Shown in pieces: positions 1-64,000 of a DNA stretch of 64,000 nucleotides. The notes below the pieces were generated by a model. The model worked only from the letters and a program-made list of their open reading frames with translations, was not told where the DNA came from and ran no database searches. How positions within the stretch are numbered: the stretch's first letter is position 1; the number at the start of each line of letters is the position of its first letter. The translations under genes were made by a program, and so were the position numbers. Origin of the DNA: an uncultured Desulfovibrionaceae bacterium (GTDB taxonomy: Bacteria; Desulfobacterota; Desulfovibrionia; Desulfovibrionales; Desulfovibrionaceae); assembly GCA_964609625.1 (NCBI GenBank), contig CAZSRS010000020.1, positions 584 to 64,583 on the forward strand. The letters are read 5' to 3'.

Positions 1-2445
1 CACGCCCAGGGTCTTTTCCCGGCCGCTTTCGTCCTCGCCGCGGACCACTATGGCCATCTCCCGGTCGTAGTCGATCTGTGTCAGCTTTTGCATCTCGGAG
101 CGCGGCAGCTCGCCGATGTTACCGAAAAAGCGGTAGCGCTTGTCCTCGGCGGAGACGTGCTCCAGGAATTCGTAATGGTCGGGTTCGTCCTCGGGGCGGA
201 TGGGACGGAGCAGCACCTTGCGGCCGTCCTTGAGTGTGGTGCACTCCTCCAGCTCCCGAGGGTAAGGGCGGATGGGCAGACGCTCCCCGATCTGGGTTGC
301 GTCGGCCTTGGCCACGAGGATTTCCGCGTCCAGGGCCAGGACCCCGGAGTCGTCGGCGTAGAGGGGGTTGATCTCCATCTCCAGGATTTCCGGGATGTCG
401 ATGATCAGCTGGGAAATCTTGACCAGGGTCAGGCAGAGGGCTTCCATATCCGCCGGGGGGTGGTCGCGGTAGCCCTTGAGCAGCGGATAGACCCTGGTGC
501 GGGAGACGAGTTCCTGGGCCAAGTGCATGTTCAGGGGGGGCATGGCCACGACACGCTCGGCCAGGACGGCGGCCAGACTGCCTCCCTGCCCGAAACGGAT
601 GGTGGGGCCGAAGACCGGGTCCGTGACCACTTCCACACTGAGTTCGTGGGCTCCGGCCAGTTTCACCATGCGCTGCACGGTGAAGCCGAGGAGTCGCGCG
701 TCGGGGCGAACCTCGCGGACGCGGGCCAGAATGCGCTGGGCCGCCTCGTGCACGTCCTCGGGGGTGTGCAGGCTCAGGGCCACACCGCCGGCCAGGGACT
801 TGCGCTGGATGTCCGGGGAGAGGATCTTCAGGGCCACGGGATAGCCCAGTTCGTCCGCCGCCTCCACCACGGCCTTGAGATCGTCTTCCAGGCGGGTGAC
901 CCGGGTGGCCACGGAGGGGATGTCGTAGGCCTTGAGCACCTCCATGGATTCGGTCTCGTCGAGCATCTGCCGCTTCTCGTGAAGTGCCGCGGCCACCACG
1001 CCCTTTGCCGCAAAGGTGTCGGGGTCGAAGTTCTCAGGCAAGGACGGGGGCGTTTGCATGAGCAGTTCCTGGTTGCGGCGGTACTGCACCAGGTTCAGGA
1101 ACCCGCGGATGGCCTTTTCCGGCGTGAAGTAGGTGGGCACGCCGGCGTCCGCGAACATGCCCCTGGCCTCCTCCGGGTCCTCGATGCCCATGAAGCTGGT
1201 GAGCACGTTGCGCTTGGTCTTTTTCGCGGCACGAACCACGGCTTGGGCTACTTCCCGGCTAGAGATGGCGGCCGTGGGCACGTGCATGACCAGTACGGCG
1301 TCCACGTCCTTGTCCTTGGTCAGGATGCCGATGCCCGTCTCGTACATTTCCGGAGGCGACACACTGCGGATGACCAGGGGATTGGCATAGGAAAAGGCAC
1401 CGCCGAGTTCCTTGTCCAGGGTCTTGAGGGTCTCCTGGGAGAGTTTGCTCAGTGCGCCCCCTCCGGCGATGAGCTCGTCCGAGGCCAGAAATCCGGGGCT
1501 GCCGCCGTTGGTCAGGATGGCCAGACGTCCGCCGATGAGTGGCCGGCTCCTGGCCAGGGTCTCCACGGTGTCGAAGAGTGTGTCCACGTCGAACACGCGC
1601 AGCATGCCGGAGCGACGGAAGGCGGCGTCGTAGACGTCGTCGGAGCCGAGCATGGCGGCGGAGTGCACGGCAGCGGCCAGGGCTCCGGGGCCGGAGCGAC
1701 CGGCCTTGATCACCAGCACGGGCTTGTTCCGGGCCAGGGCGCGCGCCGCGGACATGAAATGCCGGGCATGCAGGATGGTCTCGATGTACAACAGCACGGC
1801 CCGGGTATGCGGGTCGCGGTTGAGGTAGTCCATGGTGTGCCCCAGGCAGATATCCGCGCGGTCGCCCAGGGAGATGAAGTGGGAAAAGCCGATGCGCATG
1901 GAGCTGGCCCAGTCGAGCACCACGGTGAACAGGGAGTCGGACTGGGAGATGAAGGCCAGCTTGCCGGGCAGGGCGTCACGGTGCGCAAGGCTGGCGTTGA
2001 GCCCCACGTTGGGGCTGATGAAACCCAGGCAGTTGGGGCCGAGGATGCGCAACCCATGGGGGCGTGCGGCCTTGAGCAATTCCTTGTGATAGGCTTGGCG
2101 TTCCTCGGTGACCTTGCGGAACTGCCCCCTGCTGAGAATCACGGCCGCGCGGGTGCCGCGCTTGCCGAACTCGTCGATGAGCCGGGGGGTTTCTTTGGAG
2201 GAAGTACAGAGCACTGCCAGATCGGGCGTCAGGGGCAGGGTGTCCACGCTGCGGTAGCTCTCTGTGCCCATGATGGGCTCCTGCTCCTCGTGCAGGGGCA
2301 TGACCGGGCCCAGGAATTTGCCCTGGGTCAAGTTACGCATGATCACGTTGCCGGCTGTGCCTTCCTCGTTGCTGGCACCGGCCACGGCCACGGAGTTGGG
2401 TCTGAAGAGTTGTCGCAGGGTTTCGGCTTGCACCTGGGTCTCCAT
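1..2445 (-). CDS. Bifunctional ADP-forming acyl-CoA synthetase / GNAT protein acetyltransferase (Pat/YfiQ-like); 3-prime end runs off the window
   Basis: Own minus-strand translation from ATG at 2445: METQVQAETLRQLFRPNSVAVAGASNEEGTAGNVIMRNL...LGPNCLGFISPNVGLNAS...PVLVIKAGRS (CoA-binding / succinyl-CoA-ligase-like N-terminus). The last codons in the window, ...LRPIRPEDEPDHYEFLEHVSAEDKRYRFF...TQIDYDREMAIVV, look like a GNAT domain. There is no stop before position 1, so it is missing from the ORF track. The listed 88..2631 + ORF is its antisense shadow. Confidence 0.85.
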   Translation of the reverse strand, partial: METQVQAETLRQLFRPNSVAVAGASNEEGTAGNVIMRNLTQGKFLGPVMPLHEEQEPIMGTESYRSVDTLPLTPDLAVLCTSSKETPRLIDEFGKRGTRAAVILSRGQFRKVTEERQAYHKELLKAARPHGLRILGPNCLGFISPNVGLNASLAHRDALPGKLAFISQSDSLFTVVLDWASSMRIGFSHFISLGDRADICLGHTMDYLNRDPHTRAVLLYIETILHARHFMSAARALARNKPVLVIKAGRSGPGALAAAVHSAAMLGSDDVYDAAFRRSGMLRVFDVDTLFDTVETLARSRPLIGGRLAILTNGGSPGFLASDELIAGGGALSKLSQETLKTLDKELGGAFSYANPLVIRSVSPPEMYETGIGILTKDKDVDAVLVMHVPTAAISSREVAQAVVRAAKKTKRNVLTSFMGIEDPEEARGMFADAGVPTYFTPEKAIRGFLNLVQYRRNQELLMQTPPSLPENFDPDTFAAKGVVAAALHEKRQMLDETESMEVLKAYDIPSVATRVTRLEDDLKAVVEAADELGYPVALKILSPDIQRKSLAGGVALSLHTPEDVHEAAQRILARVREVRPDARLLGFTVQRMVKLAGAHELSVEVVTDPVFGPTIRFGQGGSLAAVLAERVVAMPPLNMHLAQELVSRTRVYPLLKGYRDHPPADMEALCLTLVKISQLIIDIPEILEMEINPLYADDSGVLALDAEILVAKADATQIGERLPIRPYPRELEECTTLKDGRKVLLRPIRPEDEPDHYEFLEHVSAEDKRYRFFGNIGELPRSEMQKLTQIDYDREMAIVVRGEDESGREKTLGV

Positions 2446-2502
2446 GATGACGTGCGGCCAAGTCGCACGGCAGCAACGTCAGGCCATGGTTATCACTGCC
2501 CA

Positions 2503-2631
2503 ATGCCGGGAAGTCAATGGGGAAATGCCGAGAGACATGCGGGAGCGCGGGTAGTGACGCATCCGTGTATTGGTGTATTGTCAGTTGGCTGGCGAATGTG
2601 CCTGACAACCAGCAAGGGAAGTGTGCCATGA
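2503..2631 (+). pseudogene. Decayed HigB-like (RelE-superfamily) toxin remnant upstream of higA
   Basis: The frame ending in TGA overlaps the higA ATG (ccATGa). It reads MPGSQWGNAERHAGARVVTHPCIGVLSVGWRMCLTTSKGSVP. This is collinear with the remembered HigB core PGN.LE.L.GDR.G..SIRIN.QWRICFRW. There is room for only about 42 to 60 codons before the divergent Pat-like gene, so it cannot be full length. Confidence 0.3.
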
Positions 2632-2906
2632 CACCCAAGACCCTGGTTCCGGTATCCCCAGGCGAGATACTGCTCGAAGAGTTCCTGAAACCCATGGGCA
2701 TTAATCAGAACAAGCTTGGCCTGTGTCTGCGTGTCCCGCCGCGACGCATCAACGACATTGTCAAGGGCAAGCGCCCTATCACGTTGGACACGGCCCCGCG
2801 CCTGACGGAGTTCTTCGGCAACACGGCCGAGTTCTGGCCGCGCCTACGGATGGAGCATGACCTGCGCAGGGCCAGCTCGAGCAGGATGTGCCAAGAGACG
2901 AAATGA
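2628..2906 (+). CDS. higA: HigA-family antitoxin (XRE helix-turn-helix)
   Basis: MTPKTLVPVSPGEILLEEFLKPMGINQNKLGLCLRVPPRRINDIVKGKRPITLDTAPRLTEFFGNTAEFWPRLRMEHDLRRA matches the typical HigA/VapI pattern (PGEIL.EEFL.P.G...LA..L.V...RI..I..G.R.IT.D.A.RL...FG....FW..LQ..YDL). The internal ATG at 2628 was chosen over the long ORF-track start. Confidence 0.8.
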   Translation: MTPKTLVPVSPGEILLEEFLKPMGINQNKLGLCLRVPPRRINDIVKGKRPITLDTAPRLTEFFGNTAEFWPRLRMEHDLRRASSSRMCQETK

Positions 2907-3000
2907 TGAACCGACCCGCCCTTGGGGCGAAGGCGGGTCGGCGATGGGAAGGGCATACGCCCAGGATGAGAGGTCGGCTGTTTGTACTGTTTCGGTGCGG

Positions 3001-3825
3001 CTATTTTGGGTGCGGATCTCCATGACACTGTTGACAGTCCATCTTGGAGAGGACGTCTGGTTTTTCGCCGTCTTTGCCGTGGCATGAGTTGCAGGTCTTG
3101 GTCGATGCGCTCATACTGGAAACAGGCTTGAACTTTCCGTCGAAATTGTCGTTCAACAGAGCAATGGCAAAGGCCACGGTGTCTCCTGTCACGCGGGCAC
3201 AGCGCTCCTTGCGTTCGAGATCGGTGATCTTGACTCCGGCATGATTGCTCCACAGGCTGGCGGAGACGTGGCACAGGATGGAGCCGCTTTTGCTCTGCTG
3301 TATCTTTTCATTGTATTTGTTCATGCCGTAAGCGCTTTTCAGGGCATATTCGTTGGCGCAGTCCGTGGGCAGGAAGGCCTGGGTGTACCAGCCGAAGAGG
3401 TCGGAAATGAGCTTGTCCGAGGTCTCCTTGTCCGCGACCAGGCAGATGGCGGCGGCAGCTCCGTTCAGGGCGCCGCACAGGCCGCCCCATCCAGCGCCGC
3501 CACCATGTCCGTAGATCATTATTTCAGCGGGGAAGTTGGTGAAAGGGGCGCCGATTTCCTGCTCCAGGGCGTGAACAATGGGATAGAAAGCCCCGTATGA
3601 ACACCCCTTGCCACTCCAGTAGCTGTCGTGGCCGAGCTTACGGCCCACCTCGACATCCAACTTGGCGTAGGGCCAGGGCCACGGGTGCGCGGCGGTGGAT
3701 ACCGCATGCGAACTGGCAGGAAGCACGGCGTGCATGGCCGAGGCACCGACTCCGCCTGCCGCGAGCAGGCCCGTGTACTTGAAGGTGTTGGCAAGAAAGG
3801 CCCTTCGACTGGTCTGAGTACTCAT
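3001..3825 (-). CDS. Tat-exported C_GCAxxG_C_C-family redox protein with C-terminal dihaem c module (split-Soret cytochrome c-like)
   Basis: Twin-arginine signal SRRAFL near the N-terminus. The pattern C...GLCGALNG...C...C resembles the C_GCAxxG_C_C family. There are two CXXCH haem c motifs at the C-terminus (CNSCH, CQQCH). A strong AGGAGGG Shine-Dalgarno lies upstream of the ATG. Confidence 0.7.
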   Translation of the reverse strand: MSTQTSRRAFLANTFKYTGLLAAGGVGASAMHAVLPASSHAVSTAAHPWPWPYAKLDVEVGRKLGHDSYWSGKGCSYGAFYPIVHALEQEIGAPFTNFPAEIMIYGHGGGAGWGGLCGALNGAAAAICLVADKETSDKLISDLFGWYTQAFLPTDCANEYALKSAYGMNKYNEKIQQSKSGSILCHVSASLWSNHAGVKITDLERKERCARVTGDTVAFAIALLNDNFDGKFKPVSSMSASTKTCNSCHGKDGEKPDVLSKMDCQQCHGDPHPK

Positions 3826-3921
3826 GGGTAACCCTCCTGTTTGATTTTATCTTTTTGTATGGTCGGCACAGCAGAGGGTCAAATTTGAAATAGTCATGAT
3901 CGCATCAGGTCAAAAGAAAGG

Positions 3922-3937
3922 CTTATAAGCTCATAAG
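3922..3937. promoter_or_regulatory. Inverted repeat CTTAT-N6-ATAAG (T-N11-A type), candidate LysR-type operator upstream of the cytochrome gene
   Basis: Perfect 5-bp arms at 3922-3926 and 3933-3937, about 100 nt upstream of the 3825 start and directly downstream of the LysR gene. Confidence 0.25.
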
Positions 3938-3989
3938 AAGAACTGATGACACAGTGAGCCTGGGAGCTGCGTCAGAGGAAGGGAGGGAA

Positions 3990-4931
3990 TCAGGAAGCGT
4001 TATGCTGGTGCGTGGGGGCGAGAGCAGCGGCCTGCATGGCATGCTTTTTGAAAGAAGACAAGAGATTCCGTAATAAGAGTGACTGGGGGGCTTGCTTGGG
4101 ATAGACCAGAAAAAAGGATTGCAACGGCTGTCCTTCCTGCAAGCTGATTTCAGACAGTGTGCCATTGTGGATATCCTGCCTGATCATGAAATCAGGCAGG
4201 ACGGCGATACCGTACCCTTCCTTGACCAGCTTGATGATGGCCTCGTTGCTTTCGGATTCCGTGACTACCGTGAGATTCTTGAGAGGTACCCCATGCCGCA
4301 CGCAGAATCGTTCGAGTTCGACCCTGCAGCCGGCTCCCTTCTCACGCAGAATCAGTCGCTGATCCGACAGTTGCTTGACGCTGATCCGGCGGGGTTTTCC
4401 ATGCTCCGTGGGGGCCGCGAAAAAAAGCAGGGGAGCCTTGAGCAAGAGCTTCTTCTCCAGATCGCGGGCCTTGGGTGCAAGGCCGGTGACGCCAATGTCG
4501 AACCTGCCGTGGAGCAGGCCGTCGAATACATCCTCGCATTTGGTGATGGACAGCGACGGCGATGCTTCGGGGTGGGCTCGTCGGAAAGCGTCCAGGCCCA
4601 TGGGGATGAGGTGTTCGCCGGCGATGCAGCAGGTGCCGATGCGGATCTCCCTTTGCAAGGCCGGGCTGTACCTGGACATGCCGGCTATGATGCTGTCGTG
4701 AAGCTGGATCATCCGCTCTACATGGGGTTTCAGGGCCTCTCCGGCCTGGGTGAGCCTGATGCGACCCGAATGGGGGCGGAAAAAGAACTGCACTTGGAAC
4801 TGCTGTTCAAGCTTCTGAATCTGAAGGCTGACAGCAGGTTGGGAGAGAAAGAGATCCTCGGCCGCCTTGGTGAAGCTTCTGACTTCTGCAACCTTTAGAA
4901 AGACCTTGAGCGAAAAGAGATTCAAGTCCAT
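3990..4931 (-). CDS. LysR-family transcriptional regulator
   Basis: N-terminal HTH FLKVAEVRSFTKAAEDLFLSQPAVSLQIQKLEQQF plus a typical LysR substrate-binding region; 313 aa. Confidence 0.9.
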   Translation of the reverse strand: MDLNLFSLKVFLKVAEVRSFTKAAEDLFLSQPAVSLQIQKLEQQFQVQFFFRPHSGRIRLTQAGEALKPHVERMIQLHDSIIAGMSRYSPALQREIRIGTCCIAGEHLIPMGLDAFRRAHPEASPSLSITKCEDVFDGLLHGRFDIGVTGLAPKARDLEKKLLLKAPLLFFAAPTEHGKPRRISVKQLSDQRLILREKGAGCRVELERFCVRHGVPLKNLTVVTESESNEAIIKLVKEGYGIAVLPDFMIRQDIHNGTLSEISLQEGQPLQSFFLVYPKQAPQSLLLRNLLSSFKKHAMQAAALAPTHQHNAS

Positions 4932-5002
4932 GCGAGGGTACCGCCAGAGTTGAAGGACGGTAGTATGTTATTTCAGGAACAATACGGCAACATGATACCG
5001 CA

Positions 5003-5027
5003 CATTGGATGTGAAAACGAGCCAATG
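5003..5027. promoter_or_regulatory. Palindrome CATTGG-N13-CCAATG, candidate LysR autoregulatory/divergent operator
   Basis: Perfect 6-bp arms, 72 to 96 nt upstream of the LysR start codon (4931), at the edge of an AT-richer 700-nt non-coding stretch. Confidence 0.3.
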
Positions 5028-5627
5028 CGCGGAATGTTTCCGCTTCGGTCCTCAGATTGCGTATCCTGTAGTTGCCCTCTGTATTCGAGCATCAGACTTC
5101 CCGATGACTGGCAACGAATCAGCTCGATAACTCACTGTATTGGCGACTTGTAAAAAGTTCACAACAAAGAAAAACAACTGCCTGCTTCTTCGATCATTGG
5201 TCAAGAGGCACTATTGTGCAAGGAAAGGAGCGTGTTGTAACAAAAAACAAGAGCACAATCTTGACTGTACTCTAAATTGCTGCTTTCGTATTACATTTGC
5301 AATAAAAGCAGTGCAGCACAACCAACCAGGTTCTGCAACACGGGGTAAAGCCTGAAGGTGCCGCGCTGGGAGCCCCTCCGCAGTGCGTGTTACCTTTCTC
5401 TATATCTATCTGCTCTGCACAAGAAGGTCAATCAGAACCGCTGGTTTCCGAGAGTTATGATATTCATGGACATGACTTGGAGGTCGGGGAGAAGATGAAA
5501 ACGTGCCTCTCCAGTGGTGTACGCACGAAAGGTGTGAAAGTACGCCCGTGGGCACCGCGTGGCGCACCTGGAACGTATTTTGACCAGGAAGCGGCAGTTT
5601 GCCTGCCGCTCCCTGCTGGAGGAAAAA

Positions 5628-5996
5628 TTACGTCTGAGTGCTCAACTGGCGTTGCACGGTCTTTTTGGCGCTTTCGAACTGCACGGCGGTACCGTAGCAG
5701 GAGAAGAATTTGCTACCGTCCGGGTGGAAGGCCACGTTCTCCTGATAGCCGATGATGCCTTGGGCGCCCTTGTTCACCGCGCGGCTGGTCATGCCGAAAA
5801 AGGCCTCCTCTGAGTCGTAGCCCCGGCAGGCAACCAGTCCCAGCACTTTTTCCACGGGCCTGCCCTCGATGTGTTCGGTGGTCACCACGGGAAAACGCCC
5901 CGTGCCAAAAAGCTCCTTGATCCGGGCGAGGTCGTCATCCTGTTCGACGTCGCGCCGTTTGTTCTTTTTCTCGTTGTGATTGAGCAGAAAAAGCAT
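5628..5996 (-). CDS. YbjQ/UPF0145-like (putative heavy-metal-binding domain) protein
   Basis: RFPVVTTEHIEGRPVEKVLGLVACRGYDS...GAQGIIGYQENVAF...CYGTAVQFE resembles the YbjQ fold pattern (TT..I.G..I...LG.V.G......GA.A..G........YGTAV). AAGGAGG Shine-Dalgarno upstream. Confidence 0.55.
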   Translation of the reverse strand: MLFLLNHNEKKNKRRDVEQDDDLARIKELFGTGRFPVVTTEHIEGRPVEKVLGLVACRGYDSEEAFFGMTSRAVNKGAQGIIGYQENVAFHPDGSKFFSCYGTAVQFESAKKTVQRQLSTQT

Positions 5997-6251
5997 AGCG
6001 CCTCCTTTGGACTAGCATGGTGCACCGACGGGTTGCGCCGGGTTCACAGCACTTATGCAAGGAATCTGCCAGCCTCCGTGCCACGGGACATCTCATGGGT
6101 CCGGAGGGACAGCGGGCACCGCGACGGGTGTTCGACGCCGGAAAAATGACGGCAACCAGCCCTTGCTGGAATGCTCCCGACCATTGACCACTGGCGCGCT
6201 CAGGTGCATTCTGAGGGTAACGTGAGGGCAACCGCCGCACGAGGGAGCGTT

Positions 6252-6839
6252 ATGCACGAATTCTGGCTCTGTTTCATTCCGCTGTTCGTGGCCGTGGATC
6301 CTGTCGGGATCCTGCCCCTGTACATCGGCATGATGGAGGGCGTGGAGCAGCGCGACCAGACCAGGGTCATCGTCAAGTCCATGGTCACGGCCACGCTGGT
6401 CTCCCTGCTGTTCCTATTCGGCGGCACCACGCTGCTGGACATCCTGGGCGTGACCGTGGCCGACTTCATGATCGCCGGCGGCGTGTTGCTGTTCGTCATC
6501 TCCCTGAACGACCTGCTCAGCTCGGATGACAAGCGCTACACCATCGACCCCACCTGCCTGGGACCGGTGCCCATCGGCGTGCCCCTGGTGGCCGGCCCGG
6601 CACTGCTGACCACCTTGGTGGTGCTCAACAACCAGTACGGCGTCGTTTTGACCACCGGGACACTGCTCCTGGTGATGGGCATCACCGGAGGTACGTTCTA
6701 CGCCGGCAAGTGGATCTACCGGTTCATCGGAAAGCAGGGCGCCAGGACCGTGTCCAAGATCGCCAGCCTGCTTCTGGCCTCCATCGCCGTGATGCTGGTG
6801 CGCAAGGGCGTTCTGGAGGTCATGGCCTCCATCCACTGA
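6252..6839 (+). CDS. MarC-family (UPF0056) integral membrane protein
   Basis: FIPLFVAVDPVGILPLY...PVPIGVPLVAGPALLTT... is the typical MarC signature with multiple TM helices. The ATG at 6252 was preferred to the ORF-track start. Confidence 0.85.
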   Translation: MHEFWLCFIPLFVAVDPVGILPLYIGMMEGVEQRDQTRVIVKSMVTATLVSLLFLFGGTTLLDILGVTVADFMIAGGVLLFVISLNDLLSSDDKRYTIDPTCLGPVPIGVPLVAGPALLTTLVVLNNQYGVVLTTGTLLLVMGITGGTFYAGKWIYRFIGKQGARTVSKIASLLLASIAVMLVRKGVLEVMASIH

Positions 6840-7049
6840 AGAGGGCGCGGCTGCTATGCGTTTTTTCCGAGTGCGGCATGGTCCTTGAATTCCTGCGGTA
6901 AAGAAGTCATTATTCGTCTTGCCACGCTTCGGGCTCGGCGCGGCGTCCACGCGAGAGGACGCCACGGGGCGGCAGATCGAATTTCTCCATGCTGCGACTC
7001 GCCCCCCAAATGCCGAGACCGCGGCACACACCAGCAAGGGAGGACTGGG

Positions 7050-9590
7050 ATGCGTTTCAGGTCCATCAGCACCAGACTCACCCTGGCCTCCTTTGTCTCC
7101 ATCGTCTTTTCCAGCGTCTTGATCCTGGCCGGCGTGCTCTGGCTGCAATACGAGGGAGTGGAGGGGCAGGCCGCGACCTATCACGACTTGGCGTTGGAGA
7201 AGGCCAAGAGCAATCTGGAGGAAGTGGTCGGCTTGGGGTGCTCGTTGTTCCAGGCCGAACACGGTGGCATGCTCGCCGAAATCCAGGGTATGGACACCAT
7301 CTCGCGCAATTTCATCACCATGCTGGATTCGGTCTACTACTACGAGATCACCTTCAATCCCACGGACCAACAACTGCGGGACAGGATCTTCGACCAGCTG
7401 CACGAGCGGTTTCCCCAGGATTTTGTCTTTGTCCTGAACACGGCGGGGAAGATCGTGGGGTTTCCGGGGCGCGACGACCTCACGGCGCGGCTTGGGGGCA
7501 AGGATTTCAATGCGTTGGCAGCCATGGCCGGCGCGGATCCAGAGAGCGCGGCAAAGCTCAAGGACGTGATCGTGGAATCCTTCAAGAACCAGGAACAGGG
7601 GGCGGCCTTCACCTTTACCTGGCCCCGCGGCGTGGGAGAGCCGGCGGACGCCGCTTTCTGCCACGCCATGTATTTCCAGCCGCTGAGCTGGGTGGTGGGC
7701 GTGGCCAAGTTCAGGGCCGATCTGGACCGCCACTATTTGGGCAGGGCCCTGAACGCCCTGGCCCTGCACCGGAGCGGCGAGGGCGGCTATCTCTGGGCCT
7801 TGGACCTGAACGGAACCATGCTCATGCATCCAGATCGCCCCGAACTGGTGGGGCGGAGCATGGAGTCCTACAGTGACGGCACGGGCAAGGCGGTGTTTTC
7901 CGACATGATCGGGCAGGCGCGGGACAAGGGGCAGGGATTCGTCTCCTACCTCTGGTCCAGGGCCTCCGGAGAGCGGGAGCGGGAGAAGCTCGCCCATGTC
8001 CGGCTCTTCGAACCCTGGTCCGTGATCCTGGGCGCCGGGTTGTACACCGACGACATCCTGGCCCGGGCCGAGCAGGGGCGTCAGGAGTACCGCCAGGCCG
8101 TGTACCGGAACACCCTCACGCTGGCGCCGTTCGTCCTGGTCGTGGTCCTGTTCACGGTGCTGGCCAGCTCACGCTACATCCTGCGCATCGTGGGGCGCCC
8201 CATCGCCCGACTCACTGCCTTTTCGCAGCGCATCGAGCAGGGCGACCTGGAGGCAGAGGTGGAACCGGCCCTGTACATCGCGGAAATCAGGGCACTCAAG
8301 GACGCCCAGGTGTCCATGGTGTCGACATTGCGACAGAACATGCGGGAGGCGCGGGCCCAGGGCGCCCAGGCGGAACGGCAGGCCCGTGAAGCGGAAGAGG
8401 CGTATAGCAGGGCCGAGGCGGCCCGCAGGCTGGCGGAAAAGGTGGAGCGCTACCAGAAACAGGAGATCCTCGCCTTGACCGGGGTGTTGCAGGGAATGGC
8501 CGACGGCGACCTGACCGTGCGCTACCATGCCGGCGAAGCCGATGCCGACCTGACCGAGGCCGGAACAGGTTTCAAGGTGCTGGAGCGGGCGGTGAACCAA
8601 AGCGCGGCCAACCTGGGGCAGCTCATGCAGCACATGCAGGCCGCTTTTTCCAACCTCTTCCTGTCTGCCCAGAAGTTCCTGAAGATATCCGAACAGCTCC
8701 TGGCCGGATCCGAGGAGATCTCCCAGCAGACCAACGGGGTTGCCGGCGCCACCGAGGAGATGTCCCTGAACGTCACTACCATGGCCGCTTCCACCGAACA
8801 GATGAGCGTGAACGTGAACAACATCTCGGGCACTGCCGAGGAAATATCCGTGACACTGAATCACGTGGCCCGCGCCATCCAGCGATTGGACGACTCCATC
8901 GGCGAGATATCCGGCAATGCCCAGGATGGGGCACGAGTGGCGGAAGAGGCCCGGCGCATGGCCGACGAGGCCTCGCGGAGCATGAGCACCCTGGGCGGGG
9001 CGGCCAAGGACATCGGCAAGGTCACCGGCGTGATCAAGCGCATCGCCGAGCAGACCAACCTTTTGGCCCTCAACGCCACCATCGAGGCCGCTTCGGCCGG
9101 AGACGCGGGCAAGGGCTTCGCCGTGGTGGCCCACGAGATCAAGGAACTGGCCAACAAGTCGGCCAAGGCGGCGGAGGACATCGCCGAGAAGATTCAGGGG
9201 GTGCAGCACAACACGACCCAGGCCGTGGAGGTCATTTCAAGGGTCACGGAGATCATCCTCAGCATCAGCACCGCGGTCAAGGACATCAGCAGGGCCGTGG
9301 AGGAGCAGGTGGAATCGAGCAGGGAGATCAGCTTGAGCGTGCAGGAGACCAATCAGGGCGCCGGAGGCATGGCTCTGTCCATATCCGAGGCGGACAAGGG
9401 GGCCCTGGAGATGTCCAGGAACGCCGGCGAAGCGGCCAAGGCCATCAACGATATCGCAGAGAATATCCAGGGTTTGAACAAGCTGGCCCGCATCGGCGCG
9501 GACAGTGCCCACGAGGTGCACGAAGCGGCCTCCAGGCTGGCGGAACTCGCCAGTACCCTGGAGGCCTTCGTGAAGCGTTTCAAGGTCTGA
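7050..9590 (+). CDS. Methyl-accepting chemotaxis protein with periplasmic Cache-type sensor and HAMP domains
   Basis: N-terminal TM helix; Cache-like block GGYLWALDLNGTMLMHPDRPELVGRSM...GFVSYLWSR...EKLAHVRLFEPWSVILGAGLYTDDI; second TM; HAMP; highly conserved signalling hairpin IAEQTNLLALNATIEAASAGDAGKGFAVVAHEIKELA. ATG 7050 is preceded by AGGGAGGA. Confidence 0.9.
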   Translation: MRFRSISTRLTLASFVSIVFSSVLILAGVLWLQYEGVEGQAATYHDLALEKAKSNLEEVVGLGCSLFQAEHGGMLAEIQGMDTISRNFITMLDSVYYYEITFNPTDQQLRDRIFDQLHERFPQDFVFVLNTAGKIVGFPGRDDLTARLGGKDFNALAAMAGADPESAAKLKDVIVESFKNQEQGAAFTFTWPRGVGEPADAAFCHAMYFQPLSWVVGVAKFRADLDRHYLGRALNALALHRSGEGGYLWALDLNGTMLMHPDRPELVGRSMESYSDGTGKAVFSDMIGQARDKGQGFVSYLWSRASGEREREKLAHVRLFEPWSVILGAGLYTDDILARAEQGRQEYRQAVYRNTLTLAPFVLVVVLFTVLASSRYILRIVGRPIARLTAFSQRIEQGDLEAEVEPALYIAEIRALKDAQVSMVSTLRQNMREARAQGAQAERQAREAEEAYSRAEAARRLAEKVERYQKQEILALTGVLQGMADGDLTVRYHAGEADADLTEAGTGFKVLERAVNQSAANLGQLMQHMQAAFSNLFLSAQKFLKISEQLLAGSEEISQQTNGVAGATEEMSLNVTTMAASTEQMSVNVNNISGTAEEISVTLNHVARAIQRLDDSIGEISGNAQDGARVAEEARRMADEASRSMSTLGGAAKDIGKVTGVIKRIAEQTNLLALNATIEAASAGDAGKGFAVVAHEIKELANKSAKAAEDIAEKIQGVQHNTTQAVEVISRVTEIILSISTAVKDISRAVEEQVESSREISLSVQETNQGAGGMALSISEADKGALEMSRNAGEAAKAINDIAENIQGLNKLARIGADSAHEVHEAASRLAELASTLEAFVKRFKV

Positions 9591-9637
9591 ATGCGCTCCC
9601 ACCGCATACGGCGTCAGGCGTTTGCAGTGGGATGGTG

Positions 9638-10768
9638 TCATTTCTCGAACAGCAGGGGTGCTCCGATGATGATCTCAACGCGGCGGTTGCTGGCGCGGCC
9701 TTCCGGCGTCTCGTTGCTGGCTTCGGGCCGGAAGTAGGCGGCGCCGACCGCGGCGAGGCGTTGCGGATCCAGGTCCGAGTTGTCCAGGATGTAGCGTACC
9801 ACGGCACTGGCCCGGCCGGCCGAGAGTTCCCAGTTCGTGGGAAATATCTTCTGGAAGTCGTGGGAAATGCCCACGTCGTCCGTGTGCCCCACCACGTAGA
9901 TCTGGCGGTCTTCCACCTTGGCCAGCGAGGGCAGGACCTTTTGCAGGACATCGAGACCTTGGGGCGTGATCCTCGTGCTCCCGGTCTTGAAGAGAATCCG
10001 GCCCAGGATGTTGATCTGAACGCGGTTCTTGAAGCGTTCGATGGCCACTTCCTTTTCTTGGATTTCCTTTTTGAGATCCTGGATCAGGCCTTCATAGGCA
10101 TCGGACATCTGCAGTTCAGCCCGGTGTTTGCTTTCGAACTCGGCGGCCTGGGCGCGGCATTGGTCCAAATTTTCCTGCAGGGAGTTGATGCGGTCGGTCT
10201 TGTTCGTGGCGTCGGCCTGTTGCTTGAGGTCCTCGATCTCCTTGGCCAGGGTTTCGCAATCGAGCTGTTGCTCCAGCCGCGCGGCCAGCTCCTGGGCTTT
10301 TTCCCTGCACTCTTGCAACTGGGCTGTCAGATTGGTGACCGTGTCGCGGGCCTGTTGCAAGGCCTGGGGATCCACGCCATCTTCAACGGCTTTCTTGCAG
10401 GACTCGAAATCCTCCTTGAGTCGCAGATAGCGTTCCTCGGCTTGTTCCAGGGCCTGGCGGGCGTCCGTCACAGTGCTTTTTTCCCTGTCCAATGCGGCGA
10501 TTTTGCGTTGCAGATCCTCAATGTTCCGTTCAGAGGTGTCCATCTGCGTCTTGGCATTGTTCAGGCTGCGTTGCAGTGATTCGAGGTCTCTTTCGAGCAG
10601 GACGACACGTTTTTCGCTTTGTTCGAAGGCTTGATTTTGCGAGGAATACTTGAGGTAGAAGTAGATCATGCCGGCAGCGAGCAGAAGAAGCAGAATCGCC
10701 AACAACCAAATGATTCCACTACTGCCTTTGCTTTGGGAGGGTGCAGGTTGTGAAAGGCCGTTAGTCAT
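9638..10768 (-). CDS. OmpA/MotB-family peptidoglycan-binding protein with N-terminal TM and long coiled coil
   Basis: C-terminus VVGHTDDVGIS...NWELSAGRASAVVRYIL...GAAYFRPEASNETPEGRASNRRVEIII is the OmpA_C-like signature. The middle region is heptad-rich (E/Q/L/K). Confidence 0.85.
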   Translation of the reverse strand: MTNGLSQPAPSQSKGSSGIIWLLAILLLLLAAGMIYFYLKYSSQNQAFEQSEKRVVLLERDLESLQRSLNNAKTQMDTSERNIEDLQRKIAALDREKSTVTDARQALEQAEERYLRLKEDFESCKKAVEDGVDPQALQQARDTVTNLTAQLQECREKAQELAARLEQQLDCETLAKEIEDLKQQADATNKTDRINSLQENLDQCRAQAAEFESKHRAELQMSDAYEGLIQDLKKEIQEKEVAIERFKNRVQINILGRILFKTGSTRITPQGLDVLQKVLPSLAKVEDRQIYVVGHTDDVGISHDFQKIFPTNWELSAGRASAVVRYILDNSDLDPQRLAAVGAAYFRPEASNETPEGRASNRRVEIIIGAPLLFEK

Positions 10769-10863
10769 GGACGCCTCCTTGGCTTGTGCTGGAGTTGTCG
10801 TATGGCGTAACGCAAGCCCTAGCCGCTCACTCCTCGGTCAGTGGGTCGTGGCCTGCGCGTACG

Positions 10864-11676
10864 TCAGTTTCCCGCCTCCCTGGTGAAAAAGTCCACCACG
10901 GTCCAGGCAGCGGAAAAAGAGGGTGATCCTCCTGCGGATGCGCCGCCGATTTCCATGCCTGGGGAGTCGAAGATGTAACGTTGCACGCCGCTGTTGGCCA
11001 GGGAGCATTCATAGCGCTCCCTGGAGTAGTCCGGACGACGTATCTTTTGCGGCAGGGGCGAGCATCCGTTGTTGTGTGCCCAGAACGAGGCCGCCCGGGT
11101 ACTGCCGTCCTGCCCACCGGCGAGGCTGAAGACAATGGCCGGGATGGGCTTCACGGGCCGGCAGTCCGGAAGGGGGGGCCCGCCTTGGAACAAAGCCAGC
11201 CCACCGATGCGGTGCGATCGCTCGCAGGCCAGTTGTCCGATCAGGTCGGCTCCGCTGCCCCGCCCCACCAGGAAGAGCCGCGCGGGGTCCACGGCGTGTT
11301 CGGCCACGAGGACGTCCATGAGCGTGTCGAGGATAGTCAAGGATTTGTCCCGCGTGGAAAGCGCCGCGGCTTCGGGAATTACCAGCACATAACCACGGGC
11401 CCTGGCCGCCGTGCGCAATGACGGAGCCAGGGAGGAGCTGTCCGCGCCGAGAAGCAGCAAGGCCGGAAAACGTCTGTTTTTGGCGTATCCTCTGGGATAA
11501 AAAACGACAGCGGGGACGGTGAGGTCTCCGATGTGCAGGGACAGCGTGGTTGTGGCGTCCGGTCGGCTCTCGCTGAGCCAGTCATAGGCCTGTCCGGCGG
11601 AATCTCCCATGCCCGCGCAGGCCCCCAGCGTGAGGTTCAAGGACAACAGGACGAGAAAAAAACGTGTGTGATTCAT
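10864..11676 (-). CDS. Lipoprotein, alpha/beta-hydrolase (esterase / PHB-depolymerase-like) fold
   Basis: Signal peptide with lipobox LTLGAC. Blocks PALLLLGADSS, FLVGRGSGADL and AIVFSLAGGQDG recall LpqC-type esterases, but the nucleophile elbow is not canonical GxSxG, so the function is tentative. Confidence 0.55.
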   Translation of the reverse strand: MNHTRFFLVLLSLNLTLGACAGMGDSAGQAYDWLSESRPDATTTLSLHIGDLTVPAVVFYPRGYAKNRRFPALLLLGADSSSLAPSLRTAARARGYVLVIPEAAALSTRDKSLTILDTLMDVLVAEHAVDPARLFLVGRGSGADLIGQLACERSHRIGGLALFQGGPPLPDCRPVKPIPAIVFSLAGGQDGSTRAASFWAHNNGCSPLPQKIRRPDYSRERYECSLANSGVQRYIFDSPGMEIGGASAGGSPSFSAAWTVVDFFTREAGN

Positions 11677-11839
11677 GGATCTGCCCACGTTACGTGTCTC
11701 GACGCCCAGTGGCCATCAGGCGCCCTGGCTTCATTCGTTGGTCCACATCCCTGTACAGTATTGCAGGAAAAAGGCAAAGCCCAAACAGGGGCGGGAACGG
11801 AGGTGCGTTGTGAACAGGTCACAAACGGCGGGATCGATC

Positions 11840-12520
11840 ATGGAGAGGCTCGGCTCCCTTGCCGATCCAGGAAGGCTTTCAGGCATGGCCCGCTATGGCA
11901 TCGACGCCAGCCAGGCAATAGGGCTGAGCATTCCGGTGCTGCGGAGCGAGGCAGGCCGGCTGAACAATGAGCGGGGCGACGAGGAGCGCCATGATCTGGC
12001 CCAGGCGCTCTGGGATACGGGAATTCACGAGGCGCGCATTTTGGCCTCCATGGTGGATGCGCCACGCCAGGTGCGTGAGGGGCAAATGGAATGCTGGGCC
12101 GCAGCGTTCACCTCCTGGGACCTCTGCGATCAGTGCTGCAACAATTTGTTCCGCCACGCCGCGCCTGCCTGGGACATGGCGATAGCCTGGGCCTCGCGGA
12201 GTGTGCATGGCCCGGAATTCACGGTGCGCGCCGGTTTCGTGCTCATGGCCACCCTGGCGGTGGGCGACAAGCACGCTCGAGATGATAGGTTTCTGGCGTT
12301 CTTTCCCTTGCTGCGCTCCGGCTGCGTGGACGGACGCAACTACGTGAAAAAGGCCGTGAGCTGGGCACTGCGGCAGATCGGCAAACGCAACGTGGTCCTG
12401 CATGCGGAGGCCCTGGCTCTTGCCCGGTGGATGCGGGATCAGCCCGCTCGCGAGGCCCGCTGGACAGGCAAAGACGTCCTGCGTGACATCGAACGGCCGG
12501 CTGTGCTTGAACGTCTGTGA
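11840..12520 (+). CDS. DNA alkylation repair protein (AlkD-like HEAT-repeat family)
   Basis: LADPGRLSGMARYGI..., IHEARILASM and NYVKKAVSWALRQIGKRN are typical DNA_alkylation family blocks. The start is uncertain (ATG 11840 or an upstream GTG). Confidence 0.75.
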   Translation: MERLGSLADPGRLSGMARYGIDASQAIGLSIPVLRSEAGRLNNERGDEERHDLAQALWDTGIHEARILASMVDAPRQVREGQMECWAAAFTSWDLCDQCCNNLFRHAAPAWDMAIAWASRSVHGPEFTVRAGFVLMATLAVGDKHARDDRFLAFFPLLRSGCVDGRNYVKKAVSWALRQIGKRNVVLHAEALALARWMRDQPAREARWTGKDVLRDIERPAVLERL

Positions 12521-12651
12521 GTACACGCGGTTAGACTGTGGATAAAGTGTTCATAACCTGTGCGTGACCTGGTTGTTTCCTGTAACCGCTTTGTTTCCTT
12601 GAATCTGCCGACGGGCTTGCGGCGTGCGATTGGAAAGGGTAAAGTGCTTCC

Positions 12652-12870
12652 ATGAGGAAGAGTCCCTATCCAGCGGTGAACGCCGCCCTCCGCGTCCGCA
12701 TGCTCGGGCCCCTGTGCCAGGCCTCCAGGGTGAGCGGACTTCCCGTGCCTTCGCTCCTGCGTCGGGCCGTGGAGCGCCACTTGCTCAACCGCCGGAACAT
12801 CGCCAGCCTGGCCACATGGCGCCGCGCCATGGCCGTGCTCTCCCACGAGCACGATACCGTGGACTTCTGA
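12652..12870 (+). CDS. Small ribbon-helix-helix (CopG/MobC-like) protein, hypothetical
   Basis: ALRVRMLGPLCQASRVSGLPVPSLLRRAVERHLL fits the RHH pattern (beta-strand, then helix ..A...G.S.S.LLR.A....L). No clear Shine-Dalgarno. Confidence 0.4.
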   Translation: MRKSPYPAVNAALRVRMLGPLCQASRVSGLPVPSLLRRAVERHLLNRRNIASLATWRRAMAVLSHEHDTVDF

Positions 12871-12970
12871 CCCTCCCCTGGTCTCGGCAGAACACGGTCG
12901 CCCTTTTCGTTGCCCCTCCCGCGCGTCGCCCCGATTCGGGAACGACGCATTTTTTCTGTCCTGAATTCTC

Positions 12971-12998
12971 TAAAGTGGTTCACAATACCGTCCGAAAT
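12971..12998 (+). promoter_or_regulatory. Candidate sigma-28 (FliA) promoter upstream of the rod-like gene
   Basis: TAAAgtgg (12971-) and tCCGAaat (12991-12998), separated by 16 nt, approximate TAAA-N15-GCCGATAA. They lie about 35 nt upstream of the ATG at 13033. Confidence 0.35.
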
Positions 12999-13032
12999 GA
13001 TTATCAGGAATAACAGGACCAGGAGGTGCGCA

Positions 13033-13416
13033 ATGGCCATTGAAACCAATCTCTCCGCCCTTGGTGCCTTTGGCACGGGCATGGCCGTGACGGCGAACAA
13101 CATCGCCAACGTGAACACCAACGGGTTCCGGGCCAGCCGGACTCATTTGGAGACCGGTCCGCAGGACCAGGGCGTGCGCGTGGCGGAGATTCGCGAGAGC
13201 ACCACCCCCGGCCCCTTGGTTCCAAGCCTGGAGCGCGTGGAAGACCCCGATACCGGTCGCGTATCCACCGAATACCAATATGTGGAGGGCAGCAACACGG
13301 ACTTGGCGCGGGAAATGGTGGACATGATCAGCACGCAGAACGCCTACGACGCCAATGCCGCGGTCATCAGGACCGAGAGCGAGATGAGCGGAACGGTGCT
13401 CGATCTTATCGCCTGA
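13033..13416 (+). CDS. Short flagellar basal-body rod family protein (FlgB/FlgC-like), solitary
   Basis: N-terminal rod motif ANNIANVNTNGFRA and C-terminal rod motif SNTDLAREMVDMISTQNAYDANAAVIRT. AGGAGG lies 7 nt upstream of ATG 13033. Only 127 aa. Confidence 0.75.
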   Translation: MAIETNLSALGAFGTGMAVTANNIANVNTNGFRASRTHLETGPQDQGVRVAEIRESTTPGPLVPSLERVEDPDTGRVSTEYQYVEGSNTDLAREMVDMISTQNAYDANAAVIRTESEMSGTVLDLIA

Positions 13417-13453
13417 TCCGTTCAACGTCGCCGCTTGAGGGAAAAATACCCTG

Positions 13454-13490
13454 CCCCCTTATGGTAAGACCATTCGGGGGTTTGTTTTTG
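13454..13490 (+). terminator. Rho-independent terminator after the rod-like gene
   Basis: CCCCTTATGG-TAAGA-CCATTCGGGG stem with a small internal mismatch, followed by TTTGTTTTTGGGTTT. Confidence 0.6.
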
Positions 13491-13651
13491 GGTTTGGGAC
13501 GGCCAATAAATAGTTCGTGATTACGGTGCGTTACGCGTTGGCTCGAAAAGGGGGCTCACAAGGCGGTTGTAAGGTCGCGAAACTGCGGGCGCTTGCGCGG
13601 AGGGACTGAATCGTGAAGAATGCGCCATCTTGAAATACAAGGAGCGCCAGC

Positions 13652-13969
13652 ATGGGATACGATGAGATCCGTGTCTACGGCCGCCTGGAAAACGTTTCCC
13701 CTGACGCGGCCGATCTCGAGGATGATTTCGAGTTTACCGAGTTCGCGTATGATGACGGCGAACTCGATCTGGAGTACGAGGGCAACTTCTTCTATCTCGA
13801 CGACTTCATCGACCGCCTGGAACCCTGCCTGACCTCCCACAGCAAGGGGCGTGTCGACTACATCGACCAGCAGGCCTTCCGCATGACGCGGTTCAAGGTC
13901 GAGGCCGGCCAACTGCAACGCCTGGAAGTGGACTTGAACAACGTCCTCGAACGCTATAGCCGGGAGTGA
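13652..13969 (+). CDS. Hypothetical acidic cytoplasmic protein (105 aa)
   Basis: Clean ORF with a CAAGGAG Shine-Dalgarno and GC-rich third positions. D/E-rich N-terminal half. No motif recognised. Confidence 0.6.
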   Translation: MGYDEIRVYGRLENVSPDAADLEDDFEFTEFAYDDGELDLEYEGNFFYLDDFIDRLEPCLTSHSKGRVDYIDQQAFRMTRFKVEAGQLQRLEVDLNNVLERYSRE

Positions 13970-13989
13970 ATTGGCTGGTTGTCGGGAAG

Positions 13990-14050
13990 TGCCGATGGCT
14001 TGCGCGGGCTCTTTCCCCATGCTGATCGTCAGTTGTCGGCAGGTTTTTTT
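13990..14050 (+). terminator. Possible terminator (long hairpin plus T7 run)
   Basis: TGCCGA (13990-13995) pairs with TCGGCA (14036-14041) and is followed by GGTTTTTTT. The loop is long, so this is weak. Confidence 0.3.
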
Positions 14051-14187
14051 CTTATATATTCAAGCATGTTCTTGGCGGCGTTGACGCCTCCCCCTTTGTC
14101 TCGACAGAAACGACGCCCCGCGCAACCGCTGGGCACAGCAACGACTGGTGCGTGGTCCCAGCGACGTGGAAGCTTTCCCAGGAAACC

Positions 14188-14958
14188 TTACCCCTTTGTG
14201 CAGACGTAGATGTTGTTGCTCAGCCGGAAACCCTGCTTCCATTCCGGCGGGATCTCCCGCACCGGCTCCAGGCGCACCGTGAATCCGGCCTGGGCCAAAC
14301 GCTCCAGAAAGTCCGCCTGCCCGTAGTCCCGCACATGGTCGTCAGGGCCGAAGCCTCCGGTTGGGGGCGTGTGGTGCACGGTGTCGCCCTTCAGGGTAGG
14401 CACCAGGACAAAGGCCGTGCCGCCACTCTTCAGCACCCGGTGCAATTCGGACAAGGCGCTCCGGTCGTCGGCTACATGCTCCAGCACGTGGCTGCAGATG
14501 ATCCAGTCGAAGCGCTCGTCGGCGAAGGGCAGGGCGGTGATGTCCACCCGTTGGCCGGCGCGCTCCTCCAGGAGGTCGCAGTCCAGGTACTCGAGGTTTT
14601 CACAGCCCGAGAACACGGCCTGTAGGAACGGCTCCGGGGCGAAGTGTAAAAGCGAAGCCGCCCCGGTGAACAACTCGGGGGTTTGCAGCAGCCTGAGCCA
14701 GAGCCGGCGGTGGCGCTCCATGGCGCCGCAGACCGGGCACTTGGCGTTCTCGCGCCAAGGGTGGTGTGGTTTGTGCCGGAAGGGGTCGAAACGGGCCAAG
14801 TCGCTGACGCAGCAAGGGCAGCGCAGGACCTGGCCGTGGAGTTCGGGCCGTTGTTGCAGGAGCTCCTGCCTGCGCGCGGCAAGGCCTGCCATCACGCCGT
14901 CGTAGTGCGTATTGTGTCGCAGGGGGGCGGGCAGGGGGGGGATATCGGGTAAAGGCAT
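14188..14958 (-). CDS. Class I SAM-dependent methyltransferase with N-terminal Cys4 zinc-ribbon
   Basis: CPCC...CPVCG pair, then LHFAPEP..., DITALPFADERFDWIICSHVLEHV and LKSGGTAFVLVP (Methyltransf_11-like motifs). Confidence 0.8.
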   Translation of the reverse strand: MPLPDIPPLPAPLRHNTHYDGVMAGLAARRQELLQQRPELHGQVLRCPCCVSDLARFDPFRHKPHHPWRENAKCPVCGAMERHRRLWLRLLQTPELFTGAASLLHFAPEPFLQAVFSGCENLEYLDCDLLEERAGQRVDITALPFADERFDWIICSHVLEHVADDRSALSELHRVLKSGGTAFVLVPTLKGDTVHHTPPTGGFGPDDHVRDYGQADFLERLAQAGFTVRLEPVREIPPEWKQGFRLSNNIYVCTKG

Positions 14959-15055
14959 CCGGGGTGCGCTCCTGGTTGGTGGCGTTTCAGACAGCCACAG
15001 TTTTGCACGCCCGGTCGGGGTTGTAAACCGAGGGGATTTCGCCCCCGCGCCGGGG

Positions 15056-15919
15056 CTAGCCCTTTCGGTAGACTGTGGGCGCCACGGGATGCAGGGGCAC
15101 GTCCATGCCGGCCATGCTTTCGGAATGACCTATGAACAGGTGGCCACCCATTTTGAGATGGTGGCCGAGTTTTTGGAAGAGCCGCTCCTGTGTGGGGCGG
15201 TCGAAGTAGATGACCACGTTGCGGCAGAAAACCACGTCAAAGGGCTTGTCAAAAGAGAACTCCTCCATGAAATTCAACCGACAGAACTCCACACACTTGC
15301 GGATCTCCGGTGACATACGCACCAGCCCGCTTTTATTACCTCTCCCGCGCAGCATGTAGCGTTCCTTGAACTCCTGAGGCACGGCTTCCACCCTGTCCAG
15401 GGGGTAGACCGCGGCAATGGCCTCTTTCAGGGCCTTGGTGGAGATGTCGGTCCCCAGGATGGCAAACTCGAACCCTTGCTGCACCCTGGCGAACTCGCTG
15501 AGCACGATGGCCAGGGTGTAAGGCTCCATGCCTATGGAGCAGCCGGCGCTCCAGAAGCGCATGGTCCGATACCGGCCGTTCTTGAGCAGCCATTGCGGCA
15601 ACACCTGATGTTTCAGGTATTCGAAGTGCGCGTTTTCACGGAAGAAATGTGTGGTGTTGGTGGTCACCGCGTCGATCAGACTGACCAGTTCATGTTCCAG
15701 GCCCGCGGGACTGAGGAGAAAGCGCACATACTCCCTGTGCGAATTCATGCCCAGGGCGTGCATGCGTTTTTGCAATCTTGCCTCCACCAGGGTCTTCTTG
15801 GCCGGAGTGAGCTTGATGCCCACCTGCCGATAGACGAATTCACTGAATTTCTTGAAATCAGCGTCCGCCAGCTGTGTGGAGGGGCTTCCCGCGGGGATCG
15901 AGGAAGTGGTTGGGGCCAT
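15056..15919 (-). CDS. cheR: Chemotaxis protein methyltransferase CheR
   Basis: FSEFVYRQVGIKLTPAKKTLVEARLQKRM..., TTNTTHFFRE, RFWSAGCSIGMEPYTLAIVL and FCRNVVIYFD are canonical CheR blocks. ATG 15919 was preferred to the TTG at 15949 used by the track. Confidence 0.9.
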   Translation of the reverse strand: MAPTTSSIPAGSPSTQLADADFKKFSEFVYRQVGIKLTPAKKTLVEARLQKRMHALGMNSHREYVRFLLSPAGLEHELVSLIDAVTTNTTHFFRENAHFEYLKHQVLPQWLLKNGRYRTMRFWSAGCSIGMEPYTLAIVLSEFARVQQGFEFAILGTDISTKALKEAIAAVYPLDRVEAVPQEFKERYMLRGRGNKSGLVRMSPEIRKCVEFCRLNFMEEFSFDKPFDVVFCRNVVIYFDRPTQERLFQKLGHHLKMGGHLFIGHSESMAGMDVPLHPVAPTVYRKG

Positions 15920-15939
15920 GCAGACCTCATGCTTGTCTG

Positions 15940-15977
15940 GTTTTGTCAATCATGGGTAAATACCCTTTTGACAAAAC
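15940..15977. repeat. Nested inverted repeat GTTTTGTCAA-N18-TTGACAAAAC with inner GGGTA-AA-TACCC
   Basis: Perfect 10-bp outer arms and 5-bp inner arms in the cheR / nitroreductase divergent intergenic region. Confidence 0.7.
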
Positions 15978-16187
15978 AGGCTCAAGGTGTCTGGCGGTAT
16001 TTTTCCGGGAGCCGTTGACGGGCGGCTGGCAGGGGTTGCGGGGTGAACGCCTCCTGAAAAACGTGTTTGGCGTCCAGTCCCAAGGCCGGAAATCAAGGGC
16101 GCGGAGGGGCACTTGCCCACGGGGCCAGGAAAGGCTACCTACACGAGACGAGAGATGCAGCCTATCGAATGCCCCAACGCATGAGGA

Positions 16188-16715
16188 GTGACGGTGAAGG
16201 TGGAAGGCAACGCCGTGCTGGAGGCCATACGGCAACGTCGCAGCATCCGGAGGTTCACGGACGAGGACCTGCCTGACGACGCGATCAGGGCGATACTCGA
16301 GGCCGGCCGCTGGGCTCCCAGCGGCAAGAACAACCAGCCTTGCCGTTTCCTGGTGGTCAGGCGTGGCGATCCCAGGCAACAAGGGCTTGCCGCGTGCACA
16401 TCCTACAAGCGCATCGTTCTTGCCGCGGCAGTGAACTTAGCCGTGTTTCTGGACAAGGGCAGCATGTACCACGTCATGAAAGACCACCAGAGCGCCGGGG
16501 CCTGCATCCAGAACATGTTGCTGGCCGCGCACGCACTGGGCTACGGCGCTGTCTGGCTGGGGGAGATCTTCAACCAGGAACCCCAGGTCCACCAGGTCTT
16601 GGGCACGGACCCAGGCATGTATGCGTTCATGGCTTTGCTGGCCATGGGACGGCCTGCGGAAACGGGCCGTTCCACACGCATGGAACCTGGACGTTTTCTT
16701 CTGGAGGAATTCTGA
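16188..16715 (+). CDS. Nitroreductase-family flavoprotein
   Basis: AIRQRRSIRRFTDEDLPDDAIRAILEAGRWAPSGKNNQPCRFLVV is the classic nitroreductase N-terminus. The start is GTG 16188 or GTG 16194. Confidence 0.85.
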   Translation: MTVKVEGNAVLEAIRQRRSIRRFTDEDLPDDAIRAILEAGRWAPSGKNNQPCRFLVVRRGDPRQQGLAACTSYKRIVLAAAVNLAVFLDKGSMYHVMKDHQSAGACIQNMLLAAHALGYGAVWLGEIFNQEPQVHQVLGTDPGMYAFMALLAMGRPAETGRSTRMEPGRFLLEEF

Positions 16716-17341
16716 TGCAGGTCAGTGTGTTTCCCCTCGGTGCCCTGGAGACCAACTGTTTCCTGGCCAGCCTGGATGGCAAGGCCGTGGTGGTCGATCC
16801 AGGGGGCGATCCCGCACCCCTCCTCGATGTGTTAAAGCGCGAAAACCTGACGTTGACGCACATTCTGAATACGCATCTGCATTTCGATCACATCTTCGGC
16901 AATGCGTCCCTGCACGAGGCCACGGGTGCGCCTATCCTGGCCAACAAGGAAGACGACTACCTGATGCAGTCCGAACTTGGCAGGGGTGGTCTCTGGGGGC
17001 TCCCCCTGGTGGAGACGTTCACCTACACGCACCTGGAACCCGGCGACACCGAGCTTTTGGGCGTTCTCTGCAAGGTCCTGCACACGCCGGGGCATTCTCC
17101 AGGCAGCCTGACCTTCTATTTCCCGGATTTCAAGGTAGCCTTTGTCGGGGATCTGATCTTCTGGCGTTCCGTCGGCCGGACGGACTTTCCAGGCGGGAGT
17201 CACGAAGTCCTGCTGCGTTCGGTCATGGACAAGATTTTCACCCTGCCCGACGACGTGAGGCTCTACAGTGGGCATGGTCCATCGACCAACGTGGGTGACG
17301 AAAAGCTGCACAATCCGTTTTTCACCGAGTATCGGCGCTGA
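16715..17341 (+). CDS. MBL-fold metallo-hydrolase (glyoxalase II / persulfide-dioxygenase-like size class)
   Basis: HxHxDH motif NTHLHFDHIFGN, then HTPGHSPGS and GRTDFPGGS. ATG 16715 overlaps the upstream TGA (TGATG), indicating translational coupling. Confidence 0.9.
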   Translation: MQVSVFPLGALETNCFLASLDGKAVVVDPGGDPAPLLDVLKRENLTLTHILNTHLHFDHIFGNASLHEATGAPILANKEDDYLMQSELGRGGLWGLPLVETFTYTHLEPGDTELLGVLCKVLHTPGHSPGSLTFYFPDFKVAFVGDLIFWRSVGRTDFPGGSHEVLLRSVMDKIFTLPDDVRLYSGHGPSTNVGDEKLHNPFFTEYRR

Positions 17342-17364
17342 ACGGGAGGGAGAGGTATACGGCC

Positions 17365-17592
17365 ATGGTCCAGGAGATCGACGGTCGCATCGACTTCACT
17401 GCCACCTGCTGACGCCTGCTCGAGGAGATCCGGTGGCATCTCCGTTTCAATGGCAGGGACCGTCTGGAAATGCTCCTGCGCAAGGACGCGCTGCCCGTGG
17501 CTCGCGAGGCTCTTTTTCTGGAGCCGGGCTGGCGGCTTGAGGAGTCGGAACACCAAGGCCTGGTTTTGGCCACATTCACGAGGGGGGCGTAA
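17365..17592 (+). CDS. Candidate selenoprotein, TusA/SirA-like, 75 aa with in-frame UGA (Sec) at codon 16
   Basis: GGAGGGAGAGG Shine-Dalgarno; ATG 17365; MVQEIDGRIDFTATC-[TGA 17410]-RLLEEIRWHLRFNGRDRLEMLLRKDALPVAREALFLEPGWRLEESEHQGLVLATFTRGA; TAA 17590. It exactly fills the gap between two coupled genes. A SECIS-like hairpin lies 11 nt after the TGA. The I-D-x-x-A-x-x-U spacing matches the TusA L-D-x-x-G-x-x-C site. Confidence 0.5.
17424..17443 (+). promoter_or_regulatory. SECIS-like stem-loop downstream of the in-frame UGA
   Basis: GGAGAU-CCGGUGGC-AUCUCC: perfect 6-bp stem starting 11 nt after the UGA. The loop GGU sits at +23..+25 from the U of UGA. Two further C:G pairs are possible inside the loop, which would leave a GGU triloop. 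Confidence 0.45.
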
Positions 17593-17601
17593 AGGAGTCT
17601 G

Positions 17602-18279
17602 TTGGTGGACTTTTTTGATCCAGGATCAACGACCAAGGCTGTCATCTTCGCGTGCAGCCCCCGTGCGTCCGGCAATTCCGACACCGCGGCCAGACTCATC
17701 GCCAAGGGCATTGCCCAGGCCGGCGGACAGAGCCAACTGGTGACCCTGCGCCAGTACCGCGTGAGTCCCTGCCTCGGGTGTCGCCGGTGCGAGTACGACC
17801 CCAATCGCCAGTGCTTCCAAGCCAGGGACGATCAGTCCGGCCCCCTGTTCCAGACCCTGCTTTCAGCGCCGTTGGTATTCTTTGTCTCGCCCATCTATTT
17901 CTACCACCTGCCCGCAGGCTTCAAGGGCTTTATCGACCGAGGACAAAGCTTCTACCTGCGCATGTTGGACAAGGACCCCGAGTTGATGGCTCTGCGGGAG
18001 AGAAAGGCCCACGTCTGTCTCGTTGCCGGACGCACTCAGGGAGAACAGCTCTTTGGCGGCAGCCTGCTTACCCTGCGCTATTTTCTGCAGCCTTTCCGAC
18101 TGGAACTCTCCGAACCCCTGCTCTTGCGCGGCCTTGACGAGGCCCAGGACCTGCAAGGCAGGCCCGCCTATCATGACCAGTTGCTTGGCTTGGGCAGAAC
18201 GGCTTGGCAGGAGGTGGCCGCGACCGTGACGGCGATCCAGGCAAAGACCAACGCGACCAGCCTGACGTCTGGGGAGTGA
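17602..18279 (+). CDS. Flavodoxin-fold NAD(P)H-dependent FMN reductase, iron-sulfur flavoprotein (Isf)-like
   Basis: AVIFACSPRASGNSD...; compact Cys motif CLGCRRCEYDPNRQC (CX2CX2CX7C); PLVFFVSPIYFYHLPAGFKGFIDR. AAAGGAG Shine-Dalgarno; TTG 17602 or GTG 17605 start. Confidence 0.8.
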   Translation: MVDFFDPGSTTKAVIFACSPRASGNSDTAARLIAKGIAQAGGQSQLVTLRQYRVSPCLGCRRCEYDPNRQCFQARDDQSGPLFQTLLSAPLVFFVSPIYFYHLPAGFKGFIDRGQSFYLRMLDKDPELMALRERKAHVCLVAGRTQGEQLFGGSLLTLRYFLQPFRLELSEPLLLRGLDEAQDLQGRPAYHDQLLGLGRTAWQEVAATVTAIQAKTNATSLTSGE

Positions 18280-19103
18280 TGGGTTTTCCTTCCGAAAGTG
18301 CGGCCCGGCGCCCCTCCCTGTTCAGGGCTGTAACCAGCGCGGCACGCTCCCTGGGCTTGTTGGAGAGGCGCTGCCTGCTTTGCGGCGTTGCCGTCCCACC
18401 AGAAGACGCGGCCAAGGGGAGCGTTCCGGCAGCGGGTCTCTGCCCCGAATGCTGCCAAACGCTCCGCCCCAGGCTGGGGGGGTATTGCCCCGTGTGCGGC
18501 GCCATGGGTCAGGACGAACTCGCGCGGCAGAGCCTTTGCGGCGAGTGTCGCCGACGCTCCCTGGGCAGGAATCCCACTTTGCCCTGGAGCGGTCTTATGT
18601 TTTACGCCCCCTATGCCGGGGTACTGCGGGAGTGTATATTGGCCTTCAAGCTCAACGGACGGATAGATCTCGGCACTCTCTTGCAGCGTCTGGTACTGCG
18701 CTGTTGGGAGTTGCGCTCGCAACTGCCGGAGCACGCGGGCTGGAGGCCGGACATGGTCACGCCCGTGCCCCTGTATCCCGGCAAGTTGCGGCGCAGGGGA
18801 TTCAACCAGAGTCAGGAACTGGCCCGCCCCCTGGCTGGGAGGTTGGGAGTGCCGCTGGAGCACGGGGCACTGGTGCGCTTGCGTGATACCTTCCCCCAGT
18901 TCAGACTGCGCCACGGCCAACGCGCCGACAACATCAAGGGCGCCTTTGCCAGCCCGGCACGGATTGTGGCGAAGAAAAGGATACTCCTGGTGGACGACAT
19001 CATGACAACGGGCGCCACCCTGGTGGAGTGCTGCCGCACCTTGCACGCCGAGGGGGCGCGGGAAGTGCGCGTGCTCGTGCTCGCGCGCACCCCGGAGGAG
19101 TGA
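18279..19103 (+). CDS. comF: ComF-family protein (phosphoribosyltransferase domain)
   Basis: N-terminal Cys-rich region (CLLCG...CPECC...CPVCG...CGEC) and C-terminal PRTase loop ILLVDDIMTTGATL. The ATG overlaps the upstream TGA. Confidence 0.85.
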   Translation: MGFPSESAARRPSLFRAVTSAARSLGLLERRCLLCGVAVPPEDAAKGSVPAAGLCPECCQTLRPRLGGYCPVCGAMGQDELARQSLCGECRRRSLGRNPTLPWSGLMFYAPYAGVLRECILAFKLNGRIDLGTLLQRLVLRCWELRSQLPEHAGWRPDMVTPVPLYPGKLRRRGFNQSQELARPLAGRLGVPLEHGALVRLRDTFPQFRLRHGQRADNIKGAFASPARIVAKKRILLVDDIMTTGATLVECCRTLHAEGAREVRVLVLARTPEE

Positions 19104-19105
19104 CG

Positions 19106-20014
19106 ATGCGTGGATGGTACGGCACCATGGTGCTTCTCGTAGCGATGTTACTGCTCCCTGCTGGGGGGCTGTGCAACGTGGATCCCCACTTCGAGCCCCT
19201 GTTGGAGCGTCTGGTCGCGGACGGCTTCCCAGCCGAGGAACTGCAACGACTCTTTAGCGACCCCGACGCCGTGTTCGACCCCGATTCCATGGGCAAGAAG
19301 ATGCGCGTGCTCTTTCGGAAGAAGTTCGTTCCGCCGACACCCGTGCCACAGACCGACACCTCGGGCCAGAAGCGTGAAAAAGTCCCGCTGCACGCGCCTC
19401 ATTTGACTCCCGAGGTATTGGAGCGGCTCGCGGCCTTTCGTGCCGAGAACGCGGAGGCCCTGAAGACCGCGTCCCAGCGCTATTCCGTGCCAGAGTCACT
19501 GATCCTGGCCATCCTGATCGTGGAGACCAAGCTCGGGGATTTCCTGGGCCACGGTAAGGCCTTGAGCGTCCTGGCCAGCATGGCCGCATCCAGCGATTAT
19601 TCCTTCATCGAACCCTATCTGCGCGAGCACGCACCAAGCTTGGAGCAGATCCAATGGGCCGAGGAACGCATGGGGCGAACCGCGGACTGGGCCTACAAGG
19701 AACTGTTGGCGCTACTCGAATACAGCGGCAAAAATCAGCTCAATCCCTCGGCCATGCCCAGTTCCATCTACGGCGCGCTGGGCTTCTGTCAGTTCCTGCC
19801 TTCCAACGCCCTGCGCCTCGGGGTGGACGGCGACGGCGACGGCCGCGTGGACCTCTTTTCCCCGGCGGACGCCATTCACAGCGTGGCCAGGTTTATGCAC
19901 AAGGCGGGGTGGAAGGCCAAGCTCGCGCGCAAGGACAAAATCAAGGTCGTCAAGCGCTATAACCCGGATTACTTCTACGCCATCTCCGTGCTGGCCGTGG
20001 CGGAAAAGCTCTGA
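19106..20014 (+). CDS. Lytic murein transglycosylase (MltB/SLT_2-like)
   Basis: Signal peptide, ILIVETKLG (catalytic Glu block), GALGFCQFLPSN and DGDGDGRVDLFSPADAIHSVARFM. Confidence 0.85.
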   Translation: MRGWYGTMVLLVAMLLLPAGGLCNVDPHFEPLLERLVADGFPAEELQRLFSDPDAVFDPDSMGKKMRVLFRKKFVPPTPVPQTDTSGQKREKVPLHAPHLTPEVLERLAAFRAENAEALKTASQRYSVPESLILAILIVETKLGDFLGHGKALSVLASMAASSDYSFIEPYLREHAPSLEQIQWAEERMGRTADWAYKELLALLEYSGKNQLNPSAMPSSIYGALGFCQFLPSNALRLGVDGDGDGRVDLFSPADAIHSVARFMHKAGWKAKLARKDKIKVVKRYNPDYFYAISVLAVAEKL

Positions 20015-20032
20015 TGTCGCGACCGCCCCTGG

Positions 20033-20638
20033 CTATCGCAGCAGGTCTTCCATGGCCTCGATGCAGAATTCGCAGGCCAGGGCCGCGAGGATCAAGCCAC
20101 TGATGCGCACTAGCACCTTTTCCCCGGTCTTGCCGATGAGGCGGTTGACGTTGTCCGCAAAGAGCAGCAGCGCCAGCGTCACACCCAGGACCACCAGCAG
20201 CGAGCCTGCCGAGGCCAATTGCATGGGCAAGGGGTTGGAGCTGTTTTCCGTGGCCAGGATCACGGCGAGAATGGCGCCGGGGCTGGCGATGGCGGGCACG
20301 GCCAGGGGGAACACGGCAACGTCGCGCTCGATCTCGCCTTCCTGCTCTCTGGACATGGAAAGGGGGGCGAAGAACATCTGCAATCCAAACAGGAAGAGGA
20401 TGATGGAGCCGGAGATTTCAAAGGCAACCAGCCGGATGTGCAGGGCATCCAGAAGCACCTGCCCCAGGGCGAGAAATCCAAGGAGTACCATGGTTGCCAC
20501 CAATACGGCTTGGAACGCGATCTTCCGTTTGGCAGCCGGAGCCAACCCCGCGGTCAGGCCGGTGTAAACAATCAGCGTGCCGAAGGGGTCCAGTGTGGCG
20601 AAATAGAGCCAGAAATCCGAGATGGCTTTTTCAAACAT
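20033..20638 (-). CDS. MarC-family (UPF0056) integral membrane protein, second copy
   Basis: ATLDPFGTLIVY...FPLAVPAIASPGAILAVIL... The ATG at 20638 was preferred to the longer track ORF. Confidence 0.85.
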   Translation of the reverse strand: MFEKAISDFWLYFATLDPFGTLIVYTGLTAGLAPAAKRKIAFQAVLVATMVLLGFLALGQVLLDALHIRLVAFEISGSIILFLFGLQMFFAPLSMSREQEGEIERDVAVFPLAVPAIASPGAILAVILATENSSNPLPMQLASAGSLLVVLGVTLALLLFADNVNRLIGKTGEKVLVRISGLILAALACEFCIEAMEDLLR

Positions 20639-20875
20639 GTGGCGGTTTCCCTGACACGTGTATGTGTTTCCGACGTACAGTATCCCTGAACGCCGGGGTA
20701 TTCCTATTCCCAGGGATTCCTGCTCTACACCCAGTGGACGGGGCGTGCAAGGTCTGATCGCTGTTGCCGCTCTCCGCTGTTGCACGGAACAATGAATCTG
20801 GCTACAATGACGGTAATGGATGCAAAACCGTCAATAGACCCATCTTCTTGCTTTTCCATGGAAAACGGTAACACT

Positions 20876-23800
20876 ATGAAACGGATTGCTGGTTTCGACC
20901 TCGGTTCCGTCAGTGTCAAATTCGTGGTGCTCGACGCTGGTGGCAAGTTGTTGGAATCATCCTATGTCCGGCATCACGGCCGCCCATTGGATGCGGCCCT
21001 GCCACTGCTGTCCGATCTGATCGACCGCCACGGCCCCCTTCCCCTGGCAGTGACCGGCTCCTCGGGCAAGCTCCTGGCCGATGGGCTCGGGGTCCCGCAG
21101 ATCAACGAACTGGTCGCCCTGGCACAGGCCATGCGCGCCTGGCATCCCGAAGTGCACACCGTGATGGAAATGGGCGGGGAGGATGCCAAGCTCCTGCTCC
21201 TGGAAGACGGGGCGGTACGGGACTTTGCGCTCAATTCCGTGTGCGCCGCGGGCACCGGTTCCTTCCTGGACCAGCAGGCCGAGCGCATGCGGTTATCCAT
21301 CGAGGAATTCGCCGACTTGGCCATGCAGAGCGCCAACCCGCCGCGCATCGCGGGACGCTGCAGCGTGTTCGCCAAGTCGGATATGATCCACCTGCAACAG
21401 ATCGCCACGCCGCTGCATGATATCGTGGCTGGGTTGTGCTTTGCCGTGGCCCGGAACTTCAAGGGCTCCATCCTGCGCAACCGCGGCCTGCTCCCCGAAG
21501 TGGCCTTTCTGGGGGGCGTGGCCTTGAACCGCGGCGTGGTGCGCGCCTTTCGCGAGGAGTTCCAACTGCCGGAGCTGCGTATCCCAGATCCCCCGACCAT
21601 CTGGACGGCTGCCGGCGCGGCCCTGAAGCTGGCGGAAATGGCGGCGCGGCCCGTTCTTGTTGACACCGGGGCAATCAGTCGTCTGGAAATGGGGCGCGAG
21701 GCCGGCGCCATTCCCAGGCGCGGCAGCCTGCTGTCCAGTGGTGACCGCTTTCTGGAACGTCACGCGGTACGTCCCTGCGGGGAAGAGGAAAATTGGCGGG
21801 AAACCGACGCTCCTCCGCCGCGTGCGGCCTACATGGGTGTGGACATCGGCTCCATCAGCACCTGTCTGGCGGTGGTGGATCAGGACGGTCGCCTCGTGGC
21901 CAGGCGTTATCTGCGCACCGCCAGCCGCCCCATCGAGGCCGTGCGCCAAGGGCTCAGGGAATTGCGCGAGGAACTCGGCGAGGACCTGCCCATCCGCGGC
22001 GTGGGCACCACGGGCTCCGGCCGCTACATGATCGCCGACTGCATCGGCGCCGACCTGGTGAAGAACGAGATCACCGCCCAGGCCAGGGGCGCCGTGAGCC
22101 TGGACCAGCTCCTGGGCGGAGCGGGAGTGGATACGGTTTTCGAGATCGGCGGGCAGGACTCCAAATTCATCCGACTCCATGACGGGATTATCGTGGATTT
22201 CGAGATGAACAAGGCCTGCGCCGCCGGCACCGGCTCCTTCCTGGAGGAGCAGGCTGAGAAGCTGGACATCCCCATCAAGGACGAGTTCGCGGCACTGGCA
22301 CTGGAGGCCGAGGCTCCCTGCGCCCTGGGCGAGCGCTGCACCGTGTTCATGGAAAACTCCCTGATGCACGGTCTCCAGAAAGGCGCGGACAAGTCCGATC
22401 TCCTGGCCGGACTGTCCTATTCCATCGTGGAAAACTACATCAACCGGGTGGTGGCCGGCCGCAACATCGGGGAGAAGATCTTCTTTCAGGGCGGCACGGC
22501 CTGCAATACGGCCGTGGTGGCCGCTTTCGAGAAGTACCTGGGGCGGGAGATCACCGTGCCCCCGTACAATGACGTCTCCGGCGCCATCGGCATGGCCCTG
22601 CTGGCCAGGGAACACATGACCGGCCCCAACGCCGGCGCGCCTTCCGCTTTCAAGGGCTTTAGCGTGGCAGACAGGGACTACGAGCAGAGTTCCTTCGAGT
22701 GCAACGGCTGCGACAACCGTTGCGAGATCAACAAGGTGCGCTTTGCCGGGGAATCCACCGTCCTGCACTATGGGGGGCGTTGCGAGAAGTACGACATCCG
22801 CCGCACGGCCGGCAAGCATCTGCCAGACCTCTTCGCCCTGCGTGAAAAGGCCCTGGAGCGCACCCACACGGCCTACGTAGCGGAGCGAGGAGGCCGTCCG
22901 GCTCGGCACGGCGTCATCGGCCTGCCCCGCGTCTTTTTCATGCACGACCTCCTCCCGTTCTACAGCACCCTGCTCTGGGAGCTGGGATTCGAGGTCATGC
23001 TCTCGCCACGCACCGACCACCGCGTGGCCGGTCTGGGCGTGCAGGCCACATTGGCCGAGACCTGCTACCCGGTGAAGGCTGCCCTGGGGCACGTGCGTTG
23101 GCTCTTCGAACAGGGTGTGGAGCGCGTGTTTCTGCCCAGCTTCGTCAATGTGGCGGCCAAGGGCTCGGGCAAGAGCTCCCTGGGCTGCCCCTTGACGCAG
23201 AGCTTCCCCTACCTGGCGCGTCAAGCCTTGGTAGGCGCTGGGCGGGAGATCGTGGCTCCGGTGATCCAACTGGCCGATCCAGTTGCCTCGCGCCATCTTT
23301 CGTTGCTACGCCATGTGACAGCGCTCGGCGTCAACCCTCTGGCCCTGCACCAGGCCATGCTCAGGGCCGAGGAAGCGCAGCGCACCTTTCAGCGGGAGAT
23401 TCAGGAAGCTGGGCGCACCACCCTGGCCTCCCTGGACGAACTGTACGGTCAGGGTGTGGAGCGCGCCCTGGTGGTGGTGGGCAGGGCCTACAATGCCTTT
23501 GATTCGGGCATGAATCTCGGTGTTCCACGCAAGCTGGCCACCCTGAACACTTTGGCCATTCCCATGGATTTTCTGCCCCTCGACGACCTGGCGGAGGAAA
23601 TCGGACAGGACTGGCCGGACATGTACTGGCGCTCGGGGCAACGCATGCTCCAGGCTGCCAGGTGCATCGCCAGGGGCCCTGCCTTCAGCCGGCTGCACGC
23701 CCTGATCATCGGCAGCTTTTCCTGCGGTCCGGACTCCTTCATTCTGGAGTATTTCCATCGCGAGATGGGTGACAAACCCTACCTGCACATCGAGATCGAC

Positions 23801-25156
23801 GAACACAGCGCCGACGCTGGCGTGATCACCAGGCTGGAGGCCTTCCTGGACAGCCTGGCCATGCGGTCCGAGACCGAAGCCCACGGTGTGGCGAAGGGAA
23901 GCAAGCCGCGTTATGCGCACCACGTGTCAAGGGCACAGCGCATCGTCTACATCCCGCGCATGGGCGACCAGGCCCTGGGCATGCGCGCCGCCTTCGAGGC
24001 CGCGGGCGTGGAGGCCGTGGTCATGCCCCCAACGGACAAGGAGGCCCTGGCCCTGGCCATGCGCTATGTCTCGGGCAAGGAATGCTTCCCCTTTGCCGTG
24101 ACCTTGGCGGACATGCTCAAGGTGGCCGGCTCTCCGGACTTCGACCCGCGACGCGCGGCGTTTTTCATGCCCGCCGGCGGCGGTCCCTGTCGTTTCGGAC
24201 AATACAACCTGCTGCAAAAGATCATCATGGAGCGTGCTGGGTACCCGGACGTGCAAATCATCTCTCCCATGCAGGACAGCGCATTCTACCATGACCTGGG
24301 CATGATGGGGGGGAATTTCGCCCGCGACTCCTGGAAAGGCTTGGTGGCCCTGGACCTGCTGGTGAAGATGCTGCACGAGACGCGCCCCTACGAGCGAAAC
24401 ACGGGGGACGCCGACGCCCTCTACGCCCAGGCCCTGGGAGAAATCCCTCCCCTGGTCTCCAAGGATCTGGAGGTCCTGGCCTCGGCCCTGGAGCGTTACG
24501 CCCGCGATTTCAACGCCCTCCGGTACAACGGGGAGCGCAAGCCCCGCGTGGGCATCGTGGGTGAAATCTTCGTGCGCACCAACACCTTCTCCAACGAGGA
24601 CCTGGTACGGCAGGTGGAGGGGCTTGGAGGCGAGGCCTGGCTGGCCAGCGTGGACGAGTGGATCTACTACGTGAACTGGGAGTCGTTGCGCAATGCCATC
24701 AAGCGCCGTGAATTGCGCAGGATGTTTCAGGTGGGGCTGAACAACTACTTTCAGCGCAAGATCGGCCATGCCCTGGAGCGTGGCATGAACGGCGTCTACA
24801 AGAGCATCCACGACCCGGACGCCAAGACGCTGCTGCGCAAGGCCGCCCCGTATCTGCACCACTCCTTCCGGGGCGAGGCCGTGCTCAGCGTGGGCAAGTC
24901 CCTGGACATGCTCGAACGCGGGGCCCAGGGCATTGTCCTGGCCATGCCCTTCGGCTGCATGCCCGGCACCGTGGCCACGGCCCTGCTGCGCGGCGTCTGC
25001 CGGGAGCACGACGCTCCCTTGTGTTCCATACCCTTCGACGGCACGGCCTCGCCCACCACGCGCCTGCAATTGGAGACCTTCATGGAGCAGGCCGCGGTAC
25101 GTGCCAAGAAGATGGGGGGGCGGACGCCTCCTCCCGGCGTCACTCCTGAACGGTGA
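20876..25156 (+). CDS. Fused double BcrAD/BadFG-type ATPase (radical-enzyme activase) plus 2-hydroxyacyl-CoA-dehydratase-like (DUF2229/HgdB-type) domains, 1,427 aa
   Basis: Two actin-fold ATPase modules (MKRIAGFDLGSVSVKFVVLD...NSVCAAGTGSFLD; AAYMGVDIGSISTCLAVVD...NKACAAGTGSFLEEQ) are followed by about 800 aa with CYPVK, SFSCGPDSF and GGGPCRFGQYN blocks, typical of the dehydratase-component family. Confidence 0.9.
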   Translation: MKRIAGFDLGSVSVKFVVLDAGGKLLESSYVRHHGRPLDAALPLLSDLIDRHGPLPLAVTGSSGKLLADGLGVPQINELVALAQAMRAWHPEVHTVMEMGGEDAKLLLLEDGAVRDFALNSVCAAGTGSFLDQQAERMRLSIEEFADLAMQSANPPRIAGRCSVFAKSDMIHLQQIATPLHDIVAGLCFAVARNFKGSILRNRGLLPEVAFLGGVALNRGVVRAFREEFQLPELRIPDPPTIWTAAGAALKLAEMAARPVLVDTGAISRLEMGREAGAIPRRGSLLSSGDRFLERHAVRPCGEEENWRETDAPPPRAAYMGVDIGSISTCLAVVDQDGRLVARRYLRTASRPIEAVRQGLRELREELGEDLPIRGVGTTGSGRYMIADCIGADLVKNEITAQARGAVSLDQLLGGAGVDTVFEIGGQDSKFIRLHDGIIVDFEMNKACAAGTGSFLEEQAEKLDIPIKDEFAALALEAEAPCALGERCTVFMENSLMHGLQKGADKSDLLAGLSYSIVENYINRVVAGRNIGEKIFFQGGTACNTAVVAAFEKYLGREITVPPYNDVSGAIGMALLAREHMTGPNAGAPSAFKGFSVADRDYEQSSFECNGCDNRCEINKVRFAGESTVLHYGGRCEKYDIRRTAGKHLPDLFALREKALERTHTAYVAERGGRPARHGVIGLPRVFFMHDLLPFYSTLLWELGFEVMLSPRTDHRVAGLGVQATLAETCYPVKAALGHVRWLFEQGVERVFLPSFVNVAAKGSGKSSLGCPLTQSFPYLARQALVGAGREIVAPVIQLADPVASRHLSLLRHVTALGVNPLALHQAMLRAEEAQRTFQREIQEAGRTTLASLDELYGQGVERALVVVGRAYNAFDSGMNLGVPRKLATLNTLAIPMDFLPLDDLAEEIGQDWPDMYWRSGQRMLQAARCIARGPAFSRLHALIIGSFSCGPDSFILEYFHREMGDKPYLHIEIDEHSADAGVITRLEAFLDSLAMRSETEAHGVAKGSKPRYAHHVSRAQRIVYIPRMGDQALGMRAAFEAAGVEAVVMPPTDKEALALAMRYVSGKECFPFAVTLADMLKVAGSPDFDPRRAAFFMPAGGGPCRFGQYNLLQKIIMERAGYPDVQIISPMQDSAFYHDLGMMGGNFARDSWKGLVALDLLVKMLHETRPYERNTGDADALYAQALGEIPPLVSKDLEVLASALERYARDFNALRYNGERKPRVGIVGEIFVRTNTFSNEDLVRQVEGLGGEAWLASVDEWIYYVNWESLRNAIKRRELRRMFQVGLNNYFQRKIGHALERGMNGVYKSIHDPDAKTLLRKAAPYLHHSFRGEAVLSVGKSLDMLERGAQGIVLAMPFGCMPGTVATALLRGVCREHDAPLCSIPFDGTASPTTRLQLETFMEQAAVRAKKMGGRTPPPGVTPER

Positions 25157-25655
25157 AGCGCCAGGAGCAGTAGCAGTCCTCGGGGTGTGGATCGGGGGGC
25201 GCGAACAGGCACTCCACCCGGATGCGCGGGTCTATGGTCTGGGCGAAGCGCTCGAACTCGGCCTTGTGCATCGCTTTGCAGGAGTATTCTCCCAGGCCGT
25301 GTTTCTTGCGGCCCGTCTGGGCCGGACAGTCGGGGATGTCGATACGCAGCTCGCCATTTTCAGGGGCGATGGAATAGCCCACGATCATGGCCCAAGGGAA
25401 CAGGGACAGGGCGCGGGCAAAGGCCTCCAGGCCGCCTTGCTCGGGCAGGTCGAAGCGGCGCTTGATGTCGCGCGCCCCGAGTTCCGCCACCTTGCCCCAG
25501 ACGCGCTCGTTGAGTTCCTCGGCCTTGGCCAAGCCGTAGTCCTCCTCCACGCGGATGAACCAGAAGGCGTCCACCACGCGGTAGTGCCAGAGCAGGAATT
25601 CCACGAACTGTCGCTGCTCCTCGGGTGAAAGTCTGTCATAGGCGCTGAGATCCAT
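25140..25655 (-). CDS. Conserved hypothetical protein (possibly ATC-hydrolase-like / DUF6125-type fold)
   Basis: AAGGAG Shine-Dalgarno before ATG 25655 and a clean coding signal. Its 3-prime end overlaps the convergent activase gene by 17 nt. The family assignment comes from memory only. Confidence 0.6.
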   Translation of the reverse strand: MDLSAYDRLSPEEQRQFVEFLLWHYRVVDAFWFIRVEEDYGLAKAEELNERVWGKVAELGARDIKRRFDLPEQGGLEAFARALSLFPWAMIVGYSIAPENGELRIDIPDCPAQTGRKKHGLGEYSCKAMHKAEFERFAQTIDPRIRVECLFAPPDPHPEDCYCSWRFTVQE

Positions 25656-25786
25656 GGGGGGCTCCTTGTGGGGGGGGTGGCGTTCTCCCGATCCCCTGTC
25701 CCAATCCGCTGCAAAACACAACCCTCGCGTTTATTCCTGACCACGATCTTGACAACCGGCAGCAAGGAGTTACTTGACAGGACGGG

Positions 25787-25824
25787 CAAACTCTGTTTGA
25801 AACACCGATTCAAACTCTGTTTGT
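25787..25824. promoter_or_regulatory. Two copies of palindromic box CAAAC-TCT-GTTTG (24-nt period), candidate TetR operators
   Basis: CAAACTCTGTTTG occurs at 25787-25799 and again at 25811-25823, immediately upstream of the TetR ATG (25838). TTGACA-like hexamers lie at 25749 and 25774. Confidence 0.45.
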
Positions 25825-25837
25825 ATCAGGGGGATAC

Positions 25838-26491
25838 ATGCGGGAGCAACCGGCATCGACACGGGACAGGATTTTGGAAGCGGCCACCGAGGTTTTTCTG
25901 GACAAGGGCTTCGCCGCCGCCACGGTGCGCGACATCTGCAAGCGCGCCGGCGCCAACGTGGCGGCCGTGAACTACCACTTCAAGGACAAGGGCGGGCTCT
26001 ACCTCGCCGTGCTCGAGAATATCATGGTTTCGCACCTGCGCGTCTACCCTCCGGACATGGGACTGGGGGAGGATTCCACCGTCGAGGAAAGGTTGGCCGC
26101 TTTTATCCGCTCCTTTCTGCTGCGCATCATCGTGGGCGACGGCAGATGCGACCCCGACGCCACCACCCGGCTCATGGCCGAGGCCATGGTCAGCCCCTCG
26201 CCGTATCTCGACCACCTGGCCAAGTTCCACATGCTCCCCTTGAAGGCACATATCCTGGACATCGTTTCCGACTATCTCGGCGAGCCCAAGGACTCCCGCC
26301 TTGTACTGGACACCGCCGCCAGCATTGTGGGGCAGGTGCTGTTCTATTTCTATCTACAGCCGGCCATGGAAGTCCTTGGTCCGGGTGTCAAGCCCAGCCC
26401 CGAGGATGTGGATCGCCTGGCCGCGCACGTCACCGCCTTTTCCTTGGCAGGGTTGCAGGATGCCAGGCACAGGGCGGAGCACCCCGCTTGA
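25838..26491 (+). CDS. TetR/AcrR-family transcriptional regulator
   Basis: RDRILEAATEVFLDKGFAAATVRDICKRAGANVAAVNYHFKDKGGLY is the canonical TetR HTH. Confidence 0.9.
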   Translation: MREQPASTRDRILEAATEVFLDKGFAAATVRDICKRAGANVAAVNYHFKDKGGLYLAVLENIMVSHLRVYPPDMGLGEDSTVEERLAAFIRSFLLRIIVGDGRCDPDATTRLMAEAMVSPSPYLDHLAKFHMLPLKAHILDIVSDYLGEPKDSRLVLDTAASIVGQVLFYFYLQPAMEVLGPGVKPSPEDVDRLAAHVTAFSLAGLQDARHRAEHPA

Positions 26492-26536
26492 ACTACCGCC
26501 GCGGACACTGCGCCCCGGCCCATCGAGGAGAGTAGC

Positions 26537-27601
26537 ATGCGTTGTCGCCATGTGCTTATGATAATTATCCTGCTGTCATGTCTGGGAGTTGCAGGTTGCC
26601 ACGGCAACAGCAACGCCCAGGATGAGGACCGGCCCGCACCCGTGGCGCAAGGGGCGCGGGACCGCGATGTGGTGTTGGTGGAAGTACGCGAGGTTGTTCC
26701 CGAGCCGTTGCACGACGTACTCCTGCTCCCGGGCAGCACCGAGGCGCGGCACGACGTGCGCATCTCCTCGGAACGCGCCGGCCGCGTGGAGTGGGTCGGA
26801 TTCACGGAAGGCGACAAGGTCCTCAGGGGTGAGATCATCGCCAAGATCGACCTCTCGGCCCTCAAGGCCGCATTGGACCGCGCCCAGGCCAGTTACGACC
26901 TCAAGAAGCTCCTGGCCGAGCGCAGACAGGCGCTGTACGACCGCAAGGTGCTCTCCCTGGAGGAGTTGGACCAGGCGCTCACGGAGATGGTCAAGGCCCA
27001 GAGCGACCTGCGCACCACCCAGGTGGAGCACGAACAGGGTATCGTGCGCTCCCCCATCGATGGCACCGTGGAGCGGATGCACGTGGACCCCGGCGAATAT
27101 GTGAGCCAGGGTGATCCCGTGGCCGACCTGGTGTGCATCGACACCATCCGCGTCAACGTCAATGTTCCGGAAATGGACATCCGCTACATCCAATCGGACC
27201 AGAAGGTCGGCCTGCGGGTGGACGCCTATCCCGAAGCACAATGGGTGGGGCATGTGGATTTCGTTGCCAGGAAAGCCGATGCCGCCACCAAGACCTTTCA
27301 GGTGCGGGTGGTGGTGGACAACGCCGACGGCCGTATCCGCCCGGGCATGATCGCCAGGGTGGTCTTCCTACGCCGCATGATCCAGGACGCAGTAACAGCC
27401 CCGCTCTACGTGATCCAGGACAAGGGAGGGGAGCGGGTGATCTTCGTGGAAAAGGACGGGGTGGCCCATTCTCGCACCATAGAACCCGGCGTCATCGAGG
27501 GTGATCGGATCCAGATACTCTCCGGATTGCGCGCCGGTGAAAGGCTCATCGTCAAGGGCTTCGCCCAGGTCGAGGACGGCACGCGGGTGCAAGTGCAATG
27601 A
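26537..27601 (+). CDS. RND efflux periplasmic adaptor (membrane fusion) lipoprotein
   Basis: Lipobox GVAGC; coiled-coil hairpin; SPIDGTVERMHVDPGEYV lipoyl block; C-terminal VIFVEKDGVAHSRTIEPGVIEGDRIQILSGLRAGERLIV. Confidence 0.9.
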   Translation: MRCRHVLMIIILLSCLGVAGCHGNSNAQDEDRPAPVAQGARDRDVVLVEVREVVPEPLHDVLLLPGSTEARHDVRISSERAGRVEWVGFTEGDKVLRGEIIAKIDLSALKAALDRAQASYDLKKLLAERRQALYDRKVLSLEELDQALTEMVKAQSDLRTTQVEHEQGIVRSPIDGTVERMHVDPGEYVSQGDPVADLVCIDTIRVNVNVPEMDIRYIQSDQKVGLRVDAYPEAQWVGHVDFVARKADAATKTFQVRVVVDNADGRIRPGMIARVVFLRRMIQDAVTAPLYVIQDKGGERVIFVEKDGVAHSRTIEPGVIEGDRIQILSGLRAGERLIVKGFAQVEDGTRVQVQ

Positions 27602-30600
27602 TCATCAACAAAGCGGCCCTTTACCGCCAGAGCACCGTGCTGGTGCTGCTGCTGCTCATTGTCCTGGCCGGCGCTTACAGCTATGCCGTGTTGCCGCGGG
27701 AAAGCTCCCCCGACATCACCATCCCCTACATCTTCGTGACCACCGACTACGAGGGCGTGGCGCCCGAGGACATGGAGACCCTGGTGACCATCCCCCTGGA
27801 GCGCAAGCTCAAGGGCATCAGCGACACCGAGGAGATACGCTCGGTATCCGACGACGGGGTCTCCTTCATCGCCATCAAGTTCCTGCCATCGGTGGATATC
27901 GACGACGCGCTGCAGAAGGTGCGAGACAAGGTGGACCAGGCCAAGAGCGACCTGCCGCAGGATATTCCAGACGACCCCGTGGTCAGCGAGGCAAACTTCT
28001 CGGACATCCCGATCATCAACGTGGTGCTTTCCGGTGACTTCAGCCTCAAGCGGCTGAAGATATTCGCCGAGGAGTTCGAAGACCGCTTCGAGAGCATTCC
28101 CGGCGTGCTGGATGCCGTGATCATCGGCGGCCTGGAGCGCGAGATCCACGTGGAGTTCGACATCGATCGCGTGGCCTTCTACAACATGCCGGTCTCCAGC
28201 CTGATCAGCGCGCTCAGCTCGGGCAACGTGAACATGCCCGGCGGCTCCATGGACATCGGTAATGCCAAGTATCTGGTGCGCACACCTGAGGATTTCCAGC
28301 ATCCCGAGGAGATCAACAGCATCGTGGCCTTTGTGCGCGACGGCAAGCCAGTGTACCTGCGCGACGTTGCCAGCATCCGCGACCACCACAAGGACCCCCA
28401 GACACGCAGCCGCATCGACGGCAGGTCCAGCGTGACCATCGCCGTGAAGAAGCGCAGCGGCGAGAACATCATCCGCATCACCGACGAGATCAAGCGGATG
28501 GTGGAGGAGATGCGTCACCAGTTCCCGCCCAGCCTGCAGATCGTGCTCACCGCGGATCAGTCCAAGGACATCCGGCTCATGGTCGCGGACTTGGAAAACA
28601 ACATCCTCAGTGGTCTGCTGCTCGTACTGGCGGTGGTGCTCGTGTTCATCGGGGGGCGTTCGGCCCTGTTCGTGGCCGCGGCCATCCCCATCTCCATGCT
28701 CATCACCTTCAGTCTGCTGTATGCCTTGGGTATCACCCTGAATATGGTGGTGCTCTTTTCCCTGACCCTGGCCCTGGGCATGCTCGTGGACAATGGCATA
28801 GTCATCGTGGAGAACATCTACCGCCACATGCAGGAAGGCAAGGGGCGCTGGCAGGCTGCGCTGGAGGGCACCAACGAGGTGGCCTGGCCCGTGATCACCT
28901 CCACCCTGACCACTGCCGGCGCCTTTTTCCCCATGATCTTCTGGCCCGGCATCATGGGCGAATTCATGTCCTTTCTGCCCAGGACCGTGATCATCGCGCT
29001 CTTTGGCTCCCTGTTCGTGGCTCTGGTGGTCAACCCGGTACTTTCCTCGCGCTGGCAGACCACCAAACCAGCCAAGGCTCCCAAGGCAGGGAACGCCACG
29101 GAGTCCCTGAGCCTGTCAAAGCGGGTCTACCGCGCCCTGCTGCGCTGGTCCCTGCGCAACCGCGGCCTGGTGGTGATCACGTCCTTCGTGATGCTCGTGG
29201 GGATGGTCATGGCCTTCGGCATGTTCGGCAAGGGCGTGGAGTTCTTCCCGGACGTGGAGCCGGATCGGGCCTATGTCACGGTCAAGGCCCCCGTTGGCAC
29301 CAACCTCGACGCCTCGGACACCCTGGTGCAGCAGGTGGAGGCCGTGGCCGCCGAATACCCGGACATCGAGCATTACATCGCCAACCTGGGCGAGGCCGCG
29401 GGCGATGCCTTTTCCCATGGTGCCTCGGGCACGCACATCTCCAGCGTGACCCTGGTCTTCAAGGAACTCAAGGAACGCTCACGCCCCTCTTCGGAGATAC
29501 TGGACGAAATGCGCGAACGCCTGCTCGCGAGCATCCGTGGCGCGGAGATCCAGGTGGAGAAGGAAGAGGGGGGGCCGCCCACGGGCAAGCCCGTGAATTT
29601 GGAGATCTACGGCAAGGATCTGCGTTCGCTGGGCGAACTGGCCAAGAAGATCCGGACCTACATGGAGCAGGTTCCCGGCTTGGTGGACGTCAAGGACAAC
29701 TTCGTGGAGGGCAAGCCCGAGATCAAGGTCCGGGTGGACAAGGAAAAGGCCGCGCTCCTGGGCCTGGATACCTACCAGGTGGCCTACACCGTGAAGACCG
29801 CCATCAACGGCGCCAAGGTGGGCGTGTACCGCGAGGGCAAGGACGAGTATGACATCATCGCCCGGCTGCCGGAAAAGAACCGCTCCTCGGTGGAGGATCT
29901 CAAGCGGATCACGGTCTCCGGCCCCAACGGCGAACCCATCCCCCTGACCAGCCTGGCCGCCATCGAGGTGAGCAGCGGGCTCGGGGGCATCAACCGCATC
30001 GACCAGAAACGCGTGGTCACGGTCTCGGCCGACGTCTCCGGGGTCCTGGCCAACGACGTCATCCCGGTCATCGACAAATATCTCAAGGAATTGGACTGGC
30101 CCAGGGGCTATTCCTACGCCTTCACCGGGGAGCAGCAGGAGCAGGCCAAGGCCCAGGCCTTCCTGAGCAAGGCCTTCATCGTGGCCATCTTCCTCATCTT
30201 CCTGGTGCTGGTCACGCAGTTCGATTCCTTTTCCGCCCCCCTGATCATCATCACCTCGGTGGCCCTGTCACTCATAGGCGTGTTTCTGGGACTGCTGGTC
30301 ACGGGCACGGCCTTCGGCGTGATCATGACCGGCGTGGGTGTCATCAGCCTGGCCGGCGTGGTGGTGAACAACGCTATCGTGCTCATCGACTACTTCAACC
30401 AGCTCAAGGCCTCGGGCCTCCCCCCCACGGAGGCGCTGGTGCAGACCGGGTTGATCCGCTTCCGCCCGGTGCTGCTCACGGCCATCACCACCATCCTTGG
30501 GCTGCTGCCCATGGCCACGGGCGTGAGCTACGACTTCATAAACCTGCGTTGGGACATCGGCGGCGAATCCTCGCAGTGGTGGGGCTCCATGGCCGTGGCC

Positions 30601-30774
30601 GTGATCTTTGGCCTGGGTGTGGCCACGTTGTTGACCCTGGTGGTGGTGCCGGTACTCTGCTCCATCACCGAGAGCGTCAACGCCCGCCGCGTGGCGAAGC
30701 GGGAGCGCAAGAAGTCGCGCATGCAGGAGAAGGCGGCGGCAAAGGCGGAGGCCGGGAAAACGGCGGGAGTGTAA
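27598..30774 (+). CDS. RND efflux transporter permease (AcrB/HAE1-like), 1,058 aa
   Basis: 12-TM AcrB architecture with FSLTLALGMLVDNGIVIVENI and AGVVVNNAIVLIDY blocks. ATGA overlap with the adaptor gene. No outer-membrane factor gene follows. Confidence 0.95.
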   Translation: MIINKAALYRQSTVLVLLLLIVLAGAYSYAVLPRESSPDITIPYIFVTTDYEGVAPEDMETLVTIPLERKLKGISDTEEIRSVSDDGVSFIAIKFLPSVDIDDALQKVRDKVDQAKSDLPQDIPDDPVVSEANFSDIPIINVVLSGDFSLKRLKIFAEEFEDRFESIPGVLDAVIIGGLEREIHVEFDIDRVAFYNMPVSSLISALSSGNVNMPGGSMDIGNAKYLVRTPEDFQHPEEINSIVAFVRDGKPVYLRDVASIRDHHKDPQTRSRIDGRSSVTIAVKKRSGENIIRITDEIKRMVEEMRHQFPPSLQIVLTADQSKDIRLMVADLENNILSGLLLVLAVVLVFIGGRSALFVAAAIPISMLITFSLLYALGITLNMVVLFSLTLALGMLVDNGIVIVENIYRHMQEGKGRWQAALEGTNEVAWPVITSTLTTAGAFFPMIFWPGIMGEFMSFLPRTVIIALFGSLFVALVVNPVLSSRWQTTKPAKAPKAGNATESLSLSKRVYRALLRWSLRNRGLVVITSFVMLVGMVMAFGMFGKGVEFFPDVEPDRAYVTVKAPVGTNLDASDTLVQQVEAVAAEYPDIEHYIANLGEAAGDAFSHGASGTHISSVTLVFKELKERSRPSSEILDEMRERLLASIRGAEIQVEKEEGGPPTGKPVNLEIYGKDLRSLGELAKKIRTYMEQVPGLVDVKDNFVEGKPEIKVRVDKEKAALLGLDTYQVAYTVKTAINGAKVGVYREGKDEYDIIARLPEKNRSSVEDLKRITVSGPNGEPIPLTSLAAIEVSSGLGGINRIDQKRVVTVSADVSGVLANDVIPVIDKYLKELDWPRGYSYAFTGEQQEQAKAQAFLSKAFIVAIFLIFLVLVTQFDSFSAPLIIITSVALSLIGVFLGLLVTGTAFGVIMTGVGVISLAGVVVNNAIVLIDYFNQLKASGLPPTEALVQTGLIRFRPVLLTAITTILGLLPMATGVSYDFINLRWDIGGESSQWWGSMAVAVIFGLGVATLLTLVVVPVLCSITESVNARRVAKRERKKSRMQEKAAAKAEAGKTAGV

Positions 30775-30981
30775 GTGCTGGCGTGATGGTTCTGTAACTG
30801 CTGCGTTCAGGGCGTAGAAAATCGCGACCGGGAAACGACCATGCCGCCGAGGGCATGAAGCCGAAAGATGGGCGGCTCGCGAGCCACCCAACCGAAATAG
30901 GCGAATGGCTGCAAGGATCGATCAAATCGGAGCCACATTGCAGTCAGGGCCGCACAACCCGCGCTCTTGGAGTGGGGGTTG

Positions 30982-31296
30982 ATGATGGAAAATGCCACTG
31001 CCTGCTCCGGCAGTTCTTTCGATGATTTTCTGAGGGGGGAAGGACTGTACGAGGAAGTTCAGACCACTGCACAAAAACGCGTATTGTTCTGGCTGCTCTC
31101 GCAATACATGGCCGACCACAGGCTGTCCAAGGCCGCGTTGGCTCGCATGATGCACACGAGCCGGACGCAGATCGACCGCATTCTCGACCCCGAGAACACG
31201 TCCATCACCTTGCAGACCATTTATAGCGTGGCGTCGGTCATGGACAAGAGCGACACCCTTGTCCTGGAAGATCGTCTTCCCGAATCATCCTCCTGA
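30982..31296 (+). CDS. XRE-family HTH protein of the HigA2 / Gp49-partner antitoxin type, orphan
   Basis: SSFDDFLRGEGLYEEV...LSKAALARMMHTSRTQIDRILDPENTSITLQTI matches the common antitoxin pattern SFDDFL.EEGI.EEV......SKA..A..M.TSR.Q.DRLLDPEN.S.TL.TL. Confidence 0.7.
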   Translation: MMENATACSGSSFDDFLRGEGLYEEVQTTAQKRVLFWLLSQYMADHRLSKAALARMMHTSRTQIDRILDPENTSITLQTIYSVASVMDKSDTLVLEDRLPESSS

Positions 31297-31436
31297 ACAG
31301 ACTGCCCGAGCCCGAACCGGGCTGGATCACTTCTCCTCCCGCAGCGCTCCGCGGTGCTTTTCCACTTGCTCCTGCCCTTGCCAACCCCCAGGGGGGCGGT
31401 TATGCTCCTTTCCACGAAATTCTCCTGGAGGTGGCA

Positions 31437-33107
31437 ATGAATACAGCAGGTTCCTTTGGCCTGGGCCTGGACACAGGCGGCACGTACACCGACGCGGTGT
31501 TGCTCGATCTGTGTACCAGGGCGGTCGTGCGCACTGCCAAGACCCCGACAACGCATCACGACCTCAAATTGGGCGTGGCCCTGGCCATGCAACAGGTCAT
31601 GGCCGGCTCCGGCGTCGATCCGGCGGACGTGGCCCTGGCCGCGGTCTCCACCACCCTGGCCACCAACGCCGTGCTTGAGGATACGGGCGACCGCGTGGGC
31701 TGCGTGGCCATCGGCTATCCAACCCCCATGGACCTGCCCGTGCTGGCGCAGCATTACGTCACCGGCGGGCATCTCATCGGCGGGCGCGAGGCCGAGCCCC
31801 TGGACGTCGAGTCGCTCCTCGAGGGCGTGGGAGTGATGCGCAGGTCCGGGGCCGAGGCCTATGCCGTGTGCTCGGTCATGAGCATGGAAAACGCCACCCA
31901 CGAGCTGGTGGCGGCCAAGGCCATCTCCCTGGTGGCCCCGGGGAGCCCCGTGTTCTGCTCCCACGAGTGCAGCAGCCTGCCAGGTTTCCGCGAGCGCGCC
32001 GCCACCACCGTGCTCAACGCCAGGCTGACCTCCATCATGCAGCGCTTTGCCGATGGCGTGGAGCAGAGCATGCGTGAGTTGGGTATCCATTGCCCGGTGC
32101 GCATCCTGCGCGGCGACGCCGGCGAACTGCCCCTGGAGCAGGGACCACGCCATGCAGTAGAGACCGTGGGCAGCGGTCCGGCCGCCACCACTTGGTTCGG
32201 CAAGGCCATGGGCAAGGTGCGTGACGCCGTGGTGGTGGACGTGGGCGGTACCAGCACCGACGTCACCCTGGTGCAGGACGGCCTTCCAGTGCTCATGGAG
32301 CAGGGGCAGCGCATCGGCAAGTGGGATACCCACGTGCGCTCCCTGGCCATGTATACCGTTGCCGCGGGGGGTGATTCCCTAGTCCAGGCCAAGACCGCCG
32401 AGGATATGCAGGTGGGCCCCAGGCGGGTGCTACCCCTATGTCTGGCGCCGGAACTCCCCCCTCCTGCTGATTGGATCGGCCCCGAACTGGCTGCCAGAAT
32501 GATCTTTCCCGGTGCCGGGCTCCATGCAGTGGACAGGGACGACCCTCTGCTGGAAATCCTGCACCGCATGGGACCGACCTCCGCCGAAACCCTGCGGCGA
32601 GAGCTTTCGATCTCTGTCCTGGAGATGGAGCGCAGACTGGACCGCTACTCCCGCAAGCAACTCGTGCTGGAGAGCGGCTTCACCCCTACGGACGCCCTGC
32701 ATGTGCTGGGGCGCCTGGAACTGGGCGACGCGGCCACGGCCGCTGCCGGCGCCAAGGCCCTGGCAGGAAAGCTGGGACTCTCCGCGACGGAACTGTGCGG
32801 CATGGTGGTGCGACGTATTCAAAAGGCAGTGGAAGACGCCGTGGTCCGCCACCTGCTCAACTGGGAGGGGGCGCAGGGGTTGGGCAACCTGCTGGATCGG
32901 TGTCATGGCTTCAGGCTGTTGCGTATGCATTTTTCCCTTGGCGTACCCCTTGTCGGTGTTGGTGCCGCCGCGCGAACGTTCCTGCCCGCGGTGGCCGATA
33001 CCCTGCATACCGAGATCATCCTCCCCGAACACCATGCGGTGGGCAACGCCTTGGGCGCTCTGCTCCTGGCCCTGGAGCGCGAGGATGAACGCACGGCGCG
33101 GGATTGA
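31437..33107 (+). CDS. Hydantoinase/oxoprolinase-family (actin-fold ATPase) protein
   Basis: GLGLDTGGTYTDAVLLD N-terminus, second phosphate loop VVVDVGGTSTDVTLV. GGAGG Shine-Dalgarno 5 nt before ATG 31437. Confidence 0.8.
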   Translation: MNTAGSFGLGLDTGGTYTDAVLLDLCTRAVVRTAKTPTTHHDLKLGVALAMQQVMAGSGVDPADVALAAVSTTLATNAVLEDTGDRVGCVAIGYPTPMDLPVLAQHYVTGGHLIGGREAEPLDVESLLEGVGVMRRSGAEAYAVCSVMSMENATHELVAAKAISLVAPGSPVFCSHECSSLPGFRERAATTVLNARLTSIMQRFADGVEQSMRELGIHCPVRILRGDAGELPLEQGPRHAVETVGSGPAATTWFGKAMGKVRDAVVVDVGGTSTDVTLVQDGLPVLMEQGQRIGKWDTHVRSLAMYTVAAGGDSLVQAKTAEDMQVGPRRVLPLCLAPELPPPADWIGPELAARMIFPGAGLHAVDRDDPLLEILHRMGPTSAETLRRELSISVLEMERRLDRYSRKQLVLESGFTPTDALHVLGRLELGDAATAAAGAKALAGKLGLSATELCGMVVRRIQKAVEDAVVRHLLNWEGAQGLGNLLDRCHGFRLLRMHFSLGVPLVGVGAAARTFLPAVADTLHTEIILPEHHAVGNALGALLLALEREDERTARD

Positions 33108-33238
33108 GGAAACCTACGGTTTGACGTCCGCGCACAAAGGGGGCATATTGCCCTGAACATCGAGGATACAAGCTATACCAGCCTGCTTCCGAAGCCGGCA
33201 TGAGCGATGAAGAAACGAGACCGGGACATGGGGGGGGA

Positions 33239-33655
33239 ATGCCGCATTATGCAAGGATCATTGTGACACTGTGCGCCCTGCTGTTGTGTCAGGTCGCCGT
33301 GGCCTGGGCTCAGGAGTCTGGTGGGGCGATACCACACCTGGGCGATGTCATCGACGATACACATCCGGGCCTGCTGCGTATCGGCGACATCCAGATCGCC
33401 TGGGGCGTGGGTACGGCGCCGTGTCCTCCGCCCGCGAGCTTCTGCCGCATCGAGGTGCATTTCCCCTTGCCTTTTGCGGAGAAGCCGGTGGTCGTGCTCA
33501 CGGACGTGGCCAACCACTCCACGGAAAAGATTGCCTCGGCCAGCCTGTATCAAGAACTGGTGAGTGCCACGTCGTTCACGGCGCGGGTGAGCCTGGAGGC
33601 CAACGTCAAGGCCCTGAAGCAGATACCCTGGATGGCTGTCGGTCGCTGGCGCTGA
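33239..33655 (+). CDS. Exported protein, possible H-type-lectin-like domain
   Basis: Signal peptide IIVTLCALLLCQVAVAWA. VHFPLPFAEKPVVVL...VSATSFTARV...IPWMAVG resembles the H_lectin pattern. The assignment is weak. Confidence 0.5.
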   Translation: MPHYARIIVTLCALLLCQVAVAWAQESGGAIPHLGDVIDDTHPGLLRIGDIQIAWGVGTAPCPPPASFCRIEVHFPLPFAEKPVVVLTDVANHSTEKIASASLYQELVSATSFTARVSLEANVKALKQIPWMAVGRWR

Positions 33656-33722
33656 CCGCCTTGGCAAGGACAAGACGCCGGTTCTTCACGGCGCCCCCGC
33701 ACGGGGTGAAGACGAGAAACAG

Positions 33723-33947
33723 ATGGCCAATTACATCGTACGCGGCATTCTCATCGGCGGTTCCCTGGGTGTTTTCGCCGGACTCTTCGGCTTCTTCACC
33801 CTGGCCCGTGGCGCGGCCTTGGGCATGGTGGCGGGTTTCTTCGCCGGTTTGACCATGGAGAACCGCCGGGCCAAACGACAGGAAGCAGCCAAAGCCGCGA
33901 AAAGTGCCGCTTTGGATCAGAATTCCAAGGTAGATGACGGAGAATGA
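33723..33947 (+). CDS. Small glycine-zipper membrane protein (74 aa), hypothetical
   Basis: Two G/A-rich hydrophobic segments followed by a K/A-rich tail. ATGA overlap with the next gene. Confidence 0.5.
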   Translation: MANYIVRGILIGGSLGVFAGLFGFFTLARGAALGMVAGFFAGLTMENRRAKRQEAAKAAKSAALDQNSKVDDGE

Positions 33948-34375
33948 CCCGCTCCGGGGAGAAGGACAAGACCCCCGTGAACTGGCCTGTGCTGGGTATC
34001 TGCTGGTTCGGAGGGGTGCTGATCGTCGCGGGTCTGGTGCTTATGCCCGTGCGCATGCCCTTCCTGGATGTCGGCTTCGGCTACTCTATCACCCTCGGGG
34101 AAGTGGCGCATTTCCTGGCCTTTTTCCTTCTGGCCGGGGGCTTTCCCCTGGCCTTCCCCCACAAGCTGTTGGTGTTGCTGGCGCCTTTCATGCTCTCCTT
34201 GCTCTGCGTGCTCCTGGAGTTCTGGCAACTCCACGTGCCCTACAGGCATTTTTCGGAGCTGGACATCCTGTCCGGGGTGCTCGGTTGCATCAGCGGCACC
34301 GCGGTGGGTTGGGTGCTGCGTTTCAGGCGGAACAGGTCATCCAACCGGGTGAGCCGGGAGAACGGCGTGATCTGA
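33944..34375 (+). CDS. VanZ-like family membrane protein
   Basis: LGEVAHFLAFFLLAG and LLEFWQLHVPYRHFSELDILSGVLGCISG match VanZ blocks (..K..HF..Y..L ; E..Q...P.R..S..D...N..G). Confidence 0.7.
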   Translation: MTRSGEKDKTPVNWPVLGICWFGGVLIVAGLVLMPVRMPFLDVGFGYSITLGEVAHFLAFFLLAGGFPLAFPHKLLVLLAPFMLSLLCVLLEFWQLHVPYRHFSELDILSGVLGCISGTAVGWVLRFRRNRSSNRVSRENGVI

Positions 34376-34450
34376 GGCTGTGTAGCGGTGCGGACGCCAG
34401 GACGGACCACGCCGTTTCGTTGCATACGCCAGGTCGGGCCTAGGCCAAGT

Positions 34451-35275
34451 TCACTGAGCGGGAGCGGTGGCGTTTTCCGCCCCGATTGCCGGTCCTGGCG
34501 CGGCAGCTTGGCGTTGCGCGACGACCATGTCCACCACCTTGGAGAATTCCTCCAATGGGGCGAATCCAGGTAACAACACCCCCCCGATGATAAAGGACGG
34601 TGTGCCGCGCAGGCCGATGCGTTCGGCCTCGGCAACGTGGGCCGCGATGCGGTTCTGTACAAGTTCGCCGGCGGCATCCACTTCCAATTGCTCCACATCC
34701 AGACCCAGACCTCGGGCCGCGTCCTTGAGCCAAGCCTCGCCGGATTCCCTGTAAGCCTCACGCCCAGTAAAGAGCAGGTCGTGCAGCACCCAGGCCTTTT
34801 CCACATCCTGCAGCTGGGCTGCCTCGAAGTAGGCCGCGGCCTTGAGGCCGAGTTCCTGCAAGGGCATGTGCATGAACACCACCTTGACCGTGTCCTTGTA
34901 CCTTTGCAGTACCTCCTTGACCACGGCGTTGGCCTTGGAGCAGTGCGGGCATTGGAAGTCCGAGAATTCCACTATGGTGATGGGGGCGTCGGGGTTGCCC
35001 AGTGCGGGGCGCCCTTCTTCGTAATGCACCACGATGGGGTTGTGCAGGTCCGCCTGCCGCTGCTCCTGGATGGCGGTCTCCCGTTTGCGCTCCTGGCCTA
35101 GGACCACGATGTCGAATAGCTCTTCCGGATACTGGTGCAGGAGATCCATGACCAGTCTGGGATTCTTGCGGACACTTTCCTCGATCATCGCCGGGGTGAC
35201 TCCGGTCTGATTGAGCAGATACCCGAGGCCCAACCCAAGGATGAGGCAGAAAAGCGGAATTACGATCGTGCGCAT
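34451..35275 (-). CDS. DsbA-family thiol:disulfide oxidoreductase, membrane-anchored
   Basis: N-terminal TM helix, FSDFQCPHC active site, GLRGTPSFIIGG cis-Pro loop. Confidence 0.85.
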   Translation of the reverse strand: MRTIVIPLFCLILGLGLGYLLNQTGVTPAMIEESVRKNPRLVMDLLHQYPEELFDIVVLGQERKRETAIQEQRQADLHNPIVVHYEEGRPALGNPDAPITIVEFSDFQCPHCSKANAVVKEVLQRYKDTVKVVFMHMPLQELGLKAAAYFEAAQLQDVEKAWVLHDLLFTGREAYRESGEAWLKDAARGLGLDVEQLEVDAAGELVQNRIAAHVAEAERIGLRGTPSFIIGGVLLPGFAPLEEFSKVVDMVVAQRQAAAPGPAIGAENATAPAQ

Positions 35276-35405
35276 GCGTTCCTCCAGCGCTATCATGTGG
35301 TCATATGCGGCGTTCGATCCAAGTGTCCTTAACGGCTGGTGTTGTACCCCGGGCGGTAAAAGCTTGCAAGGCTGGTGACGAAGGTACTGGATCGGGAGCG
35401 TGGAC

Positions 35406-35433
35406 TTGACATCGAGGCCTTGATGCTTAGTAT
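35406..35433 (+). promoter_or_regulatory. Sigma-70-type promoter TTGACA-N16-TAGTAT
   Basis: TTGACA at 35406-35411 and TAGTAT at 35428-35433. Predicted transcription start near 35440. Confidence 0.4.
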
Positions 35434-35441
35434 CTTTATAA

Positions 35442-35690
35442 GGGCTCGGAGGATCACGGCAGGCCGGACGGGTGAAGGCCTCGGGACCGGATCGGAGTCC
35501 AGACCATACACGCTTTGCAAGCTATCAAGGAGGGAGGCCGGCATAGAACCGCATAAAGAAGTAAAATATGGCGAATCGAGTCGCCGCCCTGCATCTGAAC
35601 ATGTGTGCGCTTGAAGACCCGACCCAGTACGCAACAAAGGGGGGGTCCCGCCGAGATAACCCGGCAAGCGCACATTTCTTTTATTGTTTC
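35442..35690 (+). ncRNA. Candidate structured RNA: either an sRNA or a riboswitch-like leader of the cytochrome c/NOX operon
   Basis: Lies between the promoter above and a terminator-like hairpin plus U-tract. GC-rich with several local hairpins (for example GGCGA-ATCGAG-TCGCC at 35570-35585). No convincing ORF on either strand. Confidence 0.3.
35604..35690 (+). terminator. Terminator/attenuator-like structure
   Basis: A 10-bp stem TGTGCGCTTG (35604-35613) / CAAGCGCACA (35665-35674) encloses a branched 51-nt insert and is followed by TTTCTTTTATTGTTTCGTT. Confidence 0.4.
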
Positions 35691-35955
35691 GTTCTCTTTC
35701 CCCCGCCAAGAGCATGGGCGAGGCACTGGTTTCCGGGTGGTAGCACGGCAAGGGGGCGGGAGAGGTCATGCCCCTCGGGCCCTGCGAGGACATGAAGACG
35801 TCCCGAATGCTCTGGAGGGGAGCCTCGAATGGAGCACGACCCTACGGGCCTGGGAAGGCATGAATCTTGCTTATGTCATTAAGATGATAAGACCGTGCAC
35901 CCGCCCAGGCAGGGAGGGCGTCAAAAATCCAGTTGCCTTTGCCTGGGGCTGTGAT

Positions 35956-36285
35956 ATGCATTTTGCCATCGGGCTGGATGATTCTGTTCCTGAGGAGGAA
36001 GACCCCGTGTCCAAGCTTGCCGCGTTCTGCTGCTTCGTGGTCATGACAGTATTGATGCTCAACGCCTTTGTGGGCGCTGGCGAGAAGACGCTGGTGAAGA
36101 TGCTCGACAGCTATTGCACCGTGTGTCACAGCCTTGAACGCGTGCGCAAGGCGGTGGGGCAAAAGGATCTGGAAGGCTGGGAAAGCTATATCGGCCGGAT
36201 GCAAGCCAAGGGTGCGAAGATCGACGACCAGGAAAAAAAGGAACTGTCCAACTGGCTCGCAACGTTGAAAACTCCGGAGTTCTGA
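35956..36285 (+). CDS. Small membrane-anchored monohaem c-type cytochrome
   Basis: Hydrophobic anchor LAAFCCFVVMTVLMLNAFVGA, then the single CXXCH motif YCTVCHSLERV. An alternative start is ATG 35860 (GGGAAGG Shine-Dalgarno). The stop lies 3 nt before the next gene. Confidence 0.6.
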   Translation: MHFAIGLDDSVPEEEDPVSKLAAFCCFVVMTVLMLNAFVGAGEKTLVKMLDSYCTVCHSLERVRKAVGQKDLEGWESYIGRMQAKGAKIDDQEKKELSNWLATLKTPEF

Positions 36286-36288
36286 TCC

Positions 36289-37614
36289 GTGCGGCGCGGA
36301 AGCGCTGCCCTTTCCTGCTTTGTCGTGGCGCTTTGTGCGGCGCCGGTGGTCGTTTACGTTCTCTCGTTCCTCGACTTCCCGCCTGATTCCCTTGCCGCCG
36401 CCTCACACAGCCTGAGCAAGCTCTGCGCCTTCTGTGCCTTGGGGGCGCTTGTCGCGGCAGCTTGGTTGGGAGCGCGTAATCCTCTCCTCGAACGACTGGC
36501 CGGCCTGGAGCGTCTGCTTCGGCTGCACCGTCCCCTGGCCGTGACAGCCCTGGGATTGTGCCTTGTGCACGCCGGGTTGCAGGTCGCGCGCCATTCCCTG
36601 CTGTTCGAGAAATCACCCTGGGCGACACTGGCCGACTATGCGGCGCTCCCGGAAATGCTGCTCGGCGAGATCGTCCTGCTCTTGCTTATGCTACTCTCCC
36701 TGGGCGCCCTGCTCGGCGTCAAGGGGCTGCTGCCCTTTGGCCTTTGGAAGACGGCGCATGGCGTTATGTACCTGGTGGTGCCCATGGCTTTCCTGCATGG
36801 GTTGCTGCGCGGTACGGACATGGAGAGCCCTCTGGCGCGTGGCCTTTGGGTCGCGTTGCTGTCCCTGTTCGGACTCAACCTGCTTTGGCGTGTGCTCACG
36901 GCCAGGGGCCGCAACCGGCCGTGTACCGTGCTTTCCGCGCGGCAGGAGAACAGCGGCGTACGTAGCGTCTGTCTGGCAGTGAAGGACATATCCTGGCGGC
37001 CTGGGCAGTTCGTGATGCTGCGTTTGCCGGGCCGCTTCGGTCACTCCGAGCCTCACCCCTTCACCATCTCCTCGCCCCCCGGTACCGGACTCTGCTGCAC
37101 GGTGAAGCGCGCGGGAACCTTCACCACGGCCCTGCACCGTCTGGGGCCTGGAGCCAGGTTGCTCATGCAGGGACCCTATGGTGTGTTCTGCCGCGAGGTA
37201 TTCGAGGTCTCGGCGGCCCATTGGGGTTTCATCGCCGGGGGCGTGGGCATCACCCCCTTTCTTGCAGTGTTGCGCCATGCGGTCCGGCAGGGAGTAGCGC
37301 TGCGCGGCACACTGCTCTGGACCAACAGGCGTCGTGTCGATGCCTTTGCCTCGGAAGAACTGGAAGCCTTGGGACAGGAACTGGGGCTGCATACCGTGTT
37401 CGTCTTGACCAGGGAGCCCTGGAGCGATTCGACGGCCGCTGGCGTTCGGGAGCAAGGACGTATGGACGTGGCCATGCTGCGCCGCCATTTCAGGGGGGAT
37501 GAGCGCTTTTTTCTTTGCGGTCCCCCGGGTATGCAGCGGTCCGTCCTGGACGGTCTGCATGCCGCCTTCGGCATCAGAGCCGGCGACGTGCAGCGAGAAA
37601 TCTTCGCCTGGTGA
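36289..37614 (+). CDS. NOX/FRE-type flavocytochrome: ferric-reductase transmembrane domain plus FAD- and NAD(P)H-binding domains
   Basis: Two bis-His pairs with 13 and 12 intervening residues (LHRPLAVTALGLCLVH; AHGVMYLVVPMAFLH), FAD motif HPFTISS, NAD(P)H motifs GGVGITPF and CGPPGM. GTG start. Confidence 0.85.
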   Translation: MRRGSAALSCFVVALCAAPVVVYVLSFLDFPPDSLAAASHSLSKLCAFCALGALVAAAWLGARNPLLERLAGLERLLRLHRPLAVTALGLCLVHAGLQVARHSLLFEKSPWATLADYAALPEMLLGEIVLLLLMLLSLGALLGVKGLLPFGLWKTAHGVMYLVVPMAFLHGLLRGTDMESPLARGLWVALLSLFGLNLLWRVLTARGRNRPCTVLSARQENSGVRSVCLAVKDISWRPGQFVMLRLPGRFGHSEPHPFTISSPPGTGLCCTVKRAGTFTTALHRLGPGARLLMQGPYGVFCREVFEVSAAHWGFIAGGVGITPFLAVLRHAVRQGVALRGTLLWTNRRRVDAFASEELEALGQELGLHTVFVLTREPWSDSTAAGVREQGRMDVAMLRRHFRGDERFFLCGPPGMQRSVLDGLHAAFGIRAGDVQREIFAW

Positions 37615-37935
37615 CCCCTGGCGCGATGTCACCGAGAAAAGGAAGGCAGGCCGCTTTTCATGAGAATTTGTCGACCAGGAAGAACACGAATAGACGAAGT
37701 TGTGTCTTTTCCACGGAGAACGTGACAATTTTTGTATTTGACAGGTGATGGCCTTTGTGCAATAGGCTTGAGAACTCGAAGGACCGAGCTTTTCTCTCAC
37801 CTAAGCGCGACCGTTCACAGGATTCAGCTCCACTTCGTGACCCCACCAGGCGCGATTGACGCTTCTGGCTGGGGAAAAGCGTTGAAAGAGGTGCCTTGGG
37901 GGGGCGGTACAGTTTCGTCGTATTGACCATAAGCA

Positions 37936-39042
37936 GTGGCAGGGGGCGTTACGGTGGAACGATTCATCAGAAAGTCACTCCATAAAGTTTTTGTAGGGAA
38001 TGTGCTGCGCGTTCATGCCTCTGGTCTCGAGGCCGCGCGGAACAGCCTGAAAGCCAAACTCGGCTCCGACCCCGGCCTGTTCACGGCCCTGGCCTACTAC
38101 ATCACCCACGAGACCAAGATCGTGGACGACCCCGTGATCATCGCCAGAAAGGACCTCAAGTATCTCCAGGACAATGCCCTGTGTGACGATCTGACCAGAT
38201 TGGGCAACAAACGGTTGTTCAACATCGCGCTCTCCAAGGAATTCGAGCGGTCCAAACGCGCAAGGGACAAGTTCTCCCTGATCATGCTCGATGTCGATTA
38301 CTTCAAGCAGTACAACGATACCTTCGGTCATGTGGCTGGGGACAAGGCACTGACCGGCATAGGCGACATTCTGCGCCTGAATTCTCGCAAGTCGGATTAC
38401 GCCTTGCGTTATGGCGGCGAGGAGTTCGCCCTGCTGCTGCCCGGCACCTGCCAGGACAATGCCCTGCTGCTGGCCGAGCGCCTGCGCAAGAGCGTGGAGC
38501 GTCACCGGTTCGAATACGGCACGTTGACCATCAGCCTGGGGCTGTCAGAGTACCAGAACGGTGACAGGCAGTGCTTCGAGATCGTGGAACGAGCCGACAA
38601 GGCCCTCTATCGCAGCAAGGAACTTTGCAGAAATACCATCTGCGTCTCCGGGCAGGACAACCGCCGGCACCCGCGTTTTCCCCTGCGCATTCCCGTACAG
38701 TTCGGCCTGAGTGCCGACGGGAGACCAGGCGGCATGGGCGAAAGCGTGAACATCAGCCGCGGCGGCATGCTGCTGCACTCCATGCACCCCTTGCGCGAAG
38801 AGACCACCCTGTGCACTCGCCTTTTCAGCCCGCGGGGCAGGAGCCGTATCGAACTCTGTGGCCGCGTGATCAACAACTACTGGGATTCAGGCCGCCAGAG
38901 CAACCGCGTGGCCTTGCAATTCCTGAAGAACGAAACACCGGCGGTGTTCGAGGAGTTCTTCTCCGCCCTGATCTTCAACGAAAGCGCCAACGGAGTCAAA
39001 CTGCCACTGGAGCAGGACAGCTTGGCGCGGGCGGATCATTGA
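37936..39042 (+). CDS. Diguanylate cyclase (GGDEF with I-site) fused to a C-terminal PilZ domain
   Basis: LTRLGNKRLF...DVDYFKQYNDTFGHVAGD...RKSDYALRYGGEEFALLL (RxxD I-site five residues before GGEEF). C-terminal PilZ motifs RRHPR (RxxxR) and NISRGG (D/NxSxxG). GTG start. Confidence 0.9.
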   Translation: MAGGVTVERFIRKSLHKVFVGNVLRVHASGLEAARNSLKAKLGSDPGLFTALAYYITHETKIVDDPVIIARKDLKYLQDNALCDDLTRLGNKRLFNIALSKEFERSKRARDKFSLIMLDVDYFKQYNDTFGHVAGDKALTGIGDILRLNSRKSDYALRYGGEEFALLLPGTCQDNALLLAERLRKSVERHRFEYGTLTISLGLSEYQNGDRQCFEIVERADKALYRSKELCRNTICVSGQDNRRHPRFPLRIPVQFGLSADGRPGGMGESVNISRGGMLLHSMHPLREETTLCTRLFSPRGRSRIELCGRVINNYWDSGRQSNRVALQFLKNETPAVFEEFFSALIFNESANGVKLPLEQDSLARADH

Positions 39043-39180
39043 TCCGCGCGACGTCCCTTATTTGCCATCCTGACATCATCACGCGCTGACCGTGCCCCCA
39101 GCGGGAACGAAAAAGCGACGCATCTCGCCGGTCAACAAGAGGACTCATTCCTGGCGTACCGTGTCTCCGTCTTGCAGTTC

Positions 39181-39335
39181 TTATGGCGGCGAGAAGATGA
39201 CTGTTTCACCGGCTTGCACACCCGGATGATCTGTGCCTCGTCATCGTTGAGAAGCCCCACCCGCACGGAAGTTTGCCGGGCCACGCCGTCCTGGACCGTG
39301 AACAGATTCCAGTCATTGTTGCGGTCGCCAAACGC
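39181..39335 (-). pseudogene. Frameshifted C-terminal fragment of an efflux membrane-fusion (adaptor) protein
   Basis: Minus-strand frames read AFGDRNNDWNLFTVQDGVARQTSVRVGLLNDDEAQII, then (frame -1) GVQAGETVIFSPP-stop. This is collinear with the intact adaptor in this window (VIFVEKDGVAHSRTIEPGVIEGDRIQILSGLRAGERLIV). It is preceded by an in-frame TAG, and nothing upstream survives. Confidence 0.45.
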
Positions 39336-39371
39336 CTACGTCAAGGGCATGGCCCGACCGAGCGGCGCGAA

Positions 39372-41003
39372 CTAACTCGATTCGATCTGCCCCTCTACGC
39401 ACAGGTCTCGGTAGAAGGCGTACAGGCGCTGCCCCAGGGTACAAAGCAGGCCAGTGCTGCGGCTGTGGAACCCGGCCGCTCCCTGCACGAGGGCGGTGGC
39501 GAGAGCGGGATCGTTGCGGATGGTCAGCACGGCGTGGGCGATGTCGCGGGCGTCGCCGCTGTCCAGGACCCAGGCCTCCTTCCGGTGCTCGGCCTCCAGG
39601 CCCAGGTTGGCCCTGGGCAGGATCACGGGGCGCCCGGCCGCGAAGTACTCCGGCAGCTTGGAGGGGATGCGGCGGTCATTGAACGGGCCGGGCGCACCGG
39701 GCTGCACCAGGATGTCCGCCGCGGCCAGAATGCCGGGAAGTTCCTCACGCTCCACCCAGCCGAGACCGACCTCCCAGGCGCGGTTCCAGCCCTTGCATAT
39801 CAGGGGCCGGGCATTGGTGCCGGTACGCAGCAATACCGTGGGGCAGCCCTTCCGGTTGAGCAGGGCCACAGCCTTGTACAACTCCAGGACCTCGTCGTGG
39901 TTGCCGGCATGCACGTTGCCGGTATAGGCCAGTACCAGGCTCTGTTCCGGGATGCCGTGCCTGGCGCGCAACTCCAGGTTCAAGGGACGCGGTGAGAACA
40001 GACCCACGTCCACCGGCGCCGGCAGCAGCAGGCTGGGTACGCCGCGTGAATTGAAGCCGTCCAAGGTCTCGATGATCATGGTCAGGCCGTGGGCCTTGTT
40101 CAGGAACTCCGCCCCCCTGATCGGGTGAAAGCGGCTGGCCGGCACGAGCTTGCAGAGTTGCTTTTCCGGCAGCTTGGCCAGTTCCGCAAAGGGGCGGCCG
40201 CCGCGCACCTCGGTGAGGTACTCCTCGTTGTCCTCCAGGTGGATCACCAGCCGGCTGCCGTACCGTGCGAGCAGGGGCTCGCAGAACAGACGCACCACTT
40301 CCCTGGGGGTCCAGGCGTGAATGATGTCCGGCCCTCGGCCGTCGGCAAAGCATACTCCCTGCTCGGCAAGTCGGGCAAAGGTATGCACACGGGCGGCGAT
40401 GTCCGCACGCAGGCCGGCCTGCTCCACCAGGCGGGGTACGGCAAAAAGGCAGTCGGCACCGTGCTCCATGGCGCCCCTTGCGTGGAGCTGGGCGTGCACG
40501 CCGCTGTTGCTGCCGATGTGCTCGTAGAGCACCAGGAGTACGTTGAGGCCTCGCCCCTGAAGTGCCGCAGGATCAGGAGGCGCGACGCGGACGGCCTTGG
40601 TCGGCCGACCCTGTGCCCGCCCCTCTCGGAGATAGTGCAGCAGGGGGTTGACGCCGGAAGCGGCCACGTCCGGATTGCTCTCGAGGTAAAACGTGACATT
40701 GAAATCCGGGCAGGGATCGCGCCCCTCTTTCCAGCCGCGCTCCAGAAAATGCAGCAGGGGGTTGACGCCGGAGGCTGCCACGTCGGGGTTGTTTTCCAGG
40801 TAATGGCGTGTGTGGAAGAAAGGGTTGGGATCCAGCCCCTCCCTCCAGCCCTGGGTGACGTAATGCAGCACGGGGTCGATGTCGGAGCGTGTCTTGAGGT
40901 TATGCTCCGGGGAATGTTCCAGATAGTGGTCGCGGTCGAAGAGCCCGCTGTCGCGGAGCTTTTTGACCGTGCGGCGGGTCTGCATCCAATGTAAGCCCAA
41001 CAT
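39372..41003 (-). CDS. GT4-type glycosyltransferase with three N-terminal 38-aa Y(L/V)xxNPDVAASGVNPLLH(Y/F)...GxxEGRxP repeats
   Basis: The C-terminal half has a GT1/GT4 layout (LAYTGNVHAGN..., PSKLPEYFAAGRPVI). The N-terminal repeats are visible as DNA repeats with a 114-nt period. Confidence 0.85.
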   Translation of the reverse strand: MLGLHWMQTRRTVKKLRDSGLFDRDHYLEHSPEHNLKTRSDIDPVLHYVTQGWREGLDPNPFFHTRHYLENNPDVAASGVNPLLHFLERGWKEGRDPCPDFNVTFYLESNPDVAASGVNPLLHYLREGRAQGRPTKAVRVAPPDPAALQGRGLNVLLVLYEHIGSNSGVHAQLHARGAMEHGADCLFAVPRLVEQAGLRADIAARVHTFARLAEQGVCFADGRGPDIIHAWTPREVVRLFCEPLLARYGSRLVIHLEDNEEYLTEVRGGRPFAELAKLPEKQLCKLVPASRFHPIRGAEFLNKAHGLTMIIETLDGFNSRGVPSLLLPAPVDVGLFSPRPLNLELRARHGIPEQSLVLAYTGNVHAGNHDEVLELYKAVALLNRKGCPTVLLRTGTNARPLICKGWNRAWEVGLGWVEREELPGILAAADILVQPGAPGPFNDRRIPSKLPEYFAAGRPVILPRANLGLEAEHRKEAWVLDSGDARDIAHAVLTIRNDPALATALVQGAAGFHSRSTGLLCTLGQRLYAFYRDLCVEGQIESS

Positions 41004-41201
41004 TCCAGCATGATTTCAGAATCGGGCCGGCTTGTAAATGGGGCGGCCAGCCGCGTCGAACAAGGCGATAACCGCGGAGGCCAAAGGTATCGCTCCTCGG
41101 TTTGCTTCTCGCGGTGCAAGCCGGTATAGCCTGAAAAGCATCGGTACCGAGGCGTGAGGCCATTGGCAATTCCTTTCCATCAAATCCGACACGAGGCAGG
41201 C

Positions 41202-42314
41202 ATGGGTGCCGATTCCTTCTCCTTCGAGCGCATGGCACTGGCAGTGCTACTGGAGCAACGGTTCATTGACACCGAGGCGCTGGTCGCGCCGACGCCGTTC
41301 TGCTCCCCCGGCTGGTTGCGGGCTTGGAACGGTGCCCTTGGCGAGAAACAGCGCTCATCCCTGGAGGCCTGGGTTGTCAAGGCGGGGGACGGGAGCATCG
41401 CCGGGCTCGTACCCCTGATGCGGGAGCAGCTCGGGTTCCACCTGCCCGGCCAGGGGGTGTTGCTCGGCGCGGACGATCTCGGAGCACCGGACCATTGCGA
41501 CCTGCTGCTGCCCAGTCCGGACGCGGCAAGGCAGTTGGTGGGTGTCCTGGAAGAGCACCACTGGGAGCGTCTGCGCATCGCCAATCTGGCGCCCATGGCG
41601 CCCATGGCAACGGCCCTGGCCGATGAACTCGTGCTGCGCGGCCATCTGGCACAGCGGCGCTGGGGCTCCAGTTGTTTTTTCATCGATTTACCCCCGGACG
41701 TGGACGCCTACATGGCGCTCCTGGGGGCGCGGTTCCGCGAAGGCGTGCGCAGGAAAGACCGCAAGCTGCACAAGCAGTTTCGAGCAGAGTTTCGTGAAAG
41801 CTCTACTCCAGACAGGGACACGGTCCTGCAGACCCTGTTCCGTTGGAACAGGGAGCGCTTCGGCCCTGGCAGCACCTTCCATGACCCCCGGCTGGAGCGC
41901 ATGATTATGGAATTCTGTCGCTGGCTGGCAGGGCGGGGCACGCTCCGGCTGTGGGAGATGCGTTGCGACGGCCGACTGGCGGCGGCTTGGCTGGGTTTCG
42001 GATGGGGGGATGCCCTGTATTTCTACCAGGCCGGCTGGGACCGTGAGTTCGCGCCGCAGGGCATCGGCACTGTGCTCACGCTGCGAATGATCGAACAGGC
42101 CATCGCCGAGGGGTACAAGCGCTTCGACTTTTTGCGTGGTGACGAGCCCTACAAGCAGCATTGGTCCACGGGTCTGGCCTATACCTGGGAGCTGGCCGTG
42201 TATCGCTGGAGCCTGCTGGGGAGCGCGGCCAACTGCCTGGAATCGGGTTGGGCCGCGTTCCGTCCTTTTGCGCGTACGTTGAAAAGAACAATACTACGCA
42301 AAGGGGAGCAATAG
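41202..42314 (+). CDS. GNAT-type acetyltransferase of the CelD/BioF2-like (Acetyltransf_6) family
   Basis: FCSPGWLRAW..., LYFYQAGWD and GYKRFDFLRGDEPYKQHW are typical of the cellulose-biosynthesis CelD-like family. Confidence 0.8.
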   Translation: MGADSFSFERMALAVLLEQRFIDTEALVAPTPFCSPGWLRAWNGALGEKQRSSLEAWVVKAGDGSIAGLVPLMREQLGFHLPGQGVLLGADDLGAPDHCDLLLPSPDAARQLVGVLEEHHWERLRIANLAPMAPMATALADELVLRGHLAQRRWGSSCFFIDLPPDVDAYMALLGARFREGVRRKDRKLHKQFRAEFRESSTPDRDTVLQTLFRWNRERFGPGSTFHDPRLERMIMEFCRWLAGRGTLRLWEMRCDGRLAAAWLGFGWGDALYFYQAGWDREFAPQGIGTVLTLRMIEQAIAEGYKRFDFLRGDEPYKQHWSTGLAYTWELAVYRWSLLGSAANCLESGWAAFRPFARTLKRTILRKGEQ

Positions 42315-42591
42315 AGGGCGTGGCATATAGTTTCTTGGTCAACTGTTTTGTAGCACGTGGGGAGCAGTGGTGTCGGGTATAATTCACGAAAAAACCTAGA
42401 AATATTCTTGACGACTTGCAGGAACATGGGTAGGGGATGAGGAACTTTCGTCAGAGGCAGTGAAGGGCGGTCTCATGATCTTGCAGCGGGGGGTGTGCGG
42501 CAGGACCGTGCCACCTGCGGTGGCAGCCTGCCGGCGCAGGGCGTGCCAAGGATTATCAACCCGGATATACGGCACAAGATTCGCGAGGCAT

Positions 42592-45087
42592 ATGAAAACT
42601 GCAAAGTGGTCAGGGGCGGTAATCGGTGGTCTGTTTCTCCTCCTGGTTCTTTGCGGAGCGCTGTCAGCCACGGAAACAACGGTCAACCAGGATTCCAGGG
42701 AATGGTTCATCATTCAGGCCGCCAGTTTTCTGGAAAAGCGGAACGCGCTGAACGCCTACGAGACCTTGCAACGTAAGCTCGGGTCCGACGTCGTTGTTCG
42801 TGTCGAACATCTCCCCCCTTATTACACCCTCAGAGTAGGCCTCTCGGAATCAAAAGGACCGATCCGGGAACTCTTGGCCGATGTCAAAACCCTCCATCCC
42901 ACGGCCATCATCTTGCGTGTGCATGTCGATCCCGAACGTATTGTCAGCATGACCCCCTCAGGGGCAACAGTCCTGGCCACGGCCTCGGGAAACCCGAAAC
43001 TGGACGTGGCGTGGGGAGCAGGGGAGGCCGATAATGATCCCGCAAGCGCCTCCGTGATGCAGTCAGTTCCCGAGACAGCCATTACCGAAGCCGCCGTAAC
43101 AGAAGCTGCCGTATCCGAGGCTGCCTTGACCGAGGCAGCTATTACCGAGGCCGCCGTATCGGAAGCAGCCGTACCGGAAGCCGCCGTATCGGAAGTCGCC
43201 GTATCGGAAGTCGCCGTACCGAAAGCCGCCGTATCCGAGGCTGCCTTGACTGAGGCAACTATTACCGAGGCAGCCGTACCGGAAGCCGCCGTATCGGAAG
43301 TCGCCGTACCGGAAGTCGCCGTACCGGAAGTCGCCGTACCTGAAGCCGCCGTACCCGAGGCTGCCTTGACCGAGGCAGCCGTACAGGATGCCGCTGATTC
43401 CAAAGCATCCGAGGACGGGCCATCCGGCGTGCCGCTTTTGGTTGAGCCGGCAGTGGCCTCGGAAAAGACGCAGACGCAACCGCCCGCACCGCTCCCGGAG
43501 CCAGATGTTGCAGCCACGCCCGAGTTCAGCCTCGCCTCCGAGGCCCAGATCGGCGCGCACCCGGCCAAGGAAGATCGGACAGTGGACATCGCCGTCCCTC
43601 TCCCTCTTGAGGCGTTCACGGGCAGGCAGTGGCTCGGCGTGGGGCAGGAGAGCAAGGTCAATGTCGCGCCAGAGCAGCACGTTGCGCTGCCTGAGCCGGA
43701 AATACCAATGGCCTTCGAACCAGTGTGGGAGGCCGCGTCAGAGTCCGGGAACCAGGGATTGGACCAGCGTTTTGGGTTTCTGAAACAGGCTGGAATCAAG
43801 AAGATCGCGGGTTTCGCAGGTCTGGGAATAGGTGTTGCGCTGCTGCTTCTGACTTCGATGTGGTTTATGAGGAAGGGACGGGGGCAACGTGACAAGGAGA
43901 ATTCCTCCGCGGCCCAATCCGCCCGGAAGTGCACCCTGCAATTAGAGTCCTGCATGGACAAGCCCTTCTCCCAGGAGGATATGTCGGAACCGCCCCTATC
44001 TGATGCGGTAGAGGAAGGGATGGCTGTTGTTCGCGTCGTTTCTCCCCCCAGGTTTGCATTACCTCAGGGTCATGCCACTGCGGTTGCACCACCGGAATCC
44101 CATGCCGTCGCGGCCGAGGCATTCGCTGTGGCCGAGGAACGCCAGTCTCCAGAATCCATGGAGAATGGGAAGCTGAATGTTTCCCAGGAAAAGGAATCGG
44201 TAGGCACACCAATCCCCCTGGGGCCGGCGCCGGAGCATGCGCGGCATCACTCCCCCTATGCATATCAGTCCGACATGGAGCGGCGTATCGCTGACGGTGA
44301 GATGGACTTGCCTGGCCTCTCCCCAACCGGTGAAGCGTTCATGAAGCGGGGTGCGGTGGAATTCGAGGTCATGGTCAAGAACATCTTGAGAAGGAGCGCG
44401 GATCAGGAATTGACCTCCATCTACGTGACGAGCTGCTCGGCCGGAGAGGGGAAGACCCGCGTCTCCATGGCGTTGGCGCATTTTCTGGCCAGGGAAGGCT
44501 ATCGGGTGTTGCTCGTGGATGCCAATACCGTGGCGCCGCTCCTGCACGACGTGTACAACACCAGTTTCTCGCCGGGGCTCCTGGAAGCACTCAACGGGAG
44601 CGGGTTTGAGGCGCGCGATGCGATACGTCCCTCCAGGCATGAAAATCTGCACATCATGACCTTGGGATCCAAGCCCTTGACAGGTGCTCTACGGAGTGAA
44701 GGCTTTCCGCTGAACGCCCTGATCGAGGCCCTGGCCGAGGATTTCGAATTCGTGATCCTGGATGGCCAGTCCTTGTCGGAGCCGTTCGCGCTTTTCGTGG
44801 CCAGCACATGTGACGGCACTGTCGTGGTGACCCCTTGGGAAAAGCCAAAGTGGCACACCATCAAGAAATCGGCCCAGGAAATTACGCTCTTCGGCGGCAC
44901 TGTCATCGGTCTGGTACAGAACAAACGCCCCGTTTATCTGCCGGGTTTTATTTTCCGGAAGCCCTGGCGGGAACAGTATGTTGAAGTGCGGGTGGAATCG
45001 GGGCGGACGGATGCCGCCATGCCGCCCATGGCCATGGGGTCTCCCATGCCAGAGGTGGAAGATGGGCACAAGGCCTTGCGGCAATAG
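42592..45087 (+). CDS. Multidomain protein: signal-anchor, SPOR-like domain, 21 pentapeptide repeats, TM helix, C-terminal CpsD/ParA-like P-loop ATPase (BY-kinase-like, no Tyr cluster)
   Basis: WFIIQAASFLEKRNALNAYETLQ...YYTLRVGLSES (SPOR-like); (E-A/V-A-V/I/L-S/T/P)x21; TM IAGFAGLGIGVALLLLTSMWF; Walker A TSCSAGEGKT, A-prime VLLVDAN, Walker B FVILDGQ. Confidence 0.8.
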   Translation: MKTAKWSGAVIGGLFLLLVLCGALSATETTVNQDSREWFIIQAASFLEKRNALNAYETLQRKLGSDVVVRVEHLPPYYTLRVGLSESKGPIRELLADVKTLHPTAIILRVHVDPERIVSMTPSGATVLATASGNPKLDVAWGAGEADNDPASASVMQSVPETAITEAAVTEAAVSEAALTEAAITEAAVSEAAVPEAAVSEVAVSEVAVPKAAVSEAALTEATITEAAVPEAAVSEVAVPEVAVPEVAVPEAAVPEAALTEAAVQDAADSKASEDGPSGVPLLVEPAVASEKTQTQPPAPLPEPDVAATPEFSLASEAQIGAHPAKEDRTVDIAVPLPLEAFTGRQWLGVGQESKVNVAPEQHVALPEPEIPMAFEPVWEAASESGNQGLDQRFGFLKQAGIKKIAGFAGLGIGVALLLLTSMWFMRKGRGQRDKENSSAAQSARKCTLQLESCMDKPFSQEDMSEPPLSDAVEEGMAVVRVVSPPRFALPQGHATAVAPPESHAVAAEAFAVAEERQSPESMENGKLNVSQEKESVGTPIPLGPAPEHARHHSPYAYQSDMERRIADGEMDLPGLSPTGEAFMKRGAVEFEVMVKNILRRSADQELTSIYVTSCSAGEGKTRVSMALAHFLAREGYRVLLVDANTVAPLLHDVYNTSFSPGLLEALNGSGFEARDAIRPSRHENLHIMTLGSKPLTGALRSEGFPLNALIEALAEDFEFVILDGQSLSEPFALFVASTCDGTVVVTPWEKPKWHTIKKSAQEITLFGGTVIGLVQNKRPVYLPGFIFRKPWREQYVEVRVESGRTDAAMPPMAMGSPMPEVEDGHKALRQ
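43072..43386 (+). repeat. In-frame 15-bp tandem repeat, 21 units, with a higher-order duplication of about 120 nt
   Basis: Units such as GAAGCCGCCGTATCG and GAAGTCGCCGTACCG run head to tail from 43072. The block GTATCCGAGGCTGCCTTGAC(C/T)GAGGCA(G/A)CTATTACCGAGGC occurs twice, near 43111 and 43231. Confidence 0.95.
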
Positions 45088-45096
45088 GGCATTACC

Positions 45097-45172
45097 GCGA
45101 TATACCTCCGGCGGGGTGCGCGAAATGAAAGAGCGCGTCTGGACAATCCGCTCGAACGAGGCGGTATATCGC
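45097..45172. terminator. Long inverted repeat between convergent genes (possible bidirectional terminator)
   Basis: GCGATATACC (45097-45106) and GGTATATCGC (45163-45172), perfect 10-bp arms. No clear U-tract. Confidence 0.3.
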
Positions 45173-45247
45173 CGCACCAGATTGAGCCAGGCTGTTTCCA
45201 GGGATACAAAACCGCATGCGGGACGCGGTGTTGACTGGAAACGTTGA

Positions 45248-46672
45248 TCAGACGCCCGTACCGCGGATCACAGCCGGTACAGTGCGCAGCATGATCTTGA
45301 AGTCCTCCCAGAGGCTCCATTTGTCGATGTAATCCATGTCCAGGTTCATCCACTCGTGGAATCCCAGTTTGTTGCGGTGTCTGGTGGTCTGCCAGTAGCA
45401 GGTCAGTCCCGGGCGCACGCTGAAACGCCGACGCAGCCAGTCTTCGGAAAATCCCTCGTAGTCGCGAATGGCCAGGGGTCTGGGGCCCACGATGCTCATG
45501 TCGCCCTTGAGCACGTTCACGAGTTGGGGCAGTTCGTCGATGCCGTAGCGTCGGAGGAAACGCCCCACTGGGAGGACGCGAGGGTCGTTGGCGATCTTGA
45601 AGACCGGGCCGTCCATCTCGTTGAGTGCCTCGAGCTTGGAGTGCTCCGCGGCCGCGTCGATGCTCATGGTTCGCAGCTTGAGGAGCTTGAAGGTGTTCTT
45701 GAAGTAGCCGATGCGTTCCTGTTTGAAAAAGATGGGGCCGCGGTCGGTGCATTTAATGGCGATGGCCGCGACAAGGATGATGGGCCAAGTGATGAGCAGG
45801 ACGAAGGCGGCCACGATCACGTCGATGAAACGCTTGATGGAGACCTGCCAATCCTCCAGAGGCGCGTTGTAGATGACCACCGCCGGGATCGAGCCGAGCT
45901 GGTAGCTGCGCATGTAAGGAGAATCGGGCTCGAAGATATTTGTCAGGTAGTTGACACTGATACCCTGCTCCTGGGCAATATTGATGATCGAGCGTATGGT
46001 GTCGTAAAAGGATCGGATGGGCAGGTTGACGACGATGCCATGGATAACGTTGTTGCGTATGACTTCGTCGATGTTTTTCAGATGCCCGAGAATGTTGATA
46101 TTTTTTCCAGAGAAGTTACAATCATCTATGAACCCCGCGACATTGACGCCAAGGAATGAATTGTCGTTGATGTAGTTCATGAAGTCCACGGCGCGCTGAT
46201 TGGTCCCAACGATAACGATGTTGCGAATGTTTCGTTGGTTCTGGAAGAGCATTGAGAATATGTAGATCATCAAGCGACGCAGGAGAATGTTGAGGAGCAG
46301 TGATACACAGATAAATACCGTGAAGAATCGTAGATAGTTTATTTCTACCTTGAAAAAATGAGCGAATATAAGAAATCCAAAAGAAGTGAAGAGAAGTATG
46401 AGGATGAAGTTCAGAATCTGGGCGTGCAGTTTAGGAACAAAAAAGTCATCCTTTGAAAAATACTTGTCGAAAACCATTGTGTATATGGCGTACATGTAGA
46501 CAGTGATGATGACGATGAAGGCAAGATTGATTCCCTGCAAGGGGTTCTTGCCGCTTTCGAACTGCATGATCCTCAGTGTGTCCGAGCCCGCGAGGACAAA
46601 GGACAGCATCAGAATCAGGAAGCCTAGGGCCTTGGACGTCTGGATGAATTTTTCACGTCGATATTCGAGCAT
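45248..46672 (-). CDS. Polyprenyl-phosphate glycosyl-1-phosphate transferase (EPS priming sugar transferase, WbaP/EpsB-type)
   Basis: C-terminal catalytic block KLRTM..., MSIVGPRPL and RPGLTCYWQTT...LDMDYIDKWSLWEDFKIMLRT, with N-terminal multi-TM and nucleotide-binding-like regions. Confidence 0.9.
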   Translation of the reverse strand: MLEYRREKFIQTSKALGFLILMLSFVLAGSDTLRIMQFESGKNPLQGINLAFIVIITVYMYAIYTMVFDKYFSKDDFFVPKLHAQILNFILILLFTSFGFLIFAHFFKVEINYLRFFTVFICVSLLLNILLRRLMIYIFSMLFQNQRNIRNIVIVGTNQRAVDFMNYINDNSFLGVNVAGFIDDCNFSGKNINILGHLKNIDEVIRNNVIHGIVVNLPIRSFYDTIRSIINIAQEQGISVNYLTNIFEPDSPYMRSYQLGSIPAVVIYNAPLEDWQVSIKRFIDVIVAAFVLLITWPIILVAAIAIKCTDRGPIFFKQERIGYFKNTFKLLKLRTMSIDAAAEHSKLEALNEMDGPVFKIANDPRVLPVGRFLRRYGIDELPQLVNVLKGDMSIVGPRPLAIRDYEGFSEDWLRRRFSVRPGLTCYWQTTRHRNKLGFHEWMNLDMDYIDKWSLWEDFKIMLRTVPAVIRGTGV

Positions 46673-47421
46673 TTTAGTGAAATATCCGTATTTTTCGATG
46701 ACCCGGCATGCAGCGCGTTTTCACGGACGCCTTGTCGTTCGCGAATCGCCTGACGGCTCCCGCATCCGCGACGTCTGCTGTTTGATGACAACGTCATGCG
46801 GAAGCGGAGCTACCCGTAATGTTCAATGCTTCCCCCGCCAGTGGCGCAAGAGCGACGTCGGCGCGGCAACACTCTTGGAAAGGTGTATTGCCGATGCGAC
46901 GGCGCATGCCAGTTTGTCCCCCGCCTGAATACAAACAGCAAGTATCATACCATGGACAGGATCGCGATCTCAAGACCATGGGCGTAAAAAACAATGCCTG
47001 TCGTGTAAATTTTTCAGACCGACAGGATGTTCACGCATACCAAGTCGCCATCGGAGAGCTGAACCCGATATCGCGCGGCAGGACGCCGCGTGGCGAGCGA
47101 AGTCCAGGTCAGGCTTGGCGAAACCGTGTTCTTGCCAGGACTCTGCAATCAAAACACTCAACGCGTTCTGACCGTATCCCGGCATCGGTCCATCCTGGAC
47201 TTGTTCAACCCAAGCCTGGCAAAAGCAGTCTTACGCCAACCCTCACATGTTGTATGCGTCATGAACACGCGCTCGTAACCCTGCGCACCTTCCTGGCGCG
47301 CAAGTCGCGGAGCCCGAGGGTCATGGCTGAACCCGACAGGGGCTGTCCGAGCCTTGCCTCCGGTCAAGGAAGCAGCAACGAGGCATGGCCGCGTCAGGTG
47401 GTGTCCACCACGGGCTTCCGG

Positions 47422-47565
47422 TTACACGATACCCTTGATCACGTCGTAGAGGTTCATGACAAGGGCCAGATGCAGGAAAATCAGCCCGAGAACAACCAGC
47501 AGGATGTAGGTAACGATGTGTTGCTTTTGCCGCACCCGTGATTGTTCTTCTTTGTCCAGGGTCAT
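47422..47565 (-). CDS. Unlisted 47-aa single-TM protein downstream of the double glycosyltransferase
   Basis: Own translation: MTLDKEEQSRVRQKQHIVTYILLVVLGLIFLHLALVMNLYDVIKGIV, TAA stop. AGGAGG lies 5 nt before the ATG. It starts 33 nt after the stop of the upstream gene and falls below the 60-aa ORF-track cut-off. Confidence 0.5.
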   Translation of the reverse strand: MTLDKEEQSRVRQKQHIVTYILLVVLGLIFLHLALVMNLYDVIKGIV

Positions 47566-47598
47566 GATTGCCTCCTGGTTGCATGCAGTGTGCACGGC

Positions 47599-49908
47599 TC
47601 AGGTCTTGACGGCCATATCACGTTTCCATTCCCGCAGATACAGCTCCCCGAGATGGCTTGCCGCGCCGTCCCAGGTATAGTCGTTTTTCACACGCTCCAT
47701 GCAGGCCTTGCCCGCGGTACATAACGAGGCATCGGAAGCCTGCTCCAACTCGTCCAGCAGTTTGGCCAAGGCGATGACATCTCCCACCTGGAAATAGCGC
47801 CCGGTCTCTGCCAGGGGTTCCCTATGCTGCTCGATATCGCTGACGATGCAGGGCAGAGCATAGGACATGGCCTCCAGCAGGGTCAAGGGCAGACCTTCCA
47901 GGCCCGAGGCTGTGACGTAAGCCTTGGCGTTGGCGAAAACCGCCTGGAGTGACTCGCCGAAGAGGTAGCCGGTAAACACAACCTGGGAGGAGCCTTCGCA
48001 CCGATCCTTGAGCTGCCGGACATAGTCGCCGCTGGCCGCGGCATCGCCCACGATGGCCAGGGTAAAGGGGCGCGGTCTGCGCAGCTGGGCTTCGATCAGG
48101 TCCTGGATGCGCTTCTCGGGTACCAAGCGTCCCACAAAACAAATGTACTTGCCGGGCTCCAAGCCCAGGGTTCCGACATCGACCCGGGGCATGGCCTCGG
48201 GGAGGTTCACGCCGTTGGGTATGTAGACGGTGGAGACGCCGTACACGGATTCATAGTAGTTCTTCAGGTACCTGGAGACCATGATCCGAACATGGGTGAA
48301 ATGGGCCGAGCACCACTCGCCGAGGTGCAGGATCCTGGAGGGCAGACCTTTCCATTTGTCGCGCTGCCAGTCAAGGCCGCCGCAGGTGAAGAACACCCGG
48401 GTGCGGGGTTTGAGCAGCCGCAGCAGGGGAGCCATCAGGGCCGGCCCCTGGGAGTAGATGTGGGTTATGTCGGCCTTGCGCACGGCCAGGTGGAGCACGG
48501 CCAGAAAGGTGTGCAGGAAGGCCTCCATGTGCTTGGTGTCGATGGTGCCGATCCGGACGATACGCACGCCTTTGTACTCCCGGATATCATCGGTGACGTA
48601 GTTCTTGCGGGCGTAAAGGGTGATCTGAAAGCCCTGGGCCGCCAGACGGGTGTAGAGTTCCTCGCATTGGCGCTCCACGCCGCCCCAGGTGGCTGGGATA
48701 CCGCGCAGGCCTAGCACGGCGATACGTGGCATGTGGCGAAGCCTGGGACCCCAGAATCGCGCGTAGGCGTCCACCATGACGTCGATGTCATACTGCGCCA
48801 GGGCGTCCTTCTGGGCCTGCTCCCCGAGCCGACGGCCCAGGTCCGGTTCCTCCACGATGCGCAGCATGGCCCGGGCATAGGCCTGGACATCGTCGTTGGC
48901 GGCGAGCAGGCAGTTGCGTTCGTGGATCAGGAGTTGCCTATTGCCTTCGATGTCCGTGGAAACGATGGTTTTGGCCGCGGCCATGGCCTCCAGAAGGGCG
49001 AGGGAGGTGCCCTCGTACAGGGAACACAAAGCGTAGCAGTCGCTGATGGCCAGGAGCTGGGGAATGTCGTCGCGGAACCCGGTAAAGACGACTCTGTCGT
49101 CCACGTCCAGGGAGGCGGCCAGGCGCTCAAGCTCGGGGCGCGTTTCGCCGTCACCGACAACGAGCAGCATGGCCTGCTCCCGTGGGAGGTTGAGGGCTGC
49201 CAGGGCTCGTATGGCCAGGGCGTGGTTTTTTTCTGGAGCCAGACGGGAGATGTTCACGAAGACGGTTGCCGTCTCGGGCAGGCCCAATTCATGCCGCAGA
49301 CCAAGGGGGCGGGGTACCACGCAGGCGCGGGTGTCGATGCCGTTACGCACCACAGCGACCTTGTCCTGCCTGACGCCGAAGTCACGGCGCAGGGTCTCGG
49401 CCGTGGCCTCGGATACAGCGATGACACCGTCGGTTCGGTTGAAGAGCAACCGGGTGGCGAGGATACGCAGGAAATTGCGCGGATCGAACCAAGGGCGTCG
49501 AGGCAGCAGATGTTGTACATGTACCGTGACGAGTACCCTATGGGCGCCGAAAAGCAGTCCCGCGGCGGTCCCGATGAATTCGGCGTCAGAGAGGTGCGCG
49601 TGCAGCACACAGTAGGGGCGGGCATGGAGCAGGCGGCGGATGTCGCGGATGCCCAGGAAAATGTAGGAAAGCAGCTTGAAAGGATTGACAATGCTCGGAC
49701 GGGAGCGGTTGCAGAGGACCACTTCGGCACCGGCATCGCGCAGGCGTCTGGCCAGACCGTCGCCTGGTTGCAGGGCGCAGACAGCTACCTCGGTGCCACG
49801 CCGGCACAGGGCCGCGCACAGGGGTACGAGGAGTTGTTGGGCGCCGCCGTAGTTGACGTTGTCGATGACAAAGACAACGTGTTCGGGCGTTTCGGCATGC
49901 CCGGTCAT
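47599..49908 (-). CDS. Tandem (two-module) GT4-family glycosyltransferase, 769 aa
   Basis: Module 1: VVFVIDNVNYGGAQQLL...YEGTSLALLEAMAA. Module 2: MPRIAVLGLRGIPATWGGVERQCEELY...GLPLTLLEAMSYALPCIVSD. Each has the GT4 E-x7-E region. Confidence 0.85.
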   Translation of the reverse strand: MTGHAETPEHVVFVIDNVNYGGAQQLLVPLCAALCRRGTEVAVCALQPGDGLARRLRDAGAEVVLCNRSRPSIVNPFKLLSYIFLGIRDIRRLLHARPYCVLHAHLSDAEFIGTAAGLLFGAHRVLVTVHVQHLLPRRPWFDPRNFLRILATRLLFNRTDGVIAVSEATAETLRRDFGVRQDKVAVVRNGIDTRACVVPRPLGLRHELGLPETATVFVNISRLAPEKNHALAIRALAALNLPREQAMLLVVGDGETRPELERLAASLDVDDRVVFTGFRDDIPQLLAISDCYALCSLYEGTSLALLEAMAAAKTIVSTDIEGNRQLLIHERNCLLAANDDVQAYARAMLRIVEEPDLGRRLGEQAQKDALAQYDIDVMVDAYARFWGPRLRHMPRIAVLGLRGIPATWGGVERQCEELYTRLAAQGFQITLYARKNYVTDDIREYKGVRIVRIGTIDTKHMEAFLHTFLAVLHLAVRKADITHIYSQGPALMAPLLRLLKPRTRVFFTCGGLDWQRDKWKGLPSRILHLGEWCSAHFTHVRIMVSRYLKNYYESVYGVSTVYIPNGVNLPEAMPRVDVGTLGLEPGKYICFVGRLVPEKRIQDLIEAQLRRPRPFTLAIVGDAAASGDYVRQLKDRCEGSSQVVFTGYLFGESLQAVFANAKAYVTASGLEGLPLTLLEAMSYALPCIVSDIEQHREPLAETGRYFQVGDVIALAKLLDELEQASDASLCTAGKACMERVKNDYTWDGAASHLGELYLREWKRDMAVKT

Positions 49909-49913
49909 GGCGC

Positions 49914-50615
49914 CTATTTCAGCCAGCTGTAGATGCTCATGGGGATGGGATACTTGCGTTCATTCAAGACCATCCCCGCCAATTCAATGTTGTTGTCCTT
50001 GAGTTTGTCGATGGTGTGCATGCATACCTGGCGGCGAGAGGTGGCGTAGCGCGCCACGAGAATCACGTGGTCCACCATCTTGGACAGGCTTATGGTCCAG
50101 GGAGAGACGGGCACGGGAGGGCAATCAAAGATCGTGACCTGGAATTTATCCTTGGCAAAGGTGAGGAGTTCGTCCAGGTAGCTTTTTTGCGTCAGCAGGT
50201 TGCAGCAGGATTCGCCCTGGTTTCTGCCGGAAGGCAAGACAGAGAGGCCTGGGAGTTTGGAACTTTGGATCAGGTCTTCAAGAGGTTGAATGCCCTGAAG
50301 ATAGTTGCTCAGACCTTCTCCTTCGGCGGACGTCAGTGTCGAAGGGCGGCGTTTGTCAAAGTCCGTGTCCACAAAAAGGGTGTTCAGGCCGAATTCCATG
50401 ACCGCCAACAGGGTCATGTGCAGGGAGACAAAGGAAGAACCGTCTCCGACAGAGCAGCCGGTGAAAAGCATGGTGCTGCTCTGGCTGGAATTCTTGAGTG
50501 CGAGGCTGTTCCAGATGGCGCTCAGGGAATGCCGAATCTTGTTGAGTTGATTCACCTGCCCCTTTTCGAGAGTTTCACCGGGAAAAAGCGATTCGACATA
50601 CGTGTCAGTATTCAT
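49914..50615 (-). CDS. CpsD/CapB-type BY-kinase-like ATPase paralogue with degenerate Walker A (Lys replaced)
   Basis: MLFTGCSVGDGSSF stands where the family has (S/T)SxxPGEGKS(T/F). The A-prime motif (LFVDTDFDKRR) and Walker B (TIFDCPP) are retained, as are LSVLPSG and AGMVLNE. Confidence 0.75.
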   Translation of the reverse strand: MNTDTYVESLFPGETLEKGQVNQLNKIRHSLSAIWNSLALKNSSQSSTMLFTGCSVGDGSSFVSLHMTLLAVMEFGLNTLFVDTDFDKRRPSTLTSAEGEGLSNYLQGIQPLEDLIQSSKLPGLSVLPSGRNQGESCCNLLTQKSYLDELLTFAKDKFQVTIFDCPPVPVSPWTISLSKMVDHVILVARYATSRRQVCMHTIDKLKDNNIELAGMVLNERKYPIPMSIYSWLK

Positions 50616-50643
50616 CGGTCATTCCACCCCCAAACCGTTGGCA

Positions 50644-50706
50644 CATGCAGTGATATCTGCATGGCGAAACATTGGCATTGCATGTCGATAGCATGTATGT
50701 GCTATC
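50644..50706. promoter_or_regulatory. Two 20-bp 7-6-7 palindromes in a divergent promoter region
   Basis: CATGCAG-TGATAT-CTGCATG (50644-50663) and GATAGCA-TGTATG-TGCTATC (50687-50706), 30 to 90 nt upstream of the 50615 start. Confidence 0.35.
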
Positions 50707-51188
50707 TTACATTAGTCATGCAAGCAAAAATTGCAAACCAACACACTGTGACTTTTCAGCAATCTCGATGTCAGCTTTGCGAATGATCTTTAACTAGTTA
50801 CGCGTATCACCAGGACAAGTCAATGCTTCCGCACGAATGCTTCAGCACGCATGGTTCGAGCACGAAGCAGGAGGGATCAGGCAGTGGCCAAGGTTTGCAG
50901 AGGGTGTCTTTTGCATGGTATTCCGTCGGATTTTCACGTATCAAGGAGAGATGCACGGAAAGCACGTCCCGTGTTTTGGGCGCCGAGGCTTGGTAAAACC
51001 TGGTCTCGCCAGGCCTTACGCGGATTTCGCTCGCGGCGCGGCATTCCGCCGCGAGAGGCAACGCTGCACTCTTAGATGCCAACTTGGTATCAATGGTGCA
51101 TCATGTAGTGCCACCTGATGGCAAGAACCTGCAACACCCCGCCTTTGCCCGCGCCAACACGAGCGGGCGGCGGGCTCGAGACGACCCA

Positions 51189-52781
51189 ATGGGCACGGAA
51201 CACGAGGCGAACGACCACAGAGACCTGTATGGCGCCATCAACAAGGCCACGCTGGTAATCATGGCCTGGACTTTCGTGGACAAGGTCCTGGCCGTGGCCA
51301 AGGAAATGTTGCAAGCCAGGGAGTTCGGTATCCAGGTGAGTCTGGACGTGTTCAACCTGGCTTTTGCCGTGCCGGGTCTCACGGTGCTGCTCATCGACGT
51401 CGCCGTGTACTCGGCCTTTGTGCCGTTATACTCCGAATGGCGGCAACAGCTCGCGGAGCGGGATTTGCGCGACAGGACCATGACGGTGTTCACCGCCAGC
51501 ATGTTGGGCATCTTGCTTATCGCAGTGGCAGGCTATGCCTTGGCACCCTGGTATTTCCCCGTCATCGCCCACGGCATGGAACCGGTGCAGCAGCATCTAG
51601 GCGTGGCAATGCAGCGCACCCTGATGCTACTCGTAGTGCTGGAGGGTGCCTCGGTGCTCCTCGCGGCCTTGCTGCAGGCCTGGAAGCTTTTTGCAGCGGT
51701 GACTCTGGCCCAGTCGGCCATCAACATCTCCCTGATCCTGTTTCTCGTCTTCGCCGCCGATTTGGGCATCGACCTGCTCGTCTGGGGTACGTTGGCGGGT
51801 TGCGCGGCGAAGCTGTTCTTTCTCTTTGCCTGCATTAGTTGGAAGGGCTTTCGGGTATTCAGCCCCTTTTCGTTCACGGGCGGGGAGTTGGCGGTTTTCC
51901 TCAAACTGGTGCTGCCGCTCATGGGCAGTGCCCTGATCGTGAACTCCATCCTGGTGGTTGATCAGTCAATGGCCACCCAGGTCAGCGCCGGTGGCGTTTC
52001 CAGCCTGCGGTACGCCTACCGCATCAACGATTTGCCGCTGCAACTGCTGGTCATTGCCATCACCAGGGCAATCTTCCCCTACATCAGTGACAGTGCGGCC
52101 AAGGGTGACAAGGAGGCCATGTGCTACGTCTTCAACCGCAGCCTGATCTTCATCGGGTTGATCAGCTTCCCCATGATCGGCTTCGTGGTCATCTTCGCGC
52201 CGGATATCGTCAGCGTGCTGCTCAAGCGAGGCGCGTTCGGCGAGGAGGCCGCCATGCGTACCGCCCTGACCTTGCAGTGCTATATAGCGGGACTCTACTT
52301 CTTTGCCTACGGCTACATCAACGGCGCATTCTTTTCCGCCTTGAAACTGGTGCGATCCCTGTTGTTCATGGGGGTACTTTTCCTGCTGCTGAATGTGGTG
52401 CTGAACATACTGTTCATCTGGATCTTCGACGAGGTCTATGGCATCGCCCTGTCCTCGTCCCTGTCCGCGTTTTTGGTTTGCGTGTTGTTCATTATCATGT
52501 TGCACAAGCACTTACGTTTCAGCCTTGTGGGATCTGAAATCAGGAGCATATTGTTGCCTCTTGCCGCCGCGGTGTTCCTCGGCGCGGTCTGCTATCTCCT
52601 GCGTGGGGCCTTACGCGGTGTGGATCTGCCGCAAGTGGTATCCTTGCTTCTCTGGGCCGTATTTTATTTTTCGAGTTACGTCGGCCTGTTGCTGCTTTTC
52701 AGGACTCCGGAGATCGTGGAAGTCCTGTCCTTTGCCAAGGTGCCGAAGTTTGTACGGCGGTTCTTCCAGCGTAACAGTTGA
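51189..52781 (+). CDS. MurJ/MviN-family (MOP superfamily) flippase, probably the EPS repeat-unit flippase
   Basis: About 14 TM helices. N-terminal KVLAVAKEMLQAREFGIQVSLDVFNLAFAVPGL matches the MurJ N-terminal pattern. ATG 51189 was preferred. Confidence 0.8.
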   Translation: MGTEHEANDHRDLYGAINKATLVIMAWTFVDKVLAVAKEMLQAREFGIQVSLDVFNLAFAVPGLTVLLIDVAVYSAFVPLYSEWRQQLAERDLRDRTMTVFTASMLGILLIAVAGYALAPWYFPVIAHGMEPVQQHLGVAMQRTLMLLVVLEGASVLLAALLQAWKLFAAVTLAQSAINISLILFLVFAADLGIDLLVWGTLAGCAAKLFFLFACISWKGFRVFSPFSFTGGELAVFLKLVLPLMGSALIVNSILVVDQSMATQVSAGGVSSLRYAYRINDLPLQLLVIAITRAIFPYISDSAAKGDKEAMCYVFNRSLIFIGLISFPMIGFVVIFAPDIVSVLLKRGAFGEEAAMRTALTLQCYIAGLYFFAYGYINGAFFSALKLVRSLLFMGVLFLLLNVVLNILFIWIFDEVYGIALSSSLSAFLVCVLFIIMLHKHLRFSLVGSEIRSILLPLAAAVFLGAVCYLLRGALRGVDLPQVVSLLLWAVFYFSSYVGLLLLFRTPEIVEVLSFAKVPKFVRRFFQRNS

Positions 52782-52921
52782 ACCATTCCCTGCCGCGGAA
52801 CAAGTGAGAACCGTGCGGGAAGCGGCGCATTCGTCGGGTCCCCGCGGTCATGGTTCATGACCAAGCTGCATTTTGGTAGAAAAATGTCATGTAATCGTGC
52901 ACTTGCATGATGTGCGGGGGG

Positions 52922-53980
52922 TCAGGGGTTCCGATCTTGACGGAGTAGGAGGTGGAGGACTTCCAGAAACCGCTGGTTTTCTTCTTCACACAAGGCCAGG
53001 GCGCGCTTCCTGCCATTCGCGGCAATTGCCTCGGCCTCTTGTGGGTTCTGGATCAGGCGCAAGACCTTGTCACGCAGGTCCGCGGCGTTGCCAAGCTCGA
53101 AAAACAGCGCGCTTTCACCCTCCGTGGCATATTCCTCCGTAGCGATGTTGCGCGAGACCACCAGAGGGCGTCCGATGGTCATGACTTCCAACATCACGTT
53201 CTGCCCGGCGGCCACGCGATAGTCCTTGAGGGGGAGCACACAGAAGCGCGCCCCGGCGATGCGTCGGATCAGTTCTTCCTGGCTCACGAAGTCGCGCACC
53301 AGTGTGACGTTTCCGGGCAGTGACGTTGCAGGCTGAAAGCGCTGCGAGAGGATCACCACGGGGCAGGGAAGCTCCCGCGCGGCCTGGACCAGGGTGTCGA
53401 AGTCCCTGTCGCTGTTGCCGTAGGCAAAGACGTAGTCGCCGCGTGGGTATTCGGGCAAGTCGAACAATTCGGTGGGGGGCGTGTCGGGATAAAAGCGGAT
53501 ACGCTCGCGCGGGAAGCCATAACGCGCGGCGTAGAGTTCCTCTTCACGTCGCGAGGTGGTGAGTACGAAGTCCATGCCCGGCGTGGCCCACTCCAGGGCG
53601 CGGTGCTTGAAATTCAGCCCTCCCGCCTGTTCCCAGGCCGGGTTCACGTGAAAGTCGCGCACGATGTGTGCCGGTAGGGGCAGAAACCGTCCAAAACAAC
53701 GTTTGAGCAGGCCGACCCCCACACCCATGGGCGTGTCCCAGGAAGCCCAGAACCTGGCCCTGGGATGGCGCAGCAAGGCGAACACGGGCAGATAGTATCG
53801 AGAAAGGCGGATGGAGAGCCTGCGGAGTTTCGGTGGCACGCGCGGCCACAACAAGATGGGGTGCAGCACGGTGACATCGAGGCCCGCTTCACGCATGGCG
53901 TATACAAATCGCCAATACCCAACTTCGCGCCAGCTGACGATGAGGCAGAGTCGGCATCCTGACAGGGAAACTATGTTCAT
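52922..53980 (-). CDS. Glycosyltransferase (GT1/GT4-like)
   Basis: C-terminal LPLKDYRVAAGQNVMLEVMTIGRPLVVSR...EGESALFF resembles the GT4 E-x7-E region. The start is uncertain (53980 or up to 54097). Confidence 0.75.
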   Translation of the reverse strand: MNIVSLSGCRLCLIVSWREVGYWRFVYAMREAGLDVTVLHPILLWPRVPPKLRRLSIRLSRYYLPVFALLRHPRARFWASWDTPMGVGVGLLKRCFGRFLPLPAHIVRDFHVNPAWEQAGGLNFKHRALEWATPGMDFVLTTSRREEELYAARYGFPRERIRFYPDTPPTELFDLPEYPRGDYVFAYGNSDRDFDTLVQAARELPCPVVILSQRFQPATSLPGNVTLVRDFVSQEELIRRIAGARFCVLPLKDYRVAAGQNVMLEVMTIGRPLVVSRNIATEEYATEGESALFFELGNAADLRDKVLRLIQNPQEAEAIAANGRKRALALCEEENQRFLEVLHLLLRQDRNP

Positions 53981-54249
53981 AAGGAAGTCAAATAGTAAAA
54001 AGTGGGTATTGCCTTCGCTTCGTGGCCTTGGGGAAAGTAGGAAATATCCCGATAAGTTGAAAAACTTATACGATGTGTAATGCAATCCTCGGGACACAGA
54101 TGTTCATCAAGCTTGCACGAATAAAGACATTCATAGAGTCAGCTGCATCTCAGGCAATGGTAAGTCATGAAGGATATGTAAAATATCCAACGCTTGCATG
54201 ATGCGTTTGGGCAATCTCCAATACATCATCTTTAATAATCTTTCTCCGG

Positions 54250-54288
54250 CTCCGCATTCAACAGCGCCGATGAGCGCTGGATGCGGAG
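54250..54288 (-). terminator. Strong hairpin just downstream of the SGNH gene (no U-tract)
   Basis: CTCCGCAT-TCAA-CAGCGC-CGATGA-GCGCTG-G-ATGCGGAG, 14 paired positions, 30 nt after the stop at 54318. Confidence 0.3.
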
Positions 54289-54317
54289 GTTAATACCGAT
54301 CGAGCAGATGAAAAAAA

Positions 54318-55406
54318 TCAAATTAATGATTCTGTGATGAAATACTGTAATATTGCTTTTCCAACAATCGCGTTGCCATATTCATTCCAATGATAGTCGT
54401 CAGTAAAATCAAATCTCTTTTTATTTTGAATGTAGTCATTAACAAATACATCGTGCAAGTCTAAAAAGAAAAAGCCATGGCTAGATGATACATCTTTAAC
54501 AAGGTTATTTAGTTTGAGAGCTTTACTATTGATGCTCGTCGTACTGTTGTGGCCACAGTGGTATATTATGTCACGCGCCCCATCCACGGTTATCATTATC
54601 TTTACATCATCTTGAGCAGTTAGTATTTTTATTGATTGAAATATGTAATCAAGTGCCAATATCAGATGGTCTTCCTCTATTTTTTCAAAAGCAAGATCAT
54701 TTTCAGATTGCCGCGCTCCAAATATGCATGATTTGATAAAATGAAATGAAATATTCTTTTTGTACCGAAGATATCTCCATGTTGCTGACTTCCTGATGAG
54801 GTCCTTATATGATTGCCTGTAGGGTGCTGGAGAAACTTCAGATATGCAACCCTCGTTCAGTGAAAGCTTCAAAAAACTACTGTTATATAATGAGTCATTG
54901 TCGCAAAAAGATTCATCAAAGTCATTGTGGACAATGTTAACAATAATAATGTTTGGTTTGTAATTCAATCCCTCCTGCCGAATCATATGTAAGTACTGGG
55001 AAAGAGGTGCACCTCCAATTCCCATGCGCATTACGTCAATTTTCTTGGGTGAATTACGTTCGAGAACTTCTCCGAAATGTTTGTCTACATCAACCGAGAG
55101 CCCTTCTACATATGAGTCACCTATAATTAAAATTCTCGGATTATGATCCGACTCGTTTGGGAGGTAGGACGATTTTGTTGAGTTCCAGCCATGCTTGTTA
55201 ATCGAGTAAGTTGTCAAATCACCACAGGCACTGACTCGTGTTCCCTGTTGCAGCGGACAATATTTAACGACTCCTTGTTGAAAGTCAATGCATGATGGAA
55301 AGTCAGGAGCTGGAAGAGCAATACGAAAAATCACGGTTTCCAGAACTAATGAGATTATAACAATTGTAATCAACAGCAAAGAGATGTTCATGAAATGCTT
55401 TTTCAT
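54318..55406 (-). CDS. SGNH/GDSL-like hydrolase or AlgX/AlgJ-like polysaccharide O-acyl-modifying protein, membrane-anchored; low-GC gene
   Basis: N-terminal TM helix; block I ILIIGDSYVEG; MGIGGAP; terminal DDYHWN (DxxH-type). Markedly AT-rich compared with its neighbours. Confidence 0.65.
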   Translation of the reverse strand: MKKHFMNISLLLITIVIISLVLETVIFRIALPAPDFPSCIDFQQGVVKYCPLQQGTRVSACGDLTTYSINKHGWNSTKSSYLPNESDHNPRILIIGDSYVEGLSVDVDKHFGEVLERNSPKKIDVMRMGIGGAPLSQYLHMIRQEGLNYKPNIIIVNIVHNDFDESFCDNDSLYNSSFLKLSLNEGCISEVSPAPYRQSYKDLIRKSATWRYLRYKKNISFHFIKSCIFGARQSENDLAFEKIEEDHLILALDYIFQSIKILTAQDDVKIMITVDGARDIIYHCGHNSTTSINSKALKLNNLVKDVSSSHGFFFLDLHDVFVNDYIQNKKRFDFTDDYHWNEYGNAIVGKAILQYFITESLI

Positions 55407-55691
55407 ATGAGATTAATCACTCTTTTTCAAATGCTGTAAATCATTATGCGTCAATATATGCATATGATACGTGCGTCCATGTTGCTGATTTGGGAGCTTG
55501 CAAGATTCTACTTTATTGTCTATTGATGATATCCATTTAGTATCTAACAACATAGTCGCATTGTTCTTCAGTCATCACGCTGTGTTCCGTCATTATCAGC
55601 ATGCAGAGCAAGCTGTGAGCCTGATCTGCTTTCTCGCGTCTAGCGCAAGTTTCAAGGTAGCAATAATGCGTGGCCTCCAGTTACAGAGCCT

Positions 55692-56813
55692 CTAAACCAG
55701 CTCTTGAAACAGTCTCTCGAATTCCCGGGCCATTACCTCCACGTGGCATTGCCGTTCGGCAAGCGCCGCGGCGTTCTCGCCAAGGCGTCTGCGCAGTGCG
55801 TCGTCCTGCAACAGCGTGAGCATGCCTTGTGCCAGGGCTTCCGGGTCTTCGGGCACCACGAGCTGACCGGTTTCACCGCTGATGACGATCTCACGCATGA
55901 AGCCGACATCCGGGCTGACCACTGGAATTTTTGCGAACATGGCCTCGATGGCCGCGACAGAGAGCGTTTCCATCTGCGGCTTGGAAGACAAGGCCATGAT
56001 CTCGGCGCCGGCCAGGACATCTCCCACGTTGCGTACCACCCCCATGAAACGGCAGTTGGCCTCTAGACCCAACTCTTTTACTCGTTGCTCCAGTTCCTGA
56101 CGTCGAGGGCCATCGCCGAGCATGAGTAGTACTGCCCGTGGAAGTCGGGGCACGAGCCGGGCCATGGCCTCGAGCATGACTTCGTGGGCCTTGTCCGGTC
56201 GCAGGGCAGCGATCTGGACGATGACCCTGGCGTTCTCCGCCAGGGTCAGACGTTTTCTGGCCTCGGTCCTGGACAGCTGCGATGTCGCCCGTTGCGGGGA
56301 AACGCCGTTGTAGATGACCCGAAAACTTTTAGCTGGGAGCTTTTCCACATCTCGTACGTAGTCCAGGTGTCCCTTGGCCGCCGCCACCAGACAGTCCACG
56401 CCGAGGTGCGCCAGCCTGCGCGCTTGCATGGTCAGGCCGCTGAAATTGTATTGCTTGTATGTCTCGTTGTGCCAGTTGACCACGGGAATGCCGGCCATCC
56501 GCGCCGCCGGGACACCGAATACCAGTGCATTGCGATGGTTGATGAGCAGCAGAAGGTCGCTCTGTTCTTCCTTGAGTAACCTGGAAAGGGTGAAGACCAC
56601 CAGGGGGTTCATCTTTCCAGGCATGATCCGTGTTGTCACCGGGATCCCCTGCTGGACGATTTCATCGCCTATGGGGCCTGGGGCCTTGAAACAGAGCAGC
56701 TTCGGACTGACCTTGGCCGGGTCGAGGTGCAGCAGCAGGTCTCGCAGTAACTGCTCCGCACCTCCGACGATGAGAGTGGAAACTAGAACGTGCACGCGCA
56801 GGGGGGTGTGCAT
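55692..56813 (-). CDS. GT4-family glycosyltransferase
   Basis: VHVLVSTLIVGGAEQLL... N-terminus and C-terminal SSKPQMETLSVAAIEAMFAKIPVVS...GETGQLV. Confidence 0.9.
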   Translation of the reverse strand: MHTPLRVHVLVSTLIVGGAEQLLRDLLLHLDPAKVSPKLLCFKAPGPIGDEIVQQGIPVTTRIMPGKMNPLVVFTLSRLLKEEQSDLLLLINHRNALVFGVPAARMAGIPVVNWHNETYKQYNFSGLTMQARRLAHLGVDCLVAAAKGHLDYVRDVEKLPAKSFRVIYNGVSPQRATSQLSRTEARKRLTLAENARVIVQIAALRPDKAHEVMLEAMARLVPRLPRAVLLMLGDGPRRQELEQRVKELGLEANCRFMGVVRNVGDVLAGAEIMALSSKPQMETLSVAAIEAMFAKIPVVSPDVGFMREIVISGETGQLVVPEDPEALAQGMLTLLQDDALRRRLGENAAALAERQCHVEVMAREFERLFQELV

Positions 56814-56822
56814 CGTGGTTCC

Positions 56823-58079
56823 TCACGAAAGGGAGTTGAAAAGCCGGAGCAGATCCTCGAGATGTCTGTCCATGCTCACGTCCGTCAAGGCATACTGTCT
56901 TGCCGCGCGCCCCATGCGCTCCAGTTCCTCGGGCGCGGCCAGCATGCGTTCCATGGCATGAGCCAGGTCGTCTGGATCGTCAGGAGCGAACAGCTCGCCG
57001 GTGACGCCGGGTCGCACCTGCTCCGGAATGCCGCCGATGTTTGCGGCCAGTACCGGCGTGCCTTGGAGGTAACTCTCGTATATGGAGAGGGGGGCGTTGT
57101 CGTACCAGCGGCTAGGCACGACGCTGAACTTGGCGGCGGCGATGCTGCGCGCCAGATCCTGCCCCTGGAGAAAGCCTGGAAATACAATGCGTTCACGCAT
57201 TTCCGGATGGATCATGGCCCGCAATGCATCCTCGCAGCCGTCGTAGGAACGGCCGGCCAGGACCAGTTTCTGCCTGGGGCGCAACCGCTGCCACGCGTCC
57301 ACCAGCACATCCAGACCCTTTTCCTTGGAAATACGGCCAAAGAACAGGACAAAGTCCTCCTTGGGCGTATCCGCGGTCTCTTCCAGGGGCATGCTGGGAA
57401 TGGCCGGCCAGAGGTTCACGTGGATGCGCCCGGGATCAAAGCCGCCAGCCAGGAGTTGCTCGCGCATGAAGGTGCAGGGCACGACGAAGGCGTCGGCGGT
57501 CTCATAAAGCTTGAGCCATTTCTGCACATACATCGAGAAGACGCGCAGGACCGAGGCCGTGAGGCTGTTCTTCACGCATTTGTGGATCACGCCGTTGTAA
57601 TACGCGCCGCTTCGACAGAGAATGCAGGGCTTGTTGTCACGCAGGAAGGTGTAGTTGGCGCAAAGGACATGGTAATCCCCGAAATTCACCACAACGGGTA
57701 TGCCGCGTTTCTTGAAGCTGTGCACCACGCTGGGTGACATATAGTTGTAAATGTTCAGGAGATAACCAATGTCGGCGCCGCCGATGTGGTCCAGTAGACG
57801 GTCGAGGCAACGCCTGGCCTCGAAGGAGTAGATACTGCGCTCGGCATGCAGAGCCAGGGAGCGTAGCGATGGTTTGATATCCTTGAAGAATCGGGCGTCG
57901 GCAGGGCCTGGCGGTGGCAGAAAGAAGCGGGAGTAGGGGGAGGGCCAGTTTCCGGCATAGGCCACGCTGAAAGGGACAACCTCGTGCCCGAGTTGCGGCA
58001 GGGCGTCCATGATACCCTGAATGTAGCGCTCCACGCCGCCGTTGAGGAAAAAGTACTTGCTGCAAAGCAGAATTCGCAT
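56823..58079 (-). CDS. GT4-family glycosyltransferase
   Basis: MRILLCSKYFFLNGGVERYI..., FFGRISKEKGLDVL and VVPSRWYDNAPLSIYESYLQGTPVLAANIGGIPE. ATG 58079 was preferred. Confidence 0.9.
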   Translation of the reverse strand: MRILLCSKYFFLNGGVERYIQGIMDALPQLGHEVVPFSVAYAGNWPSPYSRFFLPPPGPADARFFKDIKPSLRSLALHAERSIYSFEARRCLDRLLDHIGGADIGYLLNIYNYMSPSVVHSFKKRGIPVVVNFGDYHVLCANYTFLRDNKPCILCRSGAYYNGVIHKCVKNSLTASVLRVFSMYVQKWLKLYETADAFVVPCTFMREQLLAGGFDPGRIHVNLWPAIPSMPLEETADTPKEDFVLFFGRISKEKGLDVLVDAWQRLRPRQKLVLAGRSYDGCEDALRAMIHPEMRERIVFPGFLQGQDLARSIAAAKFSVVPSRWYDNAPLSIYESYLQGTPVLAANIGGIPEQVRPGVTGELFAPDDPDDLAHAMERMLAAPEELERMGRAARQYALTDVSMDRHLEDLLRLFNSLS

Positions 58080-58139
58080 GGCCGGTCCTTGTTCTGGCAC
58101 AACGGTTCACGAGCAAGGTGGAAACTGCTTTCTGTATGA

Positions 58140-60224
58140 CTATGGCTGTTTCGGCTCGGCCATGAATATCCCCAAACCACTGTAGCCCACAAGTACCGAT
58201 GCAGGGGCGTCTGGAGCGATTGCTATGGTCAAGATTCCCACGGGAGCAATGTCGGTCTCCACCAGCTGGAAGCTTTCACCGCCGTCAGTACTGACGTATA
58301 AGCCCCGCGCAGCACTGTAGTTGAAGGCGCTGGTCCCCACGAACATCGTCTTTCCGTCCTGTCCAAAGGCCACGGCGTATGTAGCGGCATCGGGCCCTGG
58401 ATCAAAGGGCAGTGTCAGGGAGCGCCACGTGTCGCCGCTATTTTCGGTAAGCAATACCTTGTTTCCCCCCGCGGATGCCAGCAGGCGTTCGGGATTGGTG
58501 GGGTCCATGGCCATGCCGAAAATGAAGCCTTCGGTGCCGGGGAGCAGCTTCCAGTTCTTGCCGCGATCCTGGGTCTTGTAGACACCGCCGGCAAGGGTGC
58601 CGGCGTAGATGATCTCAGGATTGCCTGGATGTAGCAGCAGACTGTCTGGTCCCTTGACAAAAGGGGTGGACACGCCGGCCAGGATGTTTTCCGCCGTGGC
58701 AAATCCCCCTTGAGGCAGAGGGACGGCGGTGTCCAGCCTTAGGACGCCGTACCCGTTGGTAGCCACATAGACCACGTCATCGTTGTCCGGATCAACCACC
58801 ACATTGCTGGGTAGTGCGTCGACATAACCCTGCGTGAAGGTCTTGCGTTGTACGGCAATGGGATAATAGACCCAAGAGCGCCCCATGTCGGTGCTCTTGT
58901 AGAGATGAAAGAGAGCGGTGCCTTCAGGGTCCTTCGGGAACCAAGGTTTCATGACCATGTATAATTTCCTGGGCGAGCCAGAGGTAAAGGCCAAGCTTTG
59001 AGCGTGGCCATCGACCACGTCCTTCATGCGGCGCTCCCAGCTTTGGCCGTTGTCTTCAGTGATCATGAGCCCGTTGTCGGCCACGGCCAGGAAGATGGTT
59101 TCCGTATTGTCGTCTGGGAAAGCGATGTCGTTGACCACCGAGTTTTGCAGGCCCGTGACGGTCTGCGCCCAGGTGTTTCCACCGTCCAGGGTTCGCCAGG
59201 CGTTCCACCAATCCATGAGGTAGCCGACATTACCGTTCTCGAGAAAGAGTATGGTTTCTACGGATTCCATGCCCATGGCCCAACTTTCGATGGGGCTGGT
59301 GTGGGCGAAATGGGTGGGGATTTTCCATGAAGCACCGTTGTCCGTGGTGCTGAGCAACAGTCGAGGCCAGTATTCGGGGTGTGAGGCCACAAGGATATTC
59401 GGGGTGGGGTGGGGATTGCACGCCAGTGCCTTGAAAAACACGAGCCCCTCGCCAGGCAGCTGGTCTTTGCTCGGGCCGATGGATTCCCACTTTTCCTTGC
59501 CTTCGTCGTAGGCAAAAGCACCGGCGTAATGCTCGACAGTGAGCATGGGGCAGCCCTGGGGCGCGATCAAATCCATGAAATTGTCCTTGCCCATGGGGAA
59601 TCCCTTGTTGAAGGGTTTCCAGTGGTCGTCACCCCATACGCGAATGCCGGAGTCCGTGGCGGCGTAAAGTGCGCCGTTCCGGAACGTCAGGCTGTTGACC
59701 TTGGAACCGCCCAAACCAAGGAGAGGTTCAATCCGCCAATCCAGGGAGTCCAGTTGTTTCGGAGGGGTCAATTTGAACACGCCGTTCAAGTCGCTCCCAG
59801 CATAGAGAAAACCATCCGGAGCGAACAACAGCAGATCGGAGCCGAAAAAACGCTCGTCGTAACGTATCTTGTCGCTGATCTGATGCATGGTTTTGCCGCG
59901 GTCCACGCTGTAAAACAACCCTCTGTCACAAAGTACCATGACACAGTCCGGCCGGCCGGGTGGGACGACAATATCGGCTACCGCCAAGCCATGAAGTCCG
60001 TTGCCAACGGCGGTGTAAGTAAGCCCAGCGTCTTCACTGACATATATTCCGGCAACATCGGAACCGACGTAAACGCGCTGAGGGTGGTCGTGGGCTACAG
60101 CAACGGTTGTGAAGCGTCCTCCGCCACCAAAGCCCCTTGGTGTGAGAATGTAGGATCCTGCCATGGACCGTGCAGAGAAGGACAGGTCCAGGAGCAGCAA
60201 CAAGGCAAACAGGACGAGACGCAT
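58140..60224 (-). CDS. Secreted BNR/Asp-box beta-propeller protein (sialidase / GH74 / sortilin-like)
   Basis: Signal peptide plus at least 8 Asp-box-like motifs (SVDRGKTM, TTDNGASW, TLDGGNTW, TEDNGQSW, STDMGRSW, TQDRGKNW, TENSGDTW, STDGGESF). Confidence 0.8.
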   Translation of the reverse strand: MRLVLFALLLLLDLSFSARSMAGSYILTPRGFGGGGRFTTVAVAHDHPQRVYVGSDVAGIYVSEDAGLTYTAVGNGLHGLAVADIVVPPGRPDCVMVLCDRGLFYSVDRGKTMHQISDKIRYDERFFGSDLLLFAPDGFLYAGSDLNGVFKLTPPKQLDSLDWRIEPLLGLGGSKVNSLTFRNGALYAATDSGIRVWGDDHWKPFNKGFPMGKDNFMDLIAPQGCPMLTVEHYAGAFAYDEGKEKWESIGPSKDQLPGEGLVFFKALACNPHPTPNILVASHPEYWPRLLLSTTDNGASWKIPTHFAHTSPIESWAMGMESVETILFLENGNVGYLMDWWNAWRTLDGGNTWAQTVTGLQNSVVNDIAFPDDNTETIFLAVADNGLMITEDNGQSWERRMKDVVDGHAQSLAFTSGSPRKLYMVMKPWFPKDPEGTALFHLYKSTDMGRSWVYYPIAVQRKTFTQGYVDALPSNVVVDPDNDDVVYVATNGYGVLRLDTAVPLPQGGFATAENILAGVSTPFVKGPDSLLLHPGNPEIIYAGTLAGGVYKTQDRGKNWKLLPGTEGFIFGMAMDPTNPERLLASAGGNKVLLTENSGDTWRSLTLPFDPGPDAATYAVAFGQDGKTMFVGTSAFNYSAARGLYVSTDGGESFQLVETDIAPVGILTIAIAPDAPASVLVGYSGLGIFMAEPKQP

Positions 60225-60254
60225 GGATATCTCCGGCTTTGCAGTGAGCGATAC

Positions 60255-60881
60255 CTAGTCCGGCGGCATGGGGAGTGACGTGCGTTGGCCGCTGAACGTC
60301 GCATGGTAGTGAACCTGTTCGTACCCGATATTGTCAAGGCCTGTCATGTGGACCGTTCCAGAAACCGAGTTTCCGGAGAACGAAAGGTTGAGCGTGCCGC
60401 TGGTGGCGAAGACCATGGTTGGTTTGGCCACGAGGTCAGTCTCTTTGATGCGTTCGGTCTCCCGATGGGTCAACGGTCCTTTTGATCCAAATAAAGCAGG
60501 GCTGAGGTAGAAAAAATGGTTTTTCGAAAGGGTGTAACTGTTTGTCGTGGAGGTAATGGTATTCCCAAAACTTTGCATGGCTCCGTCTTCGGAGTTCCAG
60601 TAAAATGAATTACGCATGTTGGAGCGTGGGTAGCCTACAACAACGATGAGGTAGGTGTTCGGGTCGAAGGTGGCTGGTTGTCGTACCTCCAGAATAGCGT
60701 TCACATTGCTGAAGAAAATGGCATTGGCTGAACCTGATAAAGTCATTAAATATGCTACTCGGTCTTCATCGGGATTCAAAATGTCGGATCCAAGAGGATC
60801 AAACGCCATACTGATGCTGTTCAAGCCAAGTAGCAGACCGAGAGACAGGATCAAAGTGACGGGAAAAGTTGATTTCGACAT
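60255..60881 (-). CDS. Secreted hypothetical protein (208 aa)
   Basis: Signal peptide VTLILSLGLLLGLNSISMA and a beta-rich composition. It starts after an AT-rich promoter-like region. No motif recognised. Confidence 0.6.
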   Translation of the reverse strand: MSKSTFPVTLILSLGLLLGLNSISMAFDPLGSDILNPDEDRVAYLMTLSGSANAIFFSNVNAILEVRQPATFDPNTYLIVVVGYPRSNMRNSFYWNSEDGAMQSFGNTITSTTNSYTLSKNHFFYLSPALFGSKGPLTHRETERIKETDLVAKPTMVFATSGTLNLSFSGNSVSGTVHMTGLDNIGYEQVHYHATFSGQRTSLPMPPD

Positions 60882-61264
60882 GGTGTTAACGTCCGGTTTA
60901 AAAAGTAAGTATAATCAAGTGTAATAGACTGTCAATGGGTAAAGTGCAGTTGTCGAAGACGCGTAAAACCATGTTCATTTGCTCAAAGAAAGAGATGTCA
61001 ACCAGTGGACTGCACACAGATGACAACGCAAAAGTAATTACAAAGCGCGAGACATAAAAAGTTTGCACAAAAAAATTGTAACGAATAATCTAATATAAAA
61101 ATGATATGAATATACGAAATTTTTGCATTAAGAAGAACCATGAATAATGCATTAGAAAAAATATTGAAAATGGAAAAATTAAAAAAAGTATGTTGCTGTG
61201 TTTTGTGCTTCTGATAAGCAGTAGCAAATAAGGTGAACGTGCGGCAAAAAATTCTTGTGTAAAA

Positions 61265-62713
61265 TTAAACGGCATATTTGTTGTAAAGTCTGTCAATCAT
61301 GCCCGCGAAAATAAACATATTGAGATTGGCGAAAAGATGGAGAGTTGGTTCCTGAAATGTGTTGTTGACAAGATTCGCCAGAACGGCAAGACCGAGGAGG
61401 AGAACGAAATTGGCGTTGATGAATACATTCTCGGGAACAGCATGGGCAAGCTTAATAAAACGGTAAAGAATCGCGCAGAGAAATAAGAGGTAGACTAGCA
61501 AGCCGATAGAACCAAGTTCCGCGGCGACACCCATGAGGTGGTTGTGCTGGAGCTCGGTTTCAGAGGTCGCGAACAGCGAAGACGCGCGAAACTGGGCCAG
61601 GCCCGTACCAAAAAAAGGATTGTTCAGAAAAATGAACAAGGATTTATTCATAAGTTGAAAACGAATTTCAACCTCTTTTACTTGATATAAACCACCGGCA
61701 AGTCTGTCCTCGGAGGTCAATCGCTGTGCGTTCATGGCGATGATGAAGACGCACATGATCAAGGGAATGGCCAACAATTTCCATTTAGGGAACGAGGTAC
61801 GGTATGCGAATGCAAGCCCACCAAGGATGACTAAAAAGAGAAGATACACGGAGCGGGTACGAGTGAAATACATGGCGAGAACATGCAGTGCAAGAAAAAA
61901 CATGTGCAATCGTCGTAGGTTGCCTTTGGATATGGGTATAAGTGCAATCCCCGCGAGAAAACATATTGCAAGCAAAAGGCCGTTTATGCCTGAGTTGAGA
62001 AACGGTCCACGGGCACGTTCGAGGTGGAGCAATACGTTGGGATCTATAATGTATTGCGGAAAGACAAGGTTGGTCAGCTTGTAGTTTTCGAAAAAAGCAA
62101 TGATGCTGATGTAAGTACCCAAATAAAACATGCCGCGCAGGAACAAGGGGTAGTCGCGTTCAGGATCAAGTAGATACTTGGCAAAAAAGAACCCGATCGT
62201 AGGAAATAAATAACCAGCGATGAACATGAACCATGGTTTGGCAAAAGCACGGAAAGCTGGTTGGAACCCGTATATGGACATTGAAAGCAGACAAATACAG
62301 AGGAAAAGAATAAGTATGATATCGATGGATTTCGTTTGCGAAGAATTGATGCGATGATGAAATATCTGAAAAAGAGCTGTTACGGTAAGGATTATGAAAG
62401 CGAATCTCTCGATGGTCAGGTCAAATCCACCAGGAATTTTCAATGCACCGAAATAGCCGCCCCAAAGTACTGTTGCGATGACCCAAAATGTAAAAACATA
62501 TGCGATTCTATTGGAGGATGGAACTAGACTGGCAGTATGGGCATTATACGAAAGGATGCCCCAGGTACATATGAGCAACAAGGCGGCAATAAAAATGTAT
62601 ACAAAGAACAGTGCAGAAGAAGCGCTGTAGGAGATTGGGAGTAGATTCCAAATTGGAGAGAGGAATTCATTCACGTTTGTAGCTTCTGCAAATATATAGA
62701 CAATAAAATACAC
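61265..62713 (-). CDS. O-antigen ligase/polymerase-family (Wzy-like) membrane protein; low-GC gene
   Basis: About 10 to 12 TM helices. The central loop TRTRSVYLLFLVILGGLAF...FGTGLAQF is typical of the Wzy_C domain. Confidence 0.8.
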   Translation of the reverse strand: MYFIVYIFAEATNVNEFLSPIWNLLPISYSASSALFFVYIFIAALLLICTWGILSYNAHTASLVPSSNRIAYVFTFWVIATVLWGGYFGALKIPGGFDLTIERFAFIILTVTALFQIFHHRINSSQTKSIDIILILFLCICLLSMSIYGFQPAFRAFAKPWFMFIAGYLFPTIGFFFAKYLLDPERDYPLFLRGMFYLGTYISIIAFFENYKLTNLVFPQYIIDPNVLLHLERARGPFLNSGINGLLLAICFLAGIALIPISKGNLRRLHMFFLALHVLAMYFTRTRSVYLLFLVILGGLAFAYRTSFPKWKLLAIPLIMCVFIIAMNAQRLTSEDRLAGGLYQVKEVEIRFQLMNKSLFIFLNNPFFGTGLAQFRASSLFATSETELQHNHLMGVAAELGSIGLLVYLLFLCAILYRFIKLAHAVPENVFINANFVLLLGLAVLANLVNNTFQEPTLHLFANLNMFIFAGMIDRLYNKYAV

Positions 62714-64000
62714 TATTTAACATGGGAGATGGAGCCGATACAAGGCACACCAAGATAGCGTTCGATGTCATCTGGAGTTTTAATTGTATGATCAAAGTAG
62801 TCACGACCCAAGGCTAAAGCAACACCAAAGAAAAAGCCACCAATTAAACCCATCACGGCCAACAGTACTCGTTTTGGTCTAACAGGATCAATGGGTAGTT
62901 GCGGTTCTTCAACAAGCGTTAAACTTCTCTTGAATCTGTCCAATGAAGTGGCCATTCGAGCTTGTTCCAATTGATTAACAGCATTGGAGTAAGCGTCCTT
63001 GGCCAGAAGGAAATCTTGTTTTAGTTCTTCATACGTAGCACGTTCCTGAGCTGTATCTGCAATCGCTGATTCCATGAGAGCTATGCTTTTTTCCACTTCA
63101 CGCATTTCGGATTTCAAACCCTGAGTCTGGATTTTCAAAGCCTTGAGCATGGAATCAAATTCCTGCCGCAGCAGCGTGATGTTCATATCCAGCTCTTCTT
63201 TGAGAGAGCGCAAAGGCTCATAGGCATCTGTATATTTTGTTTTTAGTTCATTGATTTGAAGTTGCAACTGTGCAACCTTGATACGATAAGCGGAAATAGT
63301 CTTGCCAGCTCCTTCCATGTCAGACATGACCACAGGGATGCGATTGATCTTTGACTCATCTTCCAAGGAACTTATAATTACGTTCAGAGAATCAATCTGC
63401 TGCTGCAGTTCTTGTTTTCTGCCGAGCGCTTGCGTCAACAATGCCTTGGGTCCTACTTCAACAGAGGTCTTCCCGGACTCAAGATTCAACATGTCAACCA
63501 AAGCAGATGCATTTCGAACTTCATAATTCCGAAGTTTCTCACTTTTCTGCTTGAGTTCGGCTTCAAGCGCGGTAACCTGCCCTTGGAAAAATTCAAAGGA
63601 ATACTCCGCCTTGGACTTAGAGAGTTGGTCAAAGGCCTTGATGTATGCCTCGGTCATAGCCTTGGTAGTTTTCTCGACAGTCTCTGGATTCTTCCCCTGA
63701 AAGGTTAGATAAAATACATTGGTGCCCTCAAAACTTTCGCCTTTGGGTGGGGCAACTATAAGGTTGGTCTTGATTGCCTCGACTGCTGCACCGACATCTC
63801 CCTCCGCTATTCCTGGATATATCTGCAACACAGCAGCCTTTAATACATTGTTGGAATAAATCAGTTCTTTCTGGTTCTGCATAAGACGTATCATGCGATC
63901 CTTGAGATCCCAGAATTGCTCTTTTTGAAGAGGATCTATCTCCTCACTGATGTTGATAAAAAATTTGGCGGATGATTCATAGACCGGAGGAAGAACAATC
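62713..64000 (-). CDS. Polysaccharide co-polymerase (Wzz/GumC-type chain-length determinant, no kinase domain); 5-prime end outside the window
   Basis: Long coiled-coil periplasmic region and C-terminal TM RVLLAVMGLIGGFFFGVALAL. The frame stays open from 63894 to 64000 (IVLPPVYESSAKFFINISEE...), so the listed Met is internal. Its stop overlaps the Wzy-like start. Confidence 0.85.
   Translation of the reverse strand, partial: IVLPPVYESSAKFFINISEEIDPLQKEQFWDLKDRMIRLMQNQKELIYSNNVLKAAVLQIYPGIAEGDVGAAVEAIKTNLIVAPPKGESFEGTNVFYLTFQGKNPETVEKTTKAMTEAYIKAFDQLSKSKAEYSFEFFQGQVTALEAELKQKSEKLRNYEVRNASALVDMLNLESGKTSVEVGPKALLTQALGRKQELQQQIDSLNVIISSLEDESKINRIPVVMSDMEGAGKTISAYRIKVAQLQLQINELKTKYTDAYEPLRSLKEELDMNITLLRQEFDSMLKALKIQTQGLKSEMREVEKSIALMESAIADTAQERATYEELKQDFLLAKDAYSNAVNQLEQARMATSLDRFKRSLTLVEEPQLPIDPVRPKRVLLAVMGLIGGFFFGVALALGRDYFDHTIKTPDDIERYLGVPCIGSISHVK

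What the first reader, a model, noticed from the sequence alone, without database searches (positions are those of the whole stretch)
17365..17592. Hidden 75-codon ORF with in-frame UGA and SECIS-like hairpin: candidate TusA-like selenoprotein
One reading frame exactly fills the 260-nt gap between the MBL-fold hydrolase (stop 17339-17341) and the flavoprotein gene.
- Frame: GGAGGGAGAGG Shine-Dalgarno, ATG 17365, 15 sense codons (MVQEIDGRIDFTATC), TGA at 17410-17412, then 59 more sense codons (RLLEEIRWHLRFNGRDRLEMLLRKDALPVAREALFLEPGWRLEESEHQGLVLATFTRGA).
- It ends at TAA 17590-17592, inside the AAAGGAG ribosome-binding site of the next gene.
- GC-rich third positions continue on both sides of the TGA.
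- Exactly 11 nt after the TGA there is a perfect 6-bp hairpin, GGAGAU / AUCUCC (17424-17429 / 17438-17443), with loop CCGGUGGC. The loop GGU lies at +23 to +25 from the U of UGA. As I recall, this is the geometry of the E. coli fdhF SECIS: upper stem-loop 11 nt downstream, G23/U24 in the loop.
- The context I-D-x-x-A-x-x-U reproduces the spacing of the TusA/SirA active site (L-D-x-x-G-x-x-C-P in E. coli TusA).
- The length (75 versus 81 aa) and the C-terminal pattern (PGWRLEESEHQG..LATFTR versus MEHELVAKETDG..RYLIRK) fit the same fold. Sec would therefore replace the persulfide-carrying Cys, with a neighbouring Cys giving a C-U dyad.

The TGA splits the frame below the 60-aa cut-off, so gene callers and the ORF track miss it. 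I cannot tell from here whether Sec-containing TusA homologues are already catalogued.
Basis: partly seen in the sequence, partly recalled or inferred. Interest (0 to 1): 0.8.

Follow-up and report, generated by a model that had tools for sequence, protein, structure and literature searches.

The report
Unannotated small selenoprotein gene, TusA-like fold
The 260-base "gap" holds a real 75-codon selenoprotein gene (Cys-Sec pair, UGA plus a SECIS hairpin) that is conserved across Desulfovibrio-type sulfate reducers, appears in every database checked only as a truncated "hypothetical protein", and is absent from the selenoprotein catalogues I checked.

Summary
On one sequence it is not beyond chance: the window has 139 comparable read-through ORFs, 21 with a SECIS-like hairpin.

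Comparative data settle it:
- All 21 distinct orthologous loci checked keep Cys-TGA at the same codon. These include Pseudodesulfovibrio indicus CP014206.1 and a D. ferrophilus-type contig.
- Codon-periodic conservation continues on both sides of the TGA.
- A hairpin 11 nt downstream (GGAGRU/AYCUCC, mostly loop GGUUGG) fits the published bacterial SECIS rules.
- Several loci have no start codon after the TGA that would keep the conserved helix.

Database searches:
- Profile searches of 5.8 billion and 1.84 billion proteins found only fragments that begin just after the TGA.
- They also found one weak Cys homologue.
- There is no Pfam, NCBIfam or PDB sequence match.
- Nothing like it appears in a 2026 table of 119 selenoprotein families.

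The TusA idea is only partly supported. An AlphaFold model gives the same beta-alpha-beta-alpha-beta-beta order with Sec before helix 1. Its best two-way structural match is a SirA-like protein (TM about 0.7, E 0.024). PF01206 and hhalign find no homology, and the CPxP signature is missing.

The gene sits in a conserved cluster, coupled to an Isf-type iron-sulfur flavoprotein. A redox or chalcogen-relay role is inferred, not shown.

The parts
17344..17355 (+). Shine-Dalgarno-like GGGAGGGAGAGG, ending 9 nt before the ATG
   Evidence: Read directly from the sequence. Orthologues also have a purine-rich stretch before their ATG.
17365..17592 (+). Complete selenoprotein gene: 75 codons (15 sense codons, UGA=Sec, 59 sense codons) plus the TAA stop
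   Evidence: Orthologous ORFs lie in the same position in 21 distinct loci. Codon-position entropy shows coding periodicity on both sides of the TGA.
17407..17412 (+). Cys-Sec dyad: TGC (Cys15) followed by TGA (Sec16)
   Evidence: Cys and TGA are invariant in all orthologues. The Cys codon varies synonymously between TGC and TGT.
17424..17443 (+). SECIS hairpin: stem GGAGAU/AUCUCC. In the minimum-energy fold of the window sequence, two further C-G pairs leave a GGU apical loop.
   Evidence: The hairpin is conserved at the same distance in all loci. Stem pair 5 is G-U in 9, G-C in 6 and A-U in 3 loci, never mismatched. Synonymous sites in the stem codons are frozen. It meets the bacterial SECIS rules quoted in PMC13188914.
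17413..17589 (+). Post-Sec domain of 59 aa: helix 1, strand, helix 2, strand, strand
   Evidence: AlphaFold2 with a 75-sequence alignment gives mean pLDDT 96.1. This is the only part of the protein present in public databases.
17590..17597 (+). TAA stop embedded in the AAGGAG ribosome-binding site of the next gene (translational coupling)
   Evidence: In P. indicus and D. ferrophilus-type loci the two genes overlap by 4 nt.
16194..16715 (+). Nitroreductase-family gene, first gene of the conserved cluster. Its stop overlaps the MBL start.
   Evidence: Pfam PF00881, E 5e-29. Gene call on identical DNA. Synteny.
16715..17341 (+). MBL-fold (glyoxalase-II-like) hydrolase gene
   Evidence: Pfam PF00753, E 1e-29. 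NCBIfam matches are all below cut-off: GloB 86 bits, Blh sulfur transferase/dioxygenase 71 bits. Synteny.
17605..18279 (+). Isf-type iron-sulfur flavoprotein gene (FMN_red fold with an invariant CX2CX2CX7-11C motif), immediately downstream
   Evidence: Pfam PF03358 and PF02525. The Cys motif is invariant in 15 orthologues. The compact ISF motif is described in PMC3164229. This is the tightest linkage: it persists where an insertion separates the MBL gene.
18204..19103 (+). ComF/GntX-like phosphoribosyltransferase gene, last conserved gene of the cluster. These are the coordinates of the longest ORF; the true start is probably further downstream.
   Evidence: Pfam PF00156. NCBIfam ComF and GntX, both below cut-off. 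Synteny.

Best explanation
Window 17365-17592 is a genuine, expressed-as-one-polypeptide selenoprotein gene. The UGA at 17410-17412 is decoded as selenocysteine by SelB and tRNA-Sec, directed by the hairpin that starts 11 nt downstream. The product is a protein of about 8 kDa.

Its only conserved reactive residues are an adjacent Cys-Sec pair. The pair sits in the loop between strand 1 and the N-terminus of helix 1 of a beta-alpha-beta-alpha-beta-beta sandwich. That is the position the catalytic Cys occupies in TusA/SirA proteins.

The protein founds a family of its own. The named members are all Desulfovibrionales, nearly every member has Sec, and no profile library recognises it.

Inferred, not shown:
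- The Cys-Sec pair cycles between a selenolthiol and a selenenylsulfide.
- It serves as a redox or chalcogen (S/Se) relay for the translationally coupled Isf-type iron-sulfur flavoprotein.
- This takes place within a conserved cluster: nitroreductase, MBL, selenoprotein, Isf, ComF-like.
For: Shown:
1. TGA lies at the identical codon, always preceded by Cys, in all 21 distinct loci read. These are 10 genome loci, 8 distinct metagenome loci, L094, P. indicus CP014206.1 and a D. ferrophilus-type contig.
2. The motif (I/L)D(L/I)RxKC-U-GVGxEVGWYLRF spans the TGA. Entropy at codon positions 1/2/3 is 0.81/0.34/1.41 upstream and 0.70/0.28/0.96 downstream. The Asp and Cys codons vary only synonymously.
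3. In 6 of 19 loci the first in-frame start after the TGA is 17 or more codons downstream. Starting there would delete the most conserved helix.
4. TGA is an ordinary stop elsewhere in the same DNA: it ends the MBL gene at 17339-17341.
5. The hairpin is conserved. Of 7 pairs, 96 % of cells are paired. Pair 5 shows G-U, G-C and A-U with no mismatch. L002 loses two basal pairs and gains two apical pairs. Glu GAG and Leu CUC are frozen in the stem. MFE is -9.2 kcal/mol for the core hairpin and -13.6 to -19.3 kcal/mol for the nine 46-nt segments folded from the TGA. The loop is GGUUGG or GGU, 18-19 nt after the UGA. This meets the rules in PMC13188914.
6. All 138 hits in 5.8 billion proteins, and 79 of 81 hits in 1.84 billion representatives, are fragments that start at or after the Sec codon. 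One hit reads TGA as W.
7. AlphaFold gives pLDDT 96 for the post-Sec domain and 86 for a full-length member, with Sec two residues before helix 1.
8. The gene cluster is conserved and the gene overlaps the Isf gene.
Against: - Sec-decoding genes (selA, selB, selC, selD) could not be looked for in the source genome. None lies in the window.
- There is no expression, 75Se or proteomic evidence.
- Covariation in the hairpin is limited to two pairs. It is confounded by the encoded E-V/I-G-W-Y/H-L-R peptide and by phylogeny.
- The full-length model used W at the Sec position, and only two sequences cover the N-terminus.
- The functional part rests only on gene neighbourhood and motif analogy.
- The window's own clade has C-U-R-L-L rather than C-U-G-x-G.
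Confidence: 0.85

Rival explanations
1. The protein is a true but very divergent member of the TusA/SirA (UPF0033) family. Sec replaces the persulfide-carrying Cys, so it acts as a sulfur or selenium (perselenide) carrier that hands the chalcogen to a partner enzyme.
For: - The spacing from the invariant Asp to the reactive residue is the same: D-x5-U versus D-x5-C.
- The secondary-structure order is the same, with the reactive residue at the start of helix 1.
- SirA-like 3hz7 is the best two-way structural match: TMq 0.67, TMt 0.70, rmsd 2.5 A. By sequence, 3hz7 is a UPF0033 protein.
- The rare Cys homologue reads IDLTGVSCGLIP, closer to the TusA motif LDxxGxxCPxP.
- The TusA relative YedF is named by NCBI as a selenium-metabolism protein.
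Against: - PF01206 gives no hit at E<=1 for 10 members, and none at E<=10 for P0188 or P0153.
- hhalign of 19 full-length members against about 100 TusA/YedF sequences gives probability 0.3 %, E 0.22.
- A profile search of PDB sequences finds no TusA.
- The CPxP signature and the conserved Gly are absent.
- The Foldseek E-value is 0.024. IF3-C, PrmA N-domain, Tdp2 and Alba folds score similarly. E. coli TusA and YedF are not in the top 50.
- No cysteine desulfurase, rhodanese, DsrE or Tus partner lies in the cluster.
Confidence: 0.3
2. The Cys-Sec pair is a soft-metal or metalloid ligand (Hg, As, Cu, organometals), as proposed for other CU-motif selenoproteins. On this reading the protein is a metallochaperone or detoxification component, not a redox relay.
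For: - Several catalogued CU-motif selenoproteins are linked to metals: SaoL, SaoC, HgcA, MbdU and a CopZ-like form.
- The protein is small and has a single reactive site.
- The neighbouring genes look like detoxification genes: nitroreductase and MBL.
Against: - No metal transporter, mer, ars or cop gene lies in the conserved cluster.
- None of the NCBIfam models for those families matches.
- The tightest linkage is to an electron-transfer flavoprotein.
Confidence: 0.12
3. UGA is a real stop. A leader peptide of 13-20 residues is made, and the hairpin regulates the downstream genes by attenuation or coupling. The downstream reading frame is either translated separately or not at all.
For: - Gene callers do find start codons right after the TGA in many species: GTG at +2 or ATG at +4.
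- On its own, the single-sequence hairpin is not unusually stable.
Against: - In 6 of 19 loci, including the window, no start codon exists within 17-37 codons after the TGA. The conserved helix could not then be made.
- The Cys immediately before the TGA and the Asp six residues before the Sec codon are invariant with synonymous variation. That is protein-level selection tied to the downstream domain.
- In the model, strand 1 (upstream of the TGA) is predicted with pLDDT above 90.
- The stop is always TGA, never TAA or TAG, in all 21 distinct loci.
Confidence: 0.04
4. UGA is read through by a near-cognate or suppressor tRNA as Trp, Cys or Gly. The product is full length but contains no selenium.
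For: One database entry (P0153) shows W at this position.
Against: - P0153's DNA has TGA, so the W is an artefact of the gene caller's genetic code.
- TGA terminates neighbouring genes in the same DNA.
- A SECIS-type hairpin at the canonical distance is conserved.
- Desulfovibrio and Salidesulfovibrio species are documented Sec users.
Confidence: 0.03

Closest known systems
TusA/SirA (UPF0033, PF01206) sulfur-carrier proteins, e.g. E. coli TusA (1DCJ) and the SirA-like protein DSY4693 (3HZ7)
   Same: - Size is similar: about 75-80 aa.
- The secondary-structure order is beta-alpha-beta-alpha-beta-beta.
- An invariant Asp in strand 1 lies six residues before the reactive chalcogen residue, which sits at the N-terminus of helix 1.
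- 3HZ7 is the best two-way Foldseek match, with TM about 0.7.
   Different: - No sequence homology is detectable by Pfam, hhalign or a PDB sequence profile.
- U-G-x-G or U-R-L-L replaces C-P-x-P.
- An extra Cys sits directly before the reactive residue.
- The reactive residue is Sec in essentially all members.
- The genomic partners differ: an Isf flavoprotein rather than IscS, Tus, Dsr or YeeE.
C-terminal Gly-Cys-Sec-Gly redox centre of mammalian thioredoxin reductase (from established knowledge, not tested here)
   Same: - A vicinal Cys-Sec is followed by Gly: K-C-U-G in 16 of 19 members.
- The protein is genomically coupled to a flavoprotein that could reduce a selenenylsulfide.
   Different: - Here the dyad is near the N-terminus of a separate small protein, not on the flexible tail of the flavoenzyme.
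- The flavoprotein is an FMN/4Fe-4S Isf type, not an FAD pyridine-nucleotide disulfide oxidoreductase.
- The window's own protein has C-U-R.
- This is pure analogy.
Catalogued CU-motif bacterial selenoproteins: SaoL, SaoC, HgcA, MbdU, the Csac_0668 2Fe-2S protein and the KCU-star/DUF466 family (PMC13188914 Table 1; bioRxiv 10.1101/2022.07.06.499078)
   Same: - They have an adjacent Cys-Sec dipeptide.
- SaoL, for one, is described as typically truncated in databases at the CU site.
- They occur in anaerobes.
   Different: - None of their NCBIfam or Pfam models matches this family at E<=1.
- The fold and the gene context differ.
- KCU-star proteins, as the family name indicates, end at the Sec, whereas here 59 residues follow it.
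Glycine reductase selenoprotein A (GrdA)
   Same: It is a small selenoprotein long regarded as lacking Cys homologues (PMC12013277). This family likewise shows only one weak Cys homologue among more than 130 clusters.
   Different: - The sequence is unrelated.
- GrdA has a CxxU motif.
- GrdA is part of a well-characterised enzyme complex.
E. coli fdhF-type bacterial SECIS
   Same: - The hairpin lies inside the coding region and starts 11 nt after the UGA.
- The apical loop has G at +23 and U at +24 in most orthologues. In the window it is G23, G24, U25.
   Different: - There is no bulged U17 equivalent.
- The stem is shorter, 6-8 bp.
- The fdhF numbering is recalled from the literature, not tested here.

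Membership tests
Bacterial selenoprotein gene (UGA recoded by a SECIS element) | In-frame UGA conserved at the same codon in orthologues, never replaced by another stop | tested here: met
   TGA is present in all 21 distinct loci read.
Bacterial selenoprotein gene (UGA recoded by a SECIS element) | Protein-coding conservation continues on both sides of the UGA in one frame | tested here: met
   The motif (I/L)D(L/I)RxKC-U-GVGxEVGWYLRF spans the UGA. Entropy at codon positions 1/2/3 is 0.81/0.34/1.41 upstream and 0.70/0.28/0.96 downstream.
Bacterial selenoprotein gene (UGA recoded by a SECIS element) | [quoted passage not shown] | tested here: met
   In the window there are 6+2 bp, a GGU loop 19 nt after the UGA, and MFE -9.2 kcal/mol. 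Most orthologues have 7-8 bp and a GGUUGG loop 18 nt after the UGA. Each of the seven orthologous UGA hairpins folded, together with the window's 46-nt segment, reaches -13.6 to -19.3 kcal/mol.
Bacterial selenoprotein gene (UGA recoded by a SECIS element) | Covariation supporting the hairpin | tested here: inconclusive
   One pair shows G-U, G-C and A-U with no mismatch. One pair shows A-U, G-C and G-U with 3 mismatches. The other five pairs are invariant or nearly so. The signal is confounded by the peptide encoded there and by phylogeny.
Bacterial selenoprotein gene (UGA recoded by a SECIS element) | selA, selB, selC (tRNA-Sec) and selD present in the same genome | not testable with these tools
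   Only a 64-kb window is available. It has no tRNA or Rfam hit and no sel gene among the ORFs scanned. Related genera are documented Sec users.
Bacterial selenoprotein gene (UGA recoded by a SECIS element) | Cys-containing homologues aligning Cys with Sec | tested here: inconclusive
   There is one weak hit, P0188 (E 2.8e-4, TGC codon, on a 682-bp contig). All other hits are cut at the TGA.
TusA/SirA family (PF01206, UPF0033) | Significant match to the family profile | tested here: not met
   No PF01206 hit at E<=1 for 10 members, and none at E<=10 for P0188 or P0153. No NCBIfam hit.
TusA/SirA family (PF01206, UPF0033) | Profile-profile similarity to a TusA/YedF alignment | tested here: not met
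   hhalign gives probability 0.3 % and E 0.22. With Sec written as X, nothing aligns.
TusA/SirA family (PF01206, UPF0033) | Signature D-x2-G-x2-C-P-x-P | tested here: not met
   The Asp and the spacing to the reactive residue are kept. The Gly is variable, and C-P-x-P is replaced by U-G-x-G or U-R-L-L.
TusA/SirA family (PF01206, UPF0033) | Beta-alpha-beta-alpha-beta-beta two-layer sandwich with the reactive residue at the N-terminus of helix 1 | tested here: met
   The AlphaFold model has strand 12-15, Cys-Sec at 20-21, helix 23-33, strand 38-43, helix 45-56 and strands 61-67 and 72-78. 3hz7 matches with TMq 0.67 and TMt 0.70. The E-value of 0.024 is not significant, and the fold is shared with IF3-C-like domains.
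TusA/SirA family (PF01206, UPF0033) | Carries a persulfide and works with a desulfurase, rhodanese, DsrE/Tus or YeeE partner | not testable with these tools
   This needs biochemistry. No such partner gene lies in the conserved cluster.
Catalogued CU-motif selenoprotein families (SaoL, SaoC, HgcA, MbdU, KCU-star and others) | Match to the family's NCBIfam or Pfam model | tested here: not met
   NCBIfam release 20.0 and Pfam give no hit at E<=1 for 10 members. The models are listed in PMC13188914 Table 1.

The most novel reading that the evidence does not exclude
This would be a selenoprotein family that is effectively obligate for Sec, with essentially no Cys counterparts. [quoted passage not shown] Its TusA-fold scaffold would present a vicinal Cys-Sec selenenylsulfide as a free-standing equivalent of the GCUG tail of thioredoxin reductase. 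An Isf-type Fe-S flavoprotein would reduce it. Together they would form a previously unknown two-component, selenium-dependent reductase or peroxidase, or a selenium-specific relay, in sulfate-reducing bacteria.
Probability: 0.2. Interest if true: 0.8.

Novelty: new member of a known kind. Interest (0 to 1): 0.62.

Why it matters
- It adds a selenoprotein family that does not appear in a 2026 inventory of 119 families or in NCBI's naming models. It is mis-annotated as a truncated "hypothetical protein" in every public record seen, for example WP_066801859.1, WP_015414581.1 and WP_172961803.1.
- It shows a blind spot of current predictors. Methods that require Cys homologues filter out families like this one (PMC12013277).
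- It would be the first Sec protein on a TusA-like scaffold. That links the TusA-type active-site geometry to selenium.
- It gives an uncharacterised but widely conserved Desulfovibrionales gene cluster (nitroreductase, MBL, selenoprotein, Isf) a candidate reactive centre.
- It occurs in cultured, genetically tractable strains, so it can be tested directly.

Tried and rejected
1. A single-sequence search of 5.8 billion proteins with U changed to C found nothing. Only the profile built from orthologues found the family.
2. Pfam, NCBIfam and a PDB sequence profile gave no meaningful hits on full-length members. The weak DUF3747, AHJR-like and DUF1841 hits, and the PHR1 PDB hit, were dismissed as noise.
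3. Rfam and ARAGORN found nothing in the window. Rfam returned no match at the hairpin, so it gives no test of the SECIS.
I worked around this with the post-Sec fragment and with P0153, a full-length member miscalled with W.
5. Foldseek on the fragment gave only generic IF3-C-like matches, with SirA-like at rank 41. I rejected this as proof of TusA homology.
6. hhalign against TusA/YedF was negative.
7. I considered that P0153 ("CW") might be a natural Trp variant. Its DNA has TGA, so this was rejected.
8. I considered that the 1.1-1.3 kb between the MBL and Sec genes in Desulfonatronovibrio loci might hold a functional partner. In L011 it encodes what looks, from its sequence, like an unrelated glycosyltransferase (not scanned against Pfam). 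L009 was not examined.
9. I looked for sel genes among about 30 large ORFs of the window and found none. This is uninformative for a 64-kb piece.
10. Literature checks for a prior report found none.
Full report
**1. The observation**

- A purine-rich Shine-Dalgarno stretch lies at 17344-17355, and the ATG at 17365.
- Fifteen sense codons follow (MVQEIDGRIDFTATC), then TGA at 17410-17412.
- Fifty-nine further sense codons follow, then TAA at 17590-17592, inside the TAAAGGAG that precedes the flavoprotein start.
- The 6-bp stem GGAGAT (17424-17429) / ATCTCC (17438-17443) begins 11 nt after the TGA. GGT lies at +23 to +25.
- GC3 is 0.87 before and 0.76 after the TGA, equal to the flanking genes at 0.75-0.76.
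- The mechanical ORF list shows only the 40-aa tail, 17470-17592. Public gene calls on identical metagenome contigs call the same 40-aa piece.

Taken alone, this pattern is not beyond chance.
- The window contains 139 ORFs of the form ATG, at least 10 codons, TGA, at least 40 codons.
- Under lax rules, 21 of them carry a SECIS-like hairpin of 6 bp or more.
- The hairpin's folding energy is unremarkable against shuffles, with z from -0.6 to -1.5.

**2. Comparative evidence that the gene is real**

I scanned one genome per species with the upstream MBL protein. This returned 12 Desulfovibrionales loci.
- In nine of them tblastn finds the candidate protein between the MBL and flavoprotein genes. 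Identity is 23-69 %, and in eight of the nine the alignment spans the TGA position.
- In-frame translation shows a stop at the same codon in every one, preceded by Cys, with conservation on both sides.
- The stop is TGA in all of them.

Further loci agree.
- A metagenome scan added 12 loci, 8 of them distinct, all with DxRxKC-TGA-GVGxEVGWYLR.
- The same holds in L094.
- It holds in the complete genome of Pseudodesulfovibrio indicus (CP014206.1) and in a D. ferrophilus-type contig.
- That makes 21 distinct loci. None has TAA, TAG or a sense codon at this position.

Across 19 aligned loci the substitution pattern is that of one coding frame.
- Entropy at codon positions 1/2/3 is 0.81/0.34/1.41 for the seven codons before the TGA.
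- It is 0.70/0.28/0.96 for the 14 codons after it.
- The invariant Asp and Cys codons vary only synonymously (GAC/GAT, TGC/TGT).
- In six loci, including the window, the first in-frame start after the TGA lies 17-37 codons downstream. Independent initiation there would delete the most conserved segment, E-(V/I)-x-W-(Y/H)-L-R.

TGA is an ordinary stop in the same DNA: it ends the MBL gene. A reassigned genetic code is therefore excluded.

**3. The hairpin**

The stem is present at the same columns in all 18 aligned loci.
- 96 % of cells are paired.
- Pair 5 is G-U in nine loci, G-C in six and A-U in three, never a mismatch.
- The closing pair is A-U in ten, G-C in three and G-U in two, with three mismatches.
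- L002 loses the two basal pairs but gains two apical ones.

Synonymous positions inside the stem are frozen. Glu is always GAG, Leu is almost always CUC, and the third base of codon +4 is always G. This is what an overlapping RNA constraint produces.

The structure meets the published bacterial SECIS model (PMC13188914).
- The stem is 6-8 bp.
- The apical loop is GGUUGG, or GGU in the window's minimum-energy fold, so it begins with G.
- The loop starts 18-19 nt after the UGA.
- MFE is -9.2 kcal/mol for the window core. The nine 46-nt segments folded from the TGA, the window's and eight orthologues', give -13.6 to -19.3 kcal/mol.

In most orthologues the loop has G at +23 and U at +24. From memory, that is the fdhF arrangement.

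The covariation is modest and is confounded by the encoded peptide and by relatedness. I count it as consistent rather than decisive.

**4. What the databases hold**

- The window protein alone, with U changed to C, finds nothing among 5.8 billion proteins.
- A profile of ten orthologues finds 138 proteins. All are 55-76 aa "hypothetical proteins" with no Pfam domain.
- They come from Pseudodesulfovibrio, Maridesulfovibrio, Desulfonatronovibrio, Salidesulfovibrio, Desulfocurvus and D. ferrophilus.
- All 74 of these sequences that I read begin MGLEVGWYLRF, MEVGWYLRF or similar, that is, just after the TGA.

An exhaustive HMM search of 1.84 billion representatives gives 81 hits.
- 79 are fragments that start at or after the Sec codon.
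- One, P0153, is full length with "CW". Its DNA has TGA, so the W is a genetic-code artefact.
- One weak hit, P0188 (E 2.8e-4, on a 682-bp contig), has Cys (TGC) at the Sec position and no hairpin.

RefSeq examples are WP_066801859.1, WP_015414581.1, WP_156900683.1, WP_045216207.1, WP_172961803.1, WP_084458259.1 and WP_054651917.1. All are named hypothetical protein.

**5. Is it already known?**

- Pfam, NCBIfam release 20.0 (June 2026) and a PDB sequence profile give no hit for ten full-length members.
- The May 2026 review PMC13188914 tabulates 119 prokaryotic selenoprotein families, each with a Pfam, NCBIfam or CDD identifier.
- That table has no TusA/SirA entry, and none of the listed models matches this family.
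- The deep-Sep paper analysed a Salidesulfovibrio genome and reported no new selenoprotein (PMC12013277).
- A family that is almost entirely Sec would therefore be missed by design.
- Earlier stop-codon and metagenome surveys do not describe it.

I conclude that it is uncatalogued. I leave about 15 % for a mention in literature I could not search.

**6. Fold, and the TusA question**

The post-Sec 59 residues, with a 75-sequence alignment, fold with pLDDT 96.1 as helix-strand-helix-strand-strand. Foldseek on this fragment gave only generic IF3-C-like matches.

P0153 is a full-length member, with W at the Sec position and only two sequences covering the N-terminus. It folds with pLDDT 85.9.
- Strand 12-15, then Cys-Sec at 20-21.
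- Helix 23-33, strand 38-43, helix 45-56.
- Strands 61-67 and 72-78.

This is the TusA order of elements, with Sec at the helix-1 N-terminus. As in TusA, it lies six residues after an invariant Asp.

Against the PDB, the SirA-like protein 3hz7 is rank 3 and has the best two-way TM-scores: 0.67 and 0.70, rmsd 2.5 A. 3hz7 is a UPF0033 member by sequence.

However:
- The Foldseek E-value of 0.024 is not significant.
- IF3-C, PrmA N-domain, Tdp2 and Alba folds score nearly as well.
- E. coli TusA and YedF are not in the top 50.
- hhalign of 19 full-length members against about 100 TusA/YedF sequences gives probability 0.3 %.
- The invariant C-P-x-P of TusA is U-G-x-G or U-R-L-L here.

So it works like, or at least is shaped like, a TusA. 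Membership of the family is not supported.

**7. Context and mechanism**

The gene is the third of a conserved cluster: nitroreductase, MBL-fold hydrolase, selenoprotein, flavoprotein, ComF-like phosphoribosyltransferase.

The tightest link is to the flavoprotein.
- The selenoprotein's stop lies in the flavoprotein's ribosome-binding site, or overlaps its start by 4 nt.
- In Desulfonatronovibrio loci a 1.1-1.3 kb stretch separates the MBL gene from the selenoprotein gene. The selenoprotein gene stays directly upstream of the flavoprotein.

The flavoprotein has an invariant CX2CX2CX7-11C motif. This resembles the compact 4Fe-4S motif of iron-sulfur flavoproteins, Isf (PMC3164229).

Shown:
- The protein has one conserved reactive centre, the vicinal Cys-Sec.
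- In 16 of 19 members the context is K-C-U-G.

Inferred:
- The pair cycles between a selenolthiol and a selenenylsulfide. The GCUG end of thioredoxin reductase does this (established knowledge).
- It exchanges electrons, or a chalcogen atom, with the Isf protein.
- A sulfur or selenium relay in the TusA manner, and soft-metal binding as proposed for other CU selenoproteins, remain live alternatives.

**8. What could not be done**

- The source genome is a metagenome assembly (Logan, SRR30684747 and related runs). It could not be searched for selA, selB, selC or selD.
- The window contains no tRNA, no Rfam hit and no sel gene among about 30 ORFs scanned.
- Desulfovibrio and Salidesulfovibrio are documented Sec users, so the trait is expected.
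- No expression or selenium-labelling data exist.

**9. Verdict**

- The finding is real and the selenoprotein call is right. My confidence is about 0.85-0.9.
- The "TusA-like" label holds for fold and geometry only.
- It is a new, apparently uncatalogued selenoprotein family of standard decoding mechanism, hence "new member of a known kind".
- Three points make it notable: the near-absence of Cys homologues, the TusA-type scaffold, and the coupling to an Isf flavoprotein.
- Interest is 0.62.

Noticed in passing
L093:313-555 (protein P0188): This is the only Cys-containing homologue found (IDLTGVSCGLIPQIGANLR, TGC codon). It has no GGAG/CUCC hairpin at the position seen in the UGA-containing loci. 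It sits on a 682-bp, low-coverage contig with a different upstream neighbour. It may be a relic of the Cys ancestor or a separate branch.
   Followed up: partly
L094:82-321 (protein P0153): A public gene call reads the family's TGA as Trp ("CW"), evidently because a code with TGA=Trp was applied. Such miscalls are a handy way to find full-length versions of hidden selenoproteins in protein databases.
   Followed up: yes
L011:1966-3093 and L009:910-2020: In Desulfonatronovibrio loci, 1.1-1.3 kb separates the MBL gene from the selenoprotein gene. In L011 this holds a 375-aa ORF that looks like a glycosyltransferase. The L009 stretch was not examined. In both loci the selenoprotein gene stays directly upstream of the flavoprotein gene.
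   Followed up: partly
window 16712-16715 and 17590-17605: The cluster genes are tightly packed. The nitroreductase stop overlaps the MBL start (ATGA), and the selenoprotein stop lies in the flavoprotein's ribosome-binding site. This suggests one operon with translational coupling.
   Followed up: partly
window 20780-25156 (+): A 1458-aa ORF carries BadF/BcrA-type ATPase and DUF2229 (CoA-enzyme activase) domains. The three long ORFs on the opposite strand (21293-25069) have no Pfam match and are probably shadows of it.
   Followed up: partly
window 88-2631 (+): An 847-aa ORF has no Pfam family at E<=1e-5. I did not establish whether it is a real gene or a shadow ORF.
   Followed up: no
window 39372-63894: The second half of the window is a large polysaccharide-synthesis region. 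It holds several GT1/GT4 glycosyltransferases, a sugar transferase, a MurJ-like flippase, a Wzy-like ligase and a GNAT. It is unrelated to the finding.
   Followed up: no
window-wide: Under lax rules, 21 ORFs in the window have an internal TGA plus a SECIS-like hairpin of 6 bp or more. Apart from the one studied here, none was checked against orthologues, so another hidden selenoprotein gene in the window is not excluded.
   Followed up: no
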